The notes beneath the pieces were generated by a model that saw only the letters and a program-made list of their open reading frames with translations, searched no databases and was not told the origin of the DNA. A stretch of 64,000 nucleotides of DNA from positions 11,193 through 75,192 of the forward strand of contig CADAIP010000006.1 in assembly GCA_902787975.1 (NCBI GenBank), read 5' to 3'. This document shows positions 1 through 64,000 of the stretch, piece after piece (positions within the stretch are counted from its first letter, which is position 1; every line of letters starts with the position of its first letter). Position numbers and translations under genes: made by a program. The stretch is from Oscillospiraceae bacterium (GTDB lineage Bacteria > Bacillota > Clostridia > Saccharofermentanales > Saccharofermentanaceae).

Positions 1-1932
1 TATGTCTATTTCAGAGTAAACTGCTACTCCGAATGTCGCTGCGAAAAGTCCTGAACCGGATACCAGAATCGACGGGATCGAAGTATAGAGCGCGGTGTGT
101 ACTGCTGTCTTTTTATCCTGCCCTCTGATCCTCTCGTTCTTATAACGTGTCGTCATGAGGATCGCATAGTCAACGGTCGCTCCCAACTGGATGGTGCTTA
201 TGCATATCGGCGCGATGAACGGCAGGCTCTGACCAAGATAGTGGGGAAGACCTAAGTTGATGAATATCGCGAATTCGATGACGGATATAAGTATCATCGG
301 AAGGCTTATGCTCTTTTCTGCGAATGCGATGATGATGAAGATGGCGACGATGGATATTATGTTGACGACTCTGAAGTCCTTATCGGTAGTCTCGATCATA
401 TCCTTCATGCAGGGTGCTTCACCTATAAGCATTCCGGTGGGATCGTAATGCTTTAATATCATGTTCAGATTATCTATCTGATTGTTTACCTGATCTCCGG
501 CTACTTTATATTCGGAGTTGATAAGGAACAGTTCCCATTTATCGTTCTCGAGGACACTCTTTAAGGAGTCCGGAATAATGTCTGAAGGAACGTCAGAACC
601 TAACAGGCTCTCGAATCCGAGTATTGTTTTGACACCGTTAACTTTTTCCATCTCACGGATCATCTCTCTCTTTGTTCCTTCATCCAGAGAAGAGTCGACA
701 AGGATCATGTGTGTTGATGCGATATCATACTCGTCACGGAGTTTGGAATTCGCGATAACATATTCCATGTCTTTGGGAAGGCATTCTCCCATGTCATAGT
801 AAACTTCATTCTCCGTCTTTTTGTAACCGTAGAATGCAGGCGGAATAAGAAGCGCGAAAACAATGAGAAATACAGGGAACACCTTGATCAGGTGACCGGC
901 AAACTTTCGTGTGTCGGGAATAAGGGAACGGTGTGATACTTTGCTTAACGGTTTATCCAGCATCAGTATCAGAGCAGGGAGAACCGTAACGCATCCGATG
1001 ACTCCTAATATGACACCCTTGGCCATGACGATGCCGAGATCGCGCCCCATCGTGAAAGTCATGAAGCACAGCGCCACAAATCCCGCAACGGTCGTAACCG
1101 AACTTCCCAATACGGAAGTCAATGTCTCATTGATTGCCTGAGCCATTGCGGCTTTGTGATCTTGGTTCAGGGTTAACTGTTCATTGTAGCTGTGCCAGAG
1201 GAATACCGAGTAATCCATTGTTACTGCAAGCTGCAGTACGGCAGACAGCGCTTTTGTGATGTAACTTACCTCACCGAAAAAGTAATTGCTTCCGAGGTTT
1301 AAAAGTATCATCATTCCTATGGATGCCAGGAATATGAGAGGTATCAGCCAGTTATCCAGCAATAAGATCATTGCTGCAAGAGCGAGAGCTACTGCAATGC
1401 CGACATATATCGGCTCTTCTTTCTCGCACAGATCCTTAAGGTCTGTGACAAGGGCTGACATGCCTGCCACAAAACACTGTTTTCCGCAGATGCCGCGGAT
1501 CTCATGTATGGCATCCATGGTAAGATCATCAGACGTCGATGTGTCAAAGAAGACAGCCATCATAGTTGAATTGTCTGTGTTAAAAGCGTTATAGAGTCTG
1601 TCCGGCAGCATTTCCATAGGAACTGACATGTCTGCAAAAGAATCGTACCAGACAACAGAATCAACATGATCGACCTGTTCGATCTCAGCCTTTAACCGGC
1701 TGACATCTTCAGGAGCCATGTCCTCCAATATGATCATAGAGAATGCGCCTTTACCAAAATTGGATAAGAGTTCGTTCTGGCCCTTAACTGTTTCCATGTC
1801 TTCCGGAAGGTAGTTGAGCATATCATAGTTGATACGCGTGTTTACCATACCGAGTAAGGCGGGAATCATTAACAGTAATGTCAGGATCAGTACCGGGAAA
1901 CGGTATTTAACGATAATCTTTCCCGTTTTCAT
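1..1932 (-). CDS. MMPL/RND-family membrane transporter (runs off the left edge)
   Basis: Not in the ORF track. ATG at 1932 behind AGAAAGGAAG translates MKTGKIIVKYRFPVLILTLLLMIPALLGMVNTRINYDMLNYLPEDMETVKGQ, a typical clostridial MMPL N-terminus; the same frame at position 60-1 reads SGSGLFAATFGVAVYSEIDI. Confidence 0.85.
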   Translation of the reverse strand, partial: MKTGKIIVKYRFPVLILTLLLMIPALLGMVNTRINYDMLNYLPEDMETVKGQNELLSNFGKGAFSMIILEDMAPEDVSRLKAEIEQVDHVDSVVWYDSFADMSVPMEMLPDRLYNAFNTDNSTMMAVFFDTSTSDDLTMDAIHEIRGICGKQCFVAGMSALVTDLKDLCEKEEPIYVGIAVALALAAMILLLDNWLIPLIFLASIGMMILLNLGSNYFFGEVSYITKALSAVLQLAVTMDYSVFLWHSYNEQLTLNQDHKAAMAQAINETLTSVLGSSVTTVAGFVALCFMTFTMGRDLGIVMAKGVILGVIGCVTVLPALILMLDKPLSKVSHRSLIPDTRKFAGHLIKVFPVFLIVFALLIPPAFYGYKKTENEVYYDMGECLPKDMEYVIANSKLRDEYDIASTHMILVDSSLDEGTKREMIREMEKVNGVKTILGFESLLGSDVPSDIIPDSLKSVLENDKWELFLINSEYKVAGDQVNNQIDNLNMILKHYDPTGMLIGEAPCMKDMIETTDKDFRVVNIISIVAIFIIIAFAEKSISLPMILISVIEFAIFINLGLPHYLGQSLPFIAPICISTIQLGATVDYAILMTTRYKNERIRGQDKKTAVHTALYTSIPSILVSGSGLFAATFGVAVYSEIDI

Positions 1933-2068
1933 TCACGTTACTTCCTTTCTTGCGGGCATTAGCCCTTTATCGATTGGAAGTATCGTATTTATTTCATACG
2001 GAATGAATGGTCATTAGACCGTGAGTATACAAAAATCAGACATTTTGCGTTTTTTGTTCGAAAACCGG

Positions 2069-2626
2069 TCAGGTGTTTTTGGCTCTGTCGAGCATCATCT
2101 CGGCAACACCCGAACGGAGTTCCAGAAATCTGATGAGTCTGTCACGTTCATCGGTCTTCATGCCGCGGTTGATCCATCCCATAACTTTGCCAAAGCATTC
2201 ATCTTCATAAGAGTGAAGGATTATCATGCGGTCTTCTTCTGATATATCGTCAGCTTTGAAGAGTGCTTTTCCGTATTCTGAGATAACATATTCGCATATG
2301 CGCCAGAGATGCAGCTCAAAGAGTGCTCTGTCTGCCGAACTGCAGACATGCCATATTATCTTTCTGTTCTGTTCAGCGAATTCCATGATAGCGAGCATGG
2401 CTGAATTGATTGAATCAACGGAAGGGTACCTGGCGATCAGTTCATCCGCTTTCTGTTCCACGATGTATTCTATAAGAGCCGGAATATCTTCAAAATGGTA
2501 GTAAAAAGTATTACGGTTGATATTACATTGATCAACTATGTTCTGAACGGTGATCTTGCTGACCGGTTCGTTCTCCAATAAAGTCATGAAAGCATCACAA
2601 ATATATTGTTTTGTTCTGACTGCCAT
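2069..2626 (-). CDS. TetR/AcrR family transcriptional regulator
   Basis: HTH 'ITVQNIVDQCNINRNTFYYHF'; ATG 2626 behind GAGGTG; upstream of the MMPL gene on the same strand. Confidence 0.9.
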   Translation of the reverse strand: MAVRTKQYICDAFMTLLENEPVSKITVQNIVDQCNINRNTFYYHFEDIPALIEYIVEQKADELIARYPSVDSINSAMLAIMEFAEQNRKIIWHVCSSADRALFELHLWRICEYVISEYGKALFKADDISEEDRMIILHSYEDECFGKVMGWINRGMKTDERDRLIRFLELRSGVAEMMLDRAKNT

Positions 2627-2708
2627 GATGAGCACCTCTGTTTTTTTATTAATTATAATACAGAAAAAAATGTCTTAAGTGTCTACTTTCAGAAATGAAT
2701 CAGGACAA

Positions 2709-2843
2709 AATACTGAATATGAGATGAAGGAAGGTTTTGTATTAGCTGATTGTAATATACATGCAAAAGAAAAAGTAACATATCTTCCCATTTATATGAT
2801 TATGTTCATCAAGAATGATTCAGAAGATTACTATTTGAATTGA
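2709..2843 (+). pseudogene. C-terminal remnant of an AAA/DUF4143-type ATP-binding protein
   Basis: Frame reads NTEYEMKEGFVLADCNIHAKEKVTYLPIYMIMFIKNDSEDYYLN*; YLPIYMIMF resembles the tail of this family; in-frame stop at 2676-2678 upstream. Confidence 0.55.
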
Positions 2844-2950
2844 AGCATAGACATGATGGAAAATTGTTTTAGGTTAGCCTCGATGTTTACGCCACACCAG
2901 ACTGCAATTAAGCACAAGGGCTGATACAGGTCATATAACTTGAATTAACT

Positions 2951-2983
2951 AAGCCGGAGGAGTTGATCCTCCGGCTTTCTTTT
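2951..2983 (+). terminator. Intrinsic terminator
   Basis: AAGCCGGAGGA-gttga-TCCTCCGGCTT followed by a T-rich tail. Confidence 0.8.
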
Positions 2984-3080
2984 GGTCATATATTCTCAAA
3001 GGGCATTATTCCAATGCCGAGAAAGTATATCTGTCATGTCTCTTTTGCATTTATACTCAAATTGTAAAGGAGAAAACACT

Positions 3081-5651
3081 ATGGCAGCGTTTGACAGAGT
3101 CAGAAGCGGCATCCCTGAAATGGATACCGCGATCGATAATATAAGGCTTGGCGACAATGTCGTTTGGCGTGTATCTGATCTGGAACAGTTCAAACTGTTC
3201 ATGAGACCATATGTTGAACAAGCCATAAAGGATCAACGCAAGATCATATATTTCAGGTTTGCGAGTCATGAACCGCTGATAGAAGACCGTCCTGAAGTAA
3301 AGACAGTCGTCATTCCGCTGTCGCACAGGTTTGAGACTTTTACAGTTGATATCCATTATGTTATCGAGCAGGAAGGCTTTGATGCATTCTATGTTTTCGA
3401 TTGCCTGTCAGAGCTTCAAGCGGCATGGGCGACAGATCTCATGATGGGTAATTTCTTTAAAGTAACCTGTCCGTTTTTGTTTGTCCTTGATACAGTTGCG
3501 TTTTTTCCGATTATACGGGGAAAACATTCGGTTGATGCGATAAATAAGATACTTAACACGACACAGCTGTTCTTTGATGTTTATTCTGACAGTAAGAACA
3601 TTTACGTCCGTCCTGAAAAAGTGTGGAACAGAAATTCCGATACGATGTTTCTTCCTCACACGTATGAGCCTGAGACGGGCAAGTTTCAACCGATATTAGA
3701 CGGTGTTAAATCCAGCAGATTCTATCAAACATTAGGTCAGGCCCAACGGTCTTCAGAAGATCAGTATCAGGATTCATGGGACAGGTTTTTCAACCGTACA
3801 AGGATCCTTCATGAGAGCCAGGCTGATATTGCAGAAGAGTGCAGCAGAATGTGCAATATCATGATGACAAGAGATGAAAAGATGCGTGAGATGGTGAAGA
3901 AGAATTTCACACCTGAAGATTATTTTGCAATCAGAGATCACATGATAGGAACCGGAATGATCGGCGGCAAGGCATGCGGTATGCTGCTTGCAAGGGCAAT
4001 AATCAGGAATAAAGAACCTGACATAGCAGAATACTTAGAGCCGCATGATTCCTTCTATGTTGGATCGGATCTTTACTACACTTATATCGTCGATAATGAT
4101 CTGTGGGCTCTGCGCATAAAGCAACGTACGGAAGACGGTTATTTCACGCTCGCTGATGATTTTGCCAGGAAACTCATGGAAGGCAGCTTCTCCGATGCGA
4201 TGCGTGAGCAGTTTCTGCGGATCATTGAATACTATGGACAGGACCCTTATATCATCAGGTCAAGCAGTATCCTGGAAGACGGTTTCGGGAATGCTTTTGC
4301 CGGTAAATATGAATCGGTTTTCTGTGCAAACAGAGGTTCGCTTGAAGAGCGCTTAGAAGAGTTCGAGAATGCGATAAAGACAGTATATGCAAGCTCCATG
4401 AGCCTTTCTGCTTTGGATTACAGAAAGAGAAGGGGCCTCGATAAAAGAGATGAGCAGATGGCACTTCTCATTCAACGTGTATCAGGTTCTTATTACGGCA
4501 ACTGCTACATGCCTTGTGCTGCAGGAGTCGGATACTCATATAGTCCATACAGGGTAATGAAGGATTCTGATCCCACATGCGGAATGTTAAGACTTGTAAT
4601 GGGTCTTGGTACTTCAGCTGTTGACAGGACAGAAGGGTCTTATCCCAGAATAGTAAATCTCGATATGCCGGAGAAATCCTCTTATTCATCTTCGGCAGAT
4701 AAGCACAAGTTCTCTCAGGGCAAAGCCGAAGTTATCAATATGACGACACATCAGCTTGAGAAAATGTCATACGATATGTTAGAACCTGTCATCCCAAAAT
4801 ATCTCGAAAACATTTTGCTTGAGCACGATTACGATGCCGAATCAAGACTTCGTGAGATGGGAAGACCGAGGCAGGTCAAGTTCATCTCATGTAAAGGTCT
4901 TGTTGCCAACAAAAAACTAATGGATCAAATGAAGAGAATGCTTCATTGTATCCAAGAAGAATACGATTATCCTGTTGACACGGAGTTCACCATTAACATC
5001 TCGGATAATGGAGATTATTCTGTTGATCTTCTTCAATGCAGACCTCTTCAGGTGCAGAGATCCTCAGGCGGAACAGTCATACCGGAAGGCATCCCGGAAG
5101 ACAATATCCTGCTTGAGAATATGAGCTCTTCAATGGGTCTTTCAAAGGCATCTGAGCTGGACATAATTGTCTATGTTGATCCCGTGAATTACTACAATAT
5201 GCCGTACAGGGACAAGCCTGCCGTAGCAAGGCTTATAGGTAAGATCAACTGGCATTATCGAGAGTTAAATAAGCACATGATGCTTATCGTTCCGGGTCGT
5301 GTCGGAACAACATCTCCCGAGCTCGGAGTCCCCACATCTTTTGCTGATATAAGCGCTTTTGAGATCATTTGCGAGACCGAAGAGACCAAGGCCGGTTACA
5401 ATCCCGAACTGTCATACGGCAGTCATATTTTCCAGGACCTTGTCGAGGCTGAGATCCTTTATACTGCAGTGTTTAATAATGCGAAAACAATTCACTTTCA
5501 TCCTGACAAACTTCAACGCTGTCCTGATGTTATAAGTGATTTTGATGGCGCGGAAAATCTCTATGATATAGTCCATGCTTACGACGTGTCAGGAATAAAC
5601 TGTAAGGTCTATAACGACATTGCAAATGAACATATGGTGATTACGTGTTGA
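3081..5651 (+). CDS. PEP/pyruvate-binding (PPDK_N-like) domain protein with a KaiC/RecA-like N-terminal start
   Basis: ATG 3081 behind AAGGAG; 'GMIGGKACGM', 'IIRSSSILEDGFGNAFAGKYES', 'LLQCRPLQ' motifs; no phospho-His swivel domain evident. Confidence 0.8.
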   Translation: MAAFDRVRSGIPEMDTAIDNIRLGDNVVWRVSDLEQFKLFMRPYVEQAIKDQRKIIYFRFASHEPLIEDRPEVKTVVIPLSHRFETFTVDIHYVIEQEGFDAFYVFDCLSELQAAWATDLMMGNFFKVTCPFLFVLDTVAFFPIIRGKHSVDAINKILNTTQLFFDVYSDSKNIYVRPEKVWNRNSDTMFLPHTYEPETGKFQPILDGVKSSRFYQTLGQAQRSSEDQYQDSWDRFFNRTRILHESQADIAEECSRMCNIMMTRDEKMREMVKKNFTPEDYFAIRDHMIGTGMIGGKACGMLLARAIIRNKEPDIAEYLEPHDSFYVGSDLYYTYIVDNDLWALRIKQRTEDGYFTLADDFARKLMEGSFSDAMREQFLRIIEYYGQDPYIIRSSSILEDGFGNAFAGKYESVFCANRGSLEERLEEFENAIKTVYASSMSLSALDYRKRRGLDKRDEQMALLIQRVSGSYYGNCYMPCAAGVGYSYSPYRVMKDSDPTCGMLRLVMGLGTSAVDRTEGSYPRIVNLDMPEKSSYSSSADKHKFSQGKAEVINMTTHQLEKMSYDMLEPVIPKYLENILLEHDYDAESRLREMGRPRQVKFISCKGLVANKKLMDQMKRMLHCIQEEYDYPVDTEFTINISDNGDYSVDLLQCRPLQVQRSSGGTVIPEGIPEDNILLENMSSSMGLSKASELDIIVYVDPVNYYNMPYRDKPAVARLIGKINWHYRELNKHMMLIVPGRVGTTSPELGVPTSFADISAFEIICETEETKAGYNPELSYGSHIFQDLVEAEILYTAVFNNAKTIHFHPDKLQRCPDVISDFDGAENLYDIVHAYDVSGINCKVYNDIANEHMVITC

Positions 5652-6109
5652 TGAATATGGAATACGTTTGGACAGATGGAAATAATGAGGTATTTCAGAG
5701 GTTTTATCTCAAGACCGAGGAATACTACAGCAAGATAGTAGGCGGCAAAAAGAACAGGACAGGTTTTATTCCATACAATCTGTCTGAGAGTATTTCTTAT
5801 GTGCTTTTAGCTTATGCTGATGAAAAACCTATAGGTTGTGCAGGCCTCAAAAGGTATTCTGATCGGGATGTCGAGATCAAACGTGTCTGGGTAGAACCTG
5901 AGTGGAGAGGAAAGCACATTGCCACCAGTCTGATGGATCTGCTTGAAGATAAGGCGAGACAGATCGGATATAAAAGGGCGATCCTTCAAACCAGACCGAT
6001 AATGCCTGATGCGGTTGGCTTATATGAGAGCAGAGGATATGTGCTGATTGATAATTACCCTCCATACGACAAATTAGAAGGTGCCATTTGTATGGCATTG
6101 TGCTTATAG
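5651..6109 (+). CDS. GNAT family N-acetyltransferase
   Basis: 'EIKRVWVEPEWRGKHIA' motif A; TGATG overlap with the upstream gene. Confidence 0.85.
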   Translation: MNMEYVWTDGNNEVFQRFYLKTEEYYSKIVGGKKNRTGFIPYNLSESISYVLLAYADEKPIGCAGLKRYSDRDVEIKRVWVEPEWRGKHIATSLMDLLEDKARQIGYKRAILQTRPIMPDAVGLYESRGYVLIDNYPPYDKLEGAICMALCL

Positions 6110-6117
6110 GAGTTTTT

Positions 6118-7314
6118 ATGGTTACATGCATGGACGTAAACAATCTGAAACTTGACGGGATGGAACTCGTCGCAGGCGAGAGCGGACTGAAACGAATGGT
6201 TTCGTGGACGTATCTTGTTCAGACCAGGCCTTATGAGGATCACATGAACAGAGGCAATTTTGCCCTGATAGTCGTAGATTATATCCGCTTTGATTTCAAA
6301 GAGGTCAGGAAGAGCATGGATGAACTGAATGATCTTGGCATCTCGGGGCTCGCAGTATCGGTTGTTGACGACAAGGAACCCATCCCGAAATCGATAATAA
6401 AAAGAGCAAATGAATTGTGTCTTCCACTTTTCAATGTCAGATGGAAAGGCGCATCTTTTGTCGATATTTCGCAGAGTATCGGAAACCTTATTCTTGAGAC
6501 TAATATCATGAACAAACGCACCGGCGATTATCTTTATAATCTCCTGTTCGGATACAACGTTAACGACAGATATGTTGAGAAGATCTCAGGTCAGTTCGGA
6601 TTTGATTTCAACAAGCCGTACAGAGTAGGCATCATTGCTGTGGACAGAACTTACGGCATCAATCTTGAACAGGATGAACATCTTTATGAGTACTATGCGA
6701 ACTGTCTTAATTCCGAAGTCATGAAGATGGAAGGCCGTCCGATGTTCATGAAGTTTCTCAATAAATTCGTTCTTCTTTTCGAAGCCAAAGAGAATAAAGA
6801 GATAGAACATGAGATCGAGAGAATGCTCAGAAAACTTGATGACAAACCAGAGTTCAAAGGTATTATCAGCAGCACATGCATACTCGGTACTCCTTACACA
6901 GACCCCAGTAAATTCGGTCAGAGTTATCAGGAAGCGAAAAGTCTTATCCCCAAAAAAGATTATCTTCCGAATCCCAGGAAAAAGAAGGTCTTAAGTGCGA
7001 GTGCAATGGGAATCTACAAGTATATGTTCCGAGGTAACGACCAGAGGGAGATACTTGCATACTGCAATAACAAGTTAAATAAACTCGAAGAATATGATCA
7101 TGCGAATGGTACTTTTCTGCAGGAAACTCTGCTTGCATATTACATGAACGGCTTTAACAGTGCGAAGACAGCTGAGGCACTTTTCATACACAGAAATTCT
7201 CTTATTAACCGTTTGAAAAAGATCGAAGAACTCTTGGAAATAGAGATCTCAGACTACGTTGAATACCTTGATTTATTGAACTGTATACTCGTGAAAAGAC
7301 TGATGTTTTTGTGA
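6118..7314 (+). CDS. PucR/CdaR family transcriptional regulator
   Basis: N-terminal 'LVAGESGLKRMVSW' ligand domain; C-terminal HTH 'TAEALFIHRNSLINRLKKIEELL'; AGGAG RBS. Confidence 0.9.
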   Translation: MVTCMDVNNLKLDGMELVAGESGLKRMVSWTYLVQTRPYEDHMNRGNFALIVVDYIRFDFKEVRKSMDELNDLGISGLAVSVVDDKEPIPKSIIKRANELCLPLFNVRWKGASFVDISQSIGNLILETNIMNKRTGDYLYNLLFGYNVNDRYVEKISGQFGFDFNKPYRVGIIAVDRTYGINLEQDEHLYEYYANCLNSEVMKMEGRPMFMKFLNKFVLLFEAKENKEIEHEIERMLRKLDDKPEFKGIISSTCILGTPYTDPSKFGQSYQEAKSLIPKKDYLPNPRKKKVLSASAMGIYKYMFRGNDQREILAYCNNKLNKLEEYDHANGTFLQETLLAYYMNGFNSAKTAEALFIHRNSLINRLKKIEELLEIEISDYVEYLDLLNCILVKRLMFL

Positions 7315-7359
7315 TATCAGACTGTGCATAGTGTTCAGTATGAGTGTGCGGTTCGCACG

Positions 7360-7388
7360 TTGTAAACGCACGGTTACTTTCCTAAAAT
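7360..7388 (+). promoter_or_regulatory. sigmaA promoter of the amino-acid ABC operon
   Basis: TTGTAA (7360-7365), N17, TAAAAT (7383-7388). Confidence 0.6.
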
Positions 7389-7395
7389 TCGTCAC

Positions 7396-7470
7396 AAGAA
7401 AAGGCACAGTGAAACGATAGTTTCGAGGGAGCCTTTCCTTAATGGAAGGCATTTTATTGTGACAAGGAGG
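7396..7470 (+). promoter_or_regulatory. Structured 5' UTR with competing hairpins (candidate switch)
   Basis: AAGAAAAGGC (7396-7405) pairs 9/10 with GCCTTTCCTT (7431-7440), which alternatively pairs with GGAAGGC (7444-7450) ahead of ATTTTATT. Confidence 0.4.
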
Positions 7471-7477
7471 AGTAACA

Positions 7478-8452
7478 ATGAAAAAGAACAAATTCGGAAA
7501 GAGCGTTTTGACAACGGCAATCGTATCATCCATGGGATTGTTTGCTTTGGCAGGATGCAGCACAGGAGCTGCAGCAACAACAGCAGGCGAGACCGGTGGA
7601 TCCGCATCAGGCAAGGAGGTCTTAAGAGTTGGAATGGAGTGTGCATATGCTCCTTTCAACTGGACGCAGGATGAGGAGACCACTCCTGACGGCAGCAAGG
7701 CTGTTAAGATCTATGATTCAACGTTTTATGCATATGGATATGACGTAGCGGTATCACAGATGATCGCAGACCAGCTCGGTATGGAACTTGAGATACACAA
7801 AGTAGAATGGTCTTCGATCGGTATCTCACTTGACGCAGGCGATTACGATTGCATCATTGCAGGTATGGGCCGTACAAAAGAAAGAGAGATGTCCTACTCA
7901 TTCACAACACCTTACTACTACAGAGATAACTGCATCGTAGTTAAGGCAGACGGAGCATATAAAGACGTCACAGGTCTCTCACAGCTTGCCGGTACAGGTT
8001 GTAAAGTAACAACACAGCTCGGAACAGGCTGGATCCCGCTTCTTGACCAGATCGACGGTGCTGTAACAGGTTCCAATTACGAGACAACCTCAGAGTGCTT
8101 CATGGCAGTTTCAAACGGTGTTGCAGATATCTGTATCGTAGATCTTCCTACAGCTCAGTCAGCACTTCTTACTAATAAGGATCTTAAGATAATTACATTT
8201 GATGAGAATGACAGTTTCTCAGGTGATGAAGAGATGGTAAATGTCTGCATCGCAACAAGAAAGAGCGATACGGCATTGAGAGATAAGATCCAGGGTGCAA
8301 TGGATGCATTGGGCTGGAGCGACAAGGCTAAGATGGATGATCTTATGGCAAAGGTGATCGGTCAGCAGCCGGCAGCGAGCAGTGCACCTGCTGATGCAGA
8401 ATTGATGATCGACATTGCCATTTTCGGCAAAGAAGATTATTTCATCGCGTAA
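7478..8452 (+). CDS. Polar amino-acid ABC transporter substrate-binding lipoprotein
   Basis: Lipobox 'LAGC'; 'LRVGMECAYAPFNW', 'GYDV' SBP family 3 motifs. Confidence 0.9.
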   Translation: MKKNKFGKSVLTTAIVSSMGLFALAGCSTGAAATTAGETGGSASGKEVLRVGMECAYAPFNWTQDEETTPDGSKAVKIYDSTFYAYGYDVAVSQMIADQLGMELEIHKVEWSSIGISLDAGDYDCIIAGMGRTKEREMSYSFTTPYYYRDNCIVVKADGAYKDVTGLSQLAGTGCKVTTQLGTGWIPLLDQIDGAVTGSNYETTSECFMAVSNGVADICIVDLPTAQSALLTNKDLKIITFDENDSFSGDEEMVNVCIATRKSDTALRDKIQGAMDALGWSDKAKMDDLMAKVIGQQPAASSAPADAELMIDIAIFGKEDYFIA

Positions 8453-8497
8453 ACACCGATAGCGGAATAGCAGCAGTCACATACTAAGTTTTAATTC

Positions 8498-8529
8498 ACC
8501 TGCCGGGAGGAATATCCTTCCCGGCGGGT
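8498..8529 (+). other. Intercistronic stem-loop between SBP and permease
   Basis: ACCTGCCGGGAGGA..TCCTTCCCGGCGGGT with no U tract; typical mRNA-stabilising position. Confidence 0.55.
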
Positions 8530-8550
8530 AATCTGAAAAGGATGATGACT

Positions 8551-9321
8551 ATGGGACTTTTAAATTATGACTTAACTAATCCTCAGACATCCATTGAGTG
8601 GATGATCTACTTAACAGGTAAATACTTAAAGATGTTCCTGGACGGAACTTGGCTGACACTTTATATCGCGGTATTAGGTACGATCTTCGGTTTCATTCTC
8701 GGATATATCGTAGGTATCATTCAGGATATGAAGACCGGACTTGGTGATAACCCGGTAAAGAAAACTCTTGTAAGGATCTTAAAAGTGATCGCAGCGGCTT
8801 ATGTGGAAGTCTTCCGTGATACTCCTATGATCGTTCAGGCCATGATCATCTACTACGGCATCAGACAGCTGGGCGTAAATATGGCTCCTGTATTTGCAGG
8901 AATTCTCGTAACTCTTCTTAATACAGGTGCATACATGGCAGAGACAGTAAGAGGCGGTATCGGATCGATTGATCTCGGACAGAGAGAAGGTGCATGGGCA
9001 ATGGGTATGTCACCCATGAAGACCATGATCTACATCGTTCTTCCGCAGGCATTCAAGAACATTATTCCTGAGATGGCAAATACATTCCTTACCAATCTCA
9101 AGATGACATCTGTCCTCAACGTAATTGCGGTTCAGGAATTGTTCATGGCGGCAAAGACCGTAGGCGGCAACTACTACAAATATTTCGAGAGTTACCTTGT
9201 CATTGCAGTCATTTATTTCGTTCTGTGCTTCGCATTCAATAAGATCTTCAATTTCATGGAGAAGAAGCTTAAAGGCAAGAAGGATTACGCGCTGGCTGTC
9301 GAGTATATGGACAATCAGTAA
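8551..9321 (+). CDS. Amino-acid ABC transporter permease (HisM/GlnP type)
   Basis: 'YVEVFRDTPMIVQ' and EAA-loop-like 'AETVRGGIGSIDLGQREGAWAMGM'. Confidence 0.92.
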   Translation: MGLLNYDLTNPQTSIEWMIYLTGKYLKMFLDGTWLTLYIAVLGTIFGFILGYIVGIIQDMKTGLGDNPVKKTLVRILKVIAAAYVEVFRDTPMIVQAMIIYYGIRQLGVNMAPVFAGILVTLLNTGAYMAETVRGGIGSIDLGQREGAWAMGMSPMKTMIYIVLPQAFKNIIPEMANTFLTNLKMTSVLNVIAVQELFMAAKTVGGNYYKYFESYLVIAVIYFVLCFAFNKIFNFMEKKLKGKKDYALAVEYMDNQ

Positions 9322-9333
9322 GGAGGAGAAGTT

Positions 9334-10074
9334 ATGGGTGCTACAGTTATCAGCATTAAAGATCTCAGTAAGTCTTTCGGCAAACATGAAGTTTTAAGAA
9401 AGATCGATATGGAAGTCAAAGAAGGCGAGATCATCTGCATAGTAGGATCATCCGGATCGGGCAAATCAACACTTTTAAGATGCATTAACAAGCTCGAAAA
9501 ACAGACTTCCGGCAACATCTTTTTCCGCGGCAAGGAAGTAAGAGATGTGCAGCGTGAAGTAAATGAATACCGGGCTAAGGTCGGCATGGTTTTCCAGTCG
9601 TTCAACCTCTTCAATAACATGACTGTTCTTCAGAACTGCATGCTGTGTACAAGGAAGGTTTTGCACCTTTCAAAAGAGGAAGCATTCGACCGTGCCATAG
9701 CTCATTTAAAAGAAGTCGGAATGGCACCGTTCATCAACGCAAAACCTGATCAGTTATCCGGTGGGCAGAAGCAGAGAGTCGCGATCGCCAGAGCCCTGTG
9801 TATGAACCCTGAAGTGCTTCTTTTCGACGAGCCTACATCGGCATTAGATCCTGAGATGGTAGGCGAAGTATTAAATGTTATGAAGGATTTGGCTACGACC
9901 GGTCTTACCATGATAATCGTTACACACGAGATGGCTTTCGCAAGGGATGTCTCAACGAGAACGATATTCATGGACAGAGGTTATGTAGCTGAGGACGCGC
10001 CTCCTTCGGAACTGTTCAGCAATCCGAAGAACCCGCGTACAAGAGAATTCTTGAGCAGATATCTGGCGGGATAA
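9334..10074 (+). CDS. Amino-acid ABC transporter ATP-binding protein (GlnQ type)
   Basis: [29 protein letters not shown]. Confidence 0.95.
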
Positions 10075-10088
10075 AAGGAGGCAGATAT

Positions 10089-10760
10089 ATGAAAAGATTT
10101 GTTGTTACATTTGCAAGAGGATTCGGTTCGGGCGGTAAGGAGATCGCTTCGATCCTGGCCCACGATCTGGGCATTCACTGCTACGAGAATCGTATCCTCA
10201 CTCTCGCAAGCCAGCTGAGCGGACTTGACGAAAAACTCTTTAGTGAGGTCAACGAAAAGATAAGATCCAACGGCGGTTTCAGAAGCATGATGCGCGGACT
10301 GCCGAGATCGAGAAATTACATCGCGAAGAACGAGAAATTCGTTTCCGATGACAAGCTCTTTGAGTACCAATGCGAGATCATCAACAACCTTGCCGATCAG
10401 GAATCTTGTGTGATCGTAGGTAAGTGTGCCGATTACGTGCTGAGGAGCAGAGAAAACGTGGTGAGTATCTACATCGAGGCGCCCAGAGCATTTTGCAGAC
10501 AGAGAGTAATCGAGAACTTGGGTGTTACACCGGAAGTCGCTGATGCGACCATTACACAAACAGATAAGTACCGGGCAGATTATTATGCATACTACACTCA
10601 TGGCAACTACTGGACCAATCCCGTTAACTACGACATGACGCTTAACAGCGAGAAGGTAGGGCTCCGGGATTGCGTAAAGATCATCGAACAGTTTCTTATC
10701 CTTAAGGGTTATATAACTGAAGATGAGATTGGCAAAAAAGTTAAGAATGAAAAGAAATAA
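10089..10760 (+). CDS. Cytidylate kinase-like family protein
   Basis: 'VTFARGFGSGGKEIA', 'CVIVGKCADYVL', 'YDMTLNS'. Confidence 0.85.
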   Translation: MKRFVVTFARGFGSGGKEIASILAHDLGIHCYENRILTLASQLSGLDEKLFSEVNEKIRSNGGFRSMMRGLPRSRNYIAKNEKFVSDDKLFEYQCEIINNLADQESCVIVGKCADYVLRSRENVVSIYIEAPRAFCRQRVIENLGVTPEVADATITQTDKYRADYYAYYTHGNYWTNPVNYDMTLNSEKVGLRDCVKIIEQFLILKGYITEDEIGKKVKNEKK

Positions 10761-10775
10761 CAGGGGGCAATTATC

Positions 10776-11990
10776 ATGAAACTTGCAGATACAGGACTTA
10801 CATCACAGGACATTAAAGACAAAGTCAGTAAATATATGATAGAGACATACGAGAGATTCGATTTTCTCGCAGAGACCGCAAAGGACCAGTACATCTACGA
10901 TGAGAACGGCGAAGCTTATCTCGATTTTTATGCAGGCATTGCAGTCAACTCCGCAGGCAGCTGCAACGAAAAGGTAGTAGCCGCAGCGGTAGAGCAGACC
11001 AAGACTTTGATGCATACATTCAATTATCCATACACGATCCCCCAGGCGCTGCTTGCAGAGAAGGTCTGTGAAACGATCGGAATGGACAAGATCTTCTACC
11101 AGAATTCAGGTACTGAAGCTAACGAGGCCATGATCAAGATGGCGCGTAAATACGGTATCGAAAAGTATGGCCCCAACCGTTATCACATCGTAACAGCCAA
11201 GATGGGATTCCACGGCAGAACATTCGGTGCGATGTCAGCAACCGGCCAGCCGGGTAACGGCTGCCAGATAGGTTTCGGTCCTATGGCATACGGCTTCTCA
11301 TACGCTCCGTATAACGATCTGCAGGCATTCAAGGACGCATGCACCGAGAACACGATAGCTGTCATGATCGAACCTGTACAGGGCGAAGGCGGAGTCCATC
11401 CCGCAACAATGGAATTCATGAAAGGACTCCGTGAATTCTGTGACGAGAAGGGAATGCTTCTACTGATCGATGAGGTTCAGACAGGCTGGTGCAGAACCGG
11501 CAAGGTAATGAGCTTCATGCATTATGGAATCAAACCCGATATCGTTTCAATGGCAAAGGCCCTTGGCGGCGGTATGCCGATAGGTGCTATCTGCGCAAAG
11601 GCGGAAGTTGCAAAAGCATTCTCGGCAGGCTCGCATGGAACAACATTCGGAGGACATCCGGTAAGTTGCGCTGCAGCTCTTGCACAGGTAAATGAATTGT
11701 TAGACAGGGATCTCGCAGGCAACGCAGAAAAAGTCGGCAATTACTTTATGGAAAAACTTAAAACTCTTCCTCATGTTAAGGATGTAAGAGGCCAGGGCTT
11801 ACTTGTTGGTGTTGAGTTCGATGATTCCATCAACGCCGTTGATGTTAAACACGAATGTCTCCACAGACATCTTCTTATCACGGCAATAGGCGGTCATATT
11901 ATCCGTATGGTACCTCCGCTCATCATTACAGAGGAAGATTGTGATAAGGCATACGACATAATCAAGGCTTCTGTGGAGGCTCTTGGTTAA
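10776..11990 (+). CDS. Class-III PLP aminotransferase (acetylornithine/GABA/putrescine aminotransferase family)
   Basis: 'FHGRT', 'IEPVQGEGG', 'DEVQTG', 'AKALGGG' (PLP lysine). Confidence 0.9.
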   Translation: MKLADTGLTSQDIKDKVSKYMIETYERFDFLAETAKDQYIYDENGEAYLDFYAGIAVNSAGSCNEKVVAAAVEQTKTLMHTFNYPYTIPQALLAEKVCETIGMDKIFYQNSGTEANEAMIKMARKYGIEKYGPNRYHIVTAKMGFHGRTFGAMSATGQPGNGCQIGFGPMAYGFSYAPYNDLQAFKDACTENTIAVMIEPVQGEGGVHPATMEFMKGLREFCDEKGMLLLIDEVQTGWCRTGKVMSFMHYGIKPDIVSMAKALGGGMPIGAICAKAEVAKAFSAGSHGTTFGGHPVSCAAALAQVNELLDRDLAGNAEKVGNYFMEKLKTLPHVKDVRGQGLLVGVEFDDSINAVDVKHECLHRHLLITAIGGHIIRMVPPLIITEEDCDKAYDIIKASVEALG

Positions 11991-12004
11991 GGAGGCGTTT
12001 ACAT

Positions 12005-13153
12005 ATGAAGCATTTTTCTTTTTCGATTCCACAAAATGTGTATTTCGGCTGGGGGTGCCTTAATGATCTTACTTCCATAGCAGGTAAGATCGGTGCAACG
12101 AAAGCATTCATAGTCTCAGGTCCGCATCTTATGAAGACAGGTTATGTTGATATGTGTGCGGAAAAATTAGCACAAGCAGGAATTGCCAGCGAAGCTTTTA
12201 CGGAAACAGAGGGGAATCCGTCAACAGATACAGTCGAAAAGGCAGCTTCTAAGTTCAAGGTCAGCGGGGCAGATCTGATCGTTGCATTCGGCGGAGGTTC
12301 GCCTCTTGATGTTGCAAAGGCAGTTGCGTTATTAGGAAGCTACGGCGGAAAGATTACAGATTACGAGGGCGTTGGCAAAGTGCCCGGTCCGGTAGTTCCG
12401 ATGATCGCAATCCCCACCACCGCAGGAACAGGTTCGGAGGTTACATCCTTCTCTGTAATAACCGACCATTCAAGAAATTATAAGCTCACGGTAGGAAGCA
12501 CTTATCTTTTGCCTTCTTATGTGATACTTGATCCTGAACTCATTACCACAGTTCCGCTAAAGACATCTGCTTATTGCGGAGTGGATGCTCTGGTACACGC
12601 ATTGGAAGCATATCTGTCATTGGCTTCGTCTCCTTTCTCAGATATGATGGCGCTTCAGGCATTAGAGTTAATCGGTTCTAATATCAGAGACTACGTTGCA
12701 GACCGGAAGGACCGTAACGCTGCTGAAGGAATGCTGCTAGGCTCGCTCTTTGCCGGCATCGCTTTCTCTCACGCGAGACTCGGTGACGTTCACGCAATGA
12801 GCCATCCGGTCAGTGCATATTTCGATGTGGCACACGGACTTGCAAATGCAATATTGCTCCCGGTAGTCGTTGAGTTCAACGCACAAACTGACACCGGAAA
12901 ATACTACGAGATATACTGCCGTGTTGCAACAGATCCTGTTGCAAAAACAGAATTCAGATCCGAGTATCTTGCTAATGAATTACGCTTCCTGAACACATCA
13001 CTCGGCATACCGGGTTCACTGAAAGAAGTCGGAGTCGACAGCAGCAGATTCGAAGCAATGGCTGAAGATGCTATGAAGAGCGGCAATATAGCAGTCAACC
13101 CCAGAAAAACAACCAAGGAAGATATCCTTAGTCTGTACCATCAGGCGTACTGA
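12005..13153 (+). CDS. Iron-containing alcohol dehydrogenase
   Basis: 'GGGSPLDVAK', 'PTTAGTGSEVT', 'DALVHALE', 'HAMSH', 'HGLAN'. Confidence 0.92.
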   Translation: MKHFSFSIPQNVYFGWGCLNDLTSIAGKIGATKAFIVSGPHLMKTGYVDMCAEKLAQAGIASEAFTETEGNPSTDTVEKAASKFKVSGADLIVAFGGGSPLDVAKAVALLGSYGGKITDYEGVGKVPGPVVPMIAIPTTAGTGSEVTSFSVITDHSRNYKLTVGSTYLLPSYVILDPELITTVPLKTSAYCGVDALVHALEAYLSLASSPFSDMMALQALELIGSNIRDYVADRKDRNAAEGMLLGSLFAGIAFSHARLGDVHAMSHPVSAYFDVAHGLANAILLPVVVEFNAQTDTGKYYEIYCRVATDPVAKTEFRSEYLANELRFLNTSLGIPGSLKEVGVDSSRFEAMAEDAMKSGNIAVNPRKTTKEDILSLYHQAY

Positions 13154-13176
13154 TATCAGATTAAATATATTAATTT

Positions 13177-13212
13177 AAAGGAATGTCTCAGGATGCTGAG
13201 TCATTCCTTTTT
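13177..13212 (+). terminator. Intrinsic terminator
   Basis: AAAGGAATGTCTCAG-gatg-CTGAGTCATTCCTTT followed by Ts. Confidence 0.75.
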
Positions 13213-13251
13213 GTTAGGAAATTACACTAGTGTTGAAAGGGCCTGTATAGT

Positions 13252-13367
13252 GTACAGTTTTTTGCCTATGTAAAACGCACTAAAACATGGGCAAAAATCT
13301 GGATTTTGCAAGAATCAAGGTTTTCGTACAGTTTTTCGAACAAAAAACATAGGCAAAAAAATAGGCA
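13252..13367. repeat. Intergenic direct/inverted repeat element
   Basis: TTTTTTGCCTATG (13258-13270) is the exact reverse complement of CATAGGCAAAAAA (13348-13360); GTACAGTTTTT occurs twice (13252, 13326); a third partial copy CATGGGCAAAAA. Confidence 0.55.
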
Positions 13368-13495
13368 ATCGTTGTGGCCTATTTCGCCACTTCGGTACCT
13401 GAACTGTTGCTTAAGTATCTTATGGCGAAAATAATGCTGAGTGTTTCACATACTGCCTGCAAAGGTAGCGAACCGGAAAAAGTATCCTGAGGAAA

Positions 13496-14593
13496 TTACG
13501 GTGAACCGGCAGCTGACAGCGAATTGTTTTGTGATCTCAGTTGCCGCCTTATTCTGTTTATGTGCCGTTCAAAAGATCCGTTGTTTATAAGTTCAGTCAG
13601 GACGAGCTGCTCGAATGTCGGAACCGTGCATGAATAAAATCCGAGTTTCTTATTAAATGTCTCTATCAGGTGTTCAGGAAGGACCATATAGCCCACACGG
13701 AGTGCCGGAGAAATGGTCTTTGAGAAAGTATTCAGATATATAACATTGTCTTTTGTGGCCATCGAAAAAAGCGTCTCAACGGGTTTGCCCAAAACGGAAA
13801 ATTCAGATTCAAAATCGTCTTCAACAATTATCCTGTCAGATGAGTCAGCCCATCTTATGTATTCGTGACGTTTGGATGCGGAAGCTGATATTCCCGTGGG
13901 GAAACTTCTGAACGGTGAAATGTGCAGGACCTTTGCTTTTGTTTTGTTAAGTGCCTTGCTCTCGATTCCGTCATTTCCGAGCGCGAGCAATTCGTATTTA
14001 ACATTCGCGTTCTTATATACTTTTCTGATCTTTTCGTAAGAAGGATCTTCCAATGCGAATAACCTGTCATCTCCTATAAGACCTGCGATGAGATTATAAA
14101 GGTATTCAGCACCTGATCCGATCACGATTGCCGAAGGATCTATATGAATATCTTTGTTTCGTGCAAGGTATTTTGCAATGGCTTCACGGAATTCCAAAAG
14201 ACCTGCATTAGGTGATTTTAAAAGTATCTCATCCTGACGGTTGGTAAGGATGTTTCTCATTGTTTTAGATAAGACGGATACAGGGAAGACCAGACGGTCT
14301 GAGTTGCTGCCCAATGAAGTATTAGTTGATTGCATTTCATCCGGGAAAGATGAGAAACCGTCTGTGACGCGGAAGTCAACAAAGTAGCCGCTCTTCTCGA
14401 CGCTTCTGATATATCCTTCGTCACGGAGTAGATCGTAAGCGTGTGCTACTGATATAACGCTTACGCCTGATTCAGATGCAAGAGTCCTTTTGGACGGGAT
14501 CTTTGTATTGTAAGGATACACTCCGTCCACGATGTTTTTCTTGATCTGCTTATACAATTTCATGTATGCGGAGTCGTCTGTTTTGTTCTTCAT
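13496..14593 (-). CDS. MocR/GabR/PdxR family regulator (GntR HTH plus aminotransferase-like domain)
   Basis: 'KIPSKRTLA..SGVSVISVAHAYDLLRDEGYI', 'IVEDDFESEF', 'TFSKTISPALRVGY'. Confidence 0.9.
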   Translation of the reverse strand: MKNKTDDSAYMKLYKQIKKNIVDGVYPYNTKIPSKRTLASESGVSVISVAHAYDLLRDEGYIRSVEKSGYFVDFRVTDGFSSFPDEMQSTNTSLGSNSDRLVFPVSVLSKTMRNILTNRQDEILLKSPNAGLLEFREAIAKYLARNKDIHIDPSAIVIGSGAEYLYNLIAGLIGDDRLFALEDPSYEKIRKVYKNANVKYELLALGNDGIESKALNKTKAKVLHISPFRSFPTGISASASKRHEYIRWADSSDRIIVEDDFESEFSVLGKPVETLFSMATKDNVIYLNTFSKTISPALRVGYMVLPEHLIETFNKKLGFYSCTVPTFEQLVLTELINNGSFERHINRIRRQLRSQNNSLSAAGSP

Positions 14594-14687
14594 CTGGTTA
14601 TATAAAAAACTCCTGTTCTGGATATTTAATATATTCAGATAAGTTGTACCATAGTGTCATTCAGAAAACAACTTCTTCAGGAGATAT

Positions 14688-15125
14688 GGTACACAGCTTC
14701 ACATCCCGACGGCAATAGGACACATTAACCTCGGCGATCTGGTCATATTGGTAGCGGCATATATCCTTGGTCCCTTCTCGGCGATAGCAGGTGCAATCGG
14801 TGCAACGCTCGCAGATCTTACTGCCGGTTATCCGCAATACGCAATACCTACTTTTTTGATCAAAGGAATTATGGGACTTGTTGCAGGACTTCTTATGAAA
14901 CGCAACAGCGAAAACAAAGTTCCGTTAGTGCGCAAACTCATAGCTGCAGTAGTTGCCGAACTGATAATGGTAGCAGGATATTTCGGATTTGAATCTTTGC
15001 CTTTCATGTATGGCGTAGAAGCAGCATTAGGTTCAGTAGTACCTAATCTTATCCAGGCAGCTGCAGCGATAATCGGTGCCATTCCTCTTACCTATGTAAA
15101 GCTGTTCGACAGGATACGCGTATAA
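14688..15125 (+). pseudogene. 5'-truncated ECF transporter S component
   Basis: Frame from 14688 reads GTQLHIPTAIGHINLGDLVIL..., near-collinear with the intact paralog at 54135, but lacks the first ~26 aa; the RBS-ATG at 14686 is out of frame and stops after 10 codons. Confidence 0.7.
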
Positions 15126-15201
15126 CAAAATAATTCATATTTATAGCGGACATAAAAGGAGAATGGCCGGCGTTTTGCCGGCTGTTTTTCTTAATAGCCA
15201 A

Positions 15202-15435
15202 TCCCTGAAAGTTGTTTATTCCAAAGAAGTTCCTGTCCGTCCTCTGGAGGATATGTCGATCAGCTGCAGACAGCACTGCATATGTCCTTCAGGAACCGTC
15301 AGAAAATGTACCGAACGAAGAGACATTCCCGGATCAACGGCTTTTGTTCCGTCCGTAGTCGGGCTTATAATAGCAGGTGAAATAATTAATGATCTTTGCG
15401 AAGGCTACCGTGAAAGGGAGATGTTGAATTCATGA
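15202..15435 (+). pseudogene. C-terminal remnant of a ThiF-family TcdA/CsdL-like tRNA t6A dehydratase
   Basis: 'LKVVYSKE..P...C...CICP....KCTERRDIPGSTAFVPSVVGLIIAGEII' is the clostridial TcdA tail; the N-terminal ThiF domain is absent. Confidence 0.7.
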
Positions 15436-15653
15436 AATCCATCCTGATCAAAGACACGACACGTGAAGAACGCGAAGCAATCGTAAGGGCATCTCTTGAT
15501 TGTGGCGGCGGTTGCGAGAATTGTTCGTCCTGCTGGCTTGGCGGCGGATCGCCATGGGACATTTACCAAGACTATATCGACGGTAAACGCGAGATCAAAG
15601 AAATCAACATGGGATATATGGAAGAATACCGCCAGAACAGGCAGATCACCTGA
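15432..15653 (+). CDS. Small Cys-rich protein (CX3CX2CX2C), 73 aa
   Basis: ATG overlaps the upstream stop; 'TTREERE...CGGGCENCSSC...YQDYIDGKRE'. Confidence 0.7.
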   Translation: MKSILIKDTTREEREAIVRASLDCGGGCENCSSCWLGGGSPWDIYQDYIDGKREIKEINMGYMEEYRQNRQIT

Positions 15654-15664
15654 GGTTACGGTTA

Positions 15665-15868
15665 GTGGATATAGCACCTGACTTAATAAACTCCACCGAA
15701 GAAGAACGGAGAGAATATATAAGAAACAGATTTCCGTGTATTGCGTATTGCGATATGTGCGGCCTGTGTAAGGTCTTTCACGGCAAAGATCCTGAATCGG
15801 CCTATGAAGATTATATCCTCGGGAAGCGTTCATTTACTAAAGTATCTGCTGATTATAAAGGGAGATAA
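15665..15868 (+). CDS. Small Cys-rich protein (CX3CX2CX2C), 67 aa, paralog of the upstream gene
   Basis: 'STEEERR...CIAYCDMCGLC...YEDYILGKRS'. Confidence 0.7.
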   Translation: MDIAPDLINSTEEERREYIRNRFPCIAYCDMCGLCKVFHGKDPESAYEDYILGKRSFTKVSADYKGR

Positions 15869-15920
15869 TTGCAAACGTCTTTTGGCGTTTTTTGTTTTCA
15901 CAATATCGGATTTTGATTTG

Positions 15921-15970
15921 TTGAAACATGTATCAATTTGATATATGATTAATGTATCAAAATGATATAT
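15921..15970 (+). promoter_or_regulatory. sigmaA promoter with two 19-bp repeats (probable PadR operator)
   Basis: TTGAAA-N17-TATGAT; ATGTATCAATTTGATATAT (15928-15946) and ATGTATCAAAATGATATAT (15952-15970). Confidence 0.65.
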
Positions 15971-15981
15971 GGAGATTTGTC

Positions 15982-16548
15982 ATGGCAAGTGATAACAAAA
16001 TGAATCTGGTGATTCTGGGTCTGCTCGATCATGAGGACCTTACCGGATACGATATCAAGAAGCGGATCGACGGCAGTTTGCGCTATTTCTGGAAAGGCAG
16101 TTTCGGCAGCATTTATCCTGCTCTGTCTTCTTTGGAAGAGTCGGGCCTGATCAGAAACGTTAAGAGTAAAAGCAGCGAATCGGGAAGAGAAAAGATCGTT
16201 TATAAGATCACCGCTGCCGGCAGGAAAAATCTTCTCGCATGGCTCTCGGAATCGAAGTCATCGAACAGCCTTAAGTATGAGACTCTACTGAAGTTATACT
16301 TTGGCGGAGTTGCAGATAACGAAGTTTCAATTGCGACGGTAACTGAATTCGAGAAAGAGGTCGAATCTGATCTCGCTGTACTCAGAACATACAAGGATAA
16401 TCTGAGCACAGTGCTGGATGAGAGAGATCATGTCTTTTTCTATTTAACCGTCACCTTCGGTATTGAGACATACGAAGCATATCTTCGCTGGTGCGCCGAT
16501 GCGAAAAAGATTCTCTCAGGAAAGAAGATCGTGAGGAACAAAAGATGA
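15982..16548 (+). CDS. PadR family transcriptional regulator
   Basis: 'ILGLL...LTGYDIKK...FWKGSFGSIYPALSSLEESGLI', 'KIVYKITAAGR'. Confidence 0.92.
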   Translation: MASDNKMNLVILGLLDHEDLTGYDIKKRIDGSLRYFWKGSFGSIYPALSSLEESGLIRNVKSKSSESGREKIVYKITAAGRKNLLAWLSESKSSNSLKYETLLKLYFGGVADNEVSIATVTEFEKEVESDLAVLRTYKDNLSTVLDERDHVFFYLTVTFGIETYEAYLRWCADAKKILSGKKIVRNKR

Positions 16549-17021
16549 AAAGGATAATTATCTACTATTCACTGTCAGGAAATACAGAAGAAGCAGTTAA
16601 GTTAATAGCTGAACTGCTTGGTATTGAGACTCTGAAGATCGACACTGTAAAAGAAATGCCTAAATCATTTGCTGCGCAGCTTTTAATTGGCGGCGGTCAG
16701 GTCGCATTCAATAAGATTCCTAAGCTTAAACCGATTGATAAAGACCTTAGCATCTACGATGAGATCTTTATCGGAACACCAATATGGAACAGCAAGGGAG
16801 TGCCTGCCATCAATGCTCTGTTAAAAGATGAGACTGTCAGTAAGAAAGTCACCGGCCTAATCATTACATCCGGCGGCGGAGAAATAGATAAGTGCGTAAA
16901 AGCATTAAAAGACAGGATCCCGAATGTGAAATACCAGGTCTCTCTGCTCGACAGGAAGCATCAGGATTATCAGCAAAATGAAGGCAAGATAAAGAAGTTC
17001 GTTGAAGAGGTAAACAACTAA
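16545..17021 (+). CDS. Flavodoxin family protein
   Basis: 'YYSLSGNT', 'IFIGTPIW', 'ITSGGG'. Confidence 0.85.
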   Translation: MKRIIIYYSLSGNTEEAVKLIAELLGIETLKIDTVKEMPKSFAAQLLIGGGQVAFNKIPKLKPIDKDLSIYDEIFIGTPIWNSKGVPAINALLKDETVSKKVTGLIITSGGGEIDKCVKALKDRIPNVKYQVSLLDRKHQDYQQNEGKIKKFVEEVNN

Positions 17022-17098
17022 AATAAGCGCGTGTGGGCCCGGCAAATAATCACTGATCAGTACGAGTGATATAATTATCCTGTTGGGAGAAAAATCAA

Positions 17099-18397
17099 AT
17101 GGGAAAGTCAACGGGCAAGACCAAAAACAGATTCAGTATATTGTGTCTTGTAGGATTTATTCTAACGATCCTGCCTCTGCTATTGCTGCCGTTATACCTG
17201 ATGTTTCCAAGAAACTTTTTGGTAGGGAAAGCGCTGCCGGTATCTTTCTTGGTGCCGATTCTCGGATTCATAGTATCAATAGTAGGACTTATAACTGCGG
17301 GTATAAAAGGCAAAAGAGGCAAGGGATTTGGTATAGCGGGAGTCGTTCTGCCAAGTCTTGCCGTGACTGTAATTGCCTTAATTCTCGGTCCTTTTTTTAT
17401 AGGAAACGCTAGAACAGCCACAAGGCTTGCGGAAAATGAAATGTATCCGTTAGGTTATATGGGAGAGCCCAAGAACACGGAATACGATGTCAGTAAGTAC
17501 AGGATTCCCGGAGAATATGTTTTCTATTCCAATGACCTATCCGTCAGCGAAAATGAATTTGAGGCGTATGCCGAATCCAAATTGCAGACAATAGAGAACA
17601 CAACTGATATGAGTATCAGAGGCGTATATCAGGATTACAATTTTCTTATAGTCAGAAGTGACAAGCGAGATGCATGGCTGGAATCTAACAGTTCCGGCGG
17701 TTTCCAATATAATGACGGATATGCTTCTATCTCCTATGCAAGACAGGGAATGGAGTGGATGATAATTCCGGAGACACTTGCTGTATACCTGGATCCATCC
17801 GACAAATTTATAATCATTACTAATTGCAATGACTACAAAGTTATAGCAGAGTTTTTCGAAGGTATAGGAGAGGCTGTGCCGACTGAAGCAACGACTGAAG
17901 AGACTACAGAAACACAAGCACCCAACCCGCCTGAGTTTTATGATGAATACGAATCAGTCGTTTACCTCAGAGAAAACATTAATGAGGATATGTCCTTGCT
18001 CGACATAATCAATGTTTTCGATGAATCGTGCAAATATACCAGGGATGAAGATATGGATATGTTTAACCTGGAATTCGGTACGTTCAATTACAGCACTTAC
18101 GATCATTATGCCGATGAACATGTCGATTTGGGTAAGTACTACTGTTTCTGCATGGAAAGATGGTTTACTGCCGAGGACGGGCATGATTATATAATCTACG
18201 TAAGTGTCCTATATGAGGTTAACGACACCAATAAGGACTATAAGCACGTTAGGATGACTGATATCGATATCCCCAAAGGCTGTTCCGATTTCTTCGATTA
18301 CCTCCGCAAGTCATATGCATACGATTACGCCTCGACAGAAGACATAGCCGGAGTAGACATCTATATGATAGATATGGATTCTTATCAGGAGTATTAA
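17099..18397 (+). CDS. Hypothetical membrane-anchored protein (DUF4190-like N-terminus)
   Basis: Three N-terminal hydrophobic segments with 'GKGFGIAGVVL'; acidic extracellular part with a Thr/Glu linker. Confidence 0.6.
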   Translation: MGKSTGKTKNRFSILCLVGFILTILPLLLLPLYLMFPRNFLVGKALPVSFLVPILGFIVSIVGLITAGIKGKRGKGFGIAGVVLPSLAVTVIALILGPFFIGNARTATRLAENEMYPLGYMGEPKNTEYDVSKYRIPGEYVFYSNDLSVSENEFEAYAESKLQTIENTTDMSIRGVYQDYNFLIVRSDKRDAWLESNSSGGFQYNDGYASISYARQGMEWMIIPETLAVYLDPSDKFIIITNCNDYKVIAEFFEGIGEAVPTEATTEETTETQAPNPPEFYDEYESVVYLRENINEDMSLLDIINVFDESCKYTRDEDMDMFNLEFGTFNYSTYDHYADEHVDLGKYYCFCMERWFTAEDGHDYIIYVSVLYEVNDTNKDYKHVRMTDIDIPKGCSDFFDYLRKSYAYDYASTEDIAGVDIYMIDMDSYQEY

Positions 18398-18398
18398 C

Positions 18399-19001
18399 GT
18401 GGATCTTTTCTCAAACGATAAACAAAACAAACTGATCAGCGATGCTAAAGACTACATTGCAAAGCTGTTTGAAGGACACTCGGACGGACACGATCTTGAC
18501 CACAGTCTGAGAGTGTTTTCAAATGCGGTTGCTATCGCCTGCAAAGAGCCTCCGTGCGACATGGAAGCAGTCGCGCTCGCAGCACTTTTGCACGATGCCG
18601 ACGACCACAAACTTTTCGATACGGTGAATAATCAGAATGCAAGAACGTTCCTTGAAAGTCACAATGTTGACAGTGACAAGATAGACTTCATCTGTACAAT
18701 CATCAACTCAGTTTCATTCAGCAAGAACAGAGGCAAGACTCCGGATTCTCTTGAAGGTAAGATCGTCCAGGATGCTGACAGATTAGATGCTATGGGTGCG
18801 ATCGGAATTGCACGCACATTTGCATATGGCGGAAAACACGGCAGGCCGCTTGATGGCGGAATAGAACATTTCCACGAGAAACTTCTTCTTTTAAAAGACG
18901 AGATGAATACCCAAACCGCACGTGAACTTGCCGAATCAAGACACGCATTCCTGGAAGAATTCCTCGCACGTTTTGAAGAAGAGAATAATGTGGAGATATA
19001 A
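18399..19001 (+). CDS. HD domain phosphohydrolase (YedJ-like)
   Basis: 'HDLDHSLRV', 'LLHDADD', 'VQDADRLDAMGAIGIARTF'. Confidence 0.9.
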   Translation: MDLFSNDKQNKLISDAKDYIAKLFEGHSDGHDLDHSLRVFSNAVAIACKEPPCDMEAVALAALLHDADDHKLFDTVNNQNARTFLESHNVDSDKIDFICTIINSVSFSKNRGKTPDSLEGKIVQDADRLDAMGAIGIARTFAYGGKHGRPLDGGIEHFHEKLLLLKDEMNTQTARELAESRHAFLEEFLARFEEENNVEI

Positions 19002-19043
19002 TTTGATAGTAGTGTTTGAATTGTTGCATAGAAGGAAAGTAAC

Positions 19044-19604
19044 ATGAAACGCAGAGTGAGAGTATCGATAATCGTATGTATCGTGTTTGCGTTGCTGTCT
19101 TCCTCTGCATTCTTTTTGTATGGATATTTAGGAGGCGGGCATCCTGGAATCAGCAGTCAGTCCTTTGCGCCCGTCAGGATCAAAAAAGTTCATGATGAAG
19201 AGGATATATCGGTAAAAATATATCCGGTCGGGATATTGCCTCACGGCTATGAAGCCGGTGAAATCCCGTTGAATTCCATTAAGAAAGGCTGGATCATAGC
19301 GCAATACAAAGGATATTGCCGTGTGATGTTTGAGACAGATGATGAAGAATACTATTATGTTCAACCGGTACCAAGAGACAGGTTAAGGGTGACCGATCTT
19401 ACAGCAAGATTGGGAGATGAACCGGAAGACCCATTTGCAGAAGGTAAAACGGTAATGCTCCCTGATTGTTCTGTCAGAACGGAATTGGGCGATTATAATT
19501 ATCCGAGATACGGGACACTACTCTGTGTAGCAATTAATGCCGTATTCATCCTTATTGCAGTCGGAATAAATCTGATAGCAAACGCGGTTGAAAAGAGAAG
19601 GTGA
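19044..19604 (+). CDS. Hypothetical membrane protein
   Basis: N- and C-terminal hydrophobic helices; AAGGA RBS. Confidence 0.6.
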   Translation: MKRRVRVSIIVCIVFALLSSSAFFLYGYLGGGHPGISSQSFAPVRIKKVHDEEDISVKIYPVGILPHGYEAGEIPLNSIKKGWIIAQYKGYCRVMFETDDEEYYYVQPVPRDRLRVTDLTARLGDEPEDPFAEGKTVMLPDCSVRTELGDYNYPRYGTLLCVAINAVFILIAVGINLIANAVEKRR

Positions 19605-19685
19605 TGATGGCTTTGTCAGAACCTTTTCCTGTTTTCGACGATTCAGTCTGTCGTTTGTATTATGTTGAAGGAGCGTGTAAGTGAT

Positions 19686-20732
19686 ATGAGTAATGATAAG
19701 TGGTTTTGTACCGAATGCGGAACTCAAAATAGCGGTAATTTCTGTTCCGAATGCGGAGCGCAAAGAAAGACAGATGAGCCGGTTACGTGTACATGCGGTT
19801 TTGTATATACCGGTAATTTCTGCACCAATTGCGGCGCGCCCCGTCCTCAGCTCCGTTCATCGGTTAACGGGAATACATGGCCTCTAACTGATATAGAGAA
19901 GACGGCTTTGGTCGAGCACGGCTGGCGCGATAACGCCGGCAAGTTCAAAGCCGTTTTAAAAGACGGGAACTGTACTTCAAGCTATACTGTCTCTATTTCA
20001 GATGGAGAAGAAGATACACTCCAAATAGATACTGAATATAAGTTTTCTCTTCAGGAATTGGGCATGGTGAGTATGGCTTATTCGATTCAGAAACTCGAAC
20101 ATCCTGATGAGGATTTCATCATTTATCCCAGAGATGTTTTTTATCAAAGTGAAGGCAGAGGCTTATATCAGATAACAAAACTCTGGTATGGTTCTGACAC
20201 GCTTCATGCAGATCTGAAGAAGTGCAGAAGTTACGATCATTTTACTTTGGATCTTGTGCTTGACGATAATGTGACCATCGCATCTGATACTGCACCGGCT
20301 ATAGGCTGGACCTGTTCCAGGTGCGGCAAAGAGAACCAGACTGGTGAATTCTGTGACGAATGCGGTGAGAAGATAGAGAAGGTTGAACTCTTTTCGTGTT
20401 CTTCTTATCAAACATGTAATCCACCCAAATATGAAAGCGCGACTGTATATGAGTATTCCGATACTGAACTCATTTGCGTTATCTTCAATGACGGAAAATC
20501 AAAGTACAAGCTGCTCCCCAAAGACATAGCCGGTACTGCCCTTAACATCATCAAAGAATATGGTATCGATAAGTGGAAGGACTATGAGAACATTAATAAT
20601 CCCATGATGGGCGGAAGCGTGTCTGTTATGTACAGAGACGGAGATAAGATGGTCGGTTCCACAATGGACCACATGGGTTCTGCCGTATCCGGCGCGTGTT
20701 GGAAACTGATGTTGCTGTTTAACGGAAATTGA
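19686..20732 (+). CDS. Multi zinc-ribbon protein
   Basis: WFCTECG..FCSECG, TCTCG..FCTNCG and WTCSRCG..FCDECG ribbon pairs. Confidence 0.75.
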   Translation: MSNDKWFCTECGTQNSGNFCSECGAQRKTDEPVTCTCGFVYTGNFCTNCGAPRPQLRSSVNGNTWPLTDIEKTALVEHGWRDNAGKFKAVLKDGNCTSSYTVSISDGEEDTLQIDTEYKFSLQELGMVSMAYSIQKLEHPDEDFIIYPRDVFYQSEGRGLYQITKLWYGSDTLHADLKKCRSYDHFTLDLVLDDNVTIASDTAPAIGWTCSRCGKENQTGEFCDECGEKIEKVELFSCSSYQTCNPPKYESATVYEYSDTELICVIFNDGKSKYKLLPKDIAGTALNIIKEYGIDKWKDYENINNPMMGGSVSVMYRDGDKMVGSTMDHMGSAVSGACWKLMLLFNGN

Positions 20733-20738
20733 TCTCCG

Positions 20739-22469
20739 TTAATCTTCTTCTGCCATATCGATTACCCTGAGCAGAGTCTGATCCCACTGCTGACGGACTG
20801 CATATGAGTTGGGGTTGGTTCCGCTATTGAAGATATCATTTCTGGCATAGTATTCATCCAATGTGTATGGGATGTAGATATCGGGTTCCGTTCCGTAGTA
20901 TGAGTCTTCAGGATAATTAATGTTTACCGTTGGAGCATAAGCGAACATGAAGTGTGATTCCGGAAGATAGCACTGCATTATACTGCCGCATATTCCCTCA
21001 CCGGAGGTGTTGGTTCCTACGACAACACAGTTATCGTATTCTTTGCAGATACGGGTCATGACATCGGCAGCTGAGAAGGTGTTGTACGATGTCAGAAGGT
21101 ATATTTTATAGTCCTTGGTTGCTTTTCCCTGAACAGTGAAAGTCTCTGTATAGGAGTAGTTTTTGCCTATGGTGGAGAAATCAGAAAGATTGTCGAAGGT
21201 GGTTTCAAGGAAACGGTAGATTGCACTTCCGTAGAATTTCCTTGTGTGGCTGTTCTTTCCCCCGTAAACGTGGCTTTCAAAGGTGACGTCGTGGGAGAAG
21301 ATCACGGGAAGGAGCTGCTTGGTGACAAAATCAATGCTTCCGCCACCGTTCGCACGGATGTCCAGGATTATGGTGTCAGCATCCGCTTCTTCCAAAGCAT
21401 TAGTAAGTTCGACCGCAAGTCTTTCTCCTTCATAGGTGTTGCAGCTTACTGAATTTACATAGACGAGCTTTTTGTCGGGATTTGTTGAGATCCTGTATGT
21501 TGAAGGAATATAGTCAGGAGACATAACGTCAGTGACGGTTGTATCGCTTCCAGAACTTGTATCTGCCGCAGCTTCCTGATCTGCAAAAAACTCAGGATAC
21601 ACTTTTCGGGATAATAATGCTGCGTAATCGAATCCGGGATCATCATAAAGATCGATCGTTAAAGTGGTTCCGTCTCTAAGGAGAAGTTCTCCTGTATGCT
21701 TTTCGCCGATGCCGTCATTGTAGATGAGGTAACTGCGGAAGAAGCAGTCATTGATTCCGTCGTATTTTGGCGTGTAGCAATCGTATACGTCAAAGCAGAT
21801 GTCTTTCGGATCTCTTCCGTCAATGGAGACAAGTGCGGCGCCGATATAGTCTTCGTTGTATTTTGGAAGAATATTGTCCGTAGCTGTTACGACATAAGAA
21901 CCGTTGACATAAGTGAACCCGACCAGGTTGTATCCGAGGCGGTCTTCCACATCATCACGGAATGATTCTTTCCAGGAGTAAGTGTAGTCCTTGAACTCCT
22001 GCGTGCCGTATATTTCATTCAGCATGTATTCTGCATGGGCCGCATTGATTTCGTAATCGGGAAGGCCCATGATGTTATGACATCCCGGAAGGACTGCAAG
22101 AAAAGCGCCGAGATAAGAGAAGTATTCGTAGTCGGTATCGGCATTGACTGCCAGATCACGATATCTGTTGTAGATGTCATCATAAGAGATGCCGTATGCC
22201 TGCTCGATGCGTTCTTTCTCCGGATTTTCAAGGCAGACGATGTCGTACATGTAATCAAAGTCTTTGAGCCTCTGTTGTTCCGTCATCTCAACATTGATAA
22301 GGTTCGCACCTGTATCTTCAGTCAGGAAGTCGGTTTTGTTGCTCATTATTATGAAAGGCAGAACGATGATGAAGAACGCCGACAGCAATAAGGCTGTGAT
22401 AACCGCTACTATGCTGAGTATTACGATCTTTGCCTTTTTGGACTTCGGCTTCTTTTCTTTCTTACCCAT
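20739..22469 (-). CDS. S41 family peptidase, membrane-anchored
   Basis: N-terminal TM; 'IILDIRANGGGS', 'TFSAAD', 'VVGTNTSG'. Confidence 0.8.
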   Translation of the reverse strand: MGKKEKKPKSKKAKIVILSIVAVITALLLSAFFIIVLPFIIMSNKTDFLTEDTGANLINVEMTEQQRLKDFDYMYDIVCLENPEKERIEQAYGISYDDIYNRYRDLAVNADTDYEYFSYLGAFLAVLPGCHNIMGLPDYEINAAHAEYMLNEIYGTQEFKDYTYSWKESFRDDVEDRLGYNLVGFTYVNGSYVVTATDNILPKYNEDYIGAALVSIDGRDPKDICFDVYDCYTPKYDGINDCFFRSYLIYNDGIGEKHTGELLLRDGTTLTIDLYDDPGFDYAALLSRKVYPEFFADQEAAADTSSGSDTTVTDVMSPDYIPSTYRISTNPDKKLVYVNSVSCNTYEGERLAVELTNALEEADADTIILDIRANGGGSIDFVTKQLLPVIFSHDVTFESHVYGGKNSHTRKFYGSAIYRFLETTFDNLSDFSTIGKNYSYTETFTVQGKATKDYKIYLLTSYNTFSAADVMTRICKEYDNCVVVGTNTSGEGICGSIMQCYLPESHFMFAYAPTVNINYPEDSYYGTEPDIYIPYTLDEYYARNDIFNSGTNPNSYAVRQQWDQTLLRVIDMAEED

Positions 22470-22671
22470 ATCGAAAAACCTTCCTTACGCATCAAAATTC
22501 ACGTGTAATTATATCATCTATAAATGCTCTTACCCCTCCTTCTCGAAAATCAGGCATCGAAAACTGCGGCGCCGGAGGATAAACATACCATGATAAGAAT
22601 GGAATATATGTTTAATGCTATAATGATTTTATTGTGGTTAAAGTTAAGAAAAACAAAAAGAGGATTCACTT

Positions 22672-23673
22672 ATGTACCTTTATATCGCATACAGAAATCT
22701 TAAAGATCACTACGCGCAGAATAACGCGTGCGGCGGCCCGTCTTGCAATAACGATTATAGATTTACCGCTATATGTGACGGGGTTTACTATCTGCTCACA
22801 AAGGGCAACATGAACTATGCTGTCTCAAAAGAAAACGGTGATAAGTTCATAGAAGAAGTTAAGAGTAAATGCAACGGTGAGCATTTCGGATTCTTTCCTT
22901 TGGTTCCGTCTCTTAACGGAAAAGAAACCGCAGCCGTTGTTGAGATGTCGCAGGACAGAAACCATTTCTATTATGATATGGATGATGATCTTCTGCTTCA
23001 GATGTTAGATGACCTCAAGGCGAAGTCCGGCGAACCATTAAATGAGCGCGAATTAATGAATTACTGCTATCCTAATCCGGCTCTTCCGGAGGGGGATTTT
23101 GAACTATGTGAGATCTATCACGGCATTTATTTTAAGCCTGATAACACCCCGGTATCCGTTATCAGGTCATTCGATCCGGATAAGAAGATAAGCTGCCTTA
23201 ATGTGAACAGAAACGGATCATCCATTCAGATTAGAACGGGTGATAATAATGTCATAAGCAAGGTGCCAGAAGATCTTATTTCATGGATAAAAGAGAAGGT
23301 CAGGGAGCTTTGCAGCGAGCCTGCAGAGGCATATGTTGAGCCCGGCAACTGGGAAGGCTATGTCAGATTCGGCAAAAAGAAAGACAGGATATTTACGGAT
23401 CCGGATAAGACGCTGGGACTACTGAACGAGATCGCATCGAAAAGTGAATATGAGAAAACAGAAGTAGCAGTCAATACTAATATGCAGGCCATAAATAATT
23501 TCACGATGGGTGCTTTTTCAGGATTAAACATGATGGGCGGAATGGCCGTTAATCCTTCAGCCACATCTGAACAACCGGCTGAACCTGCTTCAGGTGGAGC
23601 CAAATGTTCATATTGCGGCGCTGATGTAACAGGCAAAAAGTTCTGCACGGAATGCGGCGAAAAGGTCGGATAA
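22672..23673 (+). CDS. Hypothetical protein with a C-terminal double zinc ribbon
   Basis: 'KCSYCGADVTGKKFCTECGEK' after a Met/Gly/Pro linker. Confidence 0.7.
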   Translation: MYLYIAYRNLKDHYAQNNACGGPSCNNDYRFTAICDGVYYLLTKGNMNYAVSKENGDKFIEEVKSKCNGEHFGFFPLVPSLNGKETAAVVEMSQDRNHFYYDMDDDLLLQMLDDLKAKSGEPLNERELMNYCYPNPALPEGDFELCEIYHGIYFKPDNTPVSVIRSFDPDKKISCLNVNRNGSSIQIRTGDNNVISKVPEDLISWIKEKVRELCSEPAEAYVEPGNWEGYVRFGKKKDRIFTDPDKTLGLLNEIASKSEYEKTEVAVNTNMQAINNFTMGAFSGLNMMGGMAVNPSATSEQPAEPASGGAKCSYCGADVTGKKFCTECGEKVG

Positions 23674-23709
23674 AACAGCCTTAAGCGCATTCGTATTAAG
23701 TCTGTAAAT

Positions 23710-24357
23710 TTAAGAAGCCAAAACTGTATTTAATACGAAGTCTTTTAAGTCATCAGAGTGCTTAATGACATAGTCTTTGAGGGTGCCGGAGTCGAAACCT
23801 GTCTTGACGGGTTCGGGAGTGATAACAGTGTCATCTTCATCTGACACAATTACAGGCCATTCGCCGATTATCTCGAGTTCTGCCATGATGAGCACATTGT
23901 CTTCGAGATATACCATAGAGTAGATCGATGCATCACAAACGTCAGGTTCCCATCCGGCGAACCAGTTCTCGCCTTCTTCCTCAACGCCTCTGTAGTTCTG
24001 ATAATGCTCGTGCATATTATTGAATGCTTTTTTAGACTGCGAAGATGAATTGAAAACCATGAAACTGAGATGTTCGCGGGCAGTGCTCTTTTCACCGGAG
24101 TACCATACGTAGAGATTATCCGGACCGTTGTAGTTATTTTTTCTGACATTCCAGTTTTTATAGACTTTGTATGCGGTCTCGCCGTAATCCAAGTCATATT
24201 CGGATACATATTTTTTCTCAAACAAATGGGGTGGATTTGCGTTTCCGTTTGCATAGACAAGGGGAAGATAAACAGCTGCACCCAATACCAAAACTAAAGC
24301 TGCTGAACATATGGCGATTATCACTCCAACCTTTTTCTTCTTTTTCTGCTGTTCCAT
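23710..24357 (-). CDS. Hypothetical membrane-anchored protein
   Basis: Lys-rich N-terminus, then one TM helix; GGAGGG RBS. Confidence 0.65.
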   Translation of the reverse strand: MEQQKKKKKVGVIIAICSAALVLVLGAAVYLPLVYANGNANPPHLFEKKYVSEYDLDYGETAYKVYKNWNVRKNNYNGPDNLYVWYSGEKSTAREHLSFMVFNSSSQSKKAFNNMHEHYQNYRGVEEEGENWFAGWEPDVCDASIYSMVYLEDNVLIMAELEIIGEWPVIVSDEDDTVITPEPVKTGFDSGTLKDYVIKHSDDLKDFVLNTVLAS

Positions 24358-24582
24358 ACTTTTCCCTCCCGTATTTTGTCCTTTGATTTAAATACATTTT
24401 GGTAAGCTGATTTGTTGCAGAACACCTGATATCTGATTATGGAGGTCTAACGTTTGCAGTTTATCAGGGATATTGTCAGACTTTGTCTGCTTGTTGATTT
24501 TGTCCTGCGTGATATTCTAAAAACAAGCAGGTTGACAAGTAGGATTTAAGAATAACCGTTCAAATCTTGTGGGGATAAGATC

Positions 24583-25488
24583 ATGGCGATATCTGAAAGT
24601 GTATCTCTGAGAAAAGTACGGCGAAGAAAAAAGATGTCTGCAAAAGACGTTGTCTTTTACACGATCCTTTATGCTTTCTTCCTGCTGTTTGTTGTGGTAA
24701 CCGTATATCCTTTGATAAGAATACTCTTATATTCATTAACTAATTCTTATGATATGCCGTATGTTGTTTTTTTTCACTTACCGCGTGAGTTGACATTTAT
24801 AAACTATGGATTATTTTTCGATAATGATGCATTTCGTCATGGCCTGGTTATCTCTGTCTTAAGAGTGCTGATAGGAACTTTTGCAGGCACGATGTGCAGT
24901 TCTTTGCTTGCGTTTATTCTCAGCCGTAAGAAGTTCATATTCAAAAAGGGCCTTGCTGTTTTCTGGACCATTACGATGTATGCCCAGGCAGGTCTTGTTA
25001 CGACCATGTTGCTTTATAAAAAGCTCTATTTGCACCATACGTTCTGGGTTTATATCATCCCCTGCATGGTGAGCATACTGAACGTAATGGTCATTAGAAC
25101 TTACATGAAAAGCATTCCTGATTCATTTGAGGAATCGGCACAGCTTGACGGTGCAGGTTATATGAAGATATTCACGAGCATTGTCATGCCATTATGCAAA
25201 CCTGTTTATGCCGCAACAGCTCTTTTCTTGGCCGCATATCAGTGGAATGCCTGGTTTGACAATTTAATATATAACCATTTTGACGACCAGTACGCGACCT
25301 TAATGTATGAACTTATGAAGAGAATTAATGATTTCCCTTACCCCAGTAACAACGCCGGTTGTTTTCCGTCTTATCCTACCGTCACGGCTGCAGGAATTAT
25401 CGTTGCTGCCATTCCATTGATCATAATATATCCGTTCTTCCAGAAATGGTTTGTAACAGGACTTACGGTAGGGGGCATTAAGGAATGA
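24583..25488 (+). CDS. Carbohydrate ABC transporter permease (orphan)
   Basis: EAA loop 'FEESAQLDGAGYMKIF', 'QWNAWFD', 'YPFFQKWFVTGLTVGGIKE'. Confidence 0.88.
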   Translation: MAISESVSLRKVRRRKKMSAKDVVFYTILYAFFLLFVVVTVYPLIRILLYSLTNSYDMPYVVFFHLPRELTFINYGLFFDNDAFRHGLVISVLRVLIGTFAGTMCSSLLAFILSRKKFIFKKGLAVFWTITMYAQAGLVTTMLLYKKLYLHHTFWVYIIPCMVSILNVMVIRTYMKSIPDSFEESAQLDGAGYMKIFTSIVMPLCKPVYAATALFLAAYQWNAWFDNLIYNHFDDQYATLMYELMKRINDFPYPSNNAGCFPSYPTVTAAGIIVAAIPLIIIYPFFQKWFVTGLTVGGIKE

Positions 25489-25582
25489 AAAAGATAATAT
25501 CTGCGCAACCGATGATGATGTTATCTTTGCATCAGGCACCTGACTTGTTGATAAACGCCTGATTGAAGACTAAAATCAGGTT

Positions 25583-26650
25583 ATGAAAGAGTTGATACCT
25601 GATAAAGAGCTGACTTTTGAGTCGCTTCAGAAAGATCCTGAGATCGCCGTCATAAGCGATGAGGTCAGTACGCGTGAAGAACTGCTCGAGACGTTTGCCA
25701 GGTATCTTAAGCTTTCAAGACCGAACAGAAGATATTCTGATTACTATTCCGTAAAGCTGTTCGGATGCAATGTCCCGAACATGTTTTTCAATATGAGTTA
25801 CCGTTTCAAGATTGATCCGCCTTTCCCTGTAAACGAGACATTCCTTGTAACAGAACCTGATCTTTACTACAACAAGCAGGCCTTCGATGAAGGTAAAGTA
25901 AACCTCTGTTTTGTGATCGGCTATTCCGGTTCAGGTAAGTCGCATCTTACAAGAGAATATGAAGGGAATGGAATCGAAAAAGTAGAACTTGATGATCTTG
26001 TATGTGCAAAAGATCACTTCACTTTGAAAGAACTTAAGAAGATGGGTGATCTTCTTTATTCGTTCTTCTCAGGAGAAGGTTCAAAATACTATATCTCGCG
26101 TAATGAACGCCCCGTATTTGCAAACCACGCTGAAGTTTTCGTTGAGTTCATTAAGTACGCACAGGAGTATGCCGAAGAACATAAGGATAAGAAATTCATA
26201 CTTGAAGGCATCTGGACATATCTGTTTTTTGACGATCCTTCCAAGTTCGATAAGTATGCCGTCTTCATGAAGGGCACATCTCTTGTCAAATCAAAATTCA
26301 GAAGGATGTTAAGAGAATCCGAGAACAGTATTTCGACTTCGCTGGACAGGTTTTTCGATTTTGGAATATATGCTGCCGATACCACTTTCCGCGATATCAA
26401 TGTCGATAAGTGGAGACGTCATTTCGAGAAGAAGAAGGCGACAGTGATGAAGCTCGAAGACAACAGATACACGCTTCTGGCACAGAATTTAATGAAGCGT
26501 GTGAATTCCATAAACGACTTCTATGTTCACGGAAACGCCGCTGGAATAAAGAGAATAATGAAGCGTACTTCAGAGAACAAGAGACTTGATAAGACTGAAA
26601 AGACCATCATTGCCGAAGAGTGCAAAAGAGCGCTTGCTGATCTCAAATAA
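25583..26650 (+). CDS. Hypothetical protein with a P-loop (nucleotide kinase-like)
   Basis: 'FVIGYSGSGKSHL', 'VELDD', 'FILEG'. Confidence 0.55.
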   Translation: MKELIPDKELTFESLQKDPEIAVISDEVSTREELLETFARYLKLSRPNRRYSDYYSVKLFGCNVPNMFFNMSYRFKIDPPFPVNETFLVTEPDLYYNKQAFDEGKVNLCFVIGYSGSGKSHLTREYEGNGIEKVELDDLVCAKDHFTLKELKKMGDLLYSFFSGEGSKYYISRNERPVFANHAEVFVEFIKYAQEYAEEHKDKKFILEGIWTYLFFDDPSKFDKYAVFMKGTSLVKSKFRRMLRESENSISTSLDRFFDFGIYAADTTFRDINVDKWRRHFEKKKATVMKLEDNRYTLLAQNLMKRVNSINDFYVHGNAAGIKRIMKRTSENKRLDKTEKTIIAEECKRALADLK

Positions 26651-26777
26651 CAACCGCAACTGAATCAGACATACATATTAAGGATTTGACATAAAGCTTT
26701 TCCGGGGTTTGCTATAATCGTTTTGTGAATGATAGAAACTTCCTTGCAGCATTGTTGCTTCAGGTAAAGGAGGCGCC

Positions 26778-27599
26778 ATGAGACTCGGAACTTCAAGTCC
26801 GCTAATGCACAATTCAGCAGAAGAATGGGCAAAGAATCAGACGGCTTTAGGATGCCGCGCAGTTGTCTTTCCGCTCTCGTCAGATGATCCCGAAGAGAAG
26901 ATAAATGAGTATGTCAATGCAGCAAAAAAGCACAGTCTTCTCATTGCCGAAGTGGGCATCTGGAGAAACGCGATGTCGCAAGATCCCGAAGACAGAAAAG
27001 TGCAAAGGGATTACTGCGTAAACCAGCTTAAACTGGCTGACAGGATAGGCGCACGTTGTGCCGTAAATGTTGCAGGTGCGTTGGGCCCCAGATGGGACGG
27101 ACACTATAAAGAAAACTTCTCCGCAGAAACCAGGAAAGAGATAGTTAAGATGGTTCAGGAGATAATCGACCGCGCAGAGATCACCAACACGTATTTTACG
27201 TTGGAGCCCATGCCCTGGATGATACCGACAGGACCTGAAGATTATGTAAGGCTCATCGAAGAAGTTGACCGTGAGCACTTTGCGGTCCACATGGATATCA
27301 TCAACATGACCAATTCCCTTGAGCGCTACTATGAAGCGGAAGCCTTCATTGACCGCTGTGCCGAGCTTCTGGGGAATAGGATCCGCAGCTGCCATATCAA
27401 GGATGTTCATCTTAAGGAAGAATATACTTTCCAGCTCGAGGAGTGTGCTCCGGGCAAGGGCGAATATCCGCTGCGCTATTACGTCTCTAAAATGAATTCG
27501 CTCGACAAGGACATGCCCATAATCCTGGAGCACCTTAATACCGATGAAGAATACATCACATACATGAATTACCTCAAGGAGGTGCTAAATGGCATATAA
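26778..27599 (+). CDS. Sugar phosphate isomerase/epimerase (xylose isomerase-like TIM barrel)
   Basis: 'TLEPMPW', 'VHMDIIN', 'CHIKD', 'LEH'. Confidence 0.85.
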   Translation: MRLGTSSPLMHNSAEEWAKNQTALGCRAVVFPLSSDDPEEKINEYVNAAKKHSLLIAEVGIWRNAMSQDPEDRKVQRDYCVNQLKLADRIGARCAVNVAGALGPRWDGHYKENFSAETRKEIVKMVQEIIDRAEITNTYFTLEPMPWMIPTGPEDYVRLIEEVDREHFAVHMDIINMTNSLERYYEAEAFIDRCAELLGNRIRSCHIKDVHLKEEYTFQLEECAPGKGEYPLRYYVSKMNSLDKDMPIILEHLNTDEEYITYMNYLKEVLNGI

Positions 27600-28485
27600 C
27601 AGGATTTCCGACGCGAACGAGATCACGGCACGCTACATGGATTCGCTCCTGATAAAAGAGCGTCTCATTGATTCCGTCGTCGCAGATACAAGCATCGAGT
27701 TCTTCGGCGAGACATTTTCGAGTCCTGTAATGACTCCTGCGTTCTCGCATCTAAAAGAGTTCAACGGACGTGAACTGACCGGTCTTGAAGAATACTCCAT
27801 CGCTGCCAAGGACCTCAACATCTTAAACTTCGTCGGCATGATGGAAAACGACATGTTCAAACGCATCGCTGATACGGGCGCGAAAACGGTCCGCATCGTA
27901 AAACCCTATGCTGACAATGAAAAGGTAAGGGATCAGATGAAGTTTGCCGAAGACTGCGGCGCATTCGGTATCGGAATGGATATCGATCACATCTTCGGAA
28001 ATGACGGACTTGATGTCGTCATCGGCGAACAGATGGCAGTGCAGACTTCCGACATGATCAGATCTTATATCGAATCGACAAAGCTGCCGTTCATTATCAA
28101 GGGTGTGCTTAGCGAAGAAGAAGCCGTAAAGTGTGCTGACCTTGGCGCAAAGGCGATAATCGTAAGCCACCATCACGGCAGACTTCCTTATGCCGTTCCG
28201 CCCATGATGGTCCTGCCTTCGATTAAAAAGGCTCTTGAAGGAAGAGACGTTAAGATAATCGTAGACTGCGGTATTGCAAGCGGTTCCGACGTGTATAAGT
28301 GTCTTGCATTGGGTGCGGATGCCGCGGCTGTCGGAAGAGCAATGATTCCTTCACTTGAAGATGGCGGTGTCGAAGGCGTATCGAAGTTTATTAAGGGAGT
28401 TAACGACGAACTGAGATTTGTCATGAGTTGTACAGGATTTTCGCATGTTGCCGATATTGATAACAGGTGTATAGTAAAGGCATAA
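27589..28485 (+). CDS. FMN-dependent alpha-hydroxy-acid oxidase/dehydrogenase family protein
   Basis: 'PFIIKGVLS', 'IIVSHHHGR', 'IIVDCGIASGSDVYKCLALGA'. Confidence 0.85.
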   Translation: MAYNRISDANEITARYMDSLLIKERLIDSVVADTSIEFFGETFSSPVMTPAFSHLKEFNGRELTGLEEYSIAAKDLNILNFVGMMENDMFKRIADTGAKTVRIVKPYADNEKVRDQMKFAEDCGAFGIGMDIDHIFGNDGLDVVIGEQMAVQTSDMIRSYIESTKLPFIIKGVLSEEEAVKCADLGAKAIIVSHHHGRLPYAVPPMMVLPSIKKALEGRDVKIIVDCGIASGSDVYKCLALGADAAAVGRAMIPSLEDGGVEGVSKFIKGVNDELRFVMSCTGFSHVADIDNRCIVKA

Positions 28486-28512
28486 TCTTGAATATTTACG
28501 GGTATTACTGCC

Positions 28513-28965
28513 ATGTCTGAATACAAATACATCACATTAAGAGAGTGTCCTGAGCTTAACGAAGCGGCCGCTGAATGGTTTAACAAGAGCTGGGGAGTTC
28601 CCAAGGAAGCATATCTTGAATGCATAAACGCTTATCTTGACGGTTCGACCGAATACGGCTGGTATATCTGTCTGGATGGAGACAGAATCGTTGCCGGCAT
28701 GGGCGTGATCGATAATGACTTCCATGACAGAAAGGATCTGAATCCGAATGTCTGCGCAGTTTTCACTGAGCCGGAATACCGCTCACAGGGTATAGCCGGA
28801 AACCTTTTGAATCTTGTTGTCGAGGACATGAGATCCAAGGGTGTTACTCCGCTCTATCTCGTAACTGACCATGTGGGCTTCTATGAGCGTTACGGCTGGG
28901 AATTCCACTGCATGGCTCATGGAGACGGCGAGCCCGAACCTACCAGACTTTATATCCACAGATAA
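28513..28965 (+). CDS. GNAT family N-acetyltransferase
   Basis: 'VCAVFTEPEYRSQGIAG', 'GFYERYGW'. Confidence 0.88.
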   Translation: MSEYKYITLRECPELNEAAAEWFNKSWGVPKEAYLECINAYLDGSTEYGWYICLDGDRIVAGMGVIDNDFHDRKDLNPNVCAVFTEPEYRSQGIAGNLLNLVVEDMRSKGVTPLYLVTDHVGFYERYGWEFHCMAHGDGEPEPTRLYIHR

Positions 28966-29110
28966 TCATCTGAACAACTGATTATTAAGCAAAAGAAAAC
29001 AATATTCGAACGAGTCTGTTGCATGCCTGAAAACATTTGATTAACTTGTCAATTATTGTTGTTTTTTGAATTTGCAATGTATTAGTATTACTTGTGTGGA
29101 GAGGTATATT

Positions 29111-31264
29111 ATGCGCAGATTCAACATGAGAAAAACAGCAGCTTTGATTCTGAGTGCAGTTTTTGTTATGGCCTTTTGGGGTCAGTCTGTTTTATATGCA
29201 GACACAAATGTAAAGACCGTACGCGTCGGCTGGTACGAGTCGCCGTTCAATAATATCGACGAGACCGGCAGGCGCTCGGGCTATGCATATGAATACCAGC
29301 GCAAGATTGCCGCATATACCGGCTGGACCTATGAATATGTCGAAGGTACATGGACTGATCTTTTCGGAATGCTCGAGAGAGGCGAAATCGACATGTTAAG
29401 CGACGTTTCCTACACCAAGGAACGTGCCGAAAAGTTCCTTTACCCGTCGATTCCCATGGGAAAGGAGAATTATTATATTTATAAGGATTCGACTAATCCT
29501 GATATCAGTGCCGAGGATCTGACCACATTGAACGGCAAGCGTATCGGCGTTACCAGGAATAGCATTCAGACAGGCATTTTCCGCGACTGGGCAGAAAAAC
29601 GCGGCATTACCACAGATTTGATCGAACTTGACATCTCTGACAACGATTCCATAAAGATGCTGTTGAATGGCGAGCTTGATGCCTTTGTCAGCCTCGACAG
29701 TTACGGCGATGTTGAACTCATGACCCCTATTGCAACGATCGGATCTTCGGACTTCTATTTTGCTATCAGCACGTCAAGGGTCGATCTTCTTAATGAACTT
29801 GAACCTGCTCTTTTAGCCATACAGGCAGAGGATCCATACTATTCTGAACATCTTTACGATAAATATCTTGATAATTCGGGCGCCGAGAGATATTTGAGCA
29901 CCGACGAGCTCGTATGGCTCGCAGATCATGGTAAGATCCGCGTGGGTTATCAGGATAACTACCTCGCATTCTGTGCGTCCGATCCTGTCACTGGTGAACT
30001 GACCGGTGCGTTAAAAGATTATCTCGATTACGCATCGAAAGAAATCAACAATGCAGATCTCGAATTTGAGACAATAGCTTATCCCACAGCCGAAGTAGCA
30101 ATGGCGGCTCTCAAGAATGGTGAGATCGACTGCATGTTCCCCGCAAATCTCACTGCTTACGACGCTGAACAGATGGGTGTCGTCATGAGCCATTCCATGA
30201 TGAGTACGGAAATGCTGGCTGTTGTACGTGTCTCAGATCAGCATTCTTTCTTCCAGCAGGATAAGATCACCGTAGCTGTAAATGCAGGCAATCCCAACTA
30301 TGACCTCTTCCTTAAGGAACAGTTCCCCGATTGGGATTCTGTTCATTTTATCGATACTCCGACATGTCTTCAGGCCGTTGCAGACGGGAAAGCAGACTGC
30401 GTTATCGTTAGTAACTACCGCTATAACAATATCTCGGAACTCTGTGACAAGCTCAAACTGACAACGGTATCTACCGGCGTTGACATGGATTATTGTTTCG
30501 CTATAAAGGATGGTAACACCACTCTTTATGCGATAATGACAAAGGCTACAAGCCTTGTTCCGGAATCCGTTGCGCATTCGGCTCTCAATTTCTATGCTAC
30601 TGAAGATTCGAAGGTGACTTTTGGTGAATTGGTACGTGACAACCTCGGAATAATAATGTCTGTGGTATCTGCAGTTCTGCTCCTGTTCCTTATTTTGTCT
30701 GTTCGTAACGTTAAGCTCATGCGTAAGACTATTAAGGGCAAAAAGCAGCTTAAAGACCTCAACCAGAGAGTCAATTATGATGCTCTCACTTCTGTCCGTA
30801 ACAAAGGTGCTTTTACCGAATATATAGATAATGTTCAGTCCAGGATCAGTAACGGAGAGTCTTTCGGTGTAGCTGTTGGTGTCTTTGACTGTAATGACCT
30901 CAAAAAGATCAACGATATGTACGGACATGAAAAGGGCGATGAGTACATCAAGAATGCATGCCACTTTATCTGCACGACCTTCCGCCGAAGTGCCGTATTC
31001 CGTATCGGAGGTGATGAGTTTGCAGCAGTCCTTATGAATGAGGATTTTGCGAACAGAGATAATCTTACCGATATATTCACGAATGAGCAGGAAGCCATCA
31101 GCGCCTCCGCATCGGATCCTTGGAACCAGCTTCATATTGCTATGGGCCTTGCAATCTTCTCGTCTGATTCTGATGGTTCTCTCAATGACACCATAAAGCG
31201 AGCTGATGAACTCATGTACGAAAACAAGAGAATCTGGAAAGAGTCCCAAAAAACAGTAAGTTAG
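29111..31264 (+). CDS. Diguanylate cyclase with two extracellular SBP-like domains
   Basis: Tandem SBP3 domains, TM helix, 'DALTSVRNK', 'RIGGDEF', 'ADELMYENK'. Confidence 0.9.
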   Translation: MRRFNMRKTAALILSAVFVMAFWGQSVLYADTNVKTVRVGWYESPFNNIDETGRRSGYAYEYQRKIAAYTGWTYEYVEGTWTDLFGMLERGEIDMLSDVSYTKERAEKFLYPSIPMGKENYYIYKDSTNPDISAEDLTTLNGKRIGVTRNSIQTGIFRDWAEKRGITTDLIELDISDNDSIKMLLNGELDAFVSLDSYGDVELMTPIATIGSSDFYFAISTSRVDLLNELEPALLAIQAEDPYYSEHLYDKYLDNSGAERYLSTDELVWLADHGKIRVGYQDNYLAFCASDPVTGELTGALKDYLDYASKEINNADLEFETIAYPTAEVAMAALKNGEIDCMFPANLTAYDAEQMGVVMSHSMMSTEMLAVVRVSDQHSFFQQDKITVAVNAGNPNYDLFLKEQFPDWDSVHFIDTPTCLQAVADGKADCVIVSNYRYNNISELCDKLKLTTVSTGVDMDYCFAIKDGNTTLYAIMTKATSLVPESVAHSALNFYATEDSKVTFGELVRDNLGIIMSVVSAVLLLFLILSVRNVKLMRKTIKGKKQLKDLNQRVNYDALTSVRNKGAFTEYIDNVQSRISNGESFGVAVGVFDCNDLKKINDMYGHEKGDEYIKNACHFICTTFRRSAVFRIGGDEFAAVLMNEDFANRDNLTDIFTNEQEAISASASDPWNQLHIAMGLAIFSSDSDGSLNDTIKRADELMYENKRIWKESQKTVS

Positions 31265-31351
31265 TTTTTCGCTCGGTTCCCTTCTCATATAGTTAACATA
31301 TAATTAACTTAAAAAAGACAAAAGAATCTGACAAAGTGATAGAATTGTCTT

Positions 31352-34300
31352 ATGGCAGAGAAGCGGAACAGCAAGGGCAGGTTTTTAAAGGCCGTTCTGG
31401 GAATGGTCCTGTCATTGTGCGTGCTTATTACCGCCGCTCCCGTTATCGTCAATGCGGACGGTGAACCTCATGTTGTAGATCCTACGGGAAAGAACGAGGG
31501 CTACGCAGCATTCCTTTATGACAACACAACAGGTCTTCCCACATCGGAAGCTAATGCAATAGCTGAGACATCAGACGGCTTTATCTGGATCGGAAGCTAC
31601 GGCGGACTTATCAGATATGACGGCAACAATTTCGAGAGATATCAATCCAACACGGGAATCGCGAGCGTTGTAAGTCTCTTTGTAGACAGCACTGACAGAC
31701 TCTGGATAGGCACAAACGATAACGGTGCAGCCGTTATGGATAATATTGGAAATGTTACGATGTACGGAAAGCCTGAAGGTCTTCCTTCCGCTTCCGTCAG
31801 ATCATTTACCGAGGGTCCCGACGGAGATATCTATATTGCTACCACGCAGGGAATCTCTTATGTAAATGCTGATGGCAGCCTTAATAAGATCGATGATCCC
31901 AATGTCAACGGCGTATACGTAAAAAGCCTTGAATCAGGTGTTGACGGACTTATATATGCCCTTACGGTAGACGGCGATATCTTTACTATTAAGGACAGGG
32001 CTTTGGAAAGTTACCACAAGGCTGAAGATTTTGGCGTTGAGGATGTCCATGCATTGGCGACAGATCCCAACAATCCCGGTTATCTGTATCTTGGTACAAA
32101 GGGATCGAATGTCTGGTACGGCAGCTTTGAAGACGGCTTCCCCAGAGACCAGAGGATACATATTACTCCGCTTGAATACATTAACTCAATCAAATGTGAG
32201 GGCGACCGCATCTGGATCTGCGCCAACAATGGTGCGTGTGTATATAGAGACGAAGAAGTGGAGATGCTCAAAAATGTCCCCATGACATCGAACGTTGAAG
32301 GTATCATGGCAGATTTCCAGGGTAATCTCTGGTTCGTTTCTTCAAGACAGGGTGTCATGAAGATCGTTCCAAACCAGTTTACGGATGTTTTTGATGCCAA
32401 TGATCTCGACGAAACTGTTGTTAACACCACATGCTATTGGGATGATAAGATTTTTATTGGTGCGGATTCAGGACTTACTGTACTTGATAAAGAAGGCGTA
32501 GTTTCCAGCATTGAGATCAAAAATGCGCAGACCGCTGCAGGCGAGCATCTCGGATATCTTGAATTGATCTCGATGATGAAGGGTATAAGGATCAGATCCA
32601 TTATCAAAGACAGTAAGGACAGATTGTGGTTCTCTACCTATAGTGATTTTGGTCTTGTCAGGTTCGATCACGGTAACCTGGTCACTTTCGGTGTTGATGA
32701 CGGAATTCCTTCAAAAAGAGTTAGGGCTGTCTCGGAATGCAGTGACGGATCGTATATCGTTGCCTGTACAGGCGGTGTGGTTGTCATCAGAGACGATAAG
32801 GTGGAAACGATATATGATGCATCTTCCGGAATCACTAATATCGAGATCCTGACTGTTGCCGAAGGCTCTAACGGGGATATCCTTGCAGGAACGGATGGTG
32901 ATGGAATCTACGTTATAAGCCCTTCTGCAGAAGTAAGTCATCTTGATACATCAAACGGCCTTATGTCTGACGTTGTCCTGAGGATCAAGAAAGATGTCAG
33001 CCGCGATATCTATTGGATCGTAACGAGCAACTCGCTGGCGTATATGACGGCTGACTATAAGATAACTACTATCAACAACTTCCCGTATTCAAACAACTTC
33101 GATCTTTACGAGAATTCACTGGGAGAGATCTGGGTGTTAAGCAGCGATGGTATTTACGTTGATAAAGCTGAAAACCTTATTGCAAATGGCGAGCTGAGTC
33201 CTGTCTTCTATGGCATCGAAAACGGCCTTCCGGTAATAGCAACATCCAATTCCTACAGTTGTGTCACTGATGAAGGCGATCTATACATTGCCGGTACTAC
33301 CGGTGTTGCAAAAGTAAACATCGAAAAGGGCTTTGAGACTGTCGACAACATTAAGATGACCATTCCTTATATCGAGGCAGATGGTGTTAAGGTCTATCCT
33401 GATGCAAATGGCATATTTACAGTTGCTCATGACGTTAAGAAGATTACGATCCATCCTTTCATCTGCTCATATATGCTTATGAATCCTACCGTATCATATA
33501 ACCTTGAAGGTTTTGATAAGACAGTCATGAGTGTTCACAGAACTGACATGACGTTCATCGACTACACCAATCTCAAGGGCGGTACATATACTTTCAGCAT
33601 GACCATCTCCGATGCGATGGGACACGGAAGCAACAGTTACTCGATAACCATTGTTAAGCAGATGGCGATCTATGAATACACATGGTTCATTCTCTGCGTT
33701 TCTTTACTTGGTTTTGCCTTGATCGTACTCGTGGTCTATCTCTATGTCAGGAAAAAGACCAAAAAACTCTTAAAGAAACAGGAAGAGGACAAGATCCTCA
33801 TCAGAGAGATCGTTGAGGCATTTGCGAAGACGATCGACTTGAGAGACAAATACACGAACGGCCACTCACAAAGAGTTGCCGAATATACGGCAATGCTCAC
33901 CCGTGAACTCGGTTACGACGAAGAGACTACCGAGAAGTACTACAACATTGCTCTCCTCCACGATATCGGCAAGATCGGTGTTCCGGGAGAAGTATTGAAC
34001 AAGCCGGGTAAGCTTGATGACGAAGAGTACAAAACGATCCAGTCACATACGGTGCTCGGCTACAATGTTTTGAAAGATATCAGCATCATGCCCGAGCTCT
34101 CGGTCGGTGCGGAATCTCACCATGAGAGACCCGACGGCAAGGGCTATCCTAAAGGCCTCAAGGGAGACGAGATCCCGAGAGTTGCCCAGATAATCGGAGT
34201 CGCAGATGCTTTCGATGCGATGTATTCCAACCGTCCTTACAGAAAGAGAATGAATTTCGAGAAGGTCGTATCCATCATCAAGGACGCATCCGGAACGCAA

Positions 34301-34522
34301 CTCACGGAGGACGTTGTTGAAGCATTCTTAAGGATAGTCGACAGGGGAGGATTCAGAGCTCCTGACGATGTGGGCGGAGGATCCACAGAAGATATCGTCA
34401 ACATTCATAAACGCTTCGAGAAGGAAGAAAAAGAAGAACACGAGAAACAGGAACACGAAAAACAGGAAAAGGAAAAACAGGATCAGGAAAATCCAGGTGA
34501 AGATAATAAGGAGCAGTCGTAA
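31352..34522 (+). CDS. HD-GYP phosphodiesterase with an extracellular beta-propeller/Y_Y_Y sensor
   Basis: Two-component-regulator-propeller repeats (GFIWIGSYGG, DRLWIGT), 'DYTNLKGGTYTF', TM, 'LLHDIGKIG', 'HHERPDGKGYP'. Confidence 0.9.
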   Translation: MAEKRNSKGRFLKAVLGMVLSLCVLITAAPVIVNADGEPHVVDPTGKNEGYAAFLYDNTTGLPTSEANAIAETSDGFIWIGSYGGLIRYDGNNFERYQSNTGIASVVSLFVDSTDRLWIGTNDNGAAVMDNIGNVTMYGKPEGLPSASVRSFTEGPDGDIYIATTQGISYVNADGSLNKIDDPNVNGVYVKSLESGVDGLIYALTVDGDIFTIKDRALESYHKAEDFGVEDVHALATDPNNPGYLYLGTKGSNVWYGSFEDGFPRDQRIHITPLEYINSIKCEGDRIWICANNGACVYRDEEVEMLKNVPMTSNVEGIMADFQGNLWFVSSRQGVMKIVPNQFTDVFDANDLDETVVNTTCYWDDKIFIGADSGLTVLDKEGVVSSIEIKNAQTAAGEHLGYLELISMMKGIRIRSIIKDSKDRLWFSTYSDFGLVRFDHGNLVTFGVDDGIPSKRVRAVSECSDGSYIVACTGGVVVIRDDKVETIYDASSGITNIEILTVAEGSNGDILAGTDGDGIYVISPSAEVSHLDTSNGLMSDVVLRIKKDVSRDIYWIVTSNSLAYMTADYKITTINNFPYSNNFDLYENSLGEIWVLSSDGIYVDKAENLIANGELSPVFYGIENGLPVIATSNSYSCVTDEGDLYIAGTTGVAKVNIEKGFETVDNIKMTIPYIEADGVKVYPDANGIFTVAHDVKKITIHPFICSYMLMNPTVSYNLEGFDKTVMSVHRTDMTFIDYTNLKGGTYTFSMTISDAMGHGSNSYSITIVKQMAIYEYTWFILCVSLLGFALIVLVVYLYVRKKTKKLLKKQEEDKILIREIVEAFAKTIDLRDKYTNGHSQRVAEYTAMLTRELGYDEETTEKYYNIALLHDIGKIGVPGEVLNKPGKLDDEEYKTIQSHTVLGYNVLKDISIMPELSVGAESHHERPDGKGYPKGLKGDEIPRVAQIIGVADAFDAMYSNRPYRKRMNFEKVVSIIKDASGTQLTEDVVEAFLRIVDRGGFRAPDDVGGGSTEDIVNIHKRFEKEEKEEHEKQEHEKQEKEKQDQENPGEDNKEQS
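34436..34480 (+). repeat. Three tandem 15-bp repeats encoding EHEKQ/EHEKQ/EKEKQ
   Basis: GAACACGAGAAACAG GAACACGAAAAACAG GAAAAGGAAAAACAG. Confidence 0.8.
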
Positions 34523-34577
34523 GACTGCTTCTTTTTTGTATAATAGAAGATACATCGTATATCACCGTGAGGGCATA

Positions 34578-34646
34578 ATGGGCGACTACGATGAATTTGA
34601 AGATATCGAAGAACTTATAAAGTTTATTCAAACAGGAAAGAGATAA
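34578..34646 (+). CDS. Putative 22-aa small protein MGDYDEFEDIEELIKFIQTGKR
   Basis: GAGGG RBS; fills the gap between an upstream TATAAT and the RBS of the next gene. Confidence 0.3.
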   Translation: MGDYDEFEDIEELIKFIQTGKR

Positions 34647-34659
34647 GGGGGATATTGCG

Positions 34660-35655
34660 ATGGAACAGACAAGAAAGTGTCCTTCATGCGGCGGTACAAT
34701 GATATTCAAACCCGGCTGGGACAGCCTTTTGTGCCAATCGTGCGGTCATAAGGAAGTCATTCCCGAACTGGTATCGAAAATACCTGTTGAAGAACTGGAT
34801 TTCCTGACAGCCCAGAATACTGCAAGTCACGACTGGGGCATGGAGGCAAAGGTTGTTGTCTGTAAGCAGTGCGGTGCCCAGACGATCCAGAACAGGCTTC
34901 AGCTCTCAGGCCTTTGTCCTTTCTGCGGTTCCACTACAGTTGAACAGGCTGATCCTGAAAAAGACATTATGGCTCCTAACGGAGTTATTCCTTTCAAGAT
35001 TACCGAAGAGCGCGCCCTGTATATATTCAAGGATTGGATCAAGGACAGAACACTTGCTCCTGATCTCCTCGCGCAGAATGCGCAGCTTAATAAATTCTAC
35101 GGAATCTATGTCCCTATGTTTACGTTCGATGTGCTTACAGAGAACCGTTACACGGGCCATTATAATGAGAACAACAGAACTCTTTTCAAGAGTGGAAAAT
35201 TCCAGTATCAGGTCGATGATTTCCCGGTCGTTGCAAGTAAGCAGCTCTCTTCAGATAAACTCCTTTTATCTATTATAAAAGAATACTGGACAAGAGAAGC
35301 AAAGCCATATACACCCGAAGCATTGGCTGGATTCCCGTGCGAGCATTATTCCATTGGTCTTACTGATGCATGGAACAGTCTTGGAGATGAACTGAGATTC
35401 CACCTTCAGCAGCAAGTAAACAAGCAGGGCGATTCACGCTATATCATGGGCATTGAGATGGCAACAGATTATTTCAATCTCAAATATAAATATCTGATCG
35501 TACCTGTCTGGATCAACTCTTTCTTCTACGATAATAAACTATACACGATCGTTATCAACGGACAGACCGGAAAGATCAACGGTCAGTGGCCTAAGTCATT
35601 CGGTAAGTTTGTCGAGAAAGCTGCATTATTGTTCCTGGGCGGAGGCATTACCTGA
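34660..35655 (+). CDS. Zinc-ribbon protein (two CxxC pairs x2)
   Basis: 'KCPSCGG..LLCQSCG', 'VCKQCGA..LCPFCGS', 'LIVPVW..INGQTGKING'. Confidence 0.75.
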   Translation: MEQTRKCPSCGGTMIFKPGWDSLLCQSCGHKEVIPELVSKIPVEELDFLTAQNTASHDWGMEAKVVVCKQCGAQTIQNRLQLSGLCPFCGSTTVEQADPEKDIMAPNGVIPFKITEERALYIFKDWIKDRTLAPDLLAQNAQLNKFYGIYVPMFTFDVLTENRYTGHYNENNRTLFKSGKFQYQVDDFPVVASKQLSSDKLLLSIIKEYWTREAKPYTPEALAGFPCEHYSIGLTDAWNSLGDELRFHLQQQVNKQGDSRYIMGIEMATDYFNLKYKYLIVPVWINSFFYDNKLYTIVINGQTGKINGQWPKSFGKFVEKAALLFLGGGIT

Positions 35656-35711
35656 TCCTTTCTTATTAAATCAGGATATCCTGAGAAAGTAATCCTGATC
35701 GATAATCATAC

Positions 35712-35763
35712 TTGACGAGAAATAGGTAAGATGTTACATTGTTGGTAACATATTACCTATTCG
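35712..35763 (+). promoter_or_regulatory. sigmaA promoter overlapped by a 45-bp palindrome (probable MarR operator)
   Basis: TTGACG-N17-TACATT; GAAATAGGTAA-g-ATGTTAC-N7-GTAACAT-a-TTACCTATTTC (35719-35763). Confidence 0.7.
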
Positions 35764-35773
35764 GAGTCTGCGT

Positions 35774-36244
35774 ATGAAGATCAATGAACTCGTCACTAAT
35801 GACATAGTCGACTTTTCCGCCATACCGCCGCAGTATTTTTTGCTCGGTCTTTTAAGCGCGTTTGAGAACCGCTTCCAGGCAATGGCAGATAAGATGATGG
35901 GGGAGATCAGCTGGAAACAGTTCTTCGCTATCATCTGTATACAGATGTGCAAAGAAGCACCAACGATAAACGATCTCTCAGATGTGCTCGGAAGCTCACA
36001 TCAGAACGTCAAACAGATCCTTTTAAAGCTTGAAGCAAAAGGTTTTGTCGCATTCAAAACGGACGCAAAAGATAAACGCAAACAGCGCATTGTTCTTACA
36101 AAGAAATGCATGAACTTCTGTGCCAAAAACGATGACGTCGGAAAAGACGTTATGGAGAAGATGTTCGCTGGTATTCCCGAAAAAGATATCAATAAAACAA
36201 TCCAGACGATAATGAAAATAGAAAGCAATATGAAAGAGGAATAA
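35774..36244 (+). CDS. MarR family transcriptional regulator
   Basis: 'PTINDLSDVLGSSHQNVKQILLKLEAKGFV...DKRKQRIVLT'. Confidence 0.92.
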   Translation: MKINELVTNDIVDFSAIPPQYFLLGLLSAFENRFQAMADKMMGEISWKQFFAIICIQMCKEAPTINDLSDVLGSSHQNVKQILLKLEAKGFVAFKTDAKDKRKQRIVLTKKCMNFCAKNDDVGKDVMEKMFAGIPEKDINKTIQTIMKIESNMKEE

Positions 36245-36774
36245 TGATGAAGGGTATAGTCATTTATAAGTCGAAATACGGATCGACAAAGAAGTACGCA
36301 GAGTGGATCTCAGAACGTACCGGTTTTGATTGTGTGGAATCAGGTAAGATTAATGCTAAACAATTAGCTGATTACGATACAGTAATCTTCGGCGGCGGTA
36401 TATATGCATCGGGCATTGCAGGAATCTCATTTTTAAAGAAGAATATCGTCGCGTTAAACGGAAAAAAAGTAATTGCATTTTGTTGCGGCGCATCACCTGA
36501 TGATGAGACATTTCTGAACGAGATTCGTAATATGAATTTGAAGGATGAACTGGCATCCGTTCCGTTGTACTATTGTCGCGGAGCATGCAGTTTGGACGGA
36601 ATGTCATTCAAGGATAAAACACTTTGCAAGATACTCAGAAAATCACTCGAGAAGAAAGATCCTAAAGACTATGCCGTATGGGAAGCAGCACTCGTTGAAG
36701 CAGTCGACATAGGCAAAGATTGGACAGATATTAAATACATCGATCCGATAGTCGAAGCGTGCAATAAGTTATAA
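36244..36774 (+). CDS. Flavodoxin domain protein (HemG-like)
   Basis: 'YKSKYGSTKKYAEWI', 'IFGGGIYASGI'. Confidence 0.85.
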   Translation: MMKGIVIYKSKYGSTKKYAEWISERTGFDCVESGKINAKQLADYDTVIFGGGIYASGIAGISFLKKNIVALNGKKVIAFCCGASPDDETFLNEIRNMNLKDELASVPLYYCRGACSLDGMSFKDKTLCKILRKSLEKKDPKDYAVWEAALVEAVDIGKDWTDIKYIDPIVEACNKL

Positions 36775-36777
36775 TCT

Positions 36778-38112
36778 TTGCTCTGGCAAGATGAGGAGAC
36801 AGAAGTGATAAATAGGATAATGAAAGATAGTGGAAACAAAGCATATGTTAAGGATTTAGAGCGCCTGGACCATTCGCTTGAGTCCAATCTTGTCACTGTA
36901 AAGAATGATGTCAATTATGCTGGTGATAATGATGCTGAACATACACTTGATGTTTATTATCTTGACAATGACAAGATGAAACCGGTTCTTGTTGATGTTC
37001 ATGGCGGTGGGTTCATTTCCCATGATAAGAAAATAGATAGCGTGTTTGCAAATGTTATGGCTCAAAAAGGTTTTGTTGTCTTCACAATTAATTACAGACT
37101 TGCATATCCTGAACATAATGTTTTCGATCAGATCGAAGACATAGATAAAGCAACACGCTGGATAGTTAATAACGCCTTAGCATTTAAAGCTGATACTTCA
37201 AAAATGTTCATAGCAGGACATTCATCAGGAGGGGTAAATGCTATTGCTGAAGTTCTGTTAAGTCTGAGTGAAAACATGAGAAGTGATTATGGATTTAATT
37301 CAAGGAATTATTTCTATAACGGTCTCATTCTTGATTGCGGTCTTATGCAATTCTATAAGAGCAGTGTTGCATATAACGGCATGAGAAACATGGTATTTAC
37401 CAAAGGGTATAAAGACGATAAGAGATATTGCCATCTTATGTTTGATAAAAATGATGAAATCATGAAGTTGCCTTCAACTGTGATCATCACAAACAAATCA
37501 GATGAGCTTAAAGCAATGTCTTACGATTTCAAAAAATTGCTTGAAAGAAATAATGTTAAGAATGTGCTTTTTGATACGGGGTCAGATGGTCATATGGGAG
37601 TGATATTTAATCCGCTGTCTAATGATTCTACATTAATCGATGATATTGTTTCTTTCTTTAATGATGGTATTCATATCGTTCCGTATAATGATTCATTTAA
37701 GCAGCAGGTTTTTGATTTTACCGATAAGTGTTTTGAAGAATTAGGTAAGAAATTCGAGCCGGATGGAAGACATGATTTCTATAACAACATTGGTGACAAT
37801 TTTGTGGTTTTCTATTGCCTGTTTGATCAGGATAAGTTAATCGGAACAGTCGCACTAAAAAAGATTGATGAGAATACAGTTGAACTAAAAGCGATGTATC
37901 TTGACCGCAGTTACAGAGGCAAAGGTCTTGGCCGTCGTCTGATGAATAAAATTGTAGATGAAGCAAAAAGGTTAGGGTATAAGAGTATAGTTCTGGATTC
38001 TATGTCTCAGTATAAAGATGCATTGAGATTATATGAGAGGACAGGATTCAAAAACACTGAACGATACAACGATAATTTATATGCCGATGTATTTATGATA
38101 TTGGATCTGTAA
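36778..38112 (+). CDS. Alpha/beta hydrolase (HSL-type esterase) fused to a C-terminal GNAT domain
   Basis: 'DVHGGG', 'INYRL', 'GHSSGG', then 'ELKAMYLDRSYRGKGLGR'; start uncertain (TTG 36778 or ATG 36819). Confidence 0.75.
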   Translation: MLWQDEETEVINRIMKDSGNKAYVKDLERLDHSLESNLVTVKNDVNYAGDNDAEHTLDVYYLDNDKMKPVLVDVHGGGFISHDKKIDSVFANVMAQKGFVVFTINYRLAYPEHNVFDQIEDIDKATRWIVNNALAFKADTSKMFIAGHSSGGVNAIAEVLLSLSENMRSDYGFNSRNYFYNGLILDCGLMQFYKSSVAYNGMRNMVFTKGYKDDKRYCHLMFDKNDEIMKLPSTVIITNKSDELKAMSYDFKKLLERNNVKNVLFDTGSDGHMGVIFNPLSNDSTLIDDIVSFFNDGIHIVPYNDSFKQQVFDFTDKCFEELGKKFEPDGRHDFYNNIGDNFVVFYCLFDQDKLIGTVALKKIDENTVELKAMYLDRSYRGKGLGRRLMNKIVDEAKRLGYKSIVLDSMSQYKDALRLYERTGFKNTERYNDNLYADVFMILDL

Positions 38113-38116
38113 TTAC

Positions 38117-38151
38117 AAACAGGGATTTCAGTTACGACATCCCTGTTTTTT
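38117..38151. terminator. Terminator between convergent genes
   Basis: AAACAGGGAT...ATCCCTGTTT plus Ts. Confidence 0.7.
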
Positions 38152-38175
38152 CTCTATCCCTATTACCGCTATTAA

Positions 38176-38382
38176 TTACTTTCTGTATTCCAAAATATCA
38201 CCCGGCTGGCAATCCAGCGCATCGCATATTGCTTCCAGTGTTGAGAAGCGGATGGCGGAGATCTTTCCGTTCTTCATTTTCGAGAGATTGACGTTCGACA
38301 CGCCGACTTTCTCTGATAGTTCATTCAGCGACATCTTGCGATCCGCCATTACTCTGTCTAATCTCAGTATTATCTGTCCCAT
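38176..38382 (-). CDS. Xre/Cro family HTH regulator (YozG-like)
   Basis: 'LRLDRVMADRKMSLNELSEKVGVSNVNLSKMKNGKISAIRFSTLEAICDALDCQPGDILEY'. Confidence 0.92.
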   Translation of the reverse strand: MGQIILRLDRVMADRKMSLNELSEKVGVSNVNLSKMKNGKISAIRFSTLEAICDALDCQPGDILEYRK

Positions 38383-38394
38383 ATCCTATCCTCC

Positions 38395-38988
38395 TTACAG
38401 TGTCTCGTCTGCCTGTGTCTGTAAGGTAATGCCATAATCAAGGATAGCATTAACTGCGATAGTTACAAGGATACCAAGAATTGCAGGTCCGGTTCCTGAT
38501 GTGAGGAACAGTACAACAGATGTTGCGATAAGCACTGTCTTGATCCTCTTCTTGACGGTAACGGTGAAGGGATTTCCTTCTTTCTCGATTATCGCGAAAA
38601 CCGATCTTACCAGGAATATCAGAGCAACTACAGCTACCATGATGAAGCTCATTGAAAGAATATAAGTTCCGTAAACAACACTCATCGGATGGTCATCTAT
38701 TGCAGCCTGTACGGCAGGGATATCGGAGTGGATATCAAGAGGGATAGATCCCAAATTGATATTGACTGCGGAAGCAGATCCGATCTCATCGTTAGTTGAG
38801 ACAACACCTGCAAATCTTCCTGATGTCACCATGTCATCGAATTCCTTGCCCATGACCAGCACCTTAACGCCGCCCCAAATGCCTACTGCCAGCATGAATA
38901 TTGCAAGCGCCAGAAAGATATTGGCAGCAATTTTGCCTGCATGGCAACTCTTCTTGATCTTTGCGATCTTTACACTTTCTTCGTTCAT
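38395..38988 (-). CDS. DUF2975-like membrane protein
   Basis: Usual partner of YozG; 'GNPFT', C-terminal 'LQTQADETL'. Start moved to ATG 38988 behind AAGGAG because the ORF-track GTG overlaps a TTGACA-N17-TATAGT promoter (39063-39035). Confidence 0.8.
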   Translation of the reverse strand: MNEESVKIAKIKKSCHAGKIAANIFLALAIFMLAVGIWGGVKVLVMGKEFDDMVTSGRFAGVVSTNDEIGSASAVNINLGSIPLDIHSDIPAVQAAIDDHPMSVVYGTYILSMSFIMVAVVALIFLVRSVFAIIEKEGNPFTVTVKKRIKTVLIATSVVLFLTSGTGPAILGILVTIAVNAILDYGITLQTQADETL

Positions 38989-39189
38989 AAATCCTATCTC
39001 CTTACAAAAATCTATCACCTTCGAAGATGGCTTCACTATACTCTGTTAATTAATCTTTGTCAACAACTATTTAACGATAATCGTTAAAAATTATTCGGAG
39101 AACATTATGAATGTGCGTGACGGATTTCTTCGTGTGATATATAACGTGTTATTATTTATAGCAAATATAACCTTACCGGAGATATACTC

Positions 39190-39534
39190 ATGATCGATTA
39201 CGAGACCATAGCAAGGAACAATCACCGCAGCGGAATGAACTGCTCAGCAGCAGTTTATGATGCGCTCGGACTTAATAATCCCAACATGACAGAACCGCCT
39301 TTCCCGAGATCGATTGAAGGCAAATGCGGAGCCGTGCTTGCAGCAGAACAGACCATCAGGGAGATGGGCGGTACAGAAGCAGATGTTGAAGAATTCGAAA
39401 GACGTTTCAAAGAAAAATACAAGCACTTAAAGTGCGTCCAGCTCATGGGCTTCCTCAACGGCAAATGCAACGACTTCGTCGGCGAAGCTGCAGCAATTGT
39501 TGCAAGTATGGGGATAATGAAAGATAAGGAGTAA
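39190..39534 (+). CDS. C-GCAxxG-C-C family putative redox protein
   Basis: 'GMNCSAAV', 'KCGAV', 'LKCVQL', 'KCNDFV'. Confidence 0.7.
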   Translation: MIDYETIARNNHRSGMNCSAAVYDALGLNNPNMTEPPFPRSIEGKCGAVLAAEQTIREMGGTEADVEEFERRFKEKYKHLKCVQLMGFLNGKCNDFVGEAAAIVASMGIMKDKE

Positions 39535-39796
39535 AGGGGATTCTTAAAGATGCATGGATTTAGAAATGCTCCACAACGTGCAAAGATACTCGATGGTGAA
39601 TTGTTTGCTTACATAGAATTACAAGAATAACATTTTGAATTGTTAATGTTACGTGTGTTTCGGTCGCCACGCATTATGCCGAATAATAAAAACCCCCTTC
39701 TGATGTGAAGGAGGCTTGGTAGGAAAATATTAATAGTGATGATAGTTCCTTTTCCGGCTTATCAGCGATAGGAGTGTTGCCGGCATCGGTTGAACT

Positions 39797-39949
39797 TTAT
39801 TTTTGATTCGTTGACGGATAATCTCCTATAACTTGTCCGCCATCGTCATCAATGATTACATAAGGATCATTATCATCTTTTTTAATGATCCAGCCGCCAG
39901 ATACTTTCTCAAGTTCTTCACCGGATAATGTCTTCTTTTCGTCTGCCAT
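39797..39949 (-). CDS. 50-aa peptide with a double-glycine leader
   Basis: GGAGA RBS; MADEKKTLSGEELEKVSGG|WIIKKDDNDPYVIIDDDGGQVIGDYPSTNQK*; downstream hairpin plus Ts at ~39688-39718. Confidence 0.75.
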   Translation of the reverse strand: MADEKKTLSGEELEKVSGGWIIKKDDNDPYVIIDDDGGQVIGDYPSTNQK

Positions 39950-40087
39950 AAATAATCTCCTTTCGCATTTATATATTCAAATTATAAGAAAAAACAAATT
40001 AATATGCTGTAAATGAATTGATAACAAAAATGCTTTAAGGTGCAAGCTCGGCGCGTGCATCCTATGGTTTTGTGAGAATCTTTAGCT

Positions 40088-40807
40088 TCACCCCTTCCAC
40101 GGCCTTTCTTTTCCAAGCCATCCATTTGCTTTCCAGTACTTGAAGTCGGTGTATTCGGGATTGTCTTTGCCAAGGCCTGTCTGCATCTTGCGGACGATGT
40201 GGAACTTCGCTTTGGCAAGTATTCCTGTGCGGGCGGGTTTGGTGTAATCGATCTTTGCCATTTTGGTGCTTAAGTTTGTGAGCTTTCTTGTGATCTTGTT
40301 CCTTTTCTTTTCGGGAATTTTTTCCCACTTGATGTCGCTCATGAGCTTGAAGCCGCAGGTCTTGATGTAAGTGATGCCCCACCAGGAGAGTGAGTCCTTG
40401 ATGTCTTTGGCTGTGCTGTTTTCGCCCGCGCCTAAGCACTGGGTGATAATGACGGCTCTTTTGCCGAACATCTCTTTTGCGGGGCGGTGAGGCATCCAGC
40501 GGTAGCCAAAGTGATCGAGCAGCGCTTTCATGGCGCCTGTCGTGTGCATCACGTAAGCAGGTGAAGTGAAGACCAGGAGGTCTGCTTCAAGAAGCGCCTT
40601 TTCGATCTTCTGAACTTTCTCTGCATCTTTACAGAGTTTCTGATCTTTGCCGAAGCACTGGATGCAGCCGATGCAAAAGCCTGGGCCGTCTTTGGGAAGA
40701 TAGAATTCCGTGATCTCTGCCTTGCCTTTGAATGGTTCAAGGAATGTTTCTTTTGCCAAGTATGTGATGCCCTTTTTCTCGGTGCCGTTGATTACTGTGA
40801 TCTTCAT
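40088..40807 (-). CDS. NADPH-dependent FMN reductase/flavodoxin family protein
   Basis: 'FCIGCIQC', 'LVFTSPAYVMHTTGAMKALLDH'. Confidence 0.85.
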   Translation of the reverse strand: MKITVINGTEKKGITYLAKETFLEPFKGKAEITEFYLPKDGPGFCIGCIQCFGKDQKLCKDAEKVQKIEKALLEADLLVFTSPAYVMHTTGAMKALLDHFGYRWMPHRPAKEMFGKRAVIITQCLGAGENSTAKDIKDSLSWWGITYIKTCGFKLMSDIKWEKIPEKKRNKITRKLTNLSTKMAKIDYTKPARTGILAKAKFHIVRKMQTGLGKDNPEYTDFKYWKANGWLGKERPWKG

Positions 40808-41424
40808 TATTTTGTTCTCCCGTAATGTCTGTTGAATTGTATTATGTGTTCGTCTAATGTCTTGAGTGCTTCGGGCTCTCTTTCAGGATCCCTGTCGCAC
40901 ATCGTAAGAAGGAAGTAGATCGGTGCGTAGAAGTGGAGGGTCATTATCTTCACGTTGTCAGTGTGAAGCATTCCTGCTGCTGCGACCATTCCGAGAAGCA
41001 TGCTCTGGTATGAGAGCGGATCATCGACATAAAGCTTTGTGTAAATCCCTGCAAGTTCCTTGCTGTTGAACTGCTCGATCGTGAGCATCTTCCGGAAGCG
41101 TTTGTTGTAGTCGTCGTGAAGATAGAAGAGGAAGAATTCGCGTCCGAGTTTGAGAAGATTTTCTTCAGACATGTTCTGATATATTTTCGAATCCACGGCA
41201 GCATCGGTACCGCTGATCTGAAGTGCTTTGGCCTGCTCAGCGAATCTGGAATTCATCAGATCGATTATGGCGTCGAAAATCGCTCTTTTATTTTTATAGT
41301 GTTTATATAATGACGGCGCCTTTATTCCGACCCGCTCAGCGATGTCGCCGACAAAGACATTCGCGTAACCTTTCTCGGAAAAGAGTGTAAGTGCTTCATC
41401 AAGAATTCTCTGCTTTGTATCCAT
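40807..41424 (-). CDS. TetR/AcrR family regulator
   Basis: 'TKQRILDEALTLFSEKGY...IAERVGIKAPSLYKHYKNK'. Confidence 0.93.
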   Translation of the reverse strand: MDTKQRILDEALTLFSEKGYANVFVGDIAERVGIKAPSLYKHYKNKRAIFDAIIDLMNSRFAEQAKALQISGTDAAVDSKIYQNMSEENLLKLGREFFLFYLHDDYNKRFRKMLTIEQFNSKELAGIYTKLYVDDPLSYQSMLLGMVAAAGMLHTDNVKIMTLHFYAPIYFLLTMCDRDPEREPEALKTLDEHIIQFNRHYGRTK

Positions 41425-41455
41425 AATTACCTCTCGATCACCTCTCGAAAATGTT

Positions 41456-41504
41456 GGCTAATTCAAATTAGCCAGATTATAGCTAATCCAAATTAGCCTG
41501 TCAA
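41456..41504 (-). promoter_or_regulatory. Consensus sigmaA promoter with two palindromic TetR operators
   Basis: TTGACA (41504-41499), N17, TATAAT (41481-41476); GGCTAATTcaAATTAGCC (41456-41473) and AGCTAATccaAATTAGCC (41481-41498). Confidence 0.85.
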
Positions 41505-41523
41505 CATGTTTTGTTGTTTTAAT

Positions 41524-41559
41524 AAACCTATTGACTTAGTGGGTTAATGGAATTAATAT
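41524..41559 (+). promoter_or_regulatory. Rrf2-like sulfur box over the iscS promoter
   Basis: AAACCTA-TTGACTTAG-TGGGTTA; TTGACT-N17-TAATAT. Confidence 0.75.
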
Positions 41560-41593
41560 ACGTACGATAAAAAGCGAAAGACGAGGGAAAGAC

Positions 41594-42778
41594 ATGATTT
41601 ATGCTGACAACGCGGCAACCACTCCAATGAGTGAAGCTGCAATCAACACAATGACAACTCTTATCAGAGAAACTTACGGAAATCCTTCAAGCCTTTACGA
41701 GTTCGGCCAGAAGGCAAAGGAAGTATTGGAGCAGGCAAGAGAAGATACTGCTGCGCTTATCGGTGCTGATGCCAAGGAAATAATATTCACATCAGGCGGA
41801 AGCGAAGCTGACAACCAGGCGATCATATCAGCTGCAAAGGCAGGCGCGCTCAAGGGCAAGAAGCACATCATCTCAAGCAAGTTCGAACACCATGCTGTTC
41901 TTCACACATTGAAAAAGCTCGAGAATGAAGGATTCGAAGTTACACTACTTGATGTTCACGAGAACGGTATCATCGATCCTTCTGAAGTAGAAGCAGCCAT
42001 CCGTGAAGATACCTGCCTGGTAACGATCATGTACGCAAATAATGAGATCGGTACAATTCAGGACATTAAAGGTATCGGTGCAGTCTGCAGAGCTAAGGGC
42101 GTTATCTTCCACACAGATGCAGTTCAGGCAATAGGACACCTTAAGATCAATGTAGTTGAAGAGAATATCGACATGCTCTCAGCATCCGCACACAAGTTCC
42201 ACGGACCTAAGGGCGTAGGATTCCTTTATGCAAGAAAAGGCATAAGGCTTGCAAATCTTATCGAAGGCGGCGCTCAGGAGAAGGGCAAGAGAGCTGGTAC
42301 GGAGAATGTTCCGGGAATCGCTGCGATGGTTACTGCTCTTAAGGAAGAAGTTGCAAATATCGATAAGAACACAGCGCACATCCTTCCTATCAGAAACAAA
42401 ATAATCGAAGGTCTTAAGGAGATCCCTCATTCAGCATTAAATGGCGATGAGGAAAGAAGACTTCCGAGCAACGTTAACTTTTGCTTCGAAGGTATCGAAG
42501 GCGAATCACTTTTGCTCTTACTTGACGATAAGGGTATCGCAGCATCTTCGGGAAGCGCATGCACATCAGGATCACTGGATCCTTCACACGTTCTTCTTGC
42601 GATCGGCAGAGTACACGATGTTGCACACGGTTCATTGAGACTCAGTCTCGGCGAAGATGTTACTGAGGAAGAAGCCGATTACATCATTAAGGCTGTTAAG
42701 GAAGTTGTTGAATACCTGAGAGGTTTTTCGCCGGTATGGAGAGATCTCGTAGCAGGAAAAACACAGTTTATTTTATAA
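41594..42778 (+). CDS. iscS: Cysteine desulfurase
   Basis: 'YADNAATT', 'FHTDAVQ', 'SAHKFHGPKG', 'SSGSACTSGS'. Confidence 0.95.
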   Translation: MIYADNAATTPMSEAAINTMTTLIRETYGNPSSLYEFGQKAKEVLEQAREDTAALIGADAKEIIFTSGGSEADNQAIISAAKAGALKGKKHIISSKFEHHAVLHTLKKLENEGFEVTLLDVHENGIIDPSEVEAAIREDTCLVTIMYANNEIGTIQDIKGIGAVCRAKGVIFHTDAVQAIGHLKINVVEENIDMLSASAHKFHGPKGVGFLYARKGIRLANLIEGGAQEKGKRAGTENVPGIAAMVTALKEEVANIDKNTAHILPIRNKIIEGLKEIPHSALNGDEERRLPSNVNFCFEGIEGESLLLLLDDKGIAASSGSACTSGSLDPSHVLLAIGRVHDVAHGSLRLSLGEDVTEEEADYIIKAVKEVVEYLRGFSPVWRDLVAGKTQFIL

Positions 42779-42790
42779 GGGGGCATCAAC

Positions 42791-43168
42791 ATGGCTTTAT
42801 ATAGTGAGAAAGTAATGGATCATTTCAGAAATCCGAGAAACGTAGGCGTTCTTGAAGACGCAAACGGTGTAGGCACAGTAGGTAACGCTAAGTGCGGGGA
42901 CATCATGAAGATGTATCTCAAGATCGAAGACGATATAGTCAAGGACGTTAAGTTCGAGACATTCGGATGCGGCAGCGCTATCGCATCAAGCTCAATGGCT
43001 ACAGAGCTCATCAAGGGCAAGCCTGTTGAAGAAGCAAGACAGCTTACAAACAAGGCTGTAGCAGAAGCTCTTGACGGACTTCCGGATTATAAGATGCACT
43101 GCTCAGTCCTTGCGCAGGAAGCTATTGAAGCTGCACTTAAGGACTACGAATCAAGACAGGAAGAATAA
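42791..43168 (+). CDS. iscU: Fe-S cluster scaffold (IscU/NifU N-terminal type)
   Basis: 'YSEKVMDHFRNPRNVG', 'CGD', 'FGCGSAIAS', 'KMHCS'. Confidence 0.95.
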   Translation: MALYSEKVMDHFRNPRNVGVLEDANGVGTVGNAKCGDIMKMYLKIEDDIVKDVKFETFGCGSAIASSSMATELIKGKPVEEARQLTNKAVAEALDGLPDYKMHCSVLAQEAIEAALKDYESRQEE

Positions 43169-43189
43169 AGAAAATTTCCAATTCAAGAA

Positions 43190-43224
43190 TAACCTATTGA
43201 CACAGTAGGTTTATGTGGCATAAT
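43190..43224 (+). promoter_or_regulatory. Rrf2-like sulfur box over a sigmaA promoter
   Basis: TAACCTA-TTGACACAG-TAGGTTT; TTGACA-N16-(TGn)CATAAT. Confidence 0.8.
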
Positions 43225-43259
43225 AAGTCCATGCCATAGAAAATCAAGGAGGCGTAAAA

Positions 43260-43358
43260 ATGTTTAGGATCATGTGTTGTCGAATGCATTATACAAGGGC
43301 TGAATCGGCCATGGCGTTTGACTGCACGAATATGCGCCTTGTCGATGTACGATGTTGA
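43260..43358 (+). CDS. Cys/Met-rich leader peptide 1 (32 aa)
   Basis: AAGGAGG RBS; MFRIMCCRMHYTRAESAMAFDCTNMRLVDVRC*. Confidence 0.8.
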   Translation: MFRIMCCRMHYTRAESAMAFDCTNMRLVDVRC

Positions 43359-43384
43359 CTTCAATATAAAACATCAAACTCCAC

Positions 43385-43419
43385 AGCCCGGGAAACTCGC
43401 TCATCCCGGGCTTTTTTAT
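43385..43419 (+). terminator. Attenuator terminator of leader 1
   Basis: AGCCCGGGA-N10-TCCCGGGCT-TTTTTAT, 28 nt before the mccB-like ATG. Confidence 0.85.
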
Positions 43420-43446
43420 GCAAATTACGAAAAGAGGTAAATAAAC

Positions 43447-44601
43447 ATGACTTACAAAAGAAATTCTTTACTTATTCACGGCGGTATCGATGGAGATGAG
43501 ACAACAGGAGCAGTAAATGTTCCCGTTTACCAGACATCAACATATAAGCAGGACGGCCTTGGCAAGAACAGAGGCTGGGAATATTCCAGAACCGGCAACC
43601 CGACAAGAGCAGCACTCGAGAAGCTGATCGCAGATCTTGAAGAAGGACAGTACGGTCTCGCATTTGCATCAGGTCTTGCAGCGATCAACACAGTGCTTTC
43701 TCTCTTCAAATCAGGTGACAAGCTCATCGTATCTGATAACATCTACGGCGGAACATTCCGTATTCTCGATAACGTTTTCAAGAACTTCAATATCACATAT
43801 AAGATCGTTGATACATCTGATCTTGAAGTAGTCGAAAATGCTATCGACGACGATGTAAAAGCAATCTACATCGAGACGCCTGCAAACCCTCTTCTTACCA
43901 TCACTGACATCGAAGCAGTATCAAAGATCGGAAAGAAGCATAACAAACTCGTTATCGTCGATAACACATTCCTCACACCTTATCTGCAGAGACCTTTGAC
44001 TCTTGGTGCTGACATCGTTATCCACAGCGGTACAAAATATCTTGGCGGACATTCAGATACGATCTCCGGATTTGTAGTAGTAAACGACAAGCAGCTTGCT
44101 GACAGACTTTACTATCTCCAGAATGCGATCGGCGGCGTACTCGCTCCCTGGGACAGCTTCCTTATCATCAGAGGAATCAAGACATTGGGTGTGCGTATGG
44201 ACAGACATGTGGCGAACGCAGGCAAGATTGCAAAGTGGCTTTCTGAGAGTGGCTACGTATCCAAGGTTTACTATCCCGGACTTGAATCAGATCCCGGCTA
44301 TGAGATCCAGAAGAAGCAGGCTGACGGAGCAGGCGCGATGATCTCATTTGTTCTTAACGACAAGTACGATTACAAGAAATTTTTCGAGCAGCTTCAGCTT
44401 ATAACGCTCGCAGAGAGTTTGGGCGGTGTTGAGTCACTCGTATGCCATCCCGCAACGATGACTCACGCAGCGATCCCTGCTGACATCAGAAAAGAAGTCG
44501 GCATCGTTGATGAGCTCATCAGACTTTCAGTAGGCATTGAGGACGTTGATGATCTTATCGAAGATCTGAAACAGGCAATCGAGAATTCAGTTAAAGCTTG
44601 A
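43447..44601 (+). CDS. mccB: Cystathionine gamma-lyase/synthase (MccB/MetB family)
   Basis: 'YSRTGNPTR', 'ETPANP', 'DNTF', 'HSGTKYLGGHSD', 'AESLGGVESL'; paired with an MccA-like gene. Confidence 0.8.
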   Translation: MTYKRNSLLIHGGIDGDETTGAVNVPVYQTSTYKQDGLGKNRGWEYSRTGNPTRAALEKLIADLEEGQYGLAFASGLAAINTVLSLFKSGDKLIVSDNIYGGTFRILDNVFKNFNITYKIVDTSDLEVVENAIDDDVKAIYIETPANPLLTITDIEAVSKIGKKHNKLVIVDNTFLTPYLQRPLTLGADIVIHSGTKYLGGHSDTISGFVVVNDKQLADRLYYLQNAIGGVLAPWDSFLIIRGIKTLGVRMDRHVANAGKIAKWLSESGYVSKVYYPGLESDPGYEIQKKQADGAGAMISFVLNDKYDYKKFFEQLQLITLAESLGGVESLVCHPATMTHAAIPADIRKEVGIVDELIRLSVGIEDVDDLIEDLKQAIENSVKA

Positions 44602-44609
44602 GGTGAAAT

Positions 44610-45524
44610 ATGAATAACGTATATGACAATATCAGAGAAATGATCGGCAAAACTCCGATCATCAAGATCAATCACATGGGCGTCAAGCCCGGTGTAAATA
44701 TCTATGCAAAACTCGAATTGATGAATCCCGCAGGAAGCGTTAAAGACCGTGTAGGCGTTTACATGATCGATGATGCAAAGAAGAGAGGTCTTCTCAAAGA
44801 AGGCGGAACGATCATTGATGCTACCGCAGGAAACACAGGTATCGGAATCGCGGTTGCCGCGCTTAACCAGGGATACAGGGTAATCTTCACGGTGCCTGAG
44901 AAATTCTCTGTTGAGAAGCAGATTGTAATGAAGGCTTTGGGCGCAGAGATAGTCCACACGTCAAGAGAAGGCGGAATGTTAGGCGCGGAAGAAAAAGCAG
45001 AAGAGATGCTTAAGACGATTCCGGATTCCATTTCATTAAGACAGTTCAGAAACCCCGCAAATCCTCTGGCTCATTATGAGACAACAGGTCCTGAGATCTA
45101 TTCACAGCTTGACGGCAAGATTGATTATTTTGTTGCAGGCGCAGGAAGCGGAGGAACATTCTCGGGAGTGGTTAAGTATCTGAAAGAGCAGAACCCCGGT
45201 GTCGTAGGTGTTCTTGCAGATCCTTACGGATCAACGATCGGCGGCGGTGAGCATTTCGATTACAACATCGAAGGAATAGGCAACGATTTCATCGCTGACA
45301 CGATGGATATCACATTGGTGGATAAGGTCATAAAGATCAACGATGACGAGGCATTTGCAGCTTCAAGAAATCTCGCAAAGCATGAAGGCATCCTTGCAGG
45401 ATCTTCATCCGGTGCGGCACTTGCTGCGGCACTCAAGCTTGCGGAAGAAATCGATGAAGGAAACATAGTAACGGTTTTCCCTGACAGAGGAGACAGATAT
45501 TTAAGCAAAGGATTATATGACTGA
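44610..45524 (+). CDS. Cysteine synthase family protein (MccA/CysK-like; probable OAS-dependent cystathionine beta-synthase)
   Basis: 'NPAGSVKDR', 'ATAGNTGIG', 'GAGSGGT', 'IEGIG', 'GSSSGA'. Confidence 0.85.
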   Translation: MNNVYDNIREMIGKTPIIKINHMGVKPGVNIYAKLELMNPAGSVKDRVGVYMIDDAKKRGLLKEGGTIIDATAGNTGIGIAVAALNQGYRVIFTVPEKFSVEKQIVMKALGAEIVHTSREGGMLGAEEKAEEMLKTIPDSISLRQFRNPANPLAHYETTGPEIYSQLDGKIDYFVAGAGSGGTFSGVVKYLKEQNPGVVGVLADPYGSTIGGGEHFDYNIEGIGNDFIADTMDITLVDKVIKINDDEAFAASRNLAKHEGILAGSSSGAALAAALKLAEEIDEGNIVTVFPDRGDRYLSKGLYD

Positions 45525-46531
45525 TGGAAACGGTATATGAATTAAAAAACGTATCCAAGATATATAAGAACGACGGTAAAGAATTCACGGCGTTAAAAGA
45601 CGTAAGCCTTACGATAAACGAAGGAGAGATCTTCGGCATCATTGGAATGAGCGGCGCGGGCAAATCAACACTTGTACGTACGCTTAACAGACTTGAGGAA
45701 GTATCTTCAGGTTCGGTCGAGTTCTATGGAAAAGATCTTGCAACACTTAAGCCGGCGGAACTTCGCTCTGTGCGTCACAGCATCTCAATGATCTTCCAGG
45801 GATTTAACCTCGTTAACCAGCGCACCGTTATCCAGAACGTTGAACAGTCCATGAAGATAATCGGCCTTTCCCGTGCCGTCCGCCGCGAAAAGGCAAAGCA
45901 GATGCTTGAAGTCGTAGGTCTTCTTGAGAAGGCAAATGAATATCCCGCGCGTCTTTCGGGCGGCCAGAAGCAGAGAGTTGCAATAGCAAGAGCACTTGCC
46001 GTAGACCCGAAGGTGCTTTTGTGCGACGAGGCAACGAGCGCACTTGACCCGAAGATCACAAACGAGATACTGGATCTTTTGAAGAAGATCAACGAAGAAA
46101 GAAAACTTACGATAGTCATCATCACTCACGAGATGAGCGTGGTCGAGAAGATCTGCGACCGCGTTGCGATCATTGACAATGGTACGCTTGCTGAAGTCGG
46201 AGAGGTAAAAGAGGTATTCTCAAATCCCCAGTCGAAAGCAGCGAAAAAACTGGTCTTCCCGAGCAATCCTTTTGATCCGTCTGACGAGAGCGGACAGATC
46301 GTAAGGATCGTTTTCGACGGTACGCAGTCGAATGTTCCGTTCATTGCAAATCTCGTCGAAGAAACAGGTCTTAAAGTAAATATCTTAAGTGCAAATACAA
46401 GAAGTGTCGGCGGTATCGGCTACGGCCAGATGATCATCGAGCTTCCTGAGTTGGCAGAAGACCGCCAGACGGTCATCGACTTCTTCAAAAAAGGCGGACT
46501 GTCTGTATCGGAGGTGAACAGAAATGAGTGA
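45524..46531 (+). CDS. metN: Methionine ABC transporter ATP-binding protein
   Basis: [16 protein letters not shown], 'CDEATSALDP', C-terminal NIL domain 'VNILSAN'. Confidence 0.92.
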   Translation: METVYELKNVSKIYKNDGKEFTALKDVSLTINEGEIFGIIGMSGAGKSTLVRTLNRLEEVSSGSVEFYGKDLATLKPAELRSVRHSISMIFQGFNLVNQRTVIQNVEQSMKIIGLSRAVRREKAKQMLEVVGLLEKANEYPARLSGGQKQRVAIARALAVDPKVLLCDEATSALDPKITNEILDLLKKINEERKLTIVIITHEMSVVEKICDRVAIIDNGTLAEVGEVKEVFSNPQSKAAKKLVFPSNPFDPSDESGQIVRIVFDGTQSNVPFIANLVEETGLKVNILSANTRSVGGIGYGQMIIELPELAEDRQTVIDFFKKGGLSVSEVNRNE

Positions 46532-47177
46532 TTATATTAGAGATGCGATCATAACGGGTGTCTGGGAGACGTTTGTAATGACGTTCTTCGCTTCGCTTTT
46601 TTCATATGCGGTCGGAATGCCTTTGGGAGTCCTGCTCTATGCGACTTCAAAAGGACGCCTGCTCGAGAACAGGCCTGTTAACTTTATTATCGGAGCCATC
46701 GTAAACATCACGCGTTCATTGCCGTTCCTGATCCTGCTCGTGCTCCTCATCCCGTTTACGAGATTTATCGTAGGCCAGTCCATCGGTACCACGGCTGCGA
46801 TCGTACCTCTAACGATAGGCGCTATCCCGATCGTTGCGAGAATGGTCGAGTCCTCGCTTAATGAGGTGCAGCCCGGCATTATCGAAGCGGCAACTTCCAT
46901 GGGCGCATCGCCTTTATATACGATAATTCACTTTATTATTCCTGAAGCAACACCTTCACTTCTTCAGGGCGGTGCGATCAATGTGGCAACCGTATTGGGA
47001 TACTCTGCCATGGCAGGTGTTATCGGAGGCGGCGGACTTGGTGCGATCGCCCTGCAGTACGGCTACTACCGCTACCAGAAAGACGTTCTCTTTACGACCG
47101 TTACATTGCTGATAATCATGGTAATGCTTATTCAGGAGATCGGTATCTTCATATCCAAGAAGAACAGGAAGACATAA
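46524..47177 (+). CDS. metI: Methionine ABC transporter permease
   Basis: 'RSLPFLILLVLLIPFTRFIVG.SIG', 'YSAMAGVIGGGGLG'. Confidence 0.92.
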   Translation: MSDYIRDAIITGVWETFVMTFFASLFSYAVGMPLGVLLYATSKGRLLENRPVNFIIGAIVNITRSLPFLILLVLLIPFTRFIVGQSIGTTAAIVPLTIGAIPIVARMVESSLNEVQPGIIEAATSMGASPLYTIIHFIIPEATPSLLQGGAINVATVLGYSAMAGVIGGGGLGAIALQYGYYRYQKDVLFTTVTLLIIMVMLIQEIGIFISKKNRKT

Positions 47178-47282
47178 AAGGAACCGTAAACATAAGAAGG
47201 TAATATAATTCATTTTTGCACCTCCAAAATGCTATAATTTTTCTATCTGAACGATAGTCTGATTATTGCCGGGAGGTGCTAA

Positions 47283-48407
47283 ATGGATAAATCAAAAGTG
47301 TATTTTACTGATTTTCGTACGGGTCTTGGTACGCCTCTTACTGCCAAGCTTCAAAAGCTCATAAAGCTTGCGGGAATCCAGTCTATCGATATGGACAACA
47401 AGTTTGTTGCCATAAAAATGCATTTCGGCGAACTCGGAAATCTCGCTTATTTAAGGCCCAATTATGCCAAGGCTGTTGCCGATGTCGTTAAAGAATTGGG
47501 CGGTATGCCTTTCCTTACCGACTGCAACACGCTTTATCCCGGAAGCCGTAAGCATGCGCTCGAGCACATGGACTGCGCAAACATCAACGGTTTTAACACG
47601 GTTACTACCGGATGCCAGATAATCATCGCTGACGGACTTAGAGGAACTGACGACATAATCGTTCCCGTTCCCAATGGTGAGTACTGCAAGGAAGCTTACA
47701 TCGGCCGTGCCGTAATGGATGCCGATATCTTTATCTCCCTTACGCATTTCAAAGGACATGAACAGGCCGGATTCGGCGGCTGTATAAAGAACATCGGCAT
47801 GGGATGCGGTTCCCGTGCGGGTAAGATGCAGCAGCACCAGAGCGGTCATCCGCATGTCATTACGGAGCGCTGCAGAGGATGCAAGCGGTGTTCCAAGGAA
47901 TGCGGTTCCGATGCGTTCATCTACGAGAATGGCAAAGCAAGGATAGATCCCGCTAAGTGCAAAGGCTGCGGCCGCTGCATCGGAGCATGCTCTTTCGATG
48001 CGATCGAAAACGATAACTGGGATGCAGCATCGATGCTCGGTAGAAAGATGGCAGAATATACTGCTGCGGTTATCAGCGGCAGACCAAGTTTCCACATCAG
48101 CCTCATCACTGACGTATCACCGAACTGTGACTGTCACGGAGAAAACGATGCACCCATCCTTCCAGACATCGGTATGCTCGCTTCTTTTGATCCTGTCGCT
48201 CTTGACCAGGCATGCGTTGATCTTTGCCAGAAGGCTGAGCCTGTAAGCAACAGCCAGCTCGGAGACAATATGAGAAGCGCACACTTCCACGACCATGGGG
48301 ATGTATGGCATAACAGCAATCCTAATGTCTCATGGGCAGAAACACTTGAGCATGGAGAGAAGATCGGAATAGGAACTCGTGATTACGAGCTCGTGATCAT
48401 GAAGTAA
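47283..48407 (+). CDS. DUF362 domain Fe-S protein with two [4Fe-4S] motifs
   Basis: 'KMHFGE', 'TDCNTLY', 'CRGCKRC', 'CKGCGRCIGAC', 'SPNCDC'. Confidence 0.85.
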   Translation: MDKSKVYFTDFRTGLGTPLTAKLQKLIKLAGIQSIDMDNKFVAIKMHFGELGNLAYLRPNYAKAVADVVKELGGMPFLTDCNTLYPGSRKHALEHMDCANINGFNTVTTGCQIIIADGLRGTDDIIVPVPNGEYCKEAYIGRAVMDADIFISLTHFKGHEQAGFGGCIKNIGMGCGSRAGKMQQHQSGHPHVITERCRGCKRCSKECGSDAFIYENGKARIDPAKCKGCGRCIGACSFDAIENDNWDAASMLGRKMAEYTAAVISGRPSFHISLITDVSPNCDCHGENDAPILPDIGMLASFDPVALDQACVDLCQKAEPVSNSQLGDNMRSAHFHDHGDVWHNSNPNVSWAETLEHGEKIGIGTRDYELVIMK

Positions 48408-49309
48408 TGAGAAAACCTGCAATATTCAAAATCCTGATATTTATCGTTGCAACGGCCATATTACTGGCTTCGTGCACGTCAAAGCCTGTTAATTCCAAGC
48501 CGAACAGGACAGCGGTCGAGAACGAGAGACAGCTGATCAAAGAAAGACTGATCAAGATCGAAGATGAATATCCGCGATTTGAATATTCAATATCCATGCC
48601 AATAGTCGAGAAGACTGAAGGCCGTTCCAGGGATGTGGTTTTTTACCGCGATGGCGGAGCGATCTACGGCAGGCTTACCGTGCCCAAAGGTCAGGGTCCG
48701 TTTAAGACGATAATAATCGTGAACGGCCTTTATGCTCCGCTCGGAAGATATTCTGATAAAGCCGAACATTATGCCGAGCACGGATATGCTGTAATCGAAT
48801 TTCTCTGTCAGAATGGTACTCCTCCGGAAAGCGGCGATGATCCTGAGTGGCTCGGAAATTTTATTGTCGATCAGATCCTGGATCTTTATGCGGTAATCGA
48901 TTCATGCTCGTATTTCGCAGAAGTCGATACTTCAAACCTTTATCTATACGGACACAGCATGGGCGGCATGGTCGCATCTTATGCCGGAACGTTCAGACAG
49001 GATGATATCAAAGGCATGATACTTGTCGATCCGAGTTTTTATGCTCCCGACATCATGTGGTTCGAGAATGACATAGAACTGATCACGACTGATATCTATC
49101 CGCTCTTTAAGACCTGCAAGATCCCTGTGGCCATTTTTACGGGAACTGAAGGAAGCTTCGGAGAAGATCCCGAATTCTTCAAGCCTGCATTGGCAGCTTT
49201 CCCGAATGTGGAGTTCATCGTTATCGAAGGGGCCACACATACGATGGACGGAGTGGAAGGCGAACATCTTGTCGATCTCTCTGTTGAATTAATCGCTTCC
49301 TGGGGATAA
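48407..49309 (+). CDS. Alpha/beta hydrolase lipoprotein
   Basis: Lipobox 'LLASC'; 'GHSMGG'. Confidence 0.8.
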   Translation: MRKPAIFKILIFIVATAILLASCTSKPVNSKPNRTAVENERQLIKERLIKIEDEYPRFEYSISMPIVEKTEGRSRDVVFYRDGGAIYGRLTVPKGQGPFKTIIIVNGLYAPLGRYSDKAEHYAEHGYAVIEFLCQNGTPPESGDDPEWLGNFIVDQILDLYAVIDSCSYFAEVDTSNLYLYGHSMGGMVASYAGTFRQDDIKGMILVDPSFYAPDIMWFENDIELITTDIYPLFKTCKIPVAIFTGTEGSFGEDPEFFKPALAAFPNVEFIVIEGATHTMDGVEGEHLVDLSVELIASWG

Positions 49310-49339
49310 ACTCTTTCCAAACCCCGGAGGAGACTTCTG

Positions 49340-49852
49340 ATGATCATTCTGATTACAGGCGCATCACATACAGGAAAAACATTTCTCGCAAAAAAGTTTG
49401 TAGAGAAATATCACTACTCATGCCTGTCGATCGACCATCTGAAGATGGGGCTAATAAGGAGCGGATATACAGATCTTACTCCTTTGGATGATGACAAACT
49501 CACTGATTATCTCTGGCCTGTAGTAAGGGAGATGATCAAGACAGCGATCGAGAATAACCAGGACATGATCGTTGAAGGATGCTATGTGCCGGCTACCTGG
49601 CAAAAAGACTTTGACGAACAGTACCTTTTTTCGATAAGATTAATATGTCTGGCATTTACAGAAGAATACATTGAGAAGAATTTTGACAACATAATATCCA
49701 ACGCATCCGTTATTGAGAAAAGACTGTGTGACGATTTAACAAAAGAAGTTCTTATAAGGGACAACAGGCAATTTCTTGAAGGTTTCGGTCAGCAGGTGAC
49801 TCTGATCGAAGACAGTTACGAACAGACAGTAGATTCGCTTTTGCAAGATTGA
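49340..49852 (+). CDS. P-loop kinase-like protein
   Basis: 'ITGASHTGKT', 'SIDHLKMGLIRSG', 'IVEG'. Confidence 0.75.
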   Translation: MIILITGASHTGKTFLAKKFVEKYHYSCLSIDHLKMGLIRSGYTDLTPLDDDKLTDYLWPVVREMIKTAIENNQDMIVEGCYVPATWQKDFDEQYLFSIRLICLAFTEEYIEKNFDNIISNASVIEKRLCDDLTKEVLIRDNRQFLEGFGQQVTLIEDSYEQTVDSLLQD

Positions 49853-49865
49853 CGGGGAAAAGATT

Positions 49866-50678
49866 ATGGAAAGAATAGACGAAGTATATGAGTTCTATAA
49901 TGGCGGTGCGGAGATAGGACGTCTTGAACGCGGACTTGGTGTTGTTGAATTCTGGAGAAGCAAAGAGATCATCAGCAGATACCTTAACGGTAAGCTGAAG
50001 ATATACGATGTCGGCGGCGGCATCGGAATGTATGCTGACTGGCTCGCATCTAAGGGCCATAAAGTAACCTTGATCGAACTCGCTCCCACGGCTGTTGAAT
50101 ACGCAAAGGAACACATGACGACACCTTATGAAGCTGAGGTCGGTGATGCGCGCAAACTCGATAAACCCGATAACAGCGCAGACATGGTTCTCCTCATGGG
50201 CCCTTTGTATCACCTGATGAATAAAGAAGACAGGCTGCTTGCATTGTCGGAAGCCCACCGTGTCCTTAAGCCGGGCGGCATTCTTATCGCGGCAGGCATC
50301 TCGAAGTTTAGCAGCGCAACTTGGGCACTGACGGTTTACGGTACTGCAAATGAGTTCCTCGATGATGACATCTACATGGACATGATAATCCGTGAGATGA
50401 AAAAAGGTGAGCACATAAGACCGAGGGAATATCCGTTCTTTATTTCGAATGCATATTTCCATACGATCGACAGATTGAGAAACGAAGTTTCCGAAGCTAA
50501 GTTTAAGATTATCGAGAGTGCGGCTGTTGAAGGATGCGCATGGATCACTCCTGATATCGTTGATAAGTGGAGTGACGACAGAAAGCGCGAACGGCTCCTT
50601 CGCATAATCAGGACAACTGAACATGAAGAAACTCTGATGGGCATAAGCCCTCACTTCTTAGTCACTGCATTAAAATAA
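49866..50678 (+). CDS. Class I SAM-dependent methyltransferase
   Basis: 'IYDVGGGIG', 'GDARKL', 'LLMGPLYHL', 'LKPGG'. Confidence 0.9.
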   Translation: MERIDEVYEFYNGGAEIGRLERGLGVVEFWRSKEIISRYLNGKLKIYDVGGGIGMYADWLASKGHKVTLIELAPTAVEYAKEHMTTPYEAEVGDARKLDKPDNSADMVLLMGPLYHLMNKEDRLLALSEAHRVLKPGGILIAAGISKFSSATWALTVYGTANEFLDDDIYMDMIIREMKKGEHIRPREYPFFISNAYFHTIDRLRNEVSEAKFKIIESAAVEGCAWITPDIVDKWSDDRKRERLLRIIRTTEHEETLMGISPHFLVTALK

Positions 50679-50732
50679 CAAAAGGTGTTTTGTATAATTA
50701 GGTAAGCATATTCTTCAAAAGAGGTTTTATCC

Positions 50733-51974
50733 ATGAAGATCACTACCGGAGATACAATGCACGTTTACGGTGCTATCGGCGCCGGGGTTGATTATGCCGT
50801 CCGTTTCAAGGTCAGACTTAAAGATAAGATCGATCCTGATGCATTGAAATCTTCTGTGTCTTCTGCGTCTTTAAGATTCCCGTATTTCATGGGACGTCTG
50901 GTCTCTACGGCCGAGTCTTTTGAATATGCAGATAACGATCTTCCTATTGCAGTCATAAACAGTGAAGCAAGAGTCATTCTTAATTCTGCCATGACCAATT
51001 ATCACGTGTGGGCGGTATCTTTTCTGGATGACTTCATTTATCTCGATTTCTTCCACGGAATAACTGACGGCACGGGCATGTACAGAGTGCTCGCTACGAT
51101 CCTTTATCATTACTGCAAAAACGTTTATGGAATAGATCTGATTCCTGAACTGGAAGCATCTGATATTGAAGCAGAGATGGCAGATCCGCAGGATACCATC
51201 GAAGAAGTCCCCGCACCGGAAACGTCTTACACTCCTGCATTTACTTTGGAGACAGACGGCGGACTTACGAAGTCGTCACCTGTCATTTGGGACGTTAAGA
51301 TCCCTGAAGACGCATTCATTAAATTCGTGCGCGAAAACGATTCCACTCCGGGTACGATGGTCGAACTCCTGATGGGCAAAGCTATCAATTCGCTTTATCC
51401 TGACAGGTCAAAACCCATCATCAGTTCATATGTCATAAACGCAAGACCGATGGTCGGCGCTGAAGCTACTAATCATAACTGCCTCGGCATGTCCATCTTC
51501 GATTATTCTCCGCTCGTAAACTCCATGCCTCTTTCTACTCAGGGCACGGTTTACCGCGGCAAGACGTTCGTGCAGAGCAGGGAAGAACAGGTCGCAGCAG
51601 GTCTTGCGGTCAATGCTTCAACTGTTAAAGGAATAATGAATTCGACTCCTTCCCTCAAAGCTCGTAAAGATATCTTCACGGCGATGTTTAACGGCGGTGA
51701 AGGTTTCATAAGTTATCTTGTAAGTTATCCCGGCAAATGGAAATATCCGACGATCGGACAATACATGAAAGAGTTCTGGACACACCCTCCGTGCACTTTC
51801 AGTCTTATGGTTATCTTAGGCGCTGCCGGAGGCAATATATCGCTCTCGATCCAGCAGAGATTTTCCGGATCTTCCGTTGTTAATGCGTTCCTATCACTTC
51901 TTGAAGAAAACGGCATCCCGTATGAAGTTATATCTTCCGGAGCAAGTGATGTCGCCGGATTTGAATCACCCTGA
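50733..51974 (+). CDS. Standalone CoA-dependent acyltransferase/condensation-fold protein
   Basis: 'FFHGITDG' (HxxxDG motif). Confidence 0.55.
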   Translation: MKITTGDTMHVYGAIGAGVDYAVRFKVRLKDKIDPDALKSSVSSASLRFPYFMGRLVSTAESFEYADNDLPIAVINSEARVILNSAMTNYHVWAVSFLDDFIYLDFFHGITDGTGMYRVLATILYHYCKNVYGIDLIPELEASDIEAEMADPQDTIEEVPAPETSYTPAFTLETDGGLTKSSPVIWDVKIPEDAFIKFVRENDSTPGTMVELLMGKAINSLYPDRSKPIISSYVINARPMVGAEATNHNCLGMSIFDYSPLVNSMPLSTQGTVYRGKTFVQSREEQVAAGLAVNASTVKGIMNSTPSLKARKDIFTAMFNGGEGFISYLVSYPGKWKYPTIGQYMKEFWTHPPCTFSLMVILGAAGGNISLSIQQRFSGSSVVNAFLSLLEENGIPYEVISSGASDVAGFESP

Positions 51975-52050
51975 TTTTTCGGATCCTTATGTTATAATCC
52001 TCTAATATCGGAAGCGAAGTTATTTCTATTTGAGGATAAAGGAATTTATT

Positions 52051-52545
52051 ATGAACATTAATGACATGACAGTTCCCTGTTGTGATGGTTTTATCAACAT
52101 CAGGGTAGGGGCGATCATCCTGAAAAACGGAAAATTCCTGATGGTGGGAAACACTGGCGTTGACTATCTTTATTCCGTAGGCGGAAGGATACATTTCGGT
52201 GAGACTGCCGAAGAAGCAGTTATCCGTGAAGTTTTCGAAGAGACCGGAATAAAGATGGAAGTAGACAGGCTCGGGTTTATCCACGAGAATTATTTCTACG
52301 GAGATACCCAAAGAAACATGGGCAAACTTGTTTACGAAGTGTCGTATTTCTTCTACATGAAAGTGCCTGAAGATTTTGAGCCCGTATCAAGTGACTTTAA
52401 TGAAGACGGATGCAAAGAACATCTCGTTTGGGCAAGCGTTGATGATGAGATCACAATGTATCCGGATTTCTACAGAAGCGAGTTATCCCACCCTTCTGAA
52501 GGGGTAAAATTTTTTGTGACTGATGAGAGAAAAAAGGGGAAATAA
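52051..52545 (+). CDS. NUDIX hydrolase
   Basis: 'GGRIHFGETAEEAVIREVFEETG'. Confidence 0.92.
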   Translation: MNINDMTVPCCDGFINIRVGAIILKNGKFLMVGNTGVDYLYSVGGRIHFGETAEEAVIREVFEETGIKMEVDRLGFIHENYFYGDTQRNMGKLVYEVSYFFYMKVPEDFEPVSSDFNEDGCKEHLVWASVDDEITMYPDFYRSELSHPSEGVKFFVTDERKKGK

Positions 52546-52547
52546 GA

Positions 52548-53333
52548 ATGGAAAAACTTGAGTTATTTGTTAAGCAGCTTACACCTGATATTTATCTAAT
52601 GGATGAAGGCCACATGGCTACGGGATATTTTGTTGTGGGCGAAGATAAGGTCTGCGTTATCGATACGATGAACGGTTTCAACGACCTCAAAAAAGTCGTA
52701 AGGGAAGTTACTGACAAGCCTATCGTTGTAGTAAATACACACGGTCATCCGGATCACATTTTCGGCAATGTATATTTTGATGAAGCGCTCCTCGACCCTA
52801 AGGATCTTGAGCTTGCGGAGTCATTCGTTGACGAACCTGAATTCAAGGAAGCATGTGATAAATACGGTTTTAAGATGCCTCCGTTTAAGTCGATCAATGA
52901 AGGTGATGTTATTGATCTCGGTGGTAAGACTTTGGAAGTCTTTGAGATTCCCGGACATACTCCGGGAAGCATCGTTCTGCTTCTCAGGGAAGACAGAATC
53001 CTGTTCACGGGTGATGCTATAAATCACCATCTCTGGATGCAGCTTGACGGTTGCTCAACGCTTAATGAATATGTGAAAGCGTTGGACAATATTATGTTCC
53101 TTGAAGATCGTGCTGACCGCATTCTTCACGGTCATGCACGCGACTTCGATGACATCTCTCTTATGAGATGCATGCGCAACGGAATCAAGGAAATATGCGA
53201 CGGCAAAACATCTGAAGACAAACCTTATGAATGGTGGGGCGGTGTCGGCAAACAGCATTCATTTAGTCTTTTGGAAGGTAAGACATACAGCCAGCCTGAC
53301 AGCGTTGTGTGCTATGTTCCTTCGAATATATAA
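52548..53333 (+). CDS. MBL-fold metallo-hydrolase
   Basis: 'THGHPDH', 'PGHT', 'TGDA', 'HGH'. Confidence 0.92.
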   Translation: MEKLELFVKQLTPDIYLMDEGHMATGYFVVGEDKVCVIDTMNGFNDLKKVVREVTDKPIVVVNTHGHPDHIFGNVYFDEALLDPKDLELAESFVDEPEFKEACDKYGFKMPPFKSINEGDVIDLGGKTLEVFEIPGHTPGSIVLLLREDRILFTGDAINHHLWMQLDGCSTLNEYVKALDNIMFLEDRADRILHGHARDFDDISLMRCMRNGIKEICDGKTSEDKPYEWWGGVGKQHSFSLLEGKTYSQPDSVVCYVPSNI

Positions 53334-53356
53334 TTTGAAATTGTGAGGTTACAAGA

Positions 53357-53902
53357 ATGATTTTATCTGACAGAACAATACTTAAGATGCTCGAAGAAAA
53401 AACACTTACTATCGAGCCTGTTACAAAAGAACAGATACAGCCTGCAAGTGTCGATATCAGATTAGGCCGCACTTTCAGTGTCGTTGACGATACACCTTCA
53501 AGCGTTATCACTCTCGAAAATGAGATCAAATATAAGACCATCACGACTGATACTTATCTCATCATGCCGGGTCAGTTTGTTCTTGCTACCACGATGGAAT
53601 ATTTCGAGCTTCCCGATAACCTCACCGCATTTGTGGAAGGCAGAAGTTCGCTCGGCAGAATGGGTCTTTTCATCCAGAATGCCGGATGGGTAGATCCCGG
53701 ATTTAAAGGTGAGATAACACTTGAACTTTATAACGCAAACAGATGCGCTATTGAACTTAAGGCGGGAAGAAGAGTAGGCCAGCTCGTTTTCGCTGAGATG
53801 GATGATCATGCTCTTAATCCTTATGACGGAAAGTACCAGGGCCAGAAGGGCGCTACGGGCTCTCGCGTCTTTAAAGATGCCGAAAACCCATTGACAAAAT
53901 AG
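53357..53902 (+). CDS. dcd: dCTP deaminase
   Basis: '[11 protein letters not shown]', '[10 protein letters not shown]', '[14 protein letters not shown]', 'YQGQ'. Confidence 0.95.
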
Positions 53903-53919
53903 GGAAATGATGTTAACTT
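53884..53919 (+). promoter_or_regulatory. Rrf2-like sulfur box and sigmaA promoter embedded in the dcd 3' end
   Basis: AAACCCA-TTGACAAAA-TAGGGAA; TTGACA-N17-(TGn)TAACTT. Confidence 0.6.
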
Positions 53920-53949
53920 TATCGCAATCATATTGAAGGAGGAAAGACA

Positions 53950-54030
53950 ATGAAACGCATTACGGCCACTATGATCTGTATGTGCTGTACTGAAGTCGTC
54001 CTCCCGCATATGACCGGAGTGATCTGTTAA
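53950..54030 (+). CDS. Cys/Met-rich leader peptide 2 (26 aa)
   Basis: AAGGAGG RBS; MKRITATMICMCCTEVVLPHMTGVIC*. Confidence 0.78.
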   Translation: MKRITATMICMCCTEVVLPHMTGVIC

Positions 54031-54069
54031 ACGCATGATTAAGATCACAAACTGAATAAAGGTTACTGT

Positions 54070-54103
54070 ACGGGAGTTCTGATGAATTCCCGTTATTGTT
54101 TTT
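54070..54103 (+). terminator. Attenuator terminator of leader 2
   Basis: ACGGGAGTTC-tgat-GAATTCCCGT-TATTGTTTTT. Confidence 0.75.
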
Positions 54104-54134
54104 GAAAAATATAGAATTAAAGGAGAATAAAAAC

Positions 54135-54698
54135 ATGAGCAGTAAAGACAATCATAAGAACAATTTGAAGAAGATAGCATACGCAGGTGTGCTTGCCGCA
54201 TTGGTATTCGTAGGTACCGAACTTCACATTCCGACAGCAATCGGACACATCAATTTAGGTGACCTCGTAATACTTGTAAGTTCGTATATCTTAGGACCAT
54301 TCGCATTCGTTCCCGCAGCTATCGGATCGACGCTTGCAGATCTTCTTGCAGGTTATCCCCAGTACGCAGTAGCAACATTCCTGATCAAGGGTATCATGGG
54401 ACTCGTTGCAGGACTTTTGCTTAAGAGAAACAGGGAAGGCAAGACTTCATTTTTCAGAAAGCTCTCCGTCTCTTTAGTTGCAGAGCTCATCATGATCGCA
54501 GGTTACTTCGCATTTGAATCACTGCCGTTTATGTATGGTGTTGAAGCAGCATTGGGCTCTGTAATCCCTAATGGTATCCAGGCAAGTGCTGCAATCGTAG
54601 GAGCAGTTCCGCTTATGTATGTGAAGCTTTTCGACAAATACCAGCTCTCGCAGAATAGCGAAATTCATAAGAATAAAGAAAAAACAGCAGTATCTTAA
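54135..54698 (+). CDS. ECF transporter S component (intact)
   Basis: 'LAALVFVGTELHIPTAIGHINLGD', 'AIGSTLADLLAGYPQY', 'IKGIMG'; AGGAG RBS. Confidence 0.88.
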   Translation: MSSKDNHKNNLKKIAYAGVLAALVFVGTELHIPTAIGHINLGDLVILVSSYILGPFAFVPAAIGSTLADLLAGYPQYAVATFLIKGIMGLVAGLLLKRNREGKTSFFRKLSVSLVAELIMIAGYFAFESLPFMYGVEAALGSVIPNGIQASAAIVGAVPLMYVKLFDKYQLSQNSEIHKNKEKTAVS

Positions 54699-54756
54699 TA
54701 ACCCTGAAACCCCTAAAAACAAAGCGTTTTCGAAGACATCGAAAAATATTTTCAAT

Positions 54757-54792
54757 AAACCTATTGACACGGTAGGTTTGTAGTAGTAAAGT
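54757..54792 (+). promoter_or_regulatory. Rrf2-like sulfur box (perfect arms) over a sigmaA promoter
   Basis: AAACCTA-TTGACACGG-TAGGTTT; TTGACA-N17-TAAAGT. Confidence 0.82.
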
Positions 54793-54823
54793 ATCGCCAT
54801 CACAACGAAAGGAGGAGTGAGAA

Positions 54824-54946
54824 ATGTATAGAACAGATAACAGAACAACAGTCATGATGTGTTGTCGAATGTTCAGCTCCCGGGTGCGCAATATGGCACA
54901 GGGCGCAGGATACAATTCCTCACGCCTTGAGATAGATCGATGTTAA
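54824..54946 (+). CDS. Cys/Met-rich leader peptide 3 (40 aa)
   Basis: AAAGGAGG RBS; MYRTDNRTTVMMCCRMFSSRVRNMAQGAGYNSSRLEIDRC*. Confidence 0.8.
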   Translation: MYRTDNRTTVMMCCRMFSSRVRNMAQGAGYNSSRLEIDRC

Positions 54947-54975
54947 AGCAGTAACTTGCATTTGAAGATATGCCA

Positions 54976-55012
54976 TGCGCCCGGGAGATAAATCTGACCC
55001 GGGCATTTTTAT
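54976..55012 (+). terminator. Attenuator terminator of leader 3
   Basis: GCCCGGG-N12-CCCGGGC-ATTTTTAT. Confidence 0.78.
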
Positions 55013-55072
55013 GCCAAAACAAAATCAATCTTAAAGCGAAAGAAAAAACACAAACTAAGGAGAACACACAAA

Positions 55073-55939
55073 ATGAAGAACATATTTAAGAAGGCAATCG
55101 CCGCAGGACTTTTACTCGCAATCACAGGCTCATTTGCAGCTTGCTCACAGGCTAAAGCAACAACAGTTAACGCAGGAACAGTAGGAAGTGACACACAGGT
55201 AACAGAGAATGTCGTTCTCACGGTAGGCGCAAACATCACACCTCACGCAGAGATCTTGGAAGTTGCAAAGCCGATCCTCGCAGAGCAGGGAATCACACTC
55301 GAGATCGTAAGACTCGAAGATTCCGTTACACCTAACACAGGCGTTATCGAAGGCTCACTTGACGCAAACTATTTCCAGCACGTTCCTTACCTCGAACAGT
55401 TCAATAAAGAAAACGGTTCAGATCTTGTTTCAGTTGGCGCAGTCCACTATGAACCCTTCGGCATCTATGCAGGCAGAGTAAAAGATCTTAAGGACCTCCA
55501 GGATGGCGCAGTGATCGCAGTTCCCAACAACGTAACAAACGAAGCAAGAGCACTTCTCCTCCTCGCACAGGAAGGCATCATCAAGCTCAAGGACGATGCA
55601 GGAATCAATGCAACAGTAGAAGACATCGTAGAGAATCCTCTTAACATCCAGTTCAAGGAACTCGCACCTGAGCAGCTCGTTGCAGCACTTCCTGACGTAG
55701 ATGTAGCAGTCATTAACGGTAACTACGCAATCGAGGGCGGTCTGCACGTAAGCGAGGCACTCGCAGTAGAGGCTAACGACGGTCTTGCAGCACAGACATA
55801 CGGAAACATCATTGCAACATCACCTGATAAGGCAAACGATCCTGCAGTTAAGGCTCTTGTTGAAGTTCTTCAGGGACCTGAAGTTGCAAAGTTCATCGAA
55901 GATACATATGACGGTGCAGTAGTACCTCTCTTCGGTTAA
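55073..55939 (+). CDS. metQ: Methionine ABC transporter substrate-binding lipoprotein (MetQ/NlpA)
   Basis: Lipobox 'FAAC'; 'TPHAEILE', 'DANYFQHVPYL', 'HYEPFGIY', 'VPNNVTNEARALLLL'. Confidence 0.92.
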   Translation: MKNIFKKAIAAGLLLAITGSFAACSQAKATTVNAGTVGSDTQVTENVVLTVGANITPHAEILEVAKPILAEQGITLEIVRLEDSVTPNTGVIEGSLDANYFQHVPYLEQFNKENGSDLVSVGAVHYEPFGIYAGRVKDLKDLQDGAVIAVPNNVTNEARALLLLAQEGIIKLKDDAGINATVEDIVENPLNIQFKELAPEQLVAALPDVDVAVINGNYAIEGGLHVSEALAVEANDGLAAQTYGNIIATSPDKANDPAVKALVEVLQGPEVAKFIEDTYDGAVVPLFG

Positions 55940-55963
55940 TCAGATATACAGGAGATAAGCACG

Positions 55964-57124
55964 ATGATCGGATTTGAGTATTACAACCCCGCGAAAATAG
56001 TTTTCGGCGAGGACAGCGAAAAGAAATTGAAGTCTCTTTTATCGCAACATAAAGTCAGTTCACTCCTATTGGTATACAGCGGAGACTTCATCAAAACACT
56101 GGGCATTTACGACGTCATTACTGACGCAGTAAAGGAACTCGGGATCAAGTTCTCGGAGAGCGGTGAAGTAGTACCAAATCCGTCCATCGAGCTTGTCAGA
56201 AAACTTGTCGCAAAGGGCAAGGAAGATAAAGTTGACTTCGTTCTCGCAGTCGGCGGTGGCAGCTCCATCGACACTGCAAAGGCGATAGCTCTCGGTATAC
56301 CGTACGATGGCGATGTCTGGGATTTCTTCGACAAGGGTGTTACTCCCGAGCAGGTCCTTGGTATCGGAGTAATCGCAACAACGGCATCGAGCGGTTCCGA
56401 GACGTCCAACTGCGCGATCCTCTCATACGGTGAGTGGAAGAAGGGTTTTGAAGATGACCGCATCATCCCCAAGTTCGCGATCATGAACCCCAAGTACACA
56501 GTAAACCTTCCTTCATATCAGACTTTCGTCGGAATCGCAGATGTGTTGTCACACCTTCTCGAAAGATATTTCTCTGATGAGAAATATTCCGATACGACAG
56601 ACTACCTTATCGAAGGTGCCGTAAGAGCATTGCTCGTAAATGCAGACAGACTTATCGAAGACCCTACGAACATCAACGCAAGAGCAGAGATACAGTGGCT
56701 CGCATCAGTAGCACACAATAATTTCCTTGATGCCGGAAGATCGGCAGACTGGGGATCACACCGTATCGAGCACGAACTCTCTGCACAATACAACATCACA
56801 CACGGAGAAGGAATGGCGATCGTTTTCACGGCTTGGACTAAGTACATTGCTGACATCAAGCCCTGGAGACTTGCACTCCTCGCAAGCAGAGTCTACGGAA
56901 AAGATCCGTACGACTATTCAGAGAAAGAACGCGCGCTTCTTTTATCAGACGAACTCGAGAAGTTCTTTAAGAAACTTGGGATCAAGACTCATCTTTCCGA
57001 ACTCGGAATCGGTGACAAGGATTTCGAAGTAATGGCACAGCGTGCAACAAAGGGCGGCAACGTCGGACACTATGTTCCGCTCGATTCACAGAAGATAGTA
57101 GAGATCTTAAAGATCGCACTATAA
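55964..57124 (+). CDS. Iron-containing alcohol dehydrogenase (BdhA/YqhD-like)
   Basis: 'FEYYNPAKIVFG', 'GGGSSIDTAK', 'DVLSHLLERY', 'HRIEHELSA', 'HGEG'. Confidence 0.9.
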   Translation: MIGFEYYNPAKIVFGEDSEKKLKSLLSQHKVSSLLLVYSGDFIKTLGIYDVITDAVKELGIKFSESGEVVPNPSIELVRKLVAKGKEDKVDFVLAVGGGSSIDTAKAIALGIPYDGDVWDFFDKGVTPEQVLGIGVIATTASSGSETSNCAILSYGEWKKGFEDDRIIPKFAIMNPKYTVNLPSYQTFVGIADVLSHLLERYFSDEKYSDTTDYLIEGAVRALLVNADRLIEDPTNINARAEIQWLASVAHNNFLDAGRSADWGSHRIEHELSAQYNITHGEGMAIVFTAWTKYIADIKPWRLALLASRVYGKDPYDYSEKERALLLSDELEKFFKKLGIKTHLSELGIGDKDFEVMAQRATKGGNVGHYVPLDSQKIVEILKIAL

Positions 57125-57164
57125 AAAACACCGAGAGAAAAAACGCAAAAAGGAGAAACACAAA

Positions 57165-57719
57165 ATGGCCAGAATCAAATTGGTAGAACAGAACGAAGCA
57201 ACAGGTGCAGAGAAGGAACGCTATGATGAGCTCGCAGGAAGAAATGCAGTTACCAACATGAAGAAGGGACTTCTTAACGATGCAGCAACATATGATGCAT
57301 ACATGGCTTGGTACACTTCATGGAAGAGACTCGTTGAAGTAATTGGCGAAAAGGATGCGATCCTCTACGCTCACAAGATCTCTACAACAAACTCATGCCA
57401 GCTCTGCTCACTCTTCTTCATCAGTGACGTTAAGGGCTTGGGTCTCGATCCGGCTAACCTCGTTTACGATGAGAAGGAGACAGTCCTTGCTGAACTCGCT
57501 GAGCAGTATGTAAAGAACCCGACAGCAGTATCTGATGAACTTTTCGACAAGCTCAGAAAGTTCTTCAACGATCAGGAGCTCGTTGTCATCGTCGGCTTCG
57601 CAGGTCAGATGATCGCAACAAACAACTTCAACGCAGTATTCAAGATCGACGTTGATAAGCGCCTCCTCCCGTTGCTCGATGAGTTCAAGCCCGCAACATG
57701 GAGAGAGAACATCAAGTAA
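57165..57719 (+). CDS. AhpD/carboxymuconolactone decarboxylase-like protein
   Basis: 'ISTTNSCQLC' CxxC; 'DELFDKLRKFFNDQELVVIV'. Confidence 0.7.
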   Translation: MARIKLVEQNEATGAEKERYDELAGRNAVTNMKKGLLNDAATYDAYMAWYTSWKRLVEVIGEKDAILYAHKISTTNSCQLCSLFFISDVKGLGLDPANLVYDEKETVLAELAEQYVKNPTAVSDELFDKLRKFFNDQELVVIVGFAGQMIATNNFNAVFKIDVDKRLLPLLDEFKPATWRENIK

Positions 57720-57889
57720 TAAATTACGACAATTCATTATCGGAAAATCTGACAAAAACTTAAATTGTTTTTAGAAGATTCAGAGAACTAAATATTTAGG
57801 CGGAATGGCTTATTTTGAGCGATTCTGCCTTATATTTTTGTTTTCGAGCCGTTATAATATCCTTGCTTGGTTTTTTCGTGGGGGTATGT

Positions 57890-58570
57890 ATGTTTAAGCG
57901 ACTGTTTTTGATTATATGTTCACTGACTTTGTGTGTGGCTTTGTCTTCATGTGCAACAGCCGGAATGTCTGCTGATGCCAAGACTGTAATTGATGAAGTT
58001 TCTTCAGAAGATGCAACGACAGAATCAGAATCTGTTTCTGAAGAAGTTGCAGAAGTATCTTCTTCTGCAACGAGCAGTGAATATGTTGCCAATTCAGATA
58101 CACTGGTAGTTGTATTCTCATGTACGGGAAATACAAAAGCAGTAGCGGAACATATCGTCTCCATGACCGGAGCAGATTTCTATGAGGTACTTCCTTTTGA
58201 GCCTTATACGGAAGCAGACTGTGACTGGACTGATGCAAACAGCAGAAGTTCCATCGAGCAGAATGATCCTGATTTCAGGCCGCAGATAAGCGGGGATCCG
58301 ATCTCTCTTGAAGGATACAGCATTATATTTATCGGTTATCCGATCTGGTTTTCGCAGGCTCCGAGGATCATGGATACATTTGTTGAGTCATACGATTTTG
58401 GTGATGCGGTAGTCATTCCTTTCTGCACATCAGGCAGCAGCGGAATCGGCCAGAGTGCTGAGATCCTTGCTGAACATGCAGGCAGCGGCAGATGGCTTGA
58501 AGGTCAGAGATTTGCAGGCGATGCCACAGAAGACGAGATCAGGGAATGGCTTAAGGGGATTACTTTTTGA
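57890..58570 (+). CDS. Flavodoxin lipoprotein
   Basis: Lipobox 'LSSC', Ser/Glu linker, 'FSCTGNTK', 'GYPIWFSQAP', 'FCTSGSSG'. Confidence 0.85.
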   Translation: MFKRLFLIICSLTLCVALSSCATAGMSADAKTVIDEVSSEDATTESESVSEEVAEVSSSATSSEYVANSDTLVVVFSCTGNTKAVAEHIVSMTGADFYEVLPFEPYTEADCDWTDANSRSSIEQNDPDFRPQISGDPISLEGYSIIFIGYPIWFSQAPRIMDTFVESYDFGDAVVIPFCTSGSSGIGQSAEILAEHAGSGRWLEGQRFAGDATEDEIREWLKGITF

Positions 58571-58572
58571 TC

Positions 58573-59196
58573 ATGAATAATCCGTGGAAAGAAATCGATC
58601 TTGCAGATTATGAGAATCACATGAAGCTTGATAACGTCATGCAGCTTCAGACGATGAATTCCATGATGAAAAACCAGTTCGGAGACTATCCGGTATCCAC
58701 CGCAATGGTTCTTGGCATCGCAGGTGGAAACGGCCTGGAACACGTCAGCAAAGATAAGTTCGAGGCAGTATACGGCGTAGACATAAATGAAGATTATCTC
58801 CGTGTGGTATCAGAGCGTTATAAAGATCTTTCAGGTGTTCTTAAGTGCCTTTGCATCGACCTGACAAAAGATGCGGATAAGCTTCCTCACGCTGAGCTTG
58901 TCATCGCAAATCTTCTTATTGAATATATCGGTTACGAAGCTTTCGAAAATGCGGTCGCCAAGATCGGTCCCAAGTTTGTCTCATGCGTGATCCAGATCAA
59001 CACAGACGAGAAGCAGTGGGTATCAGATTCTCCCTATCTTCATGCGTTCGACAGACTTGATGAAGTCCATCACCAGATGGAAGAAAATGCTCTGACTGAT
59101 GCAATGAAAGAGATTGGTTATTCTCTTATCTTGCATGCTTGCGAGACGCTTCCCAACGGTAAGGCTCTCGTAAGACTTGATTACCAAAAGGTTTGA
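58573..59196 (+). CDS. Class I SAM-dependent methyltransferase
   Basis: 'VLGIAGGNGLEH', 'GVDIN'. Confidence 0.8.
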   Translation: MNNPWKEIDLADYENHMKLDNVMQLQTMNSMMKNQFGDYPVSTAMVLGIAGGNGLEHVSKDKFEAVYGVDINEDYLRVVSERYKDLSGVLKCLCIDLTKDADKLPHAELVIANLLIEYIGYEAFENAVAKIGPKFVSCVIQINTDEKQWVSDSPYLHAFDRLDEVHHQMEENALTDAMKEIGYSLILHACETLPNGKALVRLDYQKV

Positions 59197-59248
59197 ACTA
59201 TCCCGATAAATGTGAAACAATAGCAGGCGGTAAATCTTTAAGGAAAGA

Positions 59249-60325
59249 GTGTGGCCGGTGACTAAAGTTATTGTCGGAATGTCGGGCGGAGTTGACAGCG
59301 CTGTTGCAGCTTTACTATTGAAGCAGCAGGGCTATGAAGTTATTGGTGTTACGCTCCGCACCTGGGGCTCTGAAGAAGAGGGCGACAGCAGGTGTTGTGA
59401 GATCGATGAAGCCAGACGCATCTGTGAGATATTGGATATCAGATACCATCCGCATAACTGCACATCGCTTTTCAGGCAGAAGGTAGTTACGCCTTTTGTT
59501 GATGCTTATCTTGAAGGCCTGACACCTAATCCCTGTATTGAATGCAACAGATACGTTAAGTGGGCAAAGCTCATGGAGCTTGCCGATATTTTCGAAGCCC
59601 GATATGTAGCGACAGGCCACTACGCATTCATCGAGAAACTTCCCAACGGAAGATATTCTGTCCGCAAGGCTGCACACATTGCAAAAGACCAGACATACAT
59701 GCTCTACAAGCTTTCGCAGGAGCAGCTCTCACGCACGCTGATGCCTCTCGGAAAATACACCAAAGACGAAGTCAGAAAGATCGCAGAAGAAGCAGGACTG
59801 CCCTGCGCTCACAAAGAAGATTCGCAGGAGATCTGCTTCGTAACAGAGGGACGATATTCTGATTTCATTTGCGATAATACCGACAAGCCGATTCCCGCAG
59901 AAGGAAACTTTGTCGATGAAGACGGCAATGTCTTAGGCAGGCACAAAGGCATTTACCAGTACACAGTAGGCCAGCGTAAAGGTCTCGGCATAGCACTTGG
60001 CTATCCTGCATTTGTCACTAAGATCGACACGAAAAACAACACTGTCGTACTGGGCACCGAAGCAGCTCTTATGTGTGATACTTTCCTCTGCCGGGAAGTT
60101 AATTTCTTAAGCATTCCGGAGATGAGTGCAGGTGACAAAGTAAGATGTCTTGCAAAGGCACGTTACCATCAGACGGAGCGTCCCGCAACTCTCGAAATGT
60201 TAGAGGACGGACGAGTTAAAGTAACACTTGATGAAGCGGTAAAGGGAGTATCCCCCGGACAGTCTGCAGTGTTCTATGATGAAAACGGCTGTGTTGTCGG
60301 TGGCGGACTGATTGTTAGGGAATAA
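59249..60325 (+). CDS. mnmA: tRNA 2-thiouridine(34) synthase
   Basis: 'GMSGGVDS', 'TPNPCIECN', 'ATGHY', 'KDQTYML', 'DSQEICF', 'SPGQSAVFY'. Confidence 0.95.
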   Translation: MWPVTKVIVGMSGGVDSAVAALLLKQQGYEVIGVTLRTWGSEEEGDSRCCEIDEARRICEILDIRYHPHNCTSLFRQKVVTPFVDAYLEGLTPNPCIECNRYVKWAKLMELADIFEARYVATGHYAFIEKLPNGRYSVRKAAHIAKDQTYMLYKLSQEQLSRTLMPLGKYTKDEVRKIAEEAGLPCAHKEDSQEICFVTEGRYSDFICDNTDKPIPAEGNFVDEDGNVLGRHKGIYQYTVGQRKGLGIALGYPAFVTKIDTKNNTVVLGTEAALMCDTFLCREVNFLSIPEMSAGDKVRCLAKARYHQTERPATLEMLEDGRVKVTLDEAVKGVSPGQSAVFYDENGCVVGGGLIVRE

Positions 60326-60439
60326 GGATTAGCTGTGCGATTCAGAATCGTAGCGAAATATATTACCAACTCCATAAAAACTTGATAAAATAATAAGAGC
60401 GTTTGGAATACGTGATAGATTAATTATGGAGGAATAAAA

Positions 60440-60826
60440 ATGGAAAACCAAAACTATAATGCTCAGCAGCAGTATTATCAGCAGCCAAGCCAGCAGCAGT
60501 ATGTATATGTACAGCCCAACGATCCTGCTTATCTGGCTACAGCAAATGAGTTTCTTAAGAATGCGATCATTTCCTGCTGTATCTCAAGCCTTCCCATAGG
60601 AAGCATCATTGCTATCTTCATGGCTAAAAAGTACAGAAAGCAGCTTCTGGAATTTCTCGAGAAGGGCGGCCTTCACACACCCAGAATTAAGGTCAGCTCC
60701 GCACTTCTTCGTGGAGGAATGTATAGCGGAATCGGATTCACGATCGTCTGGGGCATTTATTTGTTCTTCGTGATATTCTGGTTCGTCGCTATGATATTCG
60801 CTCTGGCTACGGGTTTGAATTATTAA
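60440..60826 (+). CDS. Hypothetical membrane protein with a Gln/Tyr-rich N-terminus
   Basis: GGAGG RBS; 'QQQYYQQPSQQQY', then two hydrophobic segments. Confidence 0.7.
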   Translation: MENQNYNAQQQYYQQPSQQQYVYVQPNDPAYLATANEFLKNAIISCCISSLPIGSIIAIFMAKKYRKQLLEFLEKGGLHTPRIKVSSALLRGGMYSGIGFTIVWGIYLFFVIFWFVAMIFALATGLNY

Positions 60827-60847
60827 TGTTAAGGCAAAAAACAAATG

Positions 60848-60880
60848 AAAAAGAGGACTTCGAAATGAAGTCCTCTTTTT
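60848..60880. terminator. Bidirectional intrinsic terminator
   Basis: AAAAAGAGGACTTC-gaaat-GAAGTCCTCTTTTT. Confidence 0.9.
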
Positions 60881-60997
60881 ATTCCATCTGTTTGAAGCAA
60901 AATACATGGAATGTCAGGTGGAATTCCACCCGATTCCAACTTTTCTTCCACCTGATTGACCGTTTTTAGATGGAATAAAAGCTGGAACACTTAATAA

Positions 60998-62128
60998 TCA
61001 GATGTATGTTCCCAAATAAGCGAACTCGGTAGGCTCCGCATCAAGTTCGCAGAGAAGTGCGATAACTTCCTCGGAATATGCGGATGCTTCGAAGTCGAGA
61101 TAGAACATGAACTCGAAGTCTCTTCCTGCAATCGGTCGTGACTCGATCTTTGTGAGGTTCAATCCAAGTGATGAGAACTTAGCGAGTGTGTCTGCAAGTG
61201 CGCCCGGTGTGTGACCCAAAGCGAGCATTACGGAAGTCTTTGATGCGCCGGGGAAGATCATGAGTTCTTTTGTGATGCAGATGAATCTCGTGTAGTTATT
61301 GTCTGTATTCTGGATATCGTCCTTGATGGCTTCCAATCCGTAGAGCTGCTGGCAGTCAGCTGAGGAGATGGCAGCAACGTCTTTACGGCCTGAATCAGCA
61401 ACGCTCTTTGCTGCGACGGCTGTGTTCTCAACGATGTTGACCTTGATGTCCGGATGCTCTTTGAGGAACTTGCTGCACTGGCCGATGGCCTGGTTGTGCG
61501 AATATACTTCTCGGATGTCTTCAAATCTTGTGCCGTGGTTAGCGAGAAGCTTGTGGCTGATCCTCAACTTGTAATCTCTTACGATGTGGAATTTATGGCC
61601 GACCATGAGGTCGTAGACCTGGGTTACTGAGCCGAAAGAACTGTTTTCGATAGGGAGGATGCCGAACTTGCAAAGTCCGGATTCGACTGCCTGGAATACG
61701 CCGTCGAATGTTCTGAAGTACATGATGTTAGCGTGACGGAAGATCTTATCTGTGGCGATCTGTGAATAAGCGCCTTCGATTCCCTGGCAGGCAACCATGG
61801 GCGACTTGGGGAATTCCTTGGGAGTTGTCTCGAGAGCCTTGTGGATCTGGTCTGCAAGCTCTGTGCGTGTGCCGTACTCCATGTTGCGGTAGGAGTGGCT
61901 GAGATTGAACATTGTGGTGAAGAGCACGCGCTCGTAGTTGTCGATAAGTGAGTTGGATGTCTCAAGTCCAGCAAGGTAGCTTCGCTCGTAGCGTCTGCTC
62001 TTCAGTGCAATCTCGGATTTGGTCAGAGTCTCGTTTGCAGCCTTGCTGGCTTCCAAACGCTCTGCGAAAAGTTCCTTGATCTGCTCGTCGATCTCTTCAA
62101 TTCTCTTTCCGGCCTGTTTCTGTGTCAT
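60998..62128 (-). CDS. pheA: Prephenate dehydratase with ACT domain and a degenerate N-terminal chorismate mutase-like domain
   Basis: ATG 62128 behind GGAGGA; 'QGIEGAYS', 'PIENSSFGSV', 'SHNQAIGQC', 'NYTRF', 'LTKIESRP'. Confidence 0.9.
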   Translation of the reverse strand: MTQKQAGKRIEEIDEQIKELFAERLEASKAANETLTKSEIALKSRRYERSYLAGLETSNSLIDNYERVLFTTMFNLSHSYRNMEYGTRTELADQIHKALETTPKEFPKSPMVACQGIEGAYSQIATDKIFRHANIMYFRTFDGVFQAVESGLCKFGILPIENSSFGSVTQVYDLMVGHKFHIVRDYKLRISHKLLANHGTRFEDIREVYSHNQAIGQCSKFLKEHPDIKVNIVENTAVAAKSVADSGRKDVAAISSADCQQLYGLEAIKDDIQNTDNNYTRFICITKELMIFPGASKTSVMLALGHTPGALADTLAKFSSLGLNLTKIESRPIAGRDFEFMFYLDFEASAYSEEVIALLCELDAEPTEFAYLGTYI

Positions 62129-62144
62129 GTTCTTGTCCTCCGTC

Positions 62145-62284
62145 AAATTAAAAGCCCCGCAGTCTTGTTCACTGCGGGGCCCTATTATTCGTAAATCAAG
62201 TCGATATTTACATGCAGTGAACTATTAGCCCCTATTTCTAAAGGCAAAAAAGAACTCACGCCATGTAAATGCAAAATTAGTCAT
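62145..62284 (-). promoter_or_regulatory. pheL-type leader-peptide transcription attenuator
   Basis: 1:2 ATTTACATG/CATGTAAAT; 2:3 GTTCACTGC/GCAGTGAAC; 3:4 GCCCCGCAG/CTGCGGGGC plus TTTTAATTT. Confidence 0.85.
62225..62284 (-). CDS. pheL: Phe-rich leader peptide MTNFAFTWREFFFAFRNRG (19 aa)
   Basis: 6 Phe and 1 Trp codons; ATG 6 nt downstream of TATAAT (TTTACA-N16-TATAAT); no SD. Confidence 0.85.
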   Translation of the reverse strand: MTNFAFTWREFFFAFRNRG

Positions 62285-62466
62285 GTGGCAATTATATACC
62301 TTTGAACGTGTTTGTAAACACTTTTGTGTAAAACTGTTCGAAAACTTTTTCGGGCGGATGTTCTCTCATTGAAAAATCAGGCAAAAATATGATGTCCGTT
62401 AACACCAAGCCCCCTTAAACCGCTTGTAATATTAAAAGACCATAATTTATGCTACAATTTCTTCCT

Positions 62467-63813
62467 ATGAAGATCAGAGCGTTTACAGCAATACTTGTCT
62501 GCAAGGTCATAAGGGGCCTCGCAAAACTGATGGGCAGGGGCTCGAGTTTGCCCGGCAAATATGCCCTCAAGATATGTCCGGATATCCTCTCCGAATTAAA
62601 GCTTCCGGAGCTTTCTATTGCTGTCACCGGATCTAACGGCAAGACATCGACAGTAGAGATGATCGCGCACATTTTAAAGAGTAACGGCCTTAAGGTTGCG
62701 TATAACAAAGAAGGTTCCAATCAGATCGAGGGAGTTACGACTTTCCTTATCGGCGATTCCACTATGGGCGGAAAGGTCAAGAGCGATGTTGTGCTGCTCG
62801 AAGCAGATGAGAGATATGCAAGACGCGTATTCGGATATTTTCATCCCAAGTATTTTGTGATCAACAATCTTTATAGAGACCAGATGACGAGAAACGGTCA
62901 CCCGGAGTGGATCAGGAGCATTATCGGAGATGCGGTCTACGATGAAATGACACTCATATTGAATGCCGATGATCCTCTGGTCGCAAGCTTTGGCAAAGAC
63001 AGGGAAGGCACCATATATTTCGGTGCAGACAATCTTCCTTCTGACACCACGGTGCATGAGGGGATCTATAACGACGGCAAGTATTGTCCGATCTGCAAAC
63101 AGCCGATGGAGTATGAATATTACCACTATAACCACATCGGTAAGTTCAAGTGCACTTCATGCGGTTTTGAAAGACACGATACCGACCATGCTCTTACAGG
63201 TATTGGCGGATCAGAAGATCATGCATCCATCACCATTGACGGAACATATGAGATACCTGTTTTCTTTACGGGAATCTACCATTGCTACAACATTCTCGCG
63301 GCTTTCACGGCTTCAACCGTTGCAGGCATCGCGCCTTGGAAAGCGGCTGAATCTCTCGGAGGTTATATCTTAAAGTCAGGACGTATCTCCGATTTCACAT
63401 TGGGTAATGTTGAAGGCAGACTTCTTCTCTCAAAGCACGAGAATTCAGTATCCTATGACCGTTCGATCGATGTCGTCGTAAACGACAGCCGCAAGAAGAG
63501 TGTCATGATAATAGTTGATGCGATCAGCCGTAAGTATTACACTTCAGATTCAAGCTGGCTCTGGGACATCAATTTCGAGAAGTTTAAGGATGCTGATATT
63601 GATAAGATTATCCTTGCTGGACAGTACTGTGATGACCTCGCGGTGAGGTTTGATCTTGCAGGCATCGACAGTTCAAAAGTCGAGGTTTTCGAGAGCGTGC
63701 AGGGAGCGGCAGATTACTGCAAAGAAAAGCTTGATTCATTTCTTTACGTGATCACGTGTTTCTCTGACAAAGAGAAGATCCTTTCCATCGTTACAAGGAG
63801 GGAGATAGCATGA
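62467..63813 (+). CDS. murT: Lipid II isoglutaminyl synthase ligase subunit (Mur ligase plus DUF1727)
   Basis: 'GSSLPGK', 'VTGSNGKTST', 'LEADE', 'NLYRDQMTRNG', 'CPIC..C..C', 'WLWDINFE'. Confidence 0.85.
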   Translation: MKIRAFTAILVCKVIRGLAKLMGRGSSLPGKYALKICPDILSELKLPELSIAVTGSNGKTSTVEMIAHILKSNGLKVAYNKEGSNQIEGVTTFLIGDSTMGGKVKSDVVLLEADERYARRVFGYFHPKYFVINNLYRDQMTRNGHPEWIRSIIGDAVYDEMTLILNADDPLVASFGKDREGTIYFGADNLPSDTTVHEGIYNDGKYCPICKQPMEYEYYHYNHIGKFKCTSCGFERHDTDHALTGIGGSEDHASITIDGTYEIPVFFTGIYHCYNILAAFTASTVAGIAPWKAAESLGGYILKSGRISDFTLGNVEGRLLLSKHENSVSYDRSIDVVVNDSRKKSVMIIVDAISRKYYTSDSSWLWDINFEKFKDADIDKIILAGQYCDDLAVRFDLAGIDSSKVEVFESVQGAADYCKEKLDSFLYVITCFSDKEKILSIVTRREIA

Positions 63814-64000
63814 CCGTGAAGATCCTTTATCTCTATCCCGATTTTATGAGCCTTTACGGCGATAACGGCAATGTCAGGATCCTTGAGCGCAGGCTTAAAG
63901 ACCAGGGTTTTGACGTCGAGATAATAAAGCGTACGATCACTGATTCGACCATCACTTTTGATGATGCGGATTTCGTTTATATGGGTTCCGGATTTGAGTC
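63810..64000 (+). CDS. gatD: Glutamine amidotransferase subunit (partial, runs off the right edge)
   Basis: ATGA overlap; MTVKILYLYPDFMSLYGDNGNVRILERRL...DFVYMGSG. Confidence 0.85.
   Translation, partial: MTVKILYLYPDFMSLYGDNGNVRILERRLKDQGFDVEIIKRTITDSTITFDDADFVYMGSGFE

Follow-up and report, generated by a model that had tools for sequence, protein, structure and literature searches.

A putative leader-peptide attenuator family for cysteine and methionine genes in rumen and gut Clostridia

Introduction

Bacillota usually sense their amino-acid supply with T-boxes and riboswitches, and attenuation by leader peptides is considered rare in this phylum. S-box (SAM-I) riboswitches and Cys or Met T-boxes are the usual controllers of metNIQ and mccAB-type genes there. 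The leader analysed here (leader 3, upstream of metQ) belongs to a family predicted to control similar genes, also by a terminator versus antiterminator read-out in the 5' leader. The sensor is different, as S-box and T-box leaders bind SAM or uncharged tRNA directly.

In the classical attenuators of Proteobacteria (trp, his, leu, thr, ilv, pheA), a short ORF led by a Shine-Dalgarno sequence (SD) is rich in codons for the regulated amino acids, an intrinsic terminator lies ahead of the first structural gene, and the antiterminator and the terminator have a strand in common. The regulatory codons are positioned ~14 nt upstream of the antiterminator 5' strand. All of this is also found in leader 3, as is the use of a less-preferred synonymous codon, here TGT, similar to the rare CUA in the leu leader of E. 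coli. However, the leader 3 family occurs in Clostridia and would sense Cys and Met, and we know of no classical Cys/Met attenuator in Proteobacteria. Its ORF runs ~64 nt beyond the antiterminator 5' strand, through the interior of the domain, and the competitor of the antiterminator sits downstream of this strand and not upstream of it. Moreover, an invariant rare CGA stands beside the sulfur-amino-acid codons. Leader 3 and its homologues have no sequence similarity to the classical attenuators and no Rfam match.

Outside Proteobacteria and Actinobacteria, the only leader that one survey reported, as a first example, was a His leader in bacilli (PMC2965389). For Cys, the uORFC-8-2 motif upstream of cysS in Rhodobacterales was read as ribosome-mediated attenuation (PMC8632094). 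This uORF carries two Cys codons in tandem and has a terminator behind it; the Cys pair is at codons 14-15, which is also the median position in the leader 3 family. Nevertheless, it belongs to another phylum and another gene, UGC is dominant there while UGU is preferred in our family, its Cys codons lie inside the first stem, and it lacks the Met enrichment, the CGA and the C-terminal Cys; the two have no detectable sequence relationship.

The remaining described systems are the polycysteine leaderless short ORFs of mycobacteria (bioRxiv 10.1101/834739) and the Cys leaders of Actinobacteria (PMC1262725). As proposed here for leader 3, stalling at Cys codons of a short upstream ORF switches on Cys-metabolism operons, and one sensor serves several operons ('ribulon'); three such leaders are present in our window alone (the whole stretch of DNA that was analysed, 64,000 nt). 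The mycobacterial ORFs are leaderless, carry longer Cys runs near the stop codon and act by unmasking a downstream ribosome-binding site, with no intrinsic terminator found (bioRxiv 10.1101/834739). In contrast, the leader 3 family has a strong SD, no more than two or three Cys codons in a row and a switch between terminator and antiterminator. The SD-led ORF and the intrinsic terminator rule out leader 3 as an attenuator of the mycobacterial type.

Results

The features of leader 3 are listed in Table 1. Its transcript presumably starts near 54798-54801, and the transcribed leader is ~210 nt long. Metatranscriptome contigs start at 54806-54841, and one RNA contig spans 54816-55833, through the terminator into metQ. 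A higher depth over 54827-54948 in one run was considered as a sign of attenuated transcripts and rejected, since it arises partly from contigs of a related strain (variants at 54933-54934). The -35 element is embedded in an inverted repeat, AACCTA-N9-TAGGTT (54758-54778), and the 22-nt palindrome AACCTATTGACACRGTAGGTTT precedes both leader 1 and leader 3 (chance expectation 0). This palindrome around the -35 element suggests a second, protein-based control at the promoter.

Table 1. Coordinates of leader 3, its neighbouring genes and the two other leaders of the window
Feature	Position	Strand	Details
Leader 3 promoter	54758-54792	+	-35 TTGACA 54764-54769, -10 TAAAGT 54787-54792; consensus scan
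Shine-Dalgarno GAAAGGAGG	54807-54815	+	AGGAGG at 54810-54815, 9 nt ahead of ATG
Leader 3 ORF	54824-54946	+	40 codons; ATG 54824, stop TAA 54944-54946; encodes MYRTDNRTTVMMCCRMFSSRVRNMAQGAGYNSSRLEIDRC
Sensor block Met11-Met12-Cys13-Cys14-Arg15(CGA)-Met16	54854-54871	+	ATG ATG TGT TGT CGA ATG
Antiterminator 5' strand CUCCCGGGUGC (DNA CTCCCGGGTGC)	54877-54887	+	Fold and covariation
Antiterminator domain interior	54893-54929	+	AUGGCA 54893-54898 : UGCCAU 54971-54976; CAGGGCG 54899-54905 : CGCCUUG 54923-54929; AGGA:UCCU; folds
Terminal codons Arg39-Cys40-stop	54938-54946	+	CGA-TGT-TAA
Antiterminator 3' strand GCGCCCGGGAG	54977-54987	+	Overlaps terminator left arm; fold and covariation
Intrinsic terminator before metQ	54979-55012	+	GCCCGGG 54979-54985, loop, CCCGGGC 54998-55004, then A UUUUU AU; -16.2 kcal/mol
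metQ (NlpA lipoprotein, methionine ABC substrate-binding protein family)	55073-55939	+	Pfam PF03180, E = 1.5e-84
Fe-ADH gene	55964-57124		Downstream of metQ; then 184-aa ORF
Leader 1 (paralogue)	43191-43420	+	Same promoter palindrome; ORF 43260-43358; terminator 43386-43411
Leader 2 (more distant)	53950-54093	+	Peptide MKRITATMICMCCTEVVLPHMTGVIC; terminator 54070-54093; before ECF S-component gene

A first-pass annotation of this DNA had pointed to an exact 15-nt block, ATGTGTTGTCGAATG, common to leaders 1 and 3. We found exactly two copies in the window (54857-54871 and 43272-43286), while an arithmetic estimate gives ~1e-4 as the expectation for a second exact 15-mer within 128 kb. The two leaders also have the SD, CGCCTTG and the terminator arms in common, and there were 0 chance matches for either pattern. 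The peptides differ in length as had been claimed (40 aa in leader 3; 32 aa in leader 1, MFRIMCCRMHYTRAESAMAFDCTNMRLVDVRC), and both ORFs carry CGA-TGT ahead of the stop, in agreement with the noted use of CGA for Arg beside Cys codons. The RL-x3-RC-stop tail is present in both, but the proposed peptide selection on 'RL' did not hold, because CGCCUU is the 3' strand of an internal helix and the match is thus mostly explained by the RNA. The genes behind leader 1 are mccB-like, cysK-like, metN and metI.

We collected 123 distinct leader peptides from rumen and gut Clostridia. The genes downstream are mccB-like, i.e. Cys/Met PLP enzyme genes (44), or metQ (39), and others encode permeases and binding proteins of cystine-type ABC transporters, binding proteins of the NMT1 type and a GST-like protein. 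For the members taken from metagenomes, the search pattern fixed TGTCGAATG and CTCCCGGG, and the conservation of these bases was judged only from ~28 metQ-anchored loci. When the 40-aa peptide was compared with a protein collection, no candidate had three common 5-residue words, so the leader peptide is not called as a gene anywhere.

The reading frame is locked across the homologues. The SD and ATG were in frame with the Cys codons 126 times and in the other frames 9 times, every member has a strong SD, and there was no in-frame stop across the 123 homologues, compared to 3-5% stop codons in the other frames. Cys made up 10.4% of the in-frame codons, versus 4.6% and 4.4% in the other two frames. 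On average a leader holds 4.0 Cys and 4.6 Met in 39 aa, and the Cys/Met codons are enriched about ten-fold at variable positions: Cys accounts for ~10% in both variable parts, with shifting positions, and Met for 6-13%. Positions -1 to -3 ahead of the second Cys of the pair (Cys2) are mainly Cys or Met; the residue at -1 is Cys in 103 of 123 leaders, and that at -2 is Met or Cys in 99. The Cys pair, at codons 13-14 in leader 3, is close to its median position in the family. TGT is preferred over TGC in the leaders (84:19 and 142:73), while in the window's genes the preference is reversed (157:87 for TGC over TGT).

The CGATGT motif was in frame in 56 of its 58 occurrences, at a variable distance from the sensor block, and the stop followed directly in 42. 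All 42 terminal Arg-Cys-stop sequences are written CGA-TGT, although the window's genes use CGA for 4.7% of their Arg codons. We considered CGAUGUUGA as a candidate pause site for RNA polymerase, similar to that of the his leader. As a pure RNA motif CGAUGUUGA was rejected; it is frame-locked and usually stands before the stop, and is therefore read as codons. The first-pass annotation had suggested selection on the peptide or its codons and had proposed codon conservation across homologues as a check. The frame lock and the conservation at the codon level support this suggestion. The opposite outcome, loci that keep the pairing and lose the Cys/Arg codons, was absent: when loci were selected on the pairing only, every genuine match retained Cys and CGA.

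These data bear on whether the leader could be a switch made of RNA only, either a riboswitch or the target of a protein or tRNA, with the ORF playing no part. The very high nucleotide conservation of the conserved blocks, the multi-helix domain with covariation and the near iso-energetic states of the RNA across the family would all fit such a switch. But despite indels, start, CGA-TGT motif and stop stay locked to one frame, the SD is strong throughout and the Cys enrichment is restricted to the reading frame. Rfam 15 gave 0 gathering-score matches in the whole window and only chance-level ones (E above 6) within 54700-55100 when searched to E 10. There was also no known Rfam family at 20 related loci, and neither an S-box nor a T-box was detected in the window or at these Met/Cys genes in the related genomes (the same 20 loci). 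We rejected a SAM riboswitch, a T-box and other known RNA families for this reason, and consider an RNA-only switch highly improbable.

Next to the codons, the RNA itself is constrained. According to the predicted folds, leader 3 RNA can form either a long antiterminator domain or the metQ-proximal terminator. The strands that the first-pass annotation had proposed to pair were located, CTCCCGGGTGCGCA at 54877-54890 and TGCGCCCGGGAG at 54976-54987. In the minimum free energy fold (-67.6 kcal/mol, z = -3.4; 0 of 200 shuffles fold equally well) the domain is closed by CUCCCGGGUGC:GCGCCCGGGAG, a helix of 11 contiguous pairs including one G-U, which is extended by AUGGCA:UGCCAU. The 5' strand of this helix begins 14 nt past the first base of the second Cys codon. 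An alternative local hairpin pairs the G-rich segment 54896-54906 with the antiterminator 5' strand (54870-54912, -17.6 kcal/mol). In partition-function folds the free leader 3 RNA prefers the antiterminator at equilibrium, which means that termination must be kinetic or imposed by the ribosome. Leader 3 had been described as the strongest antiterminator of the three, and indeed leaders 1 and 2 are without any equilibrium antiterminator.

In the family, the antiterminator helix is 94% paired (85 sequences), and its two inner pairs have undergone 15 and 16 double changes. Next to it, AUGGC:GCCAU is ~76% paired, also with compensatory changes. All five whole-structure measures beat all 500 shuffles and all slid controls. 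A hairpin with a U-run was detected by script in 109 of 123 homologues, always via the same CCCGGGAG strand, and the partner strand of this terminator co-varies (e.g. GGGAGUC/GACUCCC in homologue L034). Together with the frame lock, these comparative data support the earlier proposal of a translated leader in which an antiterminator competes with the terminator. When the internal helices P2 and P3 of leader 3 were projected onto the family, pairing was just 43-53%; the register varies between lineages, and we make no claim of a conserved P3.

A candidate anti-antiterminator hairpin (GUCGAAUGC..CCCGG / CYGGG-GCG-UUCGRC) was paired in 75% of cells, compared to at most 46% in slid controls; its 5' side is invariant, which makes covariation impossible. 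The hairpin is strong in a subgroup, with -24 to -34 kcal/mol, and leader 3 has a weaker one of -17.6 kcal/mol. The stop codon of the leader follows the antiterminator 5' strand at a median distance of 64 nt, and in leader 3 at 67 nt. It is not placed so that a terminating ribosome covers this strand, and textbook blocking of 'region 2' at the stop codon therefore does not apply to this variant layout.

Alternatively, control could lie mainly at the promoter, with a regulator acting at CCTA-N9-TAGG. The leader ORF and terminator would then only keep basal expression constant or affect mRNA stability, or a small Cys-rich peptide with its own function would be made from the ORF. Of 121 family members, 84 have CCTA-N9-TAGG around TTGACA, as do leaders 1 and 3 of the window, and the missing equilibrium antiterminators of leaders 1 and 2 also fit this explanation. 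However, a constant terminator cannot explain a conserved, co-varying antiterminator that overlaps it, or why the Cys codons are placed so exactly. In some members the same leader stands behind another promoter motif, and a functional peptide is hard to reconcile with the missing conservation outside the RNA-constrained blocks and with the lack of relatives in the protein collection. Regulation at the promoter with a constant leader seems unlikely to us.

We also folded the RNA with a ribosome masking part of it, using the partition function, equilibrium folding and an assumed footprint of -18 to +12 around the A site. With the A site at codons 1-14 of leader 3, the antiterminator had p = 1.0, and it was intact with either Cys codon in the A site. 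At codon 15 its probability was 0.74, and at codons 16-27 the terminator formed with p ~0.9. With the last Cys codon or the stop codon in the A site the terminator reached 0.8-0.9. Across 116 leaders, the antiterminator had a probability of 0.63 as far as Cys2, which fell to 0.05 or less from the second codon beyond it. The boundary, which rests on the assumed footprint, falls sharply just after Cys2. In the masking model the Cys-Cys codons are thus placed exactly where a stalled ribosome would abut the antiterminator strand without covering it. The move toward the terminator with the ribosome at the stop, clear in leader 3, is modest family-wide (0.53 vs 0.39 for free RNA), and the two RNA states are near iso-energetic across the family. 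Termination is also predicted to be favoured when the ribosome stalls at Met16, which is conserved, or at the last Cys; this is a misfit with a simple starvation sensor. In the identical scan of leaders 1 and 2 the terminator always won, hence these two give no support for the mechanism.

The sensor block is nearly invariant among the 27 leaders, chiefly metQ-anchored, of our genome-locus alignment, and the 14-nt spacing from Cys2 to the antiterminator is identical in all metQ-anchored homologues. The synonymous sites of the conserved block are themselves invariant, which argues for a constraint on the RNA or the codons; the peptide may have an added role. The nucleotide conservation of UGU-CGA-AUG is stricter than codon sensing alone demands, and its proposed pairing partner is found only in a subgroup. 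Conservation of AUGUGUUGUCGAAUG through pairing with the 5' region or the post-stop segment was rejected, as the duplex energies equalled those of shuffled controls (z = +0.3 and -0.1). Only a weak signal (z = -0.7) pointed to the stretch that follows the antiterminator strand, and it led to the subgroup hairpin.

A peptide that arrests the ribosome would be another way to read this conservation. In a metabolite-dependent arrest of the TnaC/SpeFL type, M-C-C-R-M-(L)-x-S-R-A in the exit tunnel would sense free Cys, Met or SAM, and the ribosome would stall atop CUCCCGGG, so that abundant ligand leads to termination. Cys-Cys is followed by an invariant R and M, for which pairing of the RNA gives no explanation in most members. 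A ribosome held one to twelve codons beyond Cys2 gives termination in the masking model, which would be the right regulatory sign, with the antiterminator as the default of the free RNA. Yet the conservation is at the nucleotide and not the amino-acid level: the Arg codon CGA is never swapped for any of its five synonyms, and the sole substitution, CAA in homologue L007, alters the residue. S-R-A, M-A-G-A and S-R-L are all covered by helices, the N-terminal 10-12 residues are unconserved, and an arrest motif would not be expected to come with additional Cys/Met codons at shifting positions. We therefore find nascent-peptide arrest very unlikely.

Discussion

The frame lock, the enrichment of Cys and Met codons, the covarying antiterminator, the terminator and the placement of the codons suggest that leader 3 is a leader-peptide attenuator. 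We think it likely that it acts by ribosome-mediated transcription attenuation and reports the supply of charged tRNA-Cys and tRNA-Met, as judged from comparative sequence data and modelled folds. The best reading is that of a new attenuator family in a phylum where leader-peptide attenuation is rare, and the family is large and apparently undescribed.

When Cys (or Met) is scarce, the first ribosome would stall with Met11/12 or Cys13/14 in the A site, and its front edge would end about one base before CUCCCGGG. Left free, CUCCCGGG would pair with the left arm of the terminator once this is made, and RNA polymerase would read into metQ. When Cys and Met are plentiful, the ribosome would advance and keep CUCCCGGG covered over some 12 further codons; the rare CGA, which is slowly decoded, probably holds the ribosome in this place. 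Once it has passed, the local hairpin of CUCCCGGG with the following G-rich segment could re-form. A ribosome that parks at CGA-UGU-stop, where the ORF ends, would cover the internal helix that otherwise frees CUCCCGGG. The terminator would form in each of these states.

This scheme does not account for two features, namely the invariant rare CGA beside the sulfur-amino-acid codons and the stop codon far 3' of the antiterminator 5' strand. CGA is presumably decoded via inosine-adenosine wobble. That it is a built-in pause, as the first-pass annotation had offered, is plausible, and the codon-pair statistics strengthen this idea. A further step, which we regard as doubtful, would be that the invariant CGA codons form a programmed codon-pair device that parks the ribosome at two defined places. 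CGA in the P site would slow decoding of the codon that follows (AUG in the sensor block, UGU ahead of the stop), and the parking sites would lie atop the antiterminator strand and on the internal helix at the ORF end. The on and off states would then differ by a 3-6 nt shift of the ribosome, between 'waiting for Cys-tRNA' and 'waiting at CGA', and the M-C-C-R-M peptide may contribute alongside. If true, this would be a regulatory use of CGA codon-pair stalling in bacteria, with a slow codon in place of the classical stop codon.

Leader-peptide attenuation by tRNA-Cys and tRNA-Met supply would explain the three leaders of the window as one ribosome-read regulon. The simple sequence signature would allow the annotation of such operons and the discovery of unannotated small ORFs. 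The family would also be a strongly conserved natural system in which to test how particular codons (UGU over UGC, CGA beside sulfur codons) affect the pausing of bacterial ribosomes. In many abundant rumen and gut Clostridia, it would be the main controller of Met/Cys uptake and interconversion.

Structure of leader 3

Leader 3 lies in the gap between an ECF S-component gene and metQ (54740-55075), and the product of metQ matches the Pfam NlpA lipoprotein family (E = 1.5e-84). The coordinates and sequences reported for this leader in the first-pass annotation were all exact. At minimum free energy the complete leader folds into the antiterminator (-67.6 kcal/mol, z = -3.4), and none of 200 shuffles folded as well. 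The closing helix of this fold is lengthened by AUGGCA:UGCCAU and encloses a domain with internal helices. In bovine rumen metatranscriptomes, contigs have 5' ends at 54806-54841, near the predicted transcript start. Leader 3 and metQ are co-transcribed, since one RNA contig (54816-55833) covers both; contig depth in such data is no measure of attenuation.

The Shine-Dalgarno (SD) region (54807-54818; GGAGG then GCG or AGUGAG) is complementary to CGCCUU(G) late in the ORF (54921-54929), as are the corresponding segments of leader 1 (43248-43257 and 43341-43351). The two pair in some predicted folds, so the leader could sequester its own ribosome-binding site after the first round.

Features of the three leaders and of the leader 1 neighbourhood (window positions)
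Feature	Position	Details
NifS-like cysteine desulfurase gene	41594-42778	named from sequence alone
NifU-like gene	42791-43168	named from sequence alone
Leader 1 palindrome	43191-43212	
Leader 1 ORF	43260-43358	
DUF362 4Fe-4S protein gene	47283-48407	last in leader 1 neighbourhood
Leader 2 ORF	53950-54030	encodes MKRITATMICMCCTEVVLPHMTGVIC, stop; own terminator, element to 54093
Leader 3 palindrome	54758-54779	
Leader 3 promoter	TTGACA at 54764, 17 nt, TAAAGT ending 54792	good sigma-70 type; consensus match
Leader 3 Shine-Dalgarno	54810-54815	AGGAGG, strong
Leader 3 ORF	54824-54946	40 codons; encodes MYRTDNRTTVMMCCRMFSSRVRNMAQGAGYNSSRLEIDRC, stop
Leader 3 tandem Cys codons	54860-54865	codons 13-14
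Leader 3 local hairpin	54870-54912	-17.6 kcal/mol
Leader 3 antiterminator closing helix	54877-54887 / 54977-54987	CUCCCGGGUGC with GCGCCCGGGAG
Leader 3 intrinsic terminator	54979-54985 / 54998-55004	GCCCGGG / CCCGGGC, then U-run; -16.2 kcal/mol

A family of homologous leaders

A genome scan with MetQ as the query, which is blind to the leader, gave 80 loci from rumen and gut Clostridia (Saccharofermentans, Ruminococcaceae, Lachnospiraceae, Butyrivibrio and Eubacterium MAGs; the closest with 90-92% MetQ identity). The same kind of leader stands upstream of metQ in about 28 of them. A metagenome scan with one pattern, TGTCGAATG-N5-CTCCCGGG, added 120 further loci. The combined sets hold 123 distinct leader peptides with a mean of 39 aa and the consensus M-x(about 11)-M-M-C-C-R-M-L-N-S-R-A-x-x-M-A-G-A-...-R-L-...-R-C-stop. 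The first downstream gene is an mccB-like Cys/Met PLP enzyme for 44 leaders and metQ for 39; others are a polar-amino-acid (cystine-type) ABC permease/binding protein, an NMT1-type binding protein, a GST-like protein and an ECF S-component. By these gene types, the family is a sulfur-amino-acid regulon.

Twenty related loci lacking the family leader (L019 and L069 included) matched no Rfam family on scanning. Different Met/Cys-rich short ORFs, each with an SD and most with a T-run behind them, occur in several of these and in some further leader-less loci (locus:position L019:1008, L048:975, L064:864, L069:1129, L075:669, L077:738, L080:852; e.g. MTQITTMQMNIAMMCGMMMDMCRMFAYSKNRI and MKSSVTNKNDVMDMCSMAMCMMNCTFFDMLFVHNRHHL). 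They are found about 2 kb ahead of metQ, in more distant Clostridia and in an Erysipelotrichaceae MAG. In these lineages, leaders with sulfur codons may be the general case.

Translation and codon selection

Across the family, an SD-preceded ATG upstream of the Cys codons was in frame in 126 cases and out of frame in 9. CGATGT, found within the ORF 36-78 nt from the Met-Met-Cys-Cys-Arg-Met sensor block, was in frame in 56/58, with the stop codon next in 42; because the frame is kept across indels, it is more than an RNA-only motif. Read in frame, the variable C-terminal part contains 10.4% Cys; the two other frames give 4.6% and 4.4%. Since all three frame tests agree, we take the leader ORF to be translated. 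At the N-terminus, 10-12 residues show no sequence conservation, yet their number is kept (12-16 codons ahead of the second Cys), and the median position of the tandem Cys codons is 14-15.

Cys and Met are about ten-fold enriched at positions that vary between members (123 leaders), which argues for selection on codon identity and not on one RNA sequence. Among Cys codons the leaders favour TGT over TGC, by 84:19 for the first Cys and by 142:73 for the tail; in the genes of the window TGC is the commoner (157:87). Arginine in the unconstrained N-terminal part is mostly AGA (67/116), as in the genome. After Cys-Cys it is CGA in 26 of 27 leaders from genome loci, chiefly metQ-anchored, and before the terminal Cys in 42/42, whereas 4.7% of the arginines in genes of the window are encoded by CGA. 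In the variable tail a Cys codon comes next after CGA in 56/76 cases, a tendency absent from other Arg codons. Counted from the Cys side, CGA precedes 26% of all tail Cys codons; AGA, AGG, CGT and CGG have no such link.

To the first-pass annotation, the 15-mer and the RL-x-x-x-RC tail shared by leaders 1 and 3 suggested selection on the peptide or its codons. The shifting Cys/Met positions and the TGT and CGA bias support selection at the codon level. Of the tail itself, the terminal CGA-TGT bears this reading out and RL does not, as it is the CGCCUU helix strand. A C-to-T change turns the terminal CGA into TGA in two close relatives, L063 (2750-2869) and L109, so the ORF ends two codons early in ...RLEND; the downstream TGTTAA is kept. 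What the terminal Arg-Cys does could be probed with this natural variant.

Covariation of the RNA switch

In 85 aligned leaders the antiterminator closing helix was 94% paired, with 15 and 16 compensatory double changes at two inner pairs. The neighbouring AUGGC:GCCAU helix was about 76% paired and also showed compensatory changes. For the whole structure, none of the 500 shuffles or the slid controls reached the observed value on any of five measures. The left terminator arm is always the antiterminator 3' strand, and the right arm co-varies with it, e.g. GGGAGUC/GACUCCC in the locus L034. Some residues look like peptide conservation but are explained by the helix strands they encode: S-R-A by CUCCCGGGCA, M-A-G-A by AUGGCCGGGGCG and the tail RL by CGCCUU.

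A pure RNA element would be indicated if homologs kept the pairing and lost the Cys/Arg codons. This was not the outcome when we searched the genome loci by pairing only (CTCCCGG ... CCCGGGAG ... T-run): all 29 genuine matches kept a Cys codon and CGA-ATG (CAA-ATG in L007). The core block was present in 28 and one variant read Y-C-I-R-M; the remaining matches were reverse-strand images or chance.

Ribosome position and the proposed mechanism

Partition-function folds were computed with the bases under the ribosome kept from pairing, the footprint being assumed to span A site -18 to +12. For leader 3, the antiterminator probability was 1.0 with the A site at codons 1-14 and 0.74 at codon 15 (CGA). 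The terminator reached about 0.9 at codons 16-27 and 0.8-0.9 at the last Cys codon and the stop codon. Over 116 leaders, the antiterminator probability averaged 0.63 for positions as far as the second Cys, dropped to 0.34 at CGA, and was <=0.05 from the second codon after that Cys onward. Across these leaders the terminator probability was 0.53 when the stop codon occupied the A site vs 0.39 in free RNA. Since the antiterminator probabilities fall so sharply, a ribosome waiting at the second Cys codon would be at the last position where the antiterminator strand stays free. This boundary is set by a 14-nt spacing, constant in the unbiased, metQ-anchored set.

The ORF stops too far on for the textbook mechanism to apply: the median distance from the antiterminator strand to the stop codon downstream is 64 nt. 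Termination in replete cells could instead be supplied by three features. First, once past the Cys pair the ribosome would keep CUCCCGGG covered for about 12 codons, and it may be held on this stretch by the rare CGA codon where the stretch begins. Second, once the ribosome has passed, the antiterminator strand could again form a local hairpin with the G-rich segment downstream of it. In a large subgroup this hairpin is extended by GUCGAAUGC:GCGUUCGRC (-24 to -34 kcal/mol), and its 5' strand then coincides exactly with the Cys2-Arg-Met codons; a stalled ribosome would lie over these, as over 'region 1' of classical attenuators. The complementarity held in 75% of cells vs <=46% in slid controls, with one side invariant, so that no covariation is readable. 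Third, a ribosome at CGA-UGU-stop would cover the 3' strand of an internal helix that otherwise releases the antiterminator strand.

Several observations are not accounted for by the attenuation model. UGU-CGA-AUG is invariant at the nucleotide level even in members without a complementary partner, the Met after CGA is conserved, and a stall at the terminal Cys should, in the folding model, favour termination. The lack of an antiterminator in leaders 1 and 2 belongs here too.

Leaders 1 and 2 and the promoter palindrome

Folding gave no equilibrium antiterminator for leaders 1 and 2, and for this reason the description of leader 3 as having the strongest one was correct. The 15-mer ATGTGTTGTCGAATG occurs exactly twice in the window, in leaders 3 and 1, which also have in common a 22-nt promoter palindrome, the SD, CGCCTTG, CGATGTTRA and the terminator arms; neither the palindrome nor the terminator-arm pattern had a chance match. 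Leader 1 is within a sulfur and Fe-S gene neighbourhood (41594-48407) in the order NifS-like, NifU-like, leader 1, mccB-like, cysK-like, metN, metI and DUF362. Leader 2 is more distant, and the closest relative carries the same one (L002:1767). It precedes an ECF S-component gene (PF07155), whose substrate is therefore predicted to be a sulfur compound.

The inverted repeat AACCTA-N9-TAGGTT encloses the -35 TTGACA of leaders 3 and 1, and CCTA-N9-TAGG was found in 84/121 family members. We take it to fit a T-N11-A (LysR-type) box, and it is thus probably a transcription-factor binding site and a second control layer. A minority without this palindrome (L094, L104, L108, L113, L127, L140, L147) have GATAA-N6-TTATC then AACGA(T/A)TTT(T/A)CAAA about 100 nt upstream of the leader ORFs; the leader is unchanged and the promoter/operator differs.

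Comparison with known systems

Cys-codon leaders without terminators were described in Actinobacteria (PMC1262725), and leaderless polycysteine ORFs acting on translation in mycobacteria (bioRxiv 10.1101/834739). The unrelated uORFC-8-2 of Rhodobacterales cysS has a terminator and tandem Cys at codons 14-15 (PMC8632094), the same position as the median of our family; the N-terminal spacer may be under a shared length constraint in both. Leader peptides of Bacillota were reported as exceptional (PMC2965389). Nothing in Rfam 15 matched leader 3 or the window, and our literature search, with most subscription journals outside it, found no described Cys/Met leader for metQ or mccB in Clostridia. 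On these grounds we class the leaders as a new family of a known attenuator kind with a variant layout.

The observation on leader 3 in the first-pass annotation was confirmed, and its interpretation is supported by the frame, codon and covariation data. The best explanation for leader 3, and a likely one, is ribosome-mediated attenuation sensing Cys and Met. The principle of attenuation is old. This is a large family in an unexpected part of the taxonomy, and it appears to be undescribed. Its conservation at the codon level makes a specific hypothesis of programmed pausing testable.

Follow-up and report, generated by a model that had tools for sequence, protein, structure and literature searches.

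A putative Phe-rich, leaderless leader-peptide attenuator upstream of pheA in Saccharofermentans-like Clostridia

Analysis of a 64,000-nt stretch of DNA (hereafter the window, meaning this stretch at its full length) from a rumen Saccharofermentans-like Clostridium revealed a short Phe-rich ORF and a set of alternative RNA helices upstream of pheA. Together they very probably form a ribosome-mediated transcription attenuator that makes pheA dependent on charged tRNA-Phe, with the leader peptide probably translated from a leaderless mRNA. The ORF, the position of its stop codon, the antiterminator and the terminator are kept in 17 divergent orthologous loci, in which a −10 box lies immediately ahead of an invariant ATG, and both leader transcripts and transcripts reading through into pheA are present in public RNA data.

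Results

Anatomy of the pheA leader

The nearest species-level genomes to the window were Saccharofermentans sp. and "Ruminococcaceae bacterium" MAGs of ruminant origin, Saccharofermentans being a genus of Clostridia, and numerous metagenome contigs from rumen and gut encoded the identical PheA protein. PheA matched Pfam PDT (6.9e-58), ACT weakly, and NCBIfam prephenate dehydratase; its N-terminus had a weak chorismate-mutase-like character, with a sub-threshold match to CM_2 at 20.6 bits. The coordinates of the leader features, all on the minus strand, are collected in Table 1.

Table 1. Features of the pheA leader in the window.
Feature	Coordinates	Strand	Description
−35 hexamer TTTACA	62313-62318	(−)	Sequence; consensus promoter scan
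Promoter spacer, −35 to −10		(−)	16 nt
−10 hexamer TATAAT	62291-62296	(−)	6 nt (tgccac) ahead of the leader ATG
Leader ORF MTNFAFTWREFFFAFRNRG*, pheL-like	62225-62284	(−)	ATG 62284-62282, stop TAA 62227-62225
Phe codons of the leader ORF	62275-62273, 62269-62267, 62254-62246, 62242-62240	(−)	
Second in-frame stop TAG	62224-62222	(−)	Directly after TAA
Region 1	62251-62270	(−)	5′ strand of the anti-antiterminator, with ATTTACATG and GTGAG; overlaps codons 5-11; MFE fold
Region 2 AGTTCACTGCATGTAAAT	62206-62223	(−)	Begins directly 3′ of the stop codon; partner is region 1 or region 3
Region 3	62167-62180	(−)	GCAGTGAAC (62175-62167) pairs with region 2 as the antiterminator
Terminator 5′ arm GCCCCGCAGT	62180-62171	(−)	Part of region 3
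Region 4	62145-62163	(−)	ACTGCGGGGC (62163-62154), terminator 3′ arm; U-tract TTTTAATTT, 62153-62145
1:2 helix	62270-62262/62214-62206	(−)	Exact 9-bp complement
2:3 helix	62222-62214/62175-62167	(−)	Exact 9-bp complement
Shine-Dalgarno GGAGG of pheA	62137-62141	(−)	
pheA	60998-62128	(−)	376 aa; ATG at 62128; prephenate dehydratase with C-terminal ACT domain

The promoter matched the consensus at 11 of 12 positions and was the better of only two promoter-like sites in the interval 60800-62800; the same consensus scan detected no promoter-like site between the terminator and pheA. None of the tetramers GGAG, GAGG and AGGA occurred within 20 nt 5′ of the leader ATG, while recognisable Shine-Dalgarno sequences preceded pheA and about 48 of the 56 ORFs of the window. 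All parts of the promoter, spacing and SD-less ATG that had been set out in a preliminary description of this DNA were thus found where it had placed them, and so were the mutually exclusive 9-bp 1:2 and 2:3 helices. Its 3:4 terminator with a U tract was present as well, except that the stem, given there as 9 bp, has a core of 10 bp: it is a GC-rich pairing of GCCCCGCAGT with ACTGCGGGGC, followed by TTTTAATTT. Six of the 19 codons of the leader ORF MTNFAFTWREFFFAFRNRG specify Phe. The 145-nt leader folded at −49.3 kcal/mol compared to −29.6 ± 3.4 kcal/mol for dinucleotide shuffles (z = −5.8), and 0 of 200 shuffles folded as well.

Distribution of the leader and conservation of the Phe-rich ORF

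Near-identical strains carried a leader that was invariant from about 50 nt 5′ of the −35 hexamer through pheA, apart from a single C-to-U change that kept a G-U pair, and their DNA diverged farther upstream. More distant orthologues came from two sources, namely the genomes chosen to represent species and those contigs on which a PheA relative of 60-80% identity was encoded. The resulting comparative set comprised 17 divergent orthologous loci of the Saccharofermentans-like clade with PheA proteins 60-99% identical. In all but one of the loci with PheA identity of at least 60%, pheA was preceded at a distance of 83-105 nt by the end of a short, Phe-rich ORF; the exception was the cultured isolate Ruminococcaceae bacterium YRB3002 (PheA 62%), whose pheA lacks a Phe-rich uORF. 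Beyond this clade, such an ORF was present at 0 of about 70 outgroup pheA loci (PheA at most 55% identical; Oscillospiraceae, Faecousia, Limiplasma and others). In the 17 loci the leader was always tied to pheA, whose other neighbours differed, and no region 2/3 motif pair was found outside pheA leaders in the window and 99 loci.

The ORFs of all 17 loci comprised 17-28 codons with a Phe content of 26-36%, and the encoded peptides varied in both sequence and length, as illustrated by the diverged examples MNFWFTSFDFTFFALKKSE and MSRRFFTSFRFFTGFAFFFTNTILRFTA and by MMNIWSTSFNFWFFAFT, MRNFWFTSFAFTFFALTKSE, MKHNVFTGFGFFAGFEFFFTKTKSGFTA and MITRSFTGFGFEFNFAFTYKVR from the 17 distinct leaders. By comparison, Phe accounted for 4.5% of codons in 33 genes of the window. 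The enrichment was specific to the reading frame: 118 Phe codons were counted in frame, whereas the two remaining frames, both broken by stops, had 29 and 44. UUU made up 81% of the leader Phe codons versus 36% in the window genes, a comparison (Fisher test) in which independence is overstated because the leaders are related. The distance between the stop codon and the core of region 2 was also constrained: in 16 of 17 loci the core was found no farther than 7 nt to the 5′ side or 8 nt to the 3′ side of the stop. At the remaining locus, L012, the stop codon precedes the core by 18 nt, beyond the normal ribosome footprint. In one strain (L006), the first stop codon was mutated and the adjacent TAG serves instead.

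A −10 box adjoins the leader ATG in all orthologous loci

The near-consensus −10 box preceding the ATG read TATAAT in 16 of the 17 orthologous loci and TAAAAT in one. Ten loci had 6 nt between this box and the ATG, six had 7 nt and one (L017) had 9 nt. A −35-like hexamer was located 16-18 nt 5′ of the −10 box in 17/17 loci, and the start codon of the leader was invariably ATG. The C-rich spacer that separates −10 box and ATG contained no SD-like tetramer in any of the 17 loci. In the distant members, the DNA outside the promoter elements could not be aligned. The leaderless reading offered in the preliminary description, in which the start was likewise deduced from sequence, gained indirect support from this comparison, and strict leaderlessness of the ORF appears likely to us.

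Public metatranscriptomes were consulted as assembled contigs, which are strandless and lose their 5′ ends, and therefore locate an RNA boundary to within about 20-30 nt. In eight runs (X6-X10, X12, X13 and X25), the contigs reaching the leader ended at 62196-62265, which is 19-88 nt inside the ATG, and several of them joined pheA, terminator and leader in one unbroken sequence. No contig of these eight runs covered 62278-62477, and contigs of the divergent murT gene started at 62478-62516. These boundaries fit a start near 62284, given the usual 5′-terminal loss, to the precision of the contigs rather than to the base. Both leader and read-through transcripts therefore exist in vivo according to the public RNA.

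Promoter sequence was recovered in two other sets of data. A ninth run made from a poly(A) library (X11) yielded a contig of depth 2.5 that spanned 62183-62333 and so crossed the promoter. Runs X1-X4, labelled metatranscriptomic and of doubtful RNA status, contained the promoter sequence from several strains, which probably represents DNA or strain variants. As possible 5′ ends, the contig termini at 62285 and 62300 of these four runs were rejected, since they coincide with branch points between strain variants.

Alternative helices in the leader RNA and simulated ribosome stalling

The RNA comparison was based on an alignment of the 17 leaders. In the RNAalifold consensus, compensatory changes were observed at 8 of the 11 pairs of the terminator. 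The 2:3 antiterminator (alignment columns 78-86 with 134-142) was paired in 97.4% of cells, with both sides changed at two pairs, and its covariation score was reached by 0 of 500 shuffles and by no register-shifted control. The 9-bp core of the 1:2 helix received moderate support, being paired in 75.8% of cells of the gapless alignment; by eye, the helix appears to be retained in the distant members with a bulge or other indels. Folding of the nascent RNA to just before region 3 gave, for 16 of the 17 sequences, a pairing between region 2 and codons ~4-13. Regions 2 and 3 were conserved in sequence and not in pairing alone, as expected because each of them pairs with two partners, while the sequence of the 5′ hairpin showed no conservation beyond the needs of pairing.

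To model stalling, the transcript was cut before region 4 and a 30-nt ribosome mask was centred on each Phe codon. Of the 118 masks at Phe codons of the truncated transcripts, 109 led to the 2:3 antiterminator, compared to 0 of 17 masks placed at the stop codon. With no ribosome, the truncated RNA preferred 2:3 at equilibrium in 8 of the 17 sequences. Equilibrium folds of the full-length leader with ribosome masks gave a different outcome, the terminator winning in most stall states; such folds ignore the co-transcriptional order of events and were replaced by the folds truncated before region 4. In isolation, the helices of the window had energies of about −15.9 (1:2), −16.3 (2:3) and −24.2 kcal/mol (3:4). 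With these energies, the choice between helices must be kinetic, as in E. coli trp; the full-length folds do favour the terminator, and the model described below depends on co-transcriptional kinetics.

Proposed mechanism and alternative explanations

We propose the following scheme; in it, leaderless initiation and the precise base at which transcription starts are inferred, as are stalling in response to Phe and the site of termination. Transcription from the TTTACA/TATAAT promoter would begin at, or 1-2 bases from, the A of the ATG at 62284, and a ribosome would load directly on the 5′-terminal AUG and translate the 19-codon ORF, whose six Phe codons are mostly the non-preferred UUU. With ample Phe-tRNA, the ribosome would reach the tandem stops and its footprint would mask region 2 (TTCACTGC, beginning 5 nt past the stop). 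Regions 3 and 4 would then pair to form the 10-bp terminator with its U-tract, and transcription would end near 62147, ahead of pheA. If no ribosome had loaded, 1:2 pairing would likewise allow the terminator to form. With scarce Phe-tRNA, the ribosome would stall on Phe codons within or beside region 1, leaving region 2 free to pair with the emerging region 3 (GTTCACTGC with GCAGTGAAC, about −16 kcal/mol), so that no terminator would form and RNA polymerase would continue into pheA. The Phe-rich ORF, stop position, antiterminator and terminator kept by the diverged orthologues argue strongly for ribosome-mediated Phe attenuation, as the preliminary description had suggested.

The leader could be a Phe attenuator and still not be leaderless, if the mRNA started farther upstream or the ribosome entered independently of an SD on a short 5′ UTR, the −10-like box having another role; we regard this as unlikely. 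It would accommodate the X11 contig and the mixed runs X1-X4, which include sequence 5′ of 62284, as well as the second TTTACA-like hexamer and the conserved AAAGTTTTCGAACA block that lie farther upstream in the clade of the window. The start is mapped to a region and not to the base, and the 9-nt gap between −10 box and ATG in L017 would give a leader of 2-3 nt. However, in 16 of 17 loci the consensus −10 box keeps a fixed distance of 6-7 nt to the ATG although the upstream DNA of these lineages does not otherwise align, and such constancy is not easily accounted for unless transcription starts at the AUG. Upstream of the ORF, moreover, neither an SD nor a conserved alternative start codon was found, contig coverage of 62278-62477 was zero in the eight RNA runs, and the start codon is always ATG, which is a requirement of leaderless initiation.

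Two further explanations dispense with attenuation by a translated leader, and both appear less probable still. A riboregulator acting independently of translation, with a protein or small ligand bound at the TTCACTGC/GCAGTGAA region or at the 5′ hairpin and with an ORF incidental to U-rich sequence, would be in line with the conservation of regions 2 and 3 in sequence as well as pairing and with the weak likeness of the leader to the trpB motif (RF04312, 32 bits where 59 is the gathering score). We consider it improbable, as the start codon, the frame, the position of the stop relative to region 2 and the frame-specific Phe codons are kept in 17/17 loci while the peptide drifts, the sequence of the 5′ hairpin is free to vary within its pairing, and the RF04312 match falls far below threshold. 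The ORF could instead encode a functional small hydrophobic protein such as a membrane peptide, with the hairpin serving as its terminator and pheA expressed through leakage past it or from a separate promoter. Hydrophobic peptides of 17-28 aa and a strong terminator after the ORF agree with such a function, yet it is the composition and not the sequence of the peptides that is kept, the linkage to pheA is strict in the 17 loci, and the antiterminator pairing, needless for a plain terminator, is conserved and covaries. Together with the lack of a promoter-like site between terminator and pheA and with the RNA contigs that run unbroken from the leader into pheA, these observations make the small-protein explanation very improbable, and the translated Phe attenuator with leaderless start is the reading retained below.

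Comparison with known regulatory elements

Covariance-model searches with Rfam 15 covered the whole window, 15 orthologues and 20 outgroup loci, supplemented by a permissive scan (E ≤ 10) of 61900-62500. No match at the gathering threshold was obtained in the window, the 15 orthologues or the 20 outgroup loci, and T-box (RF00230), Phe_leader (RF01859), Leu/phe leader (RF01743) and riboswitches were accordingly rejected as identities of the element. RF01859 and RF01743 were absent from 61900-62500 even at E ≤ 10, and neither the window nor any of the orthologues or outgroup pheA loci searched contained a T-box (RF00230). The trpB motif RF04312 scored 32.2 bits compared to a gathering score of 59 (E = 0.014 in the 601-nt search), with no orthologue reaching the threshold. 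We judged this match to be a generic resemblance of a hairpin plus terminator, arising mainly from the terminator, and the leader not to be a member of the family. The authors of the trpB motif treat it as a riboswitch candidate or attenuator and propose that the right shoulder of P1 harbours an antiterminator (PMC11109978); what it shares with the pheA leader is a hairpin followed by an intrinsic terminator before amino-acid genes of Firmicutes.

A close functional counterpart is the enterobacterial pheL-pheA leader (RF01859), which has the same pheA target, regulatory logic, Phe-rich peptide, 1:2, 2:3 and 3:4 helices and intrinsic terminator. It differs in phylum from the element described here, which belongs to Bacillota (Clostridia), and no homology in sequence or structure was detectable between the two. 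In addition, the enterobacterial leader has a 5′ UTR with an SD, whereas in the Clostridia leader the −10 box abuts the ATG. The peptide motifs are similar too, FFFAF in the leader of the window resembling that of E. coli PheL. Resemblance to the enterobacterial pheL is most likely convergent.

Leaderless leader peptides are known from Actinobacteria. In Corynebacterium glutamicum, the ilvBNC leader peptide, and also the trp, leuA and aroF leaders, are reported to lack an RBS and a 5′ UTR (Morbach et al. 2000, in the form in which it is cited as ref. 42 of PMC4046766; PMC11857589), and the aroF leader contains Phe-Tyr-Phe (PMC4046766). These leaders share ribosome-mediated transcription attenuation by a leaderless peptide with the pheA element. 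They differ in occurring in Actinobacteria, where leaderless mRNAs are common, in responding to other amino acids and controlling other genes, and in having no sequence relationship to it. The polycysteine leaderless short ORFs of mycobacteria (the "Cys ribulon") are AUG-initiated sensory uORFs at which stalling remodels the downstream RNA, and they act on translation by unmasking a downstream RBS (10.1101/834739). In the Clostridia Phe leader, by contrast, the output is an intrinsic terminator with a U-tract, and the SD of pheA is not sequestered.

Among low-GC Gram-positive bacteria, T-boxes likewise sense tRNA charging and choose between terminator and antiterminator before amino-acid genes of Firmicutes; a T-box binds the tRNA directly, whereas the Clostridia leader would sense it through translation of Phe codons. 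Classical leader peptides with a terminator in place of a T-box are also on record. His leader-peptide attenuators occur in the B. cereus group, C. difficile and Erysipelotrichales (PMC2965389, PMC9413887), and Phe codons are sensed by uORFC-13-1 of the Acholeplasma aroF motif, the consensus of which includes an RBS (PMC8632094). The Firmicutes and Tenericutes leaders share that classical arrangement with the pheA element while acting on other genes in other lineages with other sequences, and none of them controls pheA. The division drawn in the preliminary description, with pheL attenuation in enterobacteria and T-boxes typical of Bacillus-type Firmicutes, therefore needs softening, as leader-peptide attenuators were already known in some Firmicutes (the His examples above) and leaderless ones in Actinobacteria; the outgroup pheA loci are also devoid of T-boxes. 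Our literature search found no earlier description of the pheA element.

Discussion

The mechanism proposed here is of a known kind; what is new is the family, the lineage and the way in which the features combine, with pheA of Clostridia as the target, a terminator as the output and a leaderless layout that is conserved. Being a textbook mechanism, it brings a modest conceptual gain. It nevertheless provides Clostridia, where control of amino-acid genes by T-boxes, riboswitches or repressors is usually assumed, with a well-supported example of attenuation by a classical leader peptide, and it is a phylogenetically conserved, apparently leaderless regulatory ORF beyond Actinobacteria. It also supplies annotators of rumen genomes with a missing regulatory element.

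In Bacillota, leaderless translation is generally regarded as uncommon, which counts against the reading proposed here. We lean, by a narrow preference, towards the broader view that the pheA leaders constitute an undescribed family of leaderless Clostridia attenuators absent from Rfam 15, that 70S ribosomes load on the 5′ AUG as it emerges, and that the family is part of a wider, unrecognised use of leaderless mRNAs in the Saccharofermentans lineage. If so, the first ribosome would be inherently coupled to transcription through the loading of a 70S ribosome as the AUG leaves RNA polymerase, and the leader would offer a compact natural system for the timing of leaderless 70S initiation relative to RNA polymerase. 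Promoters with +1A are favoured in Bacillus subtilis during amino-acid starvation; a leaderless AUG forces A at +1, so the pheA promoter might gain an extra preference under this condition. Leaderless genes of Bacillota may also be under-counted.

The preliminary description had further suggested that the lineage uses leader peptides broadly, which is supported in part. Two Cys/Met-rich uORFs with terminators are indeed present in the window, at 43260 and 53950, but both carry ordinary Shine-Dalgarno sites, and when the window and all loci were scanned, no leaderless amino-acid-rich uORF other than the Phe leaders was found. In line with a wider use of leaderless initiation, the divergent murT and at least two other genes of the window have a −10 box next to the ATG in the same arrangement.

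Leaderless-looking genes and the region between pheL and murT

Inspection of the promoters in the window pointed to further genes with the layout predicted for the Phe leader. The murT gene, divergent from the pheA leader, also looks leaderless: no Shine–Dalgarno (SD) sequence was seen before its ATG in the window sequence, and a TATAAT or TACAAT hexamer lay 8–9 nt upstream of the murT ATG in every clade member retaining the gene at this place (L001–L011, L018 and L021 among the pheA loci collected from other genomes for comparison). RNA contigs of murT started at 62478–62516. Two other genes, at 25583 and 31352, likewise showed no SD upstream of their first ATG, and on these promoter layouts leaderless initiation may be wider in the Saccharofermentans-like lineage.

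Upstream of the −35 hexamer of pheL, the block AAAGTTTTCGAACA, containing a TTCGAA near-palindrome, was kept throughout the same set of clade loci, even where the flanking DNA diverged, and on the plus strand positions 62334–62357 read as a hairpin. The block may serve both divergent promoters, pheL and murT, either as an UP element or by binding a protein.

The cultured relative Ruminococcaceae bacterium YRB3002 (L089; FMTG01000037.1, 1170–1500), whose PheA is 62% identical and whose murT is still adjacent, carried GGAGG in place of the −10 box near the murT ATG. Neither the Phe leader, nor the terminator, nor the leaderless layout was present before pheA at this locus. Judged from this comparison, the Phe-leader element is lost or replaced within the clade, making the isolate a useful natural control.

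Table. Features of the window with their promoter or start signals

Feature	Region	Strand	Start codon	Signals and description
Block AAAGTTTTCGAACA	62332–62357	−		~15–25 nt 5′ of pheL −35
murT	62425–62470	+	62467	TTAAAA-15-TACAAT, 8 nt (ttcttcct), ATG
Gene 25583	25540–25585	+		TTGATA-17-TAAAAT-6-ATG; 355 aa; weak P-loop ATPase matches
Gene 31352	31310–31355	+		TAGAAT-6-ATG; 1056 aa; protein with an HD domain and Reg_prop repeats
Cys/Met-rich uORF MFRIMCCRMHYTRAESAMAFDCTNMRLVDVRC-stop	43200–43446	+	43260	Promoter of TTGACA/ATAAT type; clear SD AAGGAGG
Strong terminator 3′ of uORF 43260	~43385–43412			Followed by U-tract
Second Cys/Met-rich uORF MKRITATMICMCCTEVVLPHMTGVIC-stop	53895–54135	+	53950	SD GAAGGAGG
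Terminator 3′ of uORF 53950	54070–54093			Followed by U-tract

Phe codons of the leaders and the PheA N-terminus

In the leader ORFs of the window and of loci L009–L099, UUU accounted for 81% of the Phe codons; the window genes favoured UUC (64%). The UUU excess would agree with either of two causes: selection favouring sensor codons that are decoded slowly by wobble, or a structural demand for U-rich sequence. The UUU-ACA (Phe-Thr) codon pair near codon 6 makes up the core of helix 1:2 and for that reason was almost invariant in nucleotides across the leader ORFs.

Residues 1–101 of PheA itself (61826–62128, minus strand) matched chorismate mutase type II (CM_2) at 20.6 bits, below the 27-bit cut-off, and the domain was clear in PheA relatives of ≤57% identity. 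The window clade may have a degenerate or divergent form of the mutase domain.

Cys/Met-rich uORFs

The uORF at 43260, probably one of the Cys leaders mentioned in the preliminary description, is by its sequence signals SD-led, not leaderless; directly downstream of it and its terminator lay gene 43447, encoding a Cys/Met-metabolism PLP enzyme. The uORF at 53950, with which it had the core I-M-C-C/M-C-C in common, was followed by genes for an ECF-transporter S-component and a NlpA/MetQ-like lipoprotein (55073).
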